Origin: Candidatus Aminicenantales bacterium
GTDB lineage: Bacteria; Acidobacteriota; Aminicenantia; Aminicenantales; UBA4085
NCBI GenBank assembly: GCA_049515535.1
Contig: JBEKTZ010000006.1
Coordinates: 186,001 to 212,704 of the forward strand
DNA: 26,704 nucleotides
Direction of reading: 5' to 3'
Position numbers and translations under genes: made by a program. The notes under the pieces were generated by a model, which made no database searches, was not told the origin of the DNA, and saw nothing but the letters and a program-made list of their open reading frames with translations. How positions within the stretch are numbered: position 1 is the stretch's first letter; each line of letters starts with the position of its first letter. Positions 1 through 26,704 of the stretch are shown here, piece after piece.

Positions 1-2
1 TC

Positions 3-1214
3 CGGAGGGAGATGATCCTCCGCGAAGGCGACCGTTTCAGCCTGGCCCTCTTTAAGGACAGCATCCTCCGCGTCAAACAGCTCGGGCTCGTCGACCTCGA
101 GAAAGACCCCGATATCAAGCCCTCCCAGGACGATTCGACCCAGTTCGACGTGAGCGTGAACGTCAAGGAACTCCAGCGGAACAACATCCAGTTCACGGCC
201 GGCTACAGCGGCTATGAAGGGACATTCATCGCGGCCAGTTATTCCACGGTCAATTTCCTCGGCGCGGGAGAGAACCTGGAAATTACCGCCCAGTACGGGA
301 AACGGATCAAGAACTATGTCTTCGGCTTCAGAGAGCCGTACTTGTTCGATTCTCCCGTGAGCGTAGGGTTCAATATTTACGACCGCTATATGATCTATCC
401 TTACCTGTACGACCAAAAGGCCAGAGGCATCGATTTCACGTTCGGCGCCCGCCTCAGCGGATACTGGAGTTCGAGTCTGACCTACAGCTTCCAGGACATC
501 GACGTCACCGCGCCGAGCATTACGGATACGACGACGTCGACGAGCTCCTCCGTGTACGATGCCTATTATGCCAGCCTTTACGGCTGGGGCCGATACTTTG
601 AGAATTCGCTCACGCCCTCGATCTACTACACGACGATCGACAGCCCCCTGACGCCGATGAGCGGCACGATGTACCTGTTTTCGCTGAAATACGCCGGAAC
701 CTTCCTCGGTGGAGAGATCCACATGATCAAGCCCAATCTCCAGTTCACCCATTACCAGCTCATCAAGCAAGGCATCATGTCGTTTGGATTGCACCTCGAA
801 TATTCCGAGGCGAAGCCTCTCCGGAACTCGCAAGTGCCCTTCTGGGAAAGGTTCTTTCTCGGCGGCGAACGCAACATCCGGGGCTACGAGATCTATACGA
901 TCGGCCCCAAGGACGCGAACGACTCGAACGTCGGGGGACTGAAATCCCTGGTCATCAACGCGGAGCTCATTTTCCACGTCGGCGGCCAGGAGAGCCCTCT
1001 TTATCTTATCGCTTTCCACGATATGGGCAATGCTTACAGCGCGGATGAGCGGGTGAGCCTCAAGAACGTCTACACGTCCACGGGAGTGGAAGCCCGGATC
1101 TTCGTCCCGGCCTTGAGAGTTCCTTTCCGGCTCATTTTTTCATATAATAACCGCTTGATCTATTCGAGCGATTCCAACTTTGCTTTTCGATTCGCGATTG
1201 GAACGACGTTCTAA
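3..1214 (+). CDS. bamA: Outer membrane protein assembly factor BamA (5'-truncated by the window edge; last POTRA domain plus barrel)
   Basis: Frame is open from the window start (RREM, cf. POTRA 'RRE'). Omp85 motifs: 'NFLGAGE', 'FREPYLFD', 'ERFFLGGERNIRGY'. C-terminal 'FAIGTTF'. Upstream of skp. Confidence 0.96.
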   Translation, partial: RREMILREGDRFSLALFKDSILRVKQLGLVDLEKDPDIKPSQDDSTQFDVSVNVKELQRNNIQFTAGYSGYEGTFIAASYSTVNFLGAGENLEITAQYGKRIKNYVFGFREPYLFDSPVSVGFNIYDRYMIYPYLYDQKARGIDFTFGARLSGYWSSSLTYSFQDIDVTAPSITDTTTSTSSSVYDAYYASLYGWGRYFENSLTPSIYYTTIDSPLTPMSGTMYLFSLKYAGTFLGGEIHMIKPNLQFTHYQLIKQGIMSFGLHLEYSEAKPLRNSQVPFWERFFLGGERNIRGYEIYTIGPKDANDSNVGGLKSLVINAELIFHVGGQESPLYLIAFHDMGNAYSADERVSLKNVYTSTGVEARIFVPALRVPFRLIFSYNNRLIYSSDSNFAFRFAIGTTF

Positions 1215-1269
1215 GACACGAAAAGTAAGCAAAGTCAATATTGATCCATAAACTGGAGGAGGACTAACG

Positions 1270-1788
1270 ATGAGGAAAACAATCACATTGATCGCCTTGC
1301 TCGGCGCCTGCATCTCCGCGGGCTTCGCCCAGGTGAAGGTCGGCGTCATCAATTCCCAGGACGTTTTGGAAAAATCGACGGAAGGAAAAAAGGTCATCGC
1401 CCGTCTTCAGGAAGCGGACAAGCAAAACCAGACCCAGATCGCCACTCTGGACGATCAGATCCGCAAGCTGCAGACCGAGCTCAATACCCAGCGGATCACG
1501 ATGACCGAAGACGCCGTCATGGCCAAGAACGCGGATCTGGAACGGAAAAATACGGACCGGAAAAGAAAGGCCGAAGACGCTTACGCCAGTATGAATGATC
1601 TGACGCAACGGCTGTTCAAGAAGATCCAGGACGAGCTCATTCCAATCGTCGAGCAGGTCGGAAAGGAAAAGGGCTTCGACATCATCTTCGACTTGGCCAA
1701 GAGCGGCGCCATCTATTGGAGCCCGGCGATCGACCTGACCACGGAAGTGATCAAGAGATACGATGCCTCGAAAGCGGCGGGCAAATAG
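1270..1788 (+). CDS. skp: Periplasmic chaperone Skp/OmpH
   Basis: Signal peptide, 'KVGVIN', long coiled coil, 'GFDIIFD…IDLTTEVIKRYD'. Strong RBS GGAGGAGG. Syntenic with bamA. Confidence 0.93.
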   Translation: MRKTITLIALLGACISAGFAQVKVGVINSQDVLEKSTEGKKVIARLQEADKQNQTQIATLDDQIRKLQTELNTQRITMTEDAVMAKNADLERKNTDRKRKAEDAYASMNDLTQRLFKKIQDELIPIVEQVGKEKGFDIIFDLAKSGAIYWSPAIDLTTEVIKRYDASKAAGK

Positions 1789-1800
1789 CGGAACGTCTCC

Positions 1801-2253
1801 TTGTTTGACATCGAAGCGATTCTGAAGTTTCTGCCTCACCGCTATCCCTTTCTCCTAGTGGATCGCGTCTTGAGCCTGGAAAAGGCGAAATCGATTGTCG
1901 CCATCAAGAACGTCACATACAACGAGGAGTTCTTCCAGGGCCATTTTCCCGGGCTGAGGATCATGCCCGGGGTGCTCATCGTCGAAGCTTTGGCCCAGGC
2001 GGGGGGGATTTTGCTCTTCAATTCCATTCCCGATGCCGAGAAAAAGTTCGTCCTGTTCAGTAAGATCGACAACATGAAGTTCCGCAAGCCCGTCGTGCCG
2101 GGCGACCAGATCCGGCTGGAGGGCACGTTCCTCAAGCTCAAAAACCGTTTTTTGCAGCTCCATGGGACAGCGTTAGTCGACGGGGAGATCGTGGTCGAAG
2201 GAGATATGCTGGCCTCGGTCGTAAATCGCGAGGACCTGAATGTCGATAAATGA
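1801..2253 (+). CDS. fabZ: 3-hydroxyacyl-ACP dehydratase
   Basis: '[13 protein letters not shown]', 'FFQGHFPG…[12 protein letters not shown]'. TTG start. Confidence 0.97.
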
Positions 2254-3064
2254 GGTCCATGTCGACCCTTCCGCTTCCGTCCATGCCGAGGCGAAACTGG
2301 ATGCCGGCGTCTGGATCGGACCGAACTGCGTCTTAGGACGGAACGTCACCGTCCACAAAAACACGCGTTTCGAGGCGAACGTCTATATCGGCGGCTGGAC
2401 CGAGATCGGCGCCGAGTGCCGTTTTTCCCCCTTCTCCGTCATCGGCACGGAACCACAGGACATCGGCTACAAGGGCAATGAGACTCATGTCAAGATCGGC
2501 GACCGGAATATCTTTCGCGAATTCGTGACCGTCCACAGGGGGACGATCAACGGCGGAGGGCTGACCCGCATCGGCGACGATAATTACATCATGGCTTACG
2601 CGCACGTCGGCCATGACTGCCTGGTGGGCAACCGCACGATCTTCCTTCACGGCGCGACGCTGGGCGGGCACGTGATTGTCGAGGATTTCGCGACTGTCGG
2701 GGCCATGAGCGGCGTGCACCAGTTCTGCCGGATAGGCCGTTTTGCCTACATCGGAGGGGCTTCGGTCATCACTCAGGACGTCCTTCCGTTTTGCAAGGTG
2801 GTCGGACAGCGGCCCACCCGAATCCTGGGACTGAACGCCATCGGCTTGCGGCGAAGCGGATTTTCGAAAGACCGGATTGCCGCCCTGAAGGATATCTTCG
2901 ACCTGTTCTTTTTTTCGGACCTGAGCACGACCCAGGCCCTGGACAGGATCCAAGCGCAATTCCCGGCCGGCGAAGACCGCGATGAGATCATCCGGTTCGT
3001 CCTGGCCTCGAAAAGAGGGATCGTCAAGAAGACCACCGGGCCATGGAATCTCGAATCGGAATAA
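2240..3064 (+). CDS. lpxA: Acyl-ACP:UDP-N-acetylglucosamine O-acyltransferase
   Basis: Hexapeptide repeats, 'PQD', '[10 protein letters not shown]', 'AHVGHDC', 'HQFCRIG', 'GLNAIGLRR'. Overlaps fabZ by 14 nt. Confidence 0.96.
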
Positions 3065-3867
3065 TCGCCGGATCGGGACGGTTTCCCCTGCAGGCGCTCG
3101 ATATGGCCAGAGACCGGGGGTTGACTTGCGTTGTCGCGGCCATCCGCGGCGAAGCTGCCCCCGAGCTTGAGCCGAAAGCGGACGCCTTCGCCTGGTTCGG
3201 GACCGCCGAACTCGTCAAGCTCATCGCTTTTTTCAAGGAACGGAACGTCCGTGAAATCATCCTTGTGGGAAAGGTCGAGCCGCGAACCTTGTTTCGAAAA
3301 GACCTCCATGACGAAGTCTTGGCCCGGCTTCTGGCCCAAGCGAAAGATGAGACCTCCACATCGGTCCTCGAGTCGCTCATCGAATTTCTCGGAACGCAGG
3401 GGATCGTCGTTCTGGATCCCTCGTTCTTTTTGGAGCCCTATTTCTGCGGGGAAGGCGTTCTGACCCGGATAGCGCCGTCGCCGGAAATCCTGAAGGATAT
3501 CGAATTCGGCTGGACCCGGGCGAAATCCGTGGCCGATCTGGACATCGGCCAAACGCTCGTCGTCAAAAACAAGGCGATTGTGGCGGTCGAGGACGCGGAG
3601 GGAACGGATGAGACGATCAAAAGGGCCGGCCGGCTCGCGGGAGAGGGCGCCGTGGTCCTCAAAGTCGGCCGCACCCGGCAGGACATGCGGATCGACGTGC
3701 CGGCCGTCGGACTGAAAACGATGAAAGGCCTGGTTGGAATCCGGGCGGCGGCCCTCGCGATCGAGGCGCGGAACGTCCTCTTTTTCCAAAAGGGGGAATC
3801 GCTTGAGATGGCGGACGCGAACGGCATCACGGTCGTGGCCGGAAAGCAGGGAACATGGACAAAGTGA
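3043..3867 (+). CDS. lpxI: UDP-2,3-diacylglucosamine pyrophosphatase LpxI family
   Basis: '[11 protein letters not shown]', 'DIGQTLVV', 'AVEDAEGTDETIKR', 'QDMRIDVPAVG'. Follows lpxA. Confidence 0.93.
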   Translation: MESRIGIIAGSGRFPLQALDMARDRGLTCVVAAIRGEAAPELEPKADAFAWFGTAELVKLIAFFKERNVREIILVGKVEPRTLFRKDLHDEVLARLLAQAKDETSTSVLESLIEFLGTQGIVVLDPSFFLEPYFCGEGVLTRIAPSPEILKDIEFGWTRAKSVADLDIGQTLVVKNKAIVAVEDAEGTDETIKRAGRLAGEGAVVLKVGRTRQDMRIDVPAVGLKTMKGLVGIRAAALAIEARNVLFFQKGESLEMADANGITVVAGKQGTWTK

Positions 3868-4772
3868 AAATAGGGATCATCGGCGTCGGGTATCTGGGCA
3901 TGCAGCACGCCCGGATCAGCTCTTATTTGGAAGAGGCCGAACTCAAGGCCGTGGCCGATATCGATTTCAAGAAAGCCCTGGAGATCGGGAATCGCCACGG
4001 CGTCAATTACTACCAGAACTATGAGGACATGCTCGACGAGATCGACGCGGGCATCGTGGCCACGCCCACGTCCGAGCATTTTCTCATCTCGATGAACCTG
4101 CTCAAGCACGGTAAACACGTGCTCGTCGAGAAGCCGATCACGGAGACGATCGAACAGGCCGAACAGCTCGTGGACGTGGCGAAAAAAAACGGCTTGATCC
4201 TGCAGGTCGGCCACCTGGAGCGCTTCAACCCCGCCGTCGAGGCCGTGGAAAACATGATCTCCGACCCGAAGTTCATCGAGGTCCAGAGGCTGGGATCGTT
4301 TTCGGCTCGATCGCTCGATGTCGATGTCGTCCTGGATCTCATGATCCATGATCTGGACATCATTCTCGCCCTCATCAAGGATGAGGTCAGCGTCATCCGT
4401 TCATCGGGGATTCACGTTCTTTCCGAGAAAGTGGATATCGCCAACGCCCGGCTGGAATTCAAGGGAGGGTGCGTCGCGACGCTGACCGCCAGCCGCGTCC
4501 ACCAGGGCAAGGTCCGCAAACTCCGGATCTTTGAGCCGACGTCCTATTATTCCATCGATTATATCGACCAAGAGGTCAAAGTCTTCCCGTTGAGCGGGCG
4601 GCAGACGGATATCAAGACCCTGAAGATCAAGAAGGAAGAGCCGCTCAAAAAAGAACTCGAGAATTTCCTTCGCTGCCAGGCGGAGGGGAAAAGCGGCAAG
4701 GTCAGCGGCGAAGAAGGCCTGCGGGCCTTGCGTCTTGCCTACGACGTCCTCAAAGAGATCGAAACGGCTTGA
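3855..4772 (+). CDS. Gfo/Idh/MocA oxidoreductase, probable GnnA-type UDP-GlcNAc 3-dehydrogenase
   Basis: 'IGIIGVGYLG', 'VLVEKP', 'VGHLERFNP', 'DVVLDLMIHDLD'. Position after lpxA-lpxI is typical of gnnA. Confidence 0.85.
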   Translation: MDKVKIGIIGVGYLGMQHARISSYLEEAELKAVADIDFKKALEIGNRHGVNYYQNYEDMLDEIDAGIVATPTSEHFLISMNLLKHGKHVLVEKPITETIEQAEQLVDVAKKNGLILQVGHLERFNPAVEAVENMISDPKFIEVQRLGSFSARSLDVDVVLDLMIHDLDIILALIKDEVSVIRSSGIHVLSEKVDIANARLEFKGGCVATLTASRVHQGKVRKLRIFEPTSYYSIDYIDQEVKVFPLSGRQTDIKTLKIKKEEPLKKELENFLRCQAEGKSGKVSGEEGLRALRLAYDVLKEIETA

Positions 4773-4775
4773 TTC

Positions 4776-5058
4776 TCAACGGGTGACCTTGATCAGCTGA
4801 TTCATCGGGGGGATCGCTTCCGCGTCTTTCAACTCATTCATGATGGCCAGGTAAGTCCAACTCTCTTTTTTGACGTTGTTCTGCGCCAGATAATCCTTCA
4901 AGCTGCGCCGGCCGTCGGCTTTGATGACCCTGAGCCGCTGCGGTTGTCGGTTCAGATATCTCGGATCGTTCAGGCCGTCGAAAGAGTCGACGACGGCCTG
5001 GAACAGCCCGTCATGGCGGGAGAACCAGAACGAGACAAAAGGCGAAGGATCTTTTCAC
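4776..5058 (-). pseudogene. Internally deleted gene: signal-peptide start joined out of frame to the C-terminal tail of an M48-family Zn-protease-like protein
   Basis: GTG at 5058, 3 nt after the upstream stop, reads MKRSFAFCLVLVLPP*. A different frame (4776-5054, no upstream start) reads …FSRHDGLFQAVVDSFDGLNDPRYLNRQPQRLRVIKADGRRSLKDYLAQNNVKKESWTYLAIMNELKDAEAIPPMNQLIKVTR*. This resembles the C-terminus of exported M48 proteases (family assignment from recall). Confidence 0.7.
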
Positions 5059-5061
5059 GAC

Positions 5062-5796
5062 TTACTTCGACATCTTGAAAAAGCCGTCCTGAAGGCCCGA
5101 GTTATAGACGATTTTGGTAAAGGTCATATGAATGGCTTCGGCTCCATTCTGATGAACGGACATGGTATGCGCCACCAGGGAATCGCCGACCTTTTTGTAG
5201 TCGCTAAAATAGGTCTCGGCTTCGACGTCGGCGCCCGTTGTCTGGTCGGTGGACTTGCCCTTGGTCTTGAAGATCAGGTAGGTGGTGGGATCGATGTACA
5301 TCGTGACTTTCTCGCCGTCTTTGAAGATCTGCTCGAGGACGAGGTAATCCTTGTCCTGGATCTTCTCTTTTCCCTTGGCCGCGAAGGTGATCCCGTATTT
5401 CTCCGGGTTGAGCGTGGAGTCGTTGCCAAGAGCCTGTCGCCGCATGTCGTCGCTCATTTTCGGGGTCATTTCCTGTTGGGTCCCGGACTGGGGATCGGTC
5501 ATCCACGCCTTTTCTCCGTCGAACGCTTGGGTGATGACCATGCCCATGAATTCCATGTCCAGGCGCATCTTGTCGGGCTCCTTCTGGTACATCGTGAGGC
5601 TGCCGTTGATGCCCATCTGGATCATCTCGATCGTGCCGCTGATGGTCGTGTCCTTGATGCCGCCCAGGACCTTCCGGCCGCCCTCGGCGTCGATCATCTT
5701 GTCCAAGATCTGTTTCGCGGTCTGCCCGTAACCTACGCGGCTGATCGAGCCGAATAGGATCAACCCGAGAAGACAAATCACAAACGTTCTTTTCAT
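5062..5796 (-). CDS. Exported LolA-like / outer-membrane lipoprotein-sorting family protein
   Basis: RBS GGAGGAGG before ATG 5796 (MKRTFVICLLGL, signal peptide). 'QILDKMIDAEGG', 'QAFDGEKAW', 'YIDPTTYL', 'FSDYKKVG' are typical of this beta-rich family. Confidence 0.7.
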   Translation of the reverse strand: MKRTFVICLLGLILFGSISRVGYGQTAKQILDKMIDAEGGRKVLGGIKDTTISGTIEMIQMGINGSLTMYQKEPDKMRLDMEFMGMVITQAFDGEKAWMTDPQSGTQQEMTPKMSDDMRRQALGNDSTLNPEKYGITFAAKGKEKIQDKDYLVLEQIFKDGEKVTMYIDPTTYLIFKTKGKSTDQTTGADVEAETYFSDYKKVGDSLVAHTMSVHQNGAEAIHMTFTKIVYNSGLQDGFFKMSK

Positions 5797-5815
5797 TCTT
5801 TCCTCCTCCATCATG

Positions 5816-5835
5816 ATTAAACCGAATTAAACCGA
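5816..5835. repeat. Tandem 10-bp repeat ATTAAACCGA x2 in a divergent promoter region
   Basis: Directly visible at 5816-5825 and 5826-5835. Confidence 0.6.
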
Positions 5836-5894
5836 CGGGAATGGCCTTCCAATTTAATAGAAAAACCGGAAATATTCAAATACAATAAGTGCGC

Positions 5895-7220
5895 ATGGAA
5901 AAACGCAGCGCCTTGAACGATATGTCTTCCCCCAGAAAACTCGGCCTGTTCGACGCAGCTATGATCTCCAGCGGGGCGATGATCGGCTCAGGAATCTTCA
6001 TGAATTCGGCTGAAAGCGCCAAATTCCTGACGAGTTCTTCGCAGCTGCTCGCGGTCTGGATGATCGGGGGCGCGATCGCTTTCCTCGGGGCGCTCTGCTT
6101 CGCCGAGCTCGGCGCCATGTTCGCCGAGTCCGGCGGACAGGTCGTCTATTTGGACAAGGCCTTTTCCCCGTGGCTCGGATTTCTTTTCGGCTGGACGCTT
6201 TTCAGCACGATCCAGACCGGAGCCATCGCTGCGGTGTCCACGACTTGCGCCCGGTTCATCGGCACGTTTGCTCCCATGACCGACATGGGGACCAGGGCGC
6301 TGGCGGCCGGCATCATCTGGCTCCTCTCGATCGTCAATTTTATGGGGATCAGGCCGGGAAGTTGGGTTCAAAACATCTTCACGATACTCAAAATTGCGGC
6401 GCTCCTCGCCCTCATCGCGATCGGACTGTTCTGGTTCAAGGCGCCCGGCCTGAGCCTGGGCCCGCTGTTCCCCGGCGGTTTCGATCTGAAGATCCTGAGC
6501 GCCATGGGGTTGGCCCTGATGCCGGCGCTTTTTTCCTACGGCGGCTGGCAAAACTTGAATTTTGTGGCGGGCGAGGTGAAAAATCCGGCGAAGACCATGC
6601 CCCTGGCCATCATTACGGGCGTCGGCCTTGTCGTAGCGCTTTATGTCCTATCGAACGTCGTCTATGTCAAGGCCCTCCCCATAGACGGCATTGCGGGTTC
6701 GAAAAAACTCGCTTCGGATGCCTTTCAAGCGATGGTCGGGCCCTGGGGCGCGAGATTCGTGGCCCTGGCCATCGTCATCTCGACGTTCGGAATCACGAAT
6801 GTCTTTATCCTTACGGGCGCGCGGGTCTATCAGACGATGACCCGGTCCGGGCACTTCTTGCCCTGGGCCGCGCGGCTCCATCCCCGTTTTGGGACTCCGC
6901 ATGTCGCGATATTCCTTCAGTCGGGCTGGGCGTCCTGCCTTGTGCTGACCAATTCCTACGGCCGGCTCCTCCAATATGTGACGTTCGGGGATTGGATTTT
7001 TTTCAGCCTGACCGCCCTGGCGCTGATCGTCCTCCGCGGGAAGTTGCCCGATCTGCCGAGGCCGTATCGGTCCTGGGGTTATCCGGTTGTCCCGCTCGTT
7101 TTTTTCTTGATCTCTGCCGCGGTCGTCATCAACGTCTTTTTTTCGTCCTTCGTCAATTCTCTCGTCGGCGCGGCCATCATCCTGGCCGGGCTGCCGATAT
7201 ATTTTCTAACGCGAAAATAG
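5895..7220 (+). CDS. APC-family amino acid permease (LAT/SteT-like)
   Basis: 'GAMIGSGIF', 'FAELG…ESGG', 'FSYGGW…GEVKNP', 'LHPRFGTP', 'RPYRSWGYP'. About 12 hydrophobic segments. Start could be 5889, 5895 or 5922. Confidence 0.93.
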   Translation: MEKRSALNDMSSPRKLGLFDAAMISSGAMIGSGIFMNSAESAKFLTSSSQLLAVWMIGGAIAFLGALCFAELGAMFAESGGQVVYLDKAFSPWLGFLFGWTLFSTIQTGAIAAVSTTCARFIGTFAPMTDMGTRALAAGIIWLLSIVNFMGIRPGSWVQNIFTILKIAALLALIAIGLFWFKAPGLSLGPLFPGGFDLKILSAMGLALMPALFSYGGWQNLNFVAGEVKNPAKTMPLAIITGVGLVVALYVLSNVVYVKALPIDGIAGSKKLASDAFQAMVGPWGARFVALAIVISTFGITNVFILTGARVYQTMTRSGHFLPWAARLHPRFGTPHVAIFLQSGWASCLVLTNSYGRLLQYVTFGDWIFFSLTALALIVLRGKLPDLPRPYRSWGYPVVPLVFFLISAAVVINVFFSSFVNSLVGAAIILAGLPIYFLTRK

Positions 7221-7230
7221 GGGAGTTCCC

Positions 7231-8304
7231 ATGGAATTTCAGCCGATCGAATACATGGAATGGGCCAAGTTGAAGAGCTTCGGAGCGGTCAATCTGAGCC
7301 GCAGCGGCATGCCGGGCTTATCGCTCCGGGATCTGCCGTTGAGCCTGGAAGGTTTGGATATCAACGGAGAGCAGCCTTATGGTTTGCCGCCTCTCCTCGA
7401 GGCGATCGCGTCGAGGTACGGGGCGCGGCCGGAGAACGTCGTCCCGACCGTCGGAACATCGCAGGCGATCTTTTTCGCTTGCGCGGCGCTGCTCGAGAGA
7501 GGGGACGCGGTCCTTGTCGAGCGACCGGCCTACGAACCCCTTCTTTCCTGCGCCAGGGTCCTGGGCGCCGAGATCCGCCGCTTCGAGCGAAGGTTCGAAG
7601 ACGGATATCAGATCGATCCGGACCATTTCAGGGCCGCCCTGTCGGATAAAACGAAGCTCGTCGTCCTCACCAACCTCCATAATCCCAGCGGCGCTTTTCT
7701 TTCCGGAGATCGGATCCGGACGTTGGCTCACGAGGCGCACCTCAGAGGCGCCTGGCTTTTCATCGATGAAATCTATCTTGAATATATGGGCGGAAATGAG
7801 GCTCGGTCGTCGTTCGGCCTGGCTGAAAATCTTTTTACGGCTTCAAGCCTGACCAAGGTTTACGGCCTGGCCGGCCTCCGCTGCGGTTGGATCTTGGCGC
7901 CGGCGCCGCTGGCCGGAAAGATGCGCCGGCTGATGGATTATCTTTTTGTCGAGCATGTTTATATCGGAGAGATGTTGGCGGTCCGCGTGTTTCCGCATTT
8001 GGACGCAATCCGGGAAAAGAACAGGCCGCTGATCGAGCGCAATCGAGAGACGGTTCGCCGGTTGATGGCGGAGGAGCCGGCGCTCGCATGGGTCGAACCT
8101 CCGGCCGGGATCGTCGGATTTCCGCGCGTCAGCGGCCCGCTGGATGGGGACGCGCTGGCCGGGATCCTGAGCCAAAGATTTGACACGACGGTCGTGCCGG
8201 GACGGTTCTTCGAAGACCCGCGCCATTTCCGCCTCGGCTTCGGCGTCCCGACGGAGATCCTGGCCCGAGGTGTGGCGAACATCAAAAAGGCCCTTGCCGA
8301 ATAG
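7231..8304 (+). CDS. PLP-dependent aminotransferase class I/II
   Basis: 'TNLHNPSG', 'IDEIY', 'SSLTKVYGLAGLRCGW' (PLP lysine). RBS GGGGAG, 10 nt after the permease stop. Confidence 0.92.
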   Translation: MEFQPIEYMEWAKLKSFGAVNLSRSGMPGLSLRDLPLSLEGLDINGEQPYGLPPLLEAIASRYGARPENVVPTVGTSQAIFFACAALLERGDAVLVERPAYEPLLSCARVLGAEIRRFERRFEDGYQIDPDHFRAALSDKTKLVVLTNLHNPSGAFLSGDRIRTLAHEAHLRGAWLFIDEIYLEYMGGNEARSSFGLAENLFTASSLTKVYGLAGLRCGWILAPAPLAGKMRRLMDYLFVEHVYIGEMLAVRVFPHLDAIREKNRPLIERNRETVRRLMAEEPALAWVEPPAGIVGFPRVSGPLDGDALAGILSQRFDTTVVPGRFFEDPRHFRLGFGVPTEILARGVANIKKALAE

Positions 8305-8318
8305 GGCGGCCTCGATCC

Positions 8319-9695
8319 TCATTCCCGCGGTAGGCCGTATTTGGCGAGTTTGTTGTAGAGCGTCGTTCGCGATATATTCAAGATCTTGGCCGACTTTTTC
8401 AGGTTGTAGTCCGTCGTCTTCAAGACGTAAGCGATATATTCTTTTTCGACTTCGTCAAGCGTCGCCGGCCCGTCACCGCCGAAGAAAGGGATTCCGGCCC
8501 GCCCCGTCGCGGCAGCCTTGAAGTTCTTCGGCAGGTCGTCGACGTCGATGAAGTCTTTCTTTGTGACCATGGCCGCGCTCTGCAGGACGTTCTCCAGTTG
8601 GCGGACGTTTCCCGGCCAGCTGTGTTTGAGAAAAACCTTTTGCACGTCGAGCGAAACGCCTTTGATATTTTTATCGTAAGCACGGTTGATCCGTTCGAGA
8701 AAATGGCGGATGAGGAGGGGGATGTCATCTCTCCGCTCGCGCAGAGGAGGGATGTGGATCTCGACCCGGTTGAGGCGGTGGAAGAGGTCGTCGCGGAACG
8801 TCTTGGACTTGATGCAGGCGGTGAGGTCGCGGTTCGTGGCCGCGATCACGCGGACATCGACGTGTTTGACTTCGTTCGAGCCCAGAGGCCGGAACTGCCG
8901 GTTTTCGATGACGCGCAGCAGCTTGGCCTGGACAGGAAGGGGAATTTCTCCTATCTCGTCGAGGAAAATCACGCCGTCGCGGGCTTCCTCGAACAGTCCC
9001 CTTTTTGTCCGATCGGCCCCCGTGAACGCTCCTCGGACATATCCGAACAGCTCGCTTTCGAAAAGCGTCTCGGGAATGGACGAACAATCGCAGACCACGA
9101 GCCGCCGGTTTTTCGTTTCGCAGAGAGCACGGATGGCCCTGGCCACCAGGTCTTTGCCCGTGCCGGTTTCTCCGGTGATGAGGACGCTGGTGAAGAATTT
9201 GGCGATGTTTTCAATCAAGCCGAAGATCTCGAACATGAATGGGTTTTTACTGACCAGTCCGTGAAAGACGTATTTTTTTTCGAGTTTTTTCTCGAGGATA
9301 AACGTCTCCCGCCGCAGGCCTCGCTTGTCCATGACTTTGCGGAGGGCCGCGCGGACCGTCCCGGGTTCGAGCGGCCGGGACAGAAAATCCGACGCTCCTT
9401 GATTGATCCAGTCGAGCAGTTCGTCCGGATGGCCGGGCGGTCCGACGACGATCACGCTCAGGAGTGGATCAAATTTTTTGATGCTCTCGAGCAAGGCTAG
9501 GCCCGCGGCCTGATCTCCCTCGCCATCGATGAGCGCGATGCGAATGTCATGGTCTTTGATGAAGGCAAGAGCGTCCTCGCCTGGACCGCAGAAATTCAGA
9601 CGGAATTCCGCGGCGATGGGGGAATCTTTAAGGAGATCGTAGAGAAAGGGCTCTTTGCCGATAATCAGAAGATGTTCGACGCGTTCATCCGGCAT
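8319..9695 (-). CDS. Sigma54-dependent activator (NtrC-like): degenerate REC, AAA+, Fis HTH
   Basis: 'ITGETGTGKDL', 'ESELFGYVRGAFTGA', 'FLDEIGE', 'RVIAATNRDL', 'WPGNVRQLEN', 'LNISRTTLYNKL'. Start 9695 chosen because a promoter overlaps the 9722 TTG. Confidence 0.93.
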   Translation of the reverse strand: MPDERVEHLLIIGKEPFLYDLLKDSPIAAEFRLNFCGPGEDALAFIKDHDIRIALIDGEGDQAAGLALLESIKKFDPLLSVIVVGPPGHPDELLDWINQGASDFLSRPLEPGTVRAALRKVMDKRGLRRETFILEKKLEKKYVFHGLVSKNPFMFEIFGLIENIAKFFTSVLITGETGTGKDLVARAIRALCETKNRRLVVCDCSSIPETLFESELFGYVRGAFTGADRTKRGLFEEARDGVIFLDEIGEIPLPVQAKLLRVIENRQFRPLGSNEVKHVDVRVIAATNRDLTACIKSKTFRDDLFHRLNRVEIHIPPLRERRDDIPLLIRHFLERINRAYDKNIKGVSLDVQKVFLKHSWPGNVRQLENVLQSAAMVTKKDFIDVDDLPKNFKAAATGRAGIPFFGGDGPATLDEVEKEYIAYVLKTTDYNLKKSAKILNISRTTLYNKLAKYGLPRE

Positions 9696-9712
9696 GGTGC
9701 TGTTTGTCGAAT

Positions 9713-9741
9713 ATCTTAACAATTTCGGCGGACGAGGTCAA
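9713..9741 (-). promoter_or_regulatory. Putative sigma70 promoter of the sigma54-activator gene
   Basis: Minus strand TTGACC (9741-9736), 17-nt spacer ending TGT, TAAGAT (9718-9713); extended -10. Confidence 0.55.
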
Positions 9742-9778
9742 ACCCCGGCCCTCCTGACCGTAGTCCAGTTTCCAATTC

Positions 9779-12700
9779 TTATTTCTTGATCGAACCGGGG
9801 CGGCCGCGCAGGAACTGGATGCGGACGCGATCCCCGATCTCCTCTTCTATGCGGACGGTTTCGAATTTGGCCTGGACCAGATATTTGAGATGAGCTCGAA
9901 GATACGTCAACCCCTGCGTCGAAAGGAAATCGAGCCAGGCGCCGCGCGCGGTTTCGTCCATGAGCTCGGGCGTCTCTTCGACGAACGTCGCCTGTGTCCG
10001 CTGCGAAAGCCGGTTCTCGGTGGGCGATCGCCGTTTGGCGTAGATATTCAACCCGTCATAAAGCTCGAGATAATCGAGATGGGGCTGCCAGCGGGTCGCC
10101 CAGCGATTGTAACGGTCGTAAAATTTCTTGTTCGACTCCTTGATCCGGGGATCGGACTGCATCTCGTTGATGATGAAGGATTTCAGCTCATCGCCCGCTT
10201 CTTTGTAGACTTGATATAACGGAAGGTTGAGATACCTGTAGTAGGTATACCAGCCTCTCGGGATCCAATAATCGCGGAAAAGAAAGGGCGAATAGTCGGA
10301 GAACTGTTGAACCCATTCGTGCGACGGGTAGCCGTGCAGGTTGAGATAGATATCCGGCAGCCATTTGGCGTAAAGATTCCGGCGGACAAGAGCCTCCGGC
10401 AGCAAGGGCCGAGCCGATCCGCTCAGGGAACCGACGTCGATGCCCAGCGCGCCGTAGCGGCCGGCATGGAGACTGTGAAAAGGCGTCAGTTTCTGCAAAT
10501 CGTAAGCCAAGGCGGCGCCGTCGGGATTCTCCATCGGCTGGAGAACAAAGTTGATCTTGTTGATGAAGTCCTGATACGTTTTGTCCGAGGCAAGGAGCTC
10601 GGCGAGCTTGAGAATGTAATTCGTCGAAGAGACCTCGTTCGCGTGTTGGCGGCCGCTCAAGTAAAGCGTCGGTTTCTGAGCGATCAATCGCGGGACGGAG
10701 ATGAATTTTCCGCGAGGCTTGGTGATCTCGATCACCGGAACGTTGCGTTTTTCGTAGGACCGGCCGCCCGAATAGGCATTGATCTGCGGGAACTGGCCCA
10801 GCCGGTTGACGATCTCCTGGACCATTTCGGGGGACAGGATGCTGCTCGTATCGACGATCGTTGCACCGGGCTTGATCGGCGGAAGCTGGATTTTCGCCGG
10901 CGGCTCGGGGGGCATGATGGGAACCGCTTCTTCCTTGTCCATGTCTTTGCAGACGATTTTGAGCTTGATCGAAGTCAGACCGGGATAACTCAATCCCGAG
11001 GGGACAAGGCCCTTTTCCGCGAGCTCCCGGTACGAGCCGAGGATATCCAGAAGCGCAAGGTAATCGGTCTCTTTCTCGAACTCGAGTTCCGCGACCAGGC
11101 TTTCGACGTGCTCCTCGAGGCCGTTGTAAATCAACGCCGGGACGGAAATCGCCTTGCTCTTCAGCGAAGGGAAGTCGGTTCTCCGGCTGAACTCCTCTTT
11201 TCCCTTTTCCTTCCATTTGATGACCATGTACGGCGACGCGGCCAACCAGTCCTCGAAGGTTACTTTGACCTTGGGAGCGTCTCCTTCCGAGGACGGATGG
11301 ATGACTGGAAAAATGTTTCCGGGGGCCGAAAAGCGCGATGTGTCCTCGGGAAGTTCCTGATCGTCCACGTCGAGATCGGTGATGCCGCGAAGGAAATCCA
11401 ACGTGTCGAAATAGATCTCGTCATGCAGCGCTTCGAGCGAGCTGATGATCTCTTCATCCAGCCCGAGCCGGTAATCGGGCTCGCTCGACCACAGTTCGAT
11501 CCTGAGCTGTTTAAAATAGGGTTGCTTGGAGAACTTGGGCTCATCGCCGGTTTTCCGCAGGATATAAGAATAGACGGGGGCCAGGACTTGATCCTGGTAA
11601 TATTCCCAGAATTTTTCGAGGTCGCCCTGAAGAACGCCGTCGTAAACGACCTGGCTGCCTTTTTCAATGCGGATCCAACCGGTCGTCAATTTCACGTTCC
11701 CCCATTCCGGAAGGCTCTTGAGATATGGGATTTCCTTGATCCGCGGCGAGAACTTTTGCTCGAAGAGGACCGCGTTTTTCGCGTCATAGGCGACGATGTC
11801 ATATATGGGGTCCCGGGCCGGGGCGAGCTCGAAATGGATCTTCTCGAGCGGCAGGGCGAGGTCCCGGGCCAGAAATTCGTCCACCGGATAGAGCTCCTGC
11901 AGCCAGCGCGAGGACTCCGCGTAAAATCGCTTTGGACGGCTGAAGTCTTCTTTTTCTTCGGCGAATTTGATGACGAGCTGGCTCACGGCTTTGCCCTTGA
12001 GGGCCGGAAGAACTTTTTCCAGGAGCCAGAAAAACCCTTGCTTATAGGACGAGAGCACCTCGACGTCGGCGTGGATCTTGAAGGTGTCGGCGAGGAGGGC
12101 CTCGATCTGTTTCTTGATTTTCTGGCGCACCTCCGGCGATTCGCTCAGCCCGAGGCTGATCCTGAACGAAGCCGGGGAATTTTCCAGGCCTTTCATTTTC
12201 TCCTGAATGAGACCGACGGCTTCCGCTCCCTCCCATGGGAACGCCTGTTCTTTTTCGAATATCTTCTTGCCGTCGGTGATGGTGAAGCCCTTGACGGTGA
12301 GCGCATCGGCCTTGATCGATGAAGCCAACGCTTTCTTGGCGTCCTCCTCGAATTTTGCGTTGTCCTGGGGAAGATAGAACTCGGCCGAGAACGACTCCAG
12401 GTTCTTGTCTTTGAATTCCTCTCCGATTTTCTTGAGATTCTGGGCGAAGAAGGCCTCGGCGCCGCCTTTCTCGCCTTTCAAGAACTTTTCGAGGTCGGGA
12501 ACGACGTCGCCGACCTGCGGCCGGCCGTCTTTATATTCATCGAAATAGGGAAAGGTCTGGCTGAAATAGGTCAGGATCTTTTCGAGCCCGAGACCGTCGG
12601 CGCCCGTCAAGACGAGGGCGCTCGATTTGTTGAACGCTTTTGGCACCACTTGGGCCAGACCCCAGGCATTCTCGAGCGGCAGAGGTTTCCATTTGCCGAT

Positions 12701-13906
12701 TCTCTGGAGTTCTTGGAGGAGCGCGTTTGGTCCGACGAGGACAGGAGCGATCAGCGCTTTTTTGTTTTCCACTTCCTTGTCCATATAGACGATGGGGAAA
12801 GAAGCTCCGGCCGTGTTAAGAACAAGCTTCGACGCGAACGGGGCGACCCCCTTGATGGCGCCGCTTTGGGGGATGATGATCTTGGATTCCATCGCGTCCG
12901 GGATCCCGTCGCGGTCCAAATCGCCGTAGATGCCTTTGGTCGAGAAGAGGCCGAGCAAGTCGAATTCCCGGCCCGCGCCGTCCGCCCGCGACGAATCCTT
13001 GAACGACGGGGTCAGCATCCTTTTGGGAGAACCCATGCGCGGCAGGACGGTCGGCAGGTTCCTTTTGCCGTAGCGGAGCCAGAACGACAATTGGGCGCAG
13101 CCCGGATAGGAAAGAATGTCCGTTTTCTGGCCGCGGCGGTGGAACTCGCGGAGGGCGCCGAAGGCCTTGTTCGCCCGGTTTTGATCGTCTTCGTCCGTGA
13201 CGTAAATGTCCACGGCCAGGTCCTTGATCTCGCCGGCGTTGAACGTCAGTTTTTTCAGGGAGCCGGCGCCTTTTTTCAAGGGCGGGAATTCGTAAAGGAC
13301 GGATTTGATGATCGTTCTCTGAAGGCTGACGCCTTCGCCGCCGAGGTACTGCGTGATGTCCTTTTCGAGCGTCGCGTAGGTCGAGCCTTCTTCACGGCCC
13401 CAGATATCCCAGAAATACGGCCAGCGGAGAAAAAAGGCCCGGCCCGCTTGAAGGAGCGCTTCTTCGGAGCCGGCCACGAGGATGATTCCTGTCTGGACCT
13501 TGGTCGCGAACACGGCGACGTAGCCCTGGTTGGGACCGAGCTCGGGCACGACGATGTCCTTGCTCTTGATCGCGTCCCGGAGCCATTTGACGTTCGTCCC
13601 GATCAGGATGGGATTTTCGACGCGCTCGATGCTGGCGATCTCGGACTCGCGTTTCACGAGAGAAAAATCCTGGGACAGGCTTTCGAGGTTGGCCCGGGCG
13701 GCGATATCGGCGGCCACGGCGAGCTCGACGGCGCTGGGATTGTCGGGAATCACGATGCAGAGCGAGATCTTGTCGGCCAGATTGTCGCCGTCCGTGTCCT
13801 TGATCCCTTTGCCAAGGAGAAAGAGGTGCGAAAGGCTTCCCATTTCGGCGAGAGCGCTGCCGAGCGCTACGAAAACGATGAATAAAAAGAAAACGACTTT
13901 TTTCAT
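9779..13906 (-). CDS. Large exported protein with C-terminal M14 zinc-carboxypeptidase-like domain and duplicated N-terminal module
   Basis: Signal peptide MKKVVFFLFIVFVALGSALA. Zn motifs 'RQHANE' (HxxE), 'PMENPDG', 'LNLHGY'. Two similar modules each carrying a DxDxD motif. Confidence 0.8.
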   Translation of the reverse strand: MKKVVFFLFIVFVALGSALAEMGSLSHLFLLGKGIKDTDGDNLADKISLCIVIPDNPSAVELAVAADIAARANLESLSQDFSLVKRESEIASIERVENPILIGTNVKWLRDAIKSKDIVVPELGPNQGYVAVFATKVQTGIILVAGSEEALLQAGRAFFLRWPYFWDIWGREEGSTYATLEKDITQYLGGEGVSLQRTIIKSVLYEFPPLKKGAGSLKKLTFNAGEIKDLAVDIYVTDEDDQNRANKAFGALREFHRRGQKTDILSYPGCAQLSFWLRYGKRNLPTVLPRMGSPKRMLTPSFKDSSRADGAGREFDLLGLFSTKGIYGDLDRDGIPDAMESKIIIPQSGAIKGVAPFASKLVLNTAGASFPIVYMDKEVENKKALIAPVLVGPNALLQELQRIGKWKPLPLENAWGLAQVVPKAFNKSSALVLTGADGLGLEKILTYFSQTFPYFDEYKDGRPQVGDVVPDLEKFLKGEKGGAEAFFAQNLKKIGEEFKDKNLESFSAEFYLPQDNAKFEEDAKKALASSIKADALTVKGFTITDGKKIFEKEQAFPWEGAEAVGLIQEKMKGLENSPASFRISLGLSESPEVRQKIKKQIEALLADTFKIHADVEVLSSYKQGFFWLLEKVLPALKGKAVSQLVIKFAEEKEDFSRPKRFYAESSRWLQELYPVDEFLARDLALPLEKIHFELAPARDPIYDIVAYDAKNAVLFEQKFSPRIKEIPYLKSLPEWGNVKLTTGWIRIEKGSQVVYDGVLQGDLEKFWEYYQDQVLAPVYSYILRKTGDEPKFSKQPYFKQLRIELWSSEPDYRLGLDEEIISSLEALHDEIYFDTLDFLRGITDLDVDDQELPEDTSRFSAPGNIFPVIHPSSEGDAPKVKVTFEDWLAASPYMVIKWKEKGKEEFSRRTDFPSLKSKAISVPALIYNGLEEHVESLVAELEFEKETDYLALLDILGSYRELAEKGLVPSGLSYPGLTSIKLKIVCKDMDKEEAVPIMPPEPPAKIQLPPIKPGATIVDTSSILSPEMVQEIVNRLGQFPQINAYSGGRSYEKRNVPVIEITKPRGKFISVPRLIAQKPTLYLSGRQHANEVSSTNYILKLAELLASDKTYQDFINKINFVLQPMENPDGAALAYDLQKLTPFHSLHAGRYGALGIDVGSLSGSARPLLPEALVRRNLYAKWLPDIYLNLHGYPSHEWVQQFSDYSPFLFRDYWIPRGWYTYYRYLNLPLYQVYKEAGDELKSFIINEMQSDPRIKESNKKFYDRYNRWATRWQPHLDYLELYDGLNIYAKRRSPTENRLSQRTQATFVEETPELMDETARGAWLDFLSTQGLTYLRAHLKYLVQAKFETVRIEEEIGDRVRIQFLRGRPGSIKK

Positions 13907-13940
13907 TGAAGATTCTCCGTAATGTCAAGCGATAAAGGGG

Positions 13941-13969
13941 ATTATAGAGGCCGGGGGGCTGGAAATCAA
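13941..13969 (-). promoter_or_regulatory. Putative sigma70 promoter of the M14 gene
   Basis: Minus strand TTGATT, 17 nt, TATAAT. GGAG RBS before ATG 13906. Confidence 0.6.
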
Positions 13970-13996
13970 TGTCCGCGAGGCTGTTGTCGTATTCGG

Positions 13997-14026
13997 TTGA
14001 CTTATCAGCTCCTTTGTTTTTATAGT
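13997..14026 (+). promoter_or_regulatory. Putative sigma70 promoter of mscL
   Basis: TTGACT, 18 nt, TATAGT. RBS AGGAGG before ATG 14062. Confidence 0.55.
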
Positions 14027-14061
14027 GAAGGCATTCCGAACGAACTTAGGAAGGAGGAGAG

Positions 14062-14505
14062 ATGTTCAAAGAGTTCAAGGAATTCGCGAGCAAAGGCAAT
14101 GTCATGGACCTGGCCGTCGGCGTCATCATCGGCGTGGCCTTCGGCAAGATCGTGTCCTCTTTCATCAACGACATCGTCATGCCGCCCATCGGCCGCCTGC
14201 TCGGCAAGGTCGATTTCTCCAACCTGTATATCAACTTGTCCGGGAAACCTTTCGGATCCCTGGCGGAAGCTAGAAGCGCCGGGGCCGCGACGCTGAATTA
14301 CGGCCTTTTCATCAACACGGTCATCGATTTTCTGATCATCGCCCTGGTCATATTCATGATGGTGAAATGGGTGAACAAGCTCCGCCGCAAACCCCTCGAA
14401 GCCCCGGCCGTCCCGACGACCAAGGAATGTCCATTCTGCTGTTCTCTCGTCCAGATCAGGGCCGTTCGCTGCCCGAATTGCACATCTGAACTCAAAGGTA
14501 AGTGA
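14062..14505 (+). CDS. mscL: Large-conductance mechanosensitive channel with C-terminal Cys-rich (Zn-ribbon-like) tail
   Basis: '[30 protein letters not shown]', '[15 protein letters not shown]'. Tail '[10 protein letters not shown]…RCPNCTSEL'. Confidence 0.96.
14327..14388 (+). repeat. 62-bp inverted repeat, copy 1 (inside mscL TM2 region)
   Basis: ATTTTCTGATCATCGCCCTGGTCATATTCATGATGGTGAAATGGGTGAACAAGCTCCGCCGC is the exact reverse complement of 16258-16319. Confidence 0.95.
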
Positions 14506-14516
14506 GAGATCGAAAC

Positions 14517-14544
14517 GGCAACAACGTGAGCTTGCCTTTTTTTT
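14517..14544 (+). terminator. Possible intrinsic terminator of mscL
   Basis: GGCAA, 10-nt loop, TTGCC, followed by T8. The stem is short. Confidence 0.45.
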
Positions 14545-14675
14545 CCACGATCGTGGCGCCGAGGGTAGCGCTGCCATAGCTGGTTATGCTGATATTGGCC
14601 GCTCCTTAAGACAGTCCCTCGGCGATCGCCCGGACTTAACTCGAAGACAGACCGCAGGACTTGAGGTGCCGGCGA

Positions 14676-15980
14676 TCAATTCTTCTTCCCATTCTTGGCG
14701 TAGGCGTTGATGTCGAGAAAGCCATGGCCCGATAAATTGAAGAGGATGACTTTTTCTTTTCCTTCTTTTTTCGCCTGAAGCGCTTCATCGATCGCGGCCG
14801 CGACGGCATGGGAGGACTCGGGCGCCGGAAGGATCCCTTCGGCCTTGAAAAACGTCAGACCCGCTTCAAAGATCTTGTCCTGCGAATAGGCCCTCGGTTC
14901 GATCATGCCAAGCGACGCCAGGTGACTGACCAGCGGCGCCATCCCATGGTAGCGGAGACCGCCGGCATGGATCGGCAGCGGCACGAAATCCTTCCCGAGC
15001 GTGTACATATAGAGCAGCGGCGTCAGACCCGCCGTGTCGCCATGGTCGTATTTCAATTCGCCTTTCGTGAGAGAGGCGCAAGCTTCAGGTTCGACCGCGA
15101 TAAACCGGATTTTTTGTCCTTCTTTCAAGTTTTTGCGGACGAAGGGAAAGGCGATCCCGCTGAAATTCGACCCGCCTCCGACGCAGCCGATGACGATGTC
15201 CGGATGGGCGCCCTGAGCCGCCATCTGCTTTTCAGCTTCTTGGCCGATGACGGTCTGGTGCATGAGAACGGCGTCAAGAACGGAACCGAGGGAATATTTC
15301 GTCGCCCGGCTTTTTAGGGCCAGCTCCAAGGCTTCGGAAATGGCGATGCCCAGGCTGCCGGGATGATCGGCATCCCGACCGTAGAACCGTGCTCCGAATT
15401 CCGTCTTCGGACTGGGGCTTTCCTCGACCGTGGCGCCGAACATCTCCATGAGGATACGGCGGCCGGGCTTCTGCCGGAAACTGACCCGAACCATGAAGAC
15501 TTTCACGTTGACTCCGAAAATCGCTCCGGCGTGGGCTAGGGCCGAGCCCCATTGGCCGGCTCCGGTCTCGGTCGTCAGGGTTTCAATGTCTTCTTGGGCG
15601 GCGAGGTAGGCTTGCATCAAGGCCGTGTTACTTTTATGGCTTCCCATGGGACCGACGCCTTCATATTTGTAGAAAACGTGGGCCGGAGTGTCCAGGGTTT
15701 TTCTCAAGCCCGAGGCATAGATCAGGGGAGTCGGTCTGTAAAGGGCGTATTGCTCAAGGACCTTTTCCGGAATCGGGACGAACCGTTCCAGGCTTCCTTC
15801 TTGAGCGATGAACCCTTTGGAAAAGACGGGCTCCAGATCCTGAGGCTGGAGCGGATGTTTCGTTCCCGGATGAAGCGGAGGCCTGGGAAGGGAAGCCAAG
15901 TCCGCCTTGATATTGTAAAAATGAGAGGGCAAAGCATTGGCGTCTCGCGCCGAAAAACGTTTTATCGAATTTGTATTCAT
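14676..15980 (-). CDS. trpB2: Tryptophan synthase beta chain type 2 (TrpB2, stand-alone)
   Basis: 'YRPTPL', 'YKYEGVGPMGSHKSNTA', 'TTETGAGQWGSAL', 'GSLGIAISEA', 'IHAGGLRYHG', 'PAPESSHA', 'NLSGHG'. RBS AAAGGAG before ATG 15980. No trpA adjacent. Confidence 0.93.
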   Translation of the reverse strand: MNTNSIKRFSARDANALPSHFYNIKADLASLPRPPLHPGTKHPLQPQDLEPVFSKGFIAQEGSLERFVPIPEKVLEQYALYRPTPLIYASGLRKTLDTPAHVFYKYEGVGPMGSHKSNTALMQAYLAAQEDIETLTTETGAGQWGSALAHAGAIFGVNVKVFMVRVSFRQKPGRRILMEMFGATVEESPSPKTEFGARFYGRDADHPGSLGIAISEALELALKSRATKYSLGSVLDAVLMHQTVIGQEAEKQMAAQGAHPDIVIGCVGGGSNFSGIAFPFVRKNLKEGQKIRFIAVEPEACASLTKGELKYDHGDTAGLTPLLYMYTLGKDFVPLPIHAGGLRYHGMAPLVSHLASLGMIEPRAYSQDKIFEAGLTFFKAEGILPAPESSHAVAAAIDEALQAKKEGKEKVILFNLSGHGFLDINAYAKNGKKN

Positions 15981-16025
15981 GGTGATCTCCTTTTGTGGCT
16001 CTTGAAAGGGCAAAACAATTTCTTA

Positions 16026-16048
16026 CCTCCAAGGACCGGCCTTAGAGG
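16026..16048 (-). terminator. Attenuator-like hairpin in the trpB2 leader
   Basis: Minus strand CCUCUAAGG-ccggu-CCUUGGAGG (9 bp, one G-U), followed by UAAGAAAUUGUUUU (imperfect U-tract). Confidence 0.45.
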
Positions 16049-16072
16049 GAATAGGGGAGTCGGGGGACGGGG

Positions 16073-16162
16073 TTATCGGGCGGCGGTACCCGCCCACCAG
16101 AACCAGGAGGAAACGACACGGGAAGCGCCGCTCTTATTGATGAAGCTTCTCGTATCGTCCAT
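16073..16162 (-). CDS. Putative Trp leader (attenuator) peptide, 29 aa: MDDTRSFINKSGASRVVSSWFWWAGTAAR
   Basis: Three Trp codons in four (16105-16094). Lies between a consensus promoter and trpB2; stop codon is 92 nt upstream of the trpB2 ATG. Confidence 0.8.
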   Translation of the reverse strand: MDDTRSFINKSGASRVVSSWFWWAGTAAR

Positions 16163-16172
16163 GATGCGCGGA

Positions 16173-16201
16173 ATGATAAGAAAAGATCGCGCGCGTGTCA
16201 A
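16173..16201 (-). promoter_or_regulatory. Sigma70 promoter of the leader peptide-trpB2 unit
   Basis: Minus strand TTGACA (16201-16196), 17 nt, TATCAT (16178-16173), with an A7 tract upstream. Leader ATG lies only 10 nt after the -10 box. Confidence 0.75.
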
Positions 16202-16257
16202 ATGTTTTTTTGCCCTCGGAGGGCGGTGCCCGGGCGAGAATTCTTTATTCTCGGGGG

Positions 16258-16319
16258 GCGGCGGAGCTTGTTCACCCATTTCACCATCATGAATATGACC
16301 AGGGCGATGATCAGAAAAT
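16258..16319 (-). repeat. 62-bp inverted repeat, copy 2 (intergenic duplicate of an mscL segment)
   Basis: Perfect reverse complement of 14327-14388. Reads [20 protein letters not shown] on the minus strand, with an in-frame TAA just upstream. Confidence 0.95.
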
Positions 16320-16337
16320 TTTATTTGGACAAAAAAA

Positions 16338-19300
16338 TCATGTGATATCCTGGGTTGAGTTTCGGCGCTCTTTGGCGAGACGGTCCATGACCTGCTCGAT
16401 CGTACTCTGTAGGTCGTGCGGTTTGAGCGGCTTGGAGACGTATTCGTCCATGCCCGCTTCCAGGCACTTTTCCCGATCGCCCTTCATCGCGTGGGCCGTC
16501 ATGGCGATGATCGGCGTGTGATTGCCGGATTTCCGTTCCCGGAGACGGATTTCGGCCGTCGCCTGGTACCCGTCCATTTCCGGCATTTGGACATCCATCA
16601 AGACCAGGTCATAGGCGTTTTTATCGAGTGCCGCGAGCGTCTTCTTGCCGTTGTCCACGACCGTCACCTTGTGACCGCGGTTCTCAAGGATTCTGACAGC
16701 CAGCTTCTGGTTGATGGGGTTATCCTCCGCCAGCAGGATCGAAAACCGGGTTCGCGGCTGGATCAGAGAATGACGGGTGATCAGGGGCGTTTCGCCCCTT
16801 TTTTCCGGCGGCGTCCCCAGAGCCAGCATGATCGCATCCAAAAGGAATGACTGCTTGACCGGCTTCGTCAAATAGGCCGAGAATCCCAACTGCCGGCACC
16901 TGATCGAATCCCCTCGAAACCCGGCCGAACTGAGCATCATGATCAAAATATTCCTGTACTCCGGATTCTTGTTGATCTCTTCGGCCAACTCGAATCCGTC
17001 CATATGCGGCATGTTGGCGTCGATCAGGATCAACTTGAAGAGTTTGTCCTCCTTCCGGGCTTGATCCAGCCTTTCCAGGGCCTGCCGCGCGCTTTCCGCC
17101 GGCGTCGATTTCATGCCCCAATGGGCCAGCATTTCCTGGAGAATCTTGCGGTTGGTCGCGTTGTCGTCCACGACCAGCACCGAGATGTCCTTGAGTTCCT
17201 CGAACCGAACCGGGACCTGCCGCTCTTCCTCCTCCACCTGCAGTCCCAACATGGCGGTGAAATGAAACGTGCTCCCTTGTCCGGCTTTGCTCTCGGCCCA
17301 TATCCGCCCCTTCATGAGTTCCACGAGCTGCGTGGAAATCGCGAGCCCGAGGCCGGTCCCGCCGTAAACCCGTGTTGTCGAGCTGTCCGCTTGAGTGAAC
17401 GGATCGAAAACGATCTTCAGCTTCTCGGGCGGGATTCCGATTCCCGTGTCGCGCACTTGGAAATGCAGCCGGACTCGATCCGCGAGCCGCTCTTCGATCC
17501 CGAGAGAAACGACCACTTCGCCTTTTTCGGTGAACTTGACGGCGTTGCTCAGCATATTGCTCAGGATCTGGCGCAGACGGCCGGGATCGCCCATGAGCTG
17601 ATCCGGGATATCCGCGGGTATGTCATAGATCAGTTCCAGGCCTTTTTTCTCCGCTTGAATGGCCGCGCCGGAGACAATGGCGTGAACCGTATCCCGGAGG
17701 TTGAAGGGGATGATTTCCAGGTCGACTTTTTTGGCTTCGATCTTCGAAAAATCCAGGATGTCGTTAATGATATTCATCAACGATTCGGCCGATGTCTTGA
17801 CCGCTTCCAAGTACTCCCGTTGCTCATGGGTTAAGTTGGTTTCCAGCGCCAGCTCCGTCATGCCGAAGATCCCGTTCATCGGGGTGCGGATCTCATGGCT
17901 CATGTTTGCCAGAAATTCGCTCTTGGCCCGATTGGCCTCCTTCGCCTCTTTCTCCGCTTTTTTCAATTCCGTGATATCCGTGTAAACTGCCATCGCTCCC
18001 GCGATTTTCCGGCCGATGAGGATGGGCGAGCTGGCAAAAATGACATGCCTTGGAGTTCCGTCTTTCCGGTAGCGGACGGCCTCGCCGGGAATCATCACCA
18101 TGCCGTCCAAGTTGATCCGGGAAAATTTTCGGGCTTCTTCTTTGAATTCGGGGGAGACGACGATATCATCGACATCCTTGCCCAGAACTTCGTCTCGCCG
18201 CCAGCCGAAGATTCCCTCGGCGCCGGGACTCCATTCGGTGATTCTGGAATGGACATCGGTGGTGACAATGGCGTTAGGAGAGTTGAAGAGAATCGTCTGC
18301 AGGTAATTCTGCCGTTTTTCCAGCTCCCCTTCGGTCTTTTTCCGGACCGTAATTTCTTGCTGGAGCTCGGTCGTCCGCGCCGCGACGTTCCGTTCCAAAA
18401 TGACGGCCCTCTGCCGGATGCTCCGGGTGCGCGCGCGGAAAAGGGCAACGATCAAAGCCAATAAAAGAACGGCAACCAGACCTCGAAACAACCATGTGGT
18501 CCAGAATGGCGGGACGACACGGATTTTCAGGGACACCCCTGTCTCATTCCAGAGCCCATCGTTGTTCGAAGCTTTGACTCGAAACGTGTAATGTCCGGGC
18601 GGAAGGTTCGTAAAGTTGACGAAATTCCGGTCGCTCGCGCCGTTCCACTCCTTTTCCAAGCCTTCCATAATGTAGGCATAGCGGTTTTTTTTGGGCGCCG
18701 CGAAATGAAGCGCCGCGAATTCGAAGGAAATGAACCGGTCCTCCCAGCTCAAAACGAGATCGGAGGCTTCGGTGATCGATCGTTCAAGGACGACCCTGCC
18801 GTTGATTTTCTGCCCGGGGAGCACGGTTTTATTGGAAATTTGGAAATCGGTGATCGCGACACCGGGAGGATAGGGATTGTCTTTGATCATCCCGGGGAAA
18901 AAACTGTTGAGACCTTGAGATCCGCCGAAAAACATTTCCCCGCCGCGGGTTTTAAAATAAGCGCCGCCGTTGAATTCATTGCTCTGCAAGCCGTCCGAAA
19001 CGTCATAGGTTTTAACGCTCCGGGATGCGGGATTGAAGCGGCTGATCCCGCGAACGCCGGAGAGCCAGAGGTTGTCCGATTCATCGATCAGAATCCCGTA
19101 AAACGAATTGCTCAGAAACCCATCCTTTGTCGAAAAGGTGGTGAAGGTCCCCGTCTTCGGATCAAGCCTACTGAGCCCGCCCTCGGTCCCGATCCATATG
19201 TTACCTGCGGCGTCCTCATTGAGGGACATGACGTAATCATTGCAGAGACTGTTGGGATTGGCCTGGTTGTGCCGGAAGGCGGTGAATCGATCTGTTTGCC

Positions 19301-20996
19301 GATCCAAGCGGTTCAGTCCGCCCCCGAATGTCCCGACCCATAATATCCCTGATCTGTCGTCGAAAAGGATGCGGGCGCGATTATGGCTTAAACTCCCGGG
19401 AACGGCCGGATCGTTTTGATAGCGGATGAATGAATTTTTCCCGGCGATAAACTTGTTGAGCCCGCCTCCATCCGTCCCCACCCAGAGTGTCCCGAAACGA
19501 TCGATCAACAGGCATCGGACGAAGTTGTGGCTCAAGCTGCCGGGATCATTGGCATTGTTGAGATAATGAGTGAACGTTTTTTTTATCGGGTCGTATTTGT
19601 TCAGGCCGCCTCCGAGCGTCCCGATCCAGACGACGTCGGAACGATCAACGCGGACGGCATAGACGAAATTGTTGTTCAGACCGGTGGGATTGCCGGGTGT
19701 GAATTGAAAACGCGTATAGAGGTCGGATTTTCGGTCCAAATAACATAAACCTTTATCCTCGGTCCCGATCCAAAGGTTCCCTTGAGAATCCTCCCCGATG
19801 GCCCGCAGATAGTTGGAAATGAGGCTATTGGGATCATTAGGATAGCTTTGATAAAGCTTGAACCTCATTTTATCGGGAACGTATTGACTGATGCCTCTCC
19901 CTCGAGTCCCGATCCAGAGCACGCCGGTCTTATCTTCAAGAATGGAACAAATATTATCGTAAATAAGGCTTTCGGGCTTGGCGGGATCGTTGCGGATGAC
20001 GGAAAAATTCCGCTTTTTGGGATCGAAAATACTGAGCCCTGCGTGAGTTCCGATCAAAAGGCGGTCCGAACGATCCTGATAAATGACGTAAACGTCGTTG
20101 CTGCTCAAGCTTCGGGGATTAGTATACTCATTATGATAGTGGGTGAATTTGCCGGTCTTCCGGTCTAGAGCGTTCAACCCGCCGCCTTCCGTTCCGACCC
20201 AGAGCGTTCCTCCGCGGTCTTCGTAGAGAACGCGCACCTGATTATTGCTCAGGCTCCCGGGATCGCGGGGATCATAGCCGTACCGCGTGATTTTATCCGC
20301 CTTAAAGTCAAAGGCATGCAACCCTCCGTTTGTCGCCAGCCACAGGAGGCCCGCCTTGTCTTCATATATGGAATAGATAGCGCTCCGGCTCGCCGCGTTC
20401 GGCCCCTCCCGGGATTCCCGGACGAATCGCTTGAATTTGCCCGTCTTCCGGTCAAGGGCGTTCAGCCCGCTGCCTTCCGTGCCGATCCAAAGGTTTCCCG
20501 AGGCGCGCCCTTCATGAATGGCAGAGATGGCGTTATGGCTCAGGCTCAAGGGATCCTGAGGAGCGTTAAGAAAACGGGTGAAATTATCCAGGTCCCGGTT
20601 GTATCTATTCAAACCCCTGTTCGTGCCCACCCAGATGGTTCCCTGGGAGTCCTCGAAGAGAACTGTCACCGTATCATTGCTCAAGCTATTCGGATCATCA
20701 TCCGCAAGCCTGTAGATTTTCATTTTGAGGCCGTCGTATCGGTTCAGGCCGTCTTCCGTTCCGATCCAGATAAATCCCTTTCGGTCTTGAATGAGGGAGA
20801 GCGCAGATCCTTGGGTCAGACCTTCCTTGATCGAAAGATGGATGAAATTGTTCGAGATTTCTTGGGCCGCCAGGGGTGTTCGCGCCAGTAAAGAGATTCC
20901 CATGAGACTCAAGAGGAGAGCGGTCCGGATCCTTCTTTTCCTCCGGCGCGAAAAAGCGTCATCTAAAAAAAAGGCAAGATGTCGGCCAGCGTTCAT
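16338..20996 (-). CDS. Hybrid sensor histidine kinase: periplasmic beta-propellers, Y_Y_Y, TM, PAS, HisKA, HATPase, two REC domains
   Basis: Many 'DxxGxLWIGTxxGL' repeats; 'FTNLPPGHYTFRVKASNNDG'; PAS 'EWSPGAEGIFGW'; 'FLANMSHEIRTPMNG'; 'DTGIGI', 'GGTGLGL'; two canonical receivers ('VVDDN…IDANMP…TKP', 'AEDN…MDVQMP…SKP'). Confidence 0.95.
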   Translation of the reverse strand: MNAGRHLAFFLDDAFSRRRKRRIRTALLLSLMGISLLARTPLAAQEISNNFIHLSIKEGLTQGSALSLIQDRKGFIWIGTEDGLNRYDGLKMKIYRLADDDPNSLSNDTVTVLFEDSQGTIWVGTNRGLNRYNRDLDNFTRFLNAPQDPLSLSHNAISAIHEGRASGNLWIGTEGSGLNALDRKTGKFKRFVRESREGPNAASRSAIYSIYEDKAGLLWLATNGGLHAFDFKADKITRYGYDPRDPGSLSNNQVRVLYEDRGGTLWVGTEGGGLNALDRKTGKFTHYHNEYTNPRSLSSNDVYVIYQDRSDRLLIGTHAGLSIFDPKKRNFSVIRNDPAKPESLIYDNICSILEDKTGVLWIGTRGRGISQYVPDKMRFKLYQSYPNDPNSLISNYLRAIGEDSQGNLWIGTEDKGLCYLDRKSDLYTRFQFTPGNPTGLNNNFVYAVRVDRSDVVWIGTLGGGLNKYDPIKKTFTHYLNNANDPGSLSHNFVRCLLIDRFGTLWVGTDGGGLNKFIAGKNSFIRYQNDPAVPGSLSHNRARILFDDRSGILWVGTFGGGLNRLDRQTDRFTAFRHNQANPNSLCNDYVMSLNEDAAGNIWIGTEGGLSRLDPKTGTFTTFSTKDGFLSNSFYGILIDESDNLWLSGVRGISRFNPASRSVKTYDVSDGLQSNEFNGGAYFKTRGGEMFFGGSQGLNSFFPGMIKDNPYPPGVAITDFQISNKTVLPGQKINGRVVLERSITEASDLVLSWEDRFISFEFAALHFAAPKKNRYAYIMEGLEKEWNGASDRNFVNFTNLPPGHYTFRVKASNNDGLWNETGVSLKIRVVPPFWTTWLFRGLVAVLLLALIVALFRARTRSIRQRAVILERNVAARTTELQQEITVRKKTEGELEKRQNYLQTILFNSPNAIVTTDVHSRITEWSPGAEGIFGWRRDEVLGKDVDDIVVSPEFKEEARKFSRINLDGMVMIPGEAVRYRKDGTPRHVIFASSPILIGRKIAGAMAVYTDITELKKAEKEAKEANRAKSEFLANMSHEIRTPMNGIFGMTELALETNLTHEQREYLEAVKTSAESLMNIINDILDFSKIEAKKVDLEIIPFNLRDTVHAIVSGAAIQAEKKGLELIYDIPADIPDQLMGDPGRLRQILSNMLSNAVKFTEKGEVVVSLGIEERLADRVRLHFQVRDTGIGIPPEKLKIVFDPFTQADSSTTRVYGGTGLGLAISTQLVELMKGRIWAESKAGQGSTFHFTAMLGLQVEEEERQVPVRFEELKDISVLVVDDNATNRKILQEMLAHWGMKSTPAESARQALERLDQARKEDKLFKLILIDANMPHMDGFELAEEINKNPEYRNILIMMLSSAGFRGDSIRCRQLGFSAYLTKPVKQSFLLDAIMLALGTPPEKRGETPLITRHSLIQPRTRFSILLAEDNPINQKLAVRILENRGHKVTVVDNGKKTLAALDKNAYDLVLMDVQMPEMDGYQATAEIRLRERKSGNHTPIIAMTAHAMKGDREKCLEAGMDEYVSKPLKPHDLQSTIEQVMDRLAKERRNSTQDIT

Positions 20997-21070
20997 GGAT
21001 ATCCCCCTTTAAATCAATTCAAACGCTTCGTGCTGCGGGTCCGTTTGGATCATCTCGACGACCCTTGGAA

Positions 21071-21121
21071 AGCATATCCCCGCCTGAAAAACATTGTCAA
21101 CACTTATTTGGAACTTGTCAA
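21071..21121 (-). promoter_or_regulatory. Putative kinase promoter with tandem TTGACA boxes
   Basis: Minus strand TTGACA at 21121-21116 and 21100-21095. The second is followed 18 nt later by TATGCT (21076-21071). Confidence 0.5.
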
Positions 21122-21169
21122 ATGAATGGTAAACGCATCTGACTGGGGTCCTGGTCGCTGGAATTCCTT

Positions 21170-21856
21170 TTAAAAAACGAACCCCAAACCGAACGACAGG
21201 CCCAGCGACGAGGTTTTCAACCAGCTTTTCCACTCGGGACCGTCTTGCCCGACGCGAAAGGTGAAGATATCCCTGCCCTTGCCTTCACCGCTGGCGTAGC
21301 CATAGCCGAGGACGCGATAGACGAGGCCGCCGTTCATGAAGAGAAACGGCGCGATGTCCAAAATGATCCCGCCGCCGAAGTTCAATCCAAGCCCGATATA
21401 TGTCGCGCGATATTTCACGCCGTACATCTCCGCGCCCTGATCGACCGTCAGCCAGGGAACGCTGATCCCGACGAGGATGTAGGGTTTGATCGCGAAATCC
21501 TTGACAAGAAACGTCCGGCCGTCGATCTCGAAGGACCGATAGAACGATGACCCGGCGCGGTCCTTGAAGGCGGAGGGATGGCGCGAGTTCACGTAAAGGA
21601 GCTCCCAGAGCCAGGAGTTCCGTTTGAAGCCCAAGCCGAACCCGAAGGCCGTCGCGTTTTTCATTTCCGGAACGAAAAAGGCTTTATCGAAGCACCATAA
21701 GACGAGGCGGCCGTCGAAGTCGCCCTTGAAGGCGAGCGATTGGCCCGACACGGCGATGAAAAAGCCTTCTCCGGTTCGCTTGAGATCCTGCGCCGAGGCC
21801 GATGCGGACGCCAAGGTCACGAGCGACAGGAGGATCGAGATCCAGGATCTCTTCAC
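21170..21856 (-). CDS. Outer-membrane beta-barrel protein (small, OmpA/OmpW-like barrel)
   Basis: Signal peptide ending ASA-Q, amphipathic beta strands, 'KPYILVG', 'GLGLNFGGG', C-terminal 'FGLGFVF' beta-signal. Confidence 0.75.
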   Translation of the reverse strand: MKRSWISILLSLVTLASASASAQDLKRTGEGFFIAVSGQSLAFKGDFDGRLVLWCFDKAFFVPEMKNATAFGFGLGFKRNSWLWELLYVNSRHPSAFKDRAGSSFYRSFEIDGRTFLVKDFAIKPYILVGISVPWLTVDQGAEMYGVKYRATYIGLGLNFGGGIILDIAPFLFMNGGLVYRVLGYGYASGEGKGRDIFTFRVGQDGPEWKSWLKTSSLGLSFGLGFVF

Positions 21857-21877
21857 GGAGTCTTCACACCTCTGGGG

Positions 21878-21906
21878 ATATTAAAGGTCGGTGGAAAAAT
21901 TGTCAA
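21878..21906 (-). promoter_or_regulatory. Putative sigma70 promoter of the beta-barrel gene
   Basis: Minus strand TTGACA (21906-21901), 17 nt, TAATAT (21883-21878). Confidence 0.65.
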
Positions 21907-22024
21907 ATAAAAGGGGGGAAGAGATCCCCTCTAGACATTCCGGATCTCACGTCCGGCTCAGAGGGTCTCAAGAGAAGAGTCGCGCTCAAAGGCTGGTTTC
22001 CGTTCGACGATAATGATAATATTT

Positions 22025-22614
22025 GAAGCCGATGATCCGCGCATCCGAATTAAAAAAAGGAGAGGCCGTCAAGATCGACGGAGATCCTTGCATCGTCGAG
22101 TCCATCACCGTCCAGACTCCGGGAGCGCGCGGGGCCGTGACGCTGTACAAGGTCCGATTCCGCAATGCCCTGACCAAACGCAAGACGGACCAGACGTTCC
22201 GCGGCGACGACGTCTTGGACGAAGCGGACATGGCCCGCCGTCCGGTTCAAATTTTGTACGGCGACGCCGCGGGTTTCACGTTCATGGATCTCGAGGACTA
22301 CAGCCAATTCACTCTGACCAAGGACGACCTCGAAAATGAATGGCTCTACCTGACCGAAGGGCAGGAAGGATTGTTGGCCCTCATTGCGGACGGCCGGGTC
22401 ATCGGCCTCGAGCTGCCGCTCCTCGTCCCCTTGAAGATCGTGGAGACCAGGCTGTCAATGAAGGGCGGCTCGGTGACGGCGCGAACGAAGCCGGCCGTGT
22501 TATCCACGGGTTTGGTCATCCAGGTTCCCGAATATCTATCGACCGGGGAAGTCGTTCGGGTGGACACACGTTCCGGATTGTATGTGTCGAAAGCGTAATT
22601 ATCGAAGCCGATGA
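22025..22614 (+). repeat. 11-bp direct repeat GAAGCCGATGA flanking efpL (22025-22035 and 22604-22614)
   Basis: Both copies are directly visible, each preceded by a TAAT-containing AT-rich stretch. Confidence 0.7.
22032..22598 (+). CDS. yeiP: Elongation factor P-like protein EfpL/YeiP
   Basis: 'MIRASELKKG', loop 'TPGARGAVTLYKVRF' (EfpL-type PxARG, not EF-P KPGKG), 'TARTKPAVLSTGLVIQVPEYL', 'YVSKA'. Confidence 0.88.
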   Translation: MIRASELKKGEAVKIDGDPCIVESITVQTPGARGAVTLYKVRFRNALTKRKTDQTFRGDDVLDEADMARRPVQILYGDAAGFTFMDLEDYSQFTLTKDDLENEWLYLTEGQEGLLALIADGRVIGLELPLLVPLKIVETRLSMKGGSVTARTKPAVLSTGLVIQVPEYLSTGEVVRVDTRSGLYVSKA

Positions 22615-22630
22615 CGAGAAGGAGATCGGG

Positions 22631-22825
22631 TCAGCGCTTTTTAGGCGTCGTCCCATCGTCGCAGGGCTCGTCGGCATCGTAGTTCCTGGCCATTTCCGAG
22701 TCCTGGGCTTTCGTGCATAAGGGAAGAGGTTCCATCTCTTTTTTGCAGCAGAACGGGATGGGCTGTCCTTTTTTGATCGTGATTTGACGGTTGCATTCCC
22801 GGCATTTATAGATGAGTTCGCTCAT
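22631..22825 (-). CDS. Small Cys-rich protein with desulforedoxin-like metal-binding motif
   Basis: 64 aa. 'YKCRECN…PFCCKKEM' = CxxC-x14-CC, plus C37 and C55 in an acidic tail. RBS GAGGGAG. Confidence 0.8.
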   Translation of the reverse strand: MSELIYKCRECNRQITIKKGQPIPFCCKKEMEPLPLCTKAQDSEMARNYDADEPCDDGTTPKKR

Positions 22826-22867
22826 GTTCCATCTCCCTCAACTTCAATTAACGTCCAAAGCGGAATT

Positions 22868-22896
22868 AATTTATCATGACCGGGGCGTAAAATCAA
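22868..22896 (-). promoter_or_regulatory. Possible internal promoter for the small Cys-rich gene
   Basis: Minus strand TTGATT, 17-nt spacer ending TGA, TAAATT. Confidence 0.4.
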
Positions 22897-22900
22897 TGTG

Positions 22901-23836
22901 TTATCCGCCTTCTTTTTTTTGGATATATTTCTGGTGATATTCTTCGGCTTTGGTGAATTCGGAAGAGGGGACGATCTCGGTGACGATGTTTTTCCGGAAT
23001 CGACCGGATGCGTCGAACTCGGCTTTGACGGCCTGGGCCTTGGTCTTCTGATCTTCAGAGTGGTAAAAGATGACCGAGCGATATTGGGTTCCCACATCCG
23101 GGCCCTGCCGATTCAATTGAGTGGGATCGTGGAAGGTGAAAAACGCCCGGACCAGGTCTTCATAGGAGATCAGGGAGGGGATAAAGATCACCCGGACGGA
23201 TTCGACATGCCCTGTCTCGTTGGAGCAGACATCGCGATAACTCGGATTTTTAGTGTGTCCGCCCGTATATCCGACCACGGTCTCCACGACTCCGGGCAGT
23301 TTACTGAACTTGTCCTCTACGCCCCAGAAACAGCCTGCGGCGAAGGTGGCGATCTCTGTTTCGGCCGTCATGGGGGCGGCAAAGACCGAAAGTCCGGCTG
23401 CGGCGGGAGCAGGCGTCGGATTTTCCGCCCGCTCAGCGCCTGTTTTTTTGAACGTCAGCGCCGCCGAGTTGATGCAGTAGTGCCGCCCCGTCGGGGCCGG
23501 GCCGTCGTCGAACACATGTCCGAGATGGGCGCCGCAATGGGCGCACCGGACCTCGACCCGCGCCATTCCGAACGATCGATCTTCGAGGAAAACAAGAGCA
23601 TCCTTGGCGGCCGGATCGGAGAAACTGGGCCAGCCCGTCCCGTGTTCGTACTTGGTTTCGGACTTGAAGAGGAGGGCTTCGCAGGCAGCGCAATGATATT
23701 CGCCCTTTTCCCAAAAGTCGTTATAGACGCCGCTCCCGGCCGGCTCCGTGCCGCATTGGATCATGACCCGGTATTGCTCCGGGGTGAGCGTTTTTTTCAA
23801 ATTCTCCGGAATCACGGCCTTGGCCAGCATTTTCAT
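22901..23836 (-). CDS. msrAB: Bifunctional methionine sulfoxide reductase, MsrB-MsrA order
   Basis: MsrB: 'GTE', CAAC and CAHC Zn sites, 'GTGWPSF', 'HLGHVFDDGP', 'HYCINSAAL'. Ala/Pro linker. MsrA: 'AAGCFWGVE', 'GYTGG', 'HDPTQLNRQGPDVGTQYRS', 'AEEYHQKY'. Confidence 0.96.
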   Translation of the reverse strand: MKMLAKAVIPENLKKTLTPEQYRVMIQCGTEPAGSGVYNDFWEKGEYHCAACEALLFKSETKYEHGTGWPSFSDPAAKDALVFLEDRSFGMARVEVRCAHCGAHLGHVFDDGPAPTGRHYCINSAALTFKKTGAERAENPTPAPAAAGLSVFAAPMTAETEIATFAAGCFWGVEDKFSKLPGVVETVVGYTGGHTKNPSYRDVCSNETGHVESVRVIFIPSLISYEDLVRAFFTFHDPTQLNRQGPDVGTQYRSVIFYHSEDQKTKAQAVKAEFDASGRFRKNIVTEIVPSSEFTKAEEYHQKYIQKKEGG

Positions 23837-23880
23837 GGACGCCTCCCTGATTCATTTATATACATAAATCCCATAGTATT

Positions 23881-23908
23881 AGTATAGAATAAAACCGCGA
23901 AAAGTCAA
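23881..23908 (-). promoter_or_regulatory. Putative sigma70 promoter of msrBA
   Basis: Minus strand TTGACT (23908-23903), 16 nt, TATACT (23886-23881). Confidence 0.55.
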
Positions 23909-23909
23909 T

Positions 23910-24085
23910 TTGGAGGGGGAACCCGCTTCGCTTTTCCCCCTTCCAACGGGCACCGGGAAGACCCGGTCGCCCTGCCTCCCTTTCTCGGGCGGGGCATGAA
24001 ACCCCGCCCTGCGACCAAGGGGGCGGCTCCCCCTTAGATCCCTCTATGAGCGGTTCCCCGTGGCAAGCCACGGGGAACCGCTCAT
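23910..24085. repeat. Multi-hairpin palindromic element (REP/MITE-like or structured RNA)
   Basis: Five consecutive stems: 23910-23946, 23948-23972, 23987-24009, 24017-24035, and a perfect 19-bp-arm palindrome at 24046-24085. Confidence 0.7.
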
Positions 24086-24173
24086 CAAGGAGCCGAGGTC
24101 CGTTCAATGTCGGGGAGAAAAACTAGGCGATCGAAATCGTGTTTAACGGCCGGGGATCTGTCTTAGGATCCTT

Positions 24174-26633
24174 TTAATTCGCGCGGCATCGGTATAATGG
24201 AAATCCGTGGATCTCGGTCACGAACTCGACGCTGTCCTTCTTGATGACGCCCTCGCCGGTCAAAGAGCTGAACAGGTCCTCGGCGGGCGCGCTGTCGAGG
24301 AGGAAATATAGGGCGTATTTTTTTTCGATGAGGAACGCGACCGTTTTCTGGAGCGTCGGCCCGTTCGTCCAATTAAAACGATAGGCGGGAATTCCCGTAT
24401 AGAGACGGAGCGGGCCGCTCAGCTCATCGCAGAAAATGATGGCGTTGGGCGCGACGTTATCCCGCACGCTCAGGCAGGTGGTTTCCTGATGGAAAATTCC
24501 CATGGTGTATCTGTCTTTCGAATAAAACAGGGGATAACCCGCGCAGAACGCGACGATCAGAAATTTGGCGACAAGGGATTTGTCGAATATTTTCGCTATG
24601 GCCATTACGCCGAAAGCATAGAGCATCGCCAGGAACGGATAGGCCGGCACGAGATATCGCTCGTGGCGGATGCTCTGCGCGGCATAGAAGGCGACGAAAG
24701 ATATGACCGCGATGAGACAGGTGAGGCCGATGGCCCGGCGTTTCGGCCGGGCCAGACAGACGCCCAGCCCGACGACCATGAGAGCGGCGCCCAGGATTCC
24801 GAAGACCTGGCCGATGCTCTTAAGGTGATAAACAAGCCCCGGTCCGACATTCTTCCACAGCATCTGGCTTTGGGTTAGGGGCTCATAAACGAGCCGGAAA
24901 ACGGTTCCCAAAAGACGCTGGGTGTACAAGCCCAGGGGAAGAAGGCCGAAAAAAAAGGCCCCGGCGCCGAACGACGCGGCGTTTTTGAACAATTCCATCC
25001 ATCTGCGTTCGGTCCGGAATTTCAACCAGAAAAGATAGGCGAGGGGAAAAGCCCCCATGATGTTCGAATACCGGACGAGAAGCGAGAATCCGAAACAGGC
25101 GCCGGCGATGAATGGCCAAAAGAAACGCCGGGCCTTGATGGCCTTGGCGAGACCAACCGCGCTCAGGGCGAGCAAGGCCATCGACGGCACGTCGCTCATA
25201 AGGAGGACCGTATTTTCAAACACCTGGGTGTTGAACATGACCGCGGCGCTCAGGCATAGGCCGAAGAACATATCCACCCGCTTCGATCCCATATAGAAAA
25301 ACAAGAAGATCAACAGGATATTCAAGAACGGCAGGACCCAGAAAGCCGAGGCCCGGCCGCCCAGCTTGACGAAGGGATAGAGAAGAATCGATACGCCCGG
25401 AGGGAAAACGTTGTAAACGGACCCTTTTTTCAGGTCATAGACATAATGGCCGTGAGGGCTTAAGAGGAATATCCATTTTTCGTCCGGGGGCTTCTCTGCA
25501 AAACTCTGATAAATCTGGGGAATCAGGGGATCGACGTATTCGGTCCGGAGAAACCCGTTCCGGGCCATGAGATCGGCTCCCTGAAGGTAAGCATAGGTGT
25601 CGCATCCCGAGACGGCGACGGATCGATTCGCCAGAACTTGGGCCTGGTAAATCCCCACGAGGACGAGAAAAAGAACGAGCGGCAGAGTGAATAAAACTTT
25701 TTTCGGTATTCGGGAAAGGATCTTCCGTTCGCCGTCCGCGTATCTCGAATAGAAGGGGGCCGCCGCCTTGGTCACCAGCTTTGAGAGCAAATTCAGGAGG
25801 ATGACTCCCGAGATACAAAAGGCCGCCGCGAGAAGGAATTTGACGAAGGGCAAAGCCACGTCCAAAGCGAATACGCCGAGGCTCACCGGCTTGGGATACA
25901 AAGGGAGGCTGGGACTGAGAACCCTGAGCGCTCCCGGACCCGTCCACCGAAAATCAATGGAGCCGTTGCCGCCGCCGTCGAAGTATCGGATGAGGAGGCG
26001 GTGATTTCCGCCGGACAGATCGGTTTCCATTTCCATTGTGCGCAGCGGGTGGATTCCCCCGTTGTCGATCAGTGGCTTGTCGTCGAGAAAGACCCAGGAT
26101 CCATCGTCCGAGCTGACGGTGAACTTGTATTTCGCGTTCCTGGGAACGAAGACGAAGCCTTCCCAGACGATGCTCGACCGGTTGGGATCTTTGACCTTTT
26201 CCACGATCTCGCTTTTCTGAAAACGGATGACGGGATCGAGGGCGTTCCAGACCGGGGTTCCGGTCCAGGTATCATTGGCATAATAACGTCCGCTGAGGCC
26301 TCGCCGGGGCGCAGCTTTTTCGGCCGCCAGGATCAAAAAGGAAAGGCCGATGACGAGCGCGACGAAAAGATAAACTTTTTTTGGCGCGGGCGAGAGAAAC
26401 CGTTCGATCCGGGAACGCACATCCCGCTTCGGCGAAATGGGGTTCAATTCAGGGACTCCGATATTTTTGTCGGCAGGCCGGAGAGGCACTTTCGTCATGT
26501 TATGAGAAAAAACGTCCCGTTTTTCAATGGATTCGAGGCTATAATAAATAAGCCAAAAGAAGCGGAAAGTCAATTTGGTGTACTGGGTCAGGACATGGCG
26601 GACACCTCTTTCGCCTTGTGGGATCGCTTCCAT
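24174..26633 (-). CDS. Membrane protein: PA14 domain fused to a GT-C (ArnT/PMT-like) glycosyltransferase
   Basis: PA14 motifs 'GLSGRYY', 'WEGFVFVP', 'SSDDGSWVFLD', 'DNGGIHP'. Then many TMs with 'SGCDTYAY', 'FPPG', 'MSDVP', 'LVRY', 'ERYLVP'. True start uncertain (possibly 26498). Confidence 0.75.
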   Translation of the reverse strand: MEAIPQGERGVRHVLTQYTKLTFRFFWLIYYSLESIEKRDVFSHNMTKVPLRPADKNIGVPELNPISPKRDVRSRIERFLSPAPKKVYLFVALVIGLSFLILAAEKAAPRRGLSGRYYANDTWTGTPVWNALDPVIRFQKSEIVEKVKDPNRSSIVWEGFVFVPRNAKYKFTVSSDDGSWVFLDDKPLIDNGGIHPLRTMEMETDLSGGNHRLLIRYFDGGGNGSIDFRWTGPGALRVLSPSLPLYPKPVSLGVFALDVALPFVKFLLAAAFCISGVILLNLLSKLVTKAAAPFYSRYADGERKILSRIPKKVLFTLPLVLFLVLVGIYQAQVLANRSVAVSGCDTYAYLQGADLMARNGFLRTEYVDPLIPQIYQSFAEKPPDEKWIFLLSPHGHYVYDLKKGSVYNVFPPGVSILLYPFVKLGGRASAFWVLPFLNILLIFLFFYMGSKRVDMFFGLCLSAAVMFNTQVFENTVLLMSDVPSMALLALSAVGLAKAIKARRFFWPFIAGACFGFSLLVRYSNIMGAFPLAYLFWLKFRTERRWMELFKNAASFGAGAFFFGLLPLGLYTQRLLGTVFRLVYEPLTQSQMLWKNVGPGLVYHLKSIGQVFGILGAALMVVGLGVCLARPKRRAIGLTCLIAVISFVAFYAAQSIRHERYLVPAYPFLAMLYAFGVMAIAKIFDKSLVAKFLIVAFCAGYPLFYSKDRYTMGIFHQETTCLSVRDNVAPNAIIFCDELSGPLRLYTGIPAYRFNWTNGPTLQKTVAFLIEKKYALYFLLDSAPAEDLFSSLTGEGVIKKDSVEFVTEIHGFPLYRCRAN

Positions 26634-26704
26634 TTCTGAAAGTACTCATAGGGCGTCTGGTAGGCTAGCGATTGATGGGGACGAATATAGTTAAACTCAT
26701 ACGC

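Follow-up and report, generated by a model that had tools for sequence, protein, structure and literature searches.

The window analyzed here is a 26,704-nt stretch of a contig from a Candidatus Aminicenantales bacterium. On its minus strand lies trpB2 (14676..15980), which encodes a stand-alone type-2 tryptophan synthase beta chain of 434 aa. The product scores above the cut-offs of the TrpB2-type models (594 vs 519 for TIGR01415; 641 vs 366 for PRK12391) and below that of the TrpB1 model (TIGR00263, 154 vs 392). Judged by entry name and score, its nearest solved relatives are TrpB2 chains of the Sulfolobus type (6hul, 4qys and 6hte), with which it shares aligned HKxNT and ETGAGQWG stretches. 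Since the genes next to trpB2 vary among relatives, the gene is likely to be monocistronic or nearly so.

An earlier note, made from the letters of this DNA alone, had described a promoter, a 29-aa open reading frame (ORF) containing W-F-W-W, two hairpins and a ribosome-binding site upstream of trpB2. We found each of them where it had been placed, all on the minus strand. The promoter is of the sigma-70 type (16173..16201), with the hexamers TTGACA (16201-16196) and TATCAT (16178-16173) separated by a 17-nt spacer, and transcription is predicted to start at about 16166-16164. It matches the consensus at 11 of 12 positions and ranks first among three sites in 3.5 kb, where shuffled sequences would be expected to give 1.3. 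The leader ORF (16073..16162) would be translated into 29 aa, MDDTRSFINKSGASRVVSSWFWWAGTAAR, ending in W-F-W-W-A-G-T-A-A-R before the stop codon. The candidate sensor codons W-F-W-W occupy 16094..16105; in the long ORFs of the same genome, three Trp residues within four codons occur at 1.2e-5 per residue. A 6-bp hairpin (GGGCGG-6 nt-CCGCCC, 16078..16095, -12.5 kcal/mol) covers the last Trp codon, and a 9-bp hairpin follows (16026..16048, -13.0 kcal/mol) before the Shine-Dalgarno (SD) sequence of trpB2 (15987..15992). The second hairpin is lineage-variable, has no U-run at the base of its tail, and drew no call in a terminator scan. Neither the window nor 12 other loci gave an Rfam match that reached the gathering score.

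Our analysis added features that the earlier note had not listed. The leader ATG lies 10 nt past the -10 hexamer and 2-5 nt from the expected transcription start, with no SD ahead of it. Judging from this promoter spacing, the start codon would sit at or near the 5' end of the transcript, that is, the leader would be (near-)leaderless. Long-ORF starts in the host genome peak 6-9 nt past strong promoters (22 for 227 promoters). This makes leaderless translation plausible in the host, and it seems to be common in the lineage. In addition, pyrimidine tracts lie on both sides of the 6-bp hairpin. One is directly 5' of the Trp pair (16100..16123) and is a candidate first half of a rut site. The other, C-rich, G-poor and weakly structured, extends 3' of the stop codon (16044..16072), grades into a U/C run, and is a candidate for both the second rut half and a pause or release zone.

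Two side observations concern the surroundings. Immediately 5' of the trpB2 promoter, 62 bp of mscL coding sequence recur as an exact inverted copy (window 16258-16319 and 14327-14388), and the trpB2 unit is flanked by this 62-bp inverted repeat, with its copies 1.9 kb apart. In the other 29 trpB2 loci compared below, mscL does not adjoin trpB2; the repeat would represent either a recent rearrangement or an assembly artefact. Elsewhere in the window, positions 22023-22598 encode an EF-P-like protein, EfpL/YeiP, which passes PRK04542.

Tryptophan supply in the host

The earlier note had proposed looking for trpA and trpB1 in the genome, which is 94% complete: neither was found, and TrpE, TrpC, TrpD and TrpR were not found there either. 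Rho is present, as is one tRNA-Trp, and two genes belong to the tryptophanase/tyrosine-phenol-lyase family, over the subfamily cut-off only. The genome holds three TrpB2 matches, namely the window gene, a paralogue of about 48-49% and a copy on a 1.5-kb contig. The ~49% paralogue has no Trp leader. The short contig (G000:C30:1-1458) carries a second leader and trpB2 that, over 1458 nt, show a single-nucleotide difference from the corresponding locus in the genome of another family (L028). This copy is probably a binning contaminant and, because of the single difference, it was not counted as independent.

As the host lacks recognizable trpA, trpB1, trpC, trpD and trpE, trpB2 would serve Trp supply via indole salvage. 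The earlier note had also argued that this gene serves Trp supply, and that part agrees with the finding of no other Trp-synthesis gene in the genome. Its contrast with a role in indole salvage does not stand, since the two are the same thing here and not alternatives. TrpB2 homologues are described as making Trp from indole at sub-micromolar KM and as rescuing a trpA mutant through cross-feeding (PMC11535334), and O-phosphoserine has been reported as a TrpB2 co-substrate (PMC11917138), with serine as the other substrate that homologues are reported to use. TrpA is present in 8 of 61 relatives; among the 30 leader-bearing genomes described below, 27 have no trpA and three have it. This places a stand-alone TrpB2 under a Trp sensor in a lineage mostly without trpA, and provides regulatory evidence on a long-debated enzyme, whose task in these bacteria would thus be the conversion of external indole to Trp. 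As apparent Trp auxotrophs they may subsist through cross-feeding with indole, and tight control of trpB2 would be expected to restrain futile cycling between TrpB2 and the host's tryptophanase-family enzymes.

Conservation and spread of the Trp leader

The earlier note had proposed a Trp-codon leader ahead of this stand-alone trpB2. From 61 genomes we took the 30 TrpB2 loci that ranked highest on protein similarity alone, the window being one of the 30. The promoter and the Trp-codon hairpin were present in all 30 (the window and 29 relatives), which bears out the proposal. The promoter reads TTGAC(A/T/G)-16/17-TANNNT and lies at the same place in every locus. The leader starts 6-10 nt past the -10 hexamer in 28 of the 30, and an SD ahead of this start was found in none of them. 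An in-frame start is present in 29 loci; the exception (L007:1384-1475) has its Trp codons out of frame via a CT repeat when compared with its congener L011, which would mean either a broken sensor or an assembly slip. Among the 29 in-frame leaders the last Trp is always kept and the preceding one is kept in 28, L023 having Cys-Trp instead of the Trp pair. The peptides range from 26 to 47 aa and have in common only the Trp codons and the residues dictated by the hairpin. Since the peptide is otherwise free to vary, it does not behave as an arrest peptide.

Beyond these loci, the leader motif was found in 114 of 251 genomes of the class (Ca. Aminicenantes) vs 3 for the reversed control. It occurs at 119 places in the class, and the 40 that were inspected comprised 30 before TrpB2, two before trpE and eight chance matches. 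A scan of the whole GTDB returned 107 matches: 62 lie before TrpB2, 57 of these with promoter and in-frame start, two before trpE, one before a distant TrpB2, and 42 have no promoter-linked leader. The named records bearing the element are mostly Ca. Aminicenantes, and some carry other automatic labels. Because the relatives are not independent, and because loci taken by the motif are circular evidence, these counts describe spread and not significance.

The element also precedes the anthranilate synthase I gene (trpE) at four loci (L054, L128/L160, L162 and L147, the last in a W-S-W form), and distant TrpB2 genes (52-55% identity; L150 and L157) bear it as well. The ~48% TrpB2 paralogue group served as a negative control, with no promoter-linked Trp leader in 20 of 20 loci inspected or in the host. 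Since the same element heads trpE operons, it is expected to be on when Trp is short, and we carry this polarity over to trpB2. The earlier note had expected induction at low Trp, and the trpE loci imply the same direction. We consider it very probable that the leader senses Trp; its translation and its polarity are what we infer from sequence.

Related designs were found before other genes. At L143:9380-9570 (minus strand), a leaderless F-Y-F-W leader with the same pyrimidine tracts and a hairpin of different stem precedes the DAHP synthase gene that heads an aro-trp cluster, and it is possibly a multi-aromatic sensor of the same design. In the same order, one trpE is preceded by a leaderless leader that contains Y-Y-Y-Y-W-W-Y and has a classical terminator (L142:7240-7470, minus strand). 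We inspected 19 of the 21 TrpB2 matches in the other classes of the phylum; 4 of the 19 (L193, L203, L204 and L212) have a WWW leader followed by a textbook hairpin-U terminator. This indicates that the Trp leaders of trpB2 arose in more than one form, among which that of the Aminicenantes class appears to be the unusual one. At another of these loci (L207), the gene directly upstream of trpB2 ends in a helix-turn-helix-like stretch, which we take to recall TrpR.

A promoter-anchored scan of the host's own genome for other amino-acid leaders gave seven candidates, of which only the two trpB2 leaders were convincing. The genome also contains a repeat of ~110 nt, seen at G000:C2:174171-174330 (L233) and at some 20 further places (21 BLAST hits within the genome). 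It combines a TTGAC-17-TATNNT promoter with a conserved 5' leader ending before an SD, had no Rfam match in three copies, and is possibly a regulon-wide promoter/leader element.

The conserved hairpin, its flanking tracts and the proposed role of Rho

The 6-bp hairpin is the sole consensus helix in the 30-locus alignment. Five of its pairs are invariant, one changes from G-C to G-U in two loci, and a further G-U occurs in L211. The earlier note had suggested searching relatives for a conserved Trp-rich ORF and for covarying stems: the Trp codons are conserved (28-29 of 29 leaders), but the stem has no two-sided change, and a hairpin this close to invariant cannot be proved by covariation. It persists in the 7 of 99 leaders whose stop codon lies within the loop, and in the four loci with an extra Arg codon behind the Trp pair, which argues that it is selected as RNA. 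The stop codon ranges from within the loop to 11 nt beyond the hairpin, with the hairpin and both tracts retained.

The tracts themselves are biased in composition. At silent (four-fold degenerate third) positions of the eight codons 5' of the Trp pair, 83% of the nucleotides are pyrimidines, compared with control values of 56% in the preceding part of the leader and 59% in trpB2. In the post-stop tract, whatever the GC level, C exceeds G in 98 of 99 leaders and reaches twice the number of G or more in 96 of them; the corresponding counts in 32 control windows from 16 paralogue loci are 14 and 7. The YC density of the window's two tracts was matched by none of 20,000 random genome samples. Both tracts are therefore selected at the RNA level, and their conserved composition is what a rut site interrupted by a short hairpin would be expected to show. 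Sequence resembling the tail of an intrinsic terminator is scarce: none of 68 leaders has a run of four U within 8 nt of the conserved hairpin, only 1 of 99 has five U of eight directly after it, 23 of 68 have no run of four U within 45 nt, and the U-richest window begins 21 +/- 7 nt after the hairpin (99 leaders).

We hypothesize, with confidence slightly short of even, that the element is a leaderless attenuator which senses charged tRNA-Trp and works through Rho rather than through an intrinsic terminator. In this model, transcription would begin at or just 5' of the leader AUG. The G-rich Trp/Ala codons would fold into the small hairpin, leaving the pyrimidine tract on either side single-stranded as a split rut site. 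When Trp is plentiful, the ribosome would cross the 29 codons and depart, making ~130 nt of bare RNA accessible to Rho, which would free the polymerase near the U/C-rich stretch 20-30 nt beyond the hairpin, ahead of trpB2. When Trp is short, the ribosome would stall on the Trp codons and mask the first tract and the hairpin; too little free RNA would be left for Rho, and trpB2 would be transcribed. TrpB2 would then turn scavenged indole into Trp.

Several points temper this model. Rho was found in 60 of 61 genomes, and as it is near-universal here, its presence does not discriminate between mechanisms. The C-rich, G-poor tract may look like a rut site, but it looks equally like a partner for any G-rich arm. 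Moreover, in known cases a ribosome stalled upstream of a rut site often promotes Rho termination, as described for polarity in Trp-starved Chlamydia (PMC7755916); for the model to hold, the 30-40 nt of the downstream tract would have to be insufficient for Rho on their own. A push on the polymerase at the U-run by a ribosome sitting at the stop codon was also considered and rejected. The U-rich window tracks the hairpin better than the stop, its distances being 17, 22 and 21 nt from the hairpin and 27, 20 and 12 nt from the stop across stop classes that are small groups (7, 88 and 4).

More tentatively still, the same reading may hold class-wide: a terminator-less attenuation in which the leaderless ORF carries a Trp-codon hairpin that splits the Rho-loading site, and stalling blocks Rho directly. 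We hold with the same reserve that the design would then be portable, with trpB2 and trpE under its control and an aromatic-sensing analogue of it ahead of DAHP synthase, and, again at that level of confidence, that it would replace the classical terminator used on trpB2 in the sister classes. If the Rho step is true, this compact (~150 nt) amino-acid sensor would be invisible to terminator-based searches for attenuators.

The same tracts could instead control translation. The pre-Trp (or post-stop) tract would pair with the SD of trpB2, a Trp-stalled ribosome would free it, and Rho would act only later, as polarity. This follows the logic of the mycobacterial polycysteine leaderless ORFs (10.1101/834739), and folding predicts such pairing of the pre-Trp tract in the window and in roughly a third of the relatives. 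The best fold of the window pairs this tract with both SD and start codon, and masking the Trp codons lifts the predicted accessibility of the SD there from 0.33 to 0.46-0.47. Across 57 leaders, sequence 5' of the Trp pair accounts on average for 31% of the SD pairing. However, over these same leaders (57 foldable of 68) mean accessibility moves only from 0.27 with the ribosome at the stop to 0.31 with the ribosome at Trp, because the downstream tract takes over the SD. The gain is above 0.2 in 6 of the 57 and the loss above 0.2 in 3. Several loci (L002, L004, L005 and L014) have no SD-complementary run 5' of the Trp pair, and the distance from leader stop to trpB2 start varies from 54 to 159 nt. 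Thus, we regard this explanation as unlikely.

Another explanation, which we consider improbable, keeps intrinsic termination but makes it depend on a two-state switch. The G-rich arm (Trp-Trp-Ala codons) would have two alternative partners, the near CCGCCC and a C-rich stretch immediately 5' of the U-run; the distal pairing would form an unusual intrinsic terminator after the ribosome has passed, and stalling would block the arm, with no antiterminator involved. The duplex of the arm with the distal stretch has a mean energy of -13.3 kcal/mol, an improvement of about 1 kcal/mol over dinucleotide shuffles, and beats the shuffle mean in 51 of 68 leaders, in a test where the search pattern shortened the arm in the four Arg-insert loci; the gain is only marginal in the protein-selected loci (21 of 30, p=0.06). 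A complement to the arm followed directly by a U-run is present in 7 of 30 loci vs 1.2 expected, and 8 of 68 leaders have a composite hairpin ending at a U-rich tail. Taken alone, though, the complement is at the level set by composition (15 vs 14.7 expected in the 30; 30 vs 34.4 in the 68). Against the switch stand also the 23 leaders mentioned above without a nearby U-run, the tract of the window, which ends in C/U and not U, and the internal loop of 15-20 nt that the composite stem would require.

A different mechanism altogether (termination that depends on a pause or is assisted by a protein, access of an RNase, re-initiation), or else a conserved small peptide without regulatory function, is very unlikely. 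The near-invariance of the 12 stem bases could mean recognition by a protein and not pairing alone, but the peptide is free outside the Trp codons, the element is linked strictly to Trp-pathway genes, and TrpR was not found in the host.

The description in the earlier note implied that the 16048-16026 hairpin acts as a classical terminator, which would make the leader an attenuator of the trpL type. The tandem Trp codons, with a hairpin starting within them, fit this scheme; some stable downstream fold is present in 45 of 99 leaders, and in 19 of 68 the 3' arm can pair further downstream with an energy of -8 kcal/mol or lower. Yet 39 of 99 have no stable fold there, the hairpin has no adjacent U-run, a separate downstream hairpin with a U-rich tail occurs in only 2 of 68, most leaders have no antiterminator partner, and the true classical attenuators of the phylum (the trpE leader at L142 and the four WWW leaders) are plainly different. 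As a family mechanism, this scheme appears largely refuted, and we give it very little weight. Finally, a TnaC-like design, in which excess free Trp would arrest the ribosome at the stop codon, shield the downstream tract and induce trpB2, is scarcely tenable: the rut-like tract does start right after the stop, as in tnaC, and the host has its two tryptophanase-family genes, but the element precedes trpE at four loci and its analogue precedes DAHP synthase, both of which should be off at Trp excess, and both the peptide 5' of the Trp pair and the stop position vary.

Comparison with known systems

The earlier note had presented ribosome-mediated attenuation acting directly on trpB2 as something not known to be described. 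This overstated its novelty, given the WWW leaders with classical terminators in the other classes and a control of trpB2 by TrpY that is said to be in print. Karr et al. reportedly described this TrpY control in Methanothermobacter in 2008. It likewise places trpB2 under a Trp-pathway regulator, but that regulator is an archaeal DNA-binding repressor and is not ribosome-mediated. Lopatovskaya, Seliverstov and Lyubetsky (2010) reportedly list trpB among the predicted targets in their comparative attenuation survey. Our literature search, mainly of openly available papers, returned no description of the present element.

Known uORF-Rho systems share the central idea. In Bordetella cruR, E. coli tnaC, speFL and Salmonella mgtL/corL, a short leader ORF is present and the position of the ribosome is proposed to decide the access of Rho. 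In cruR a stalled ribosome shields a rut site inside the uORF, and in tnaC and speFL the shielded rut site lies beside the uORF (PMC12360218). These systems sense their ligand via an arrest peptide or RNA refolding, whereas the trpB2 leader would use hungry Trp codons. It differs from them further in its predicted leaderless ORF, its biosynthetic target and the proposed splitting of the rut site by the sensor-codon hairpin. Among the uORF-Rho cases considered from that review, none is a biosynthetic attenuator of this kind, save a possible contribution of Rho at hisL (PMC12360218). The mycobacterial polycysteine ORFs are leaderless uORFs, as the trpB2 leader is predicted to be, and likewise have a run of end-product codons near the 3' end and no classical terminator, but their sensor codons pair with the downstream SD (10.1101/834739); in the trpB2 leader they form a local invariant hairpin, and SD pairing appears not to be conserved. 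By analogy, we would place the nearest published logic in cruR and the nearest architecture in the mycobacterial leaders.

Classical trpL leaders (E. coli; Corynebacterium and Streptomyces, PMC1262725; Bacteroid-trp, RF01692) have tandem Trp codons with the first hairpin starting there, and the logic of being on at low charged tRNA-Trp would be common to both. Unlike them, the trpB2 leader has no 2:3 antiterminator, no 3:4 terminator with U-tract and no Rfam match. The 'trpB2A' attenuator of C. diphtheriae belongs to an operon that includes trpA (PMC1262725). Chlamydia trachomatis trpRBA is similar in physiology, with no de novo Trp synthesis and indole-to-Trp salvage under Trp control; however, it relies on TrpB1/TrpA, on TrpR and on the WWW motif of YtgR in trans, and its trpL is described as doubtful (PMC7755916). 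Set beside these systems, the trpB2 leader appears, on the evidence of its sequence, to be a real and conserved form of leader-peptide attenuation that is new in its terminator-less layout.
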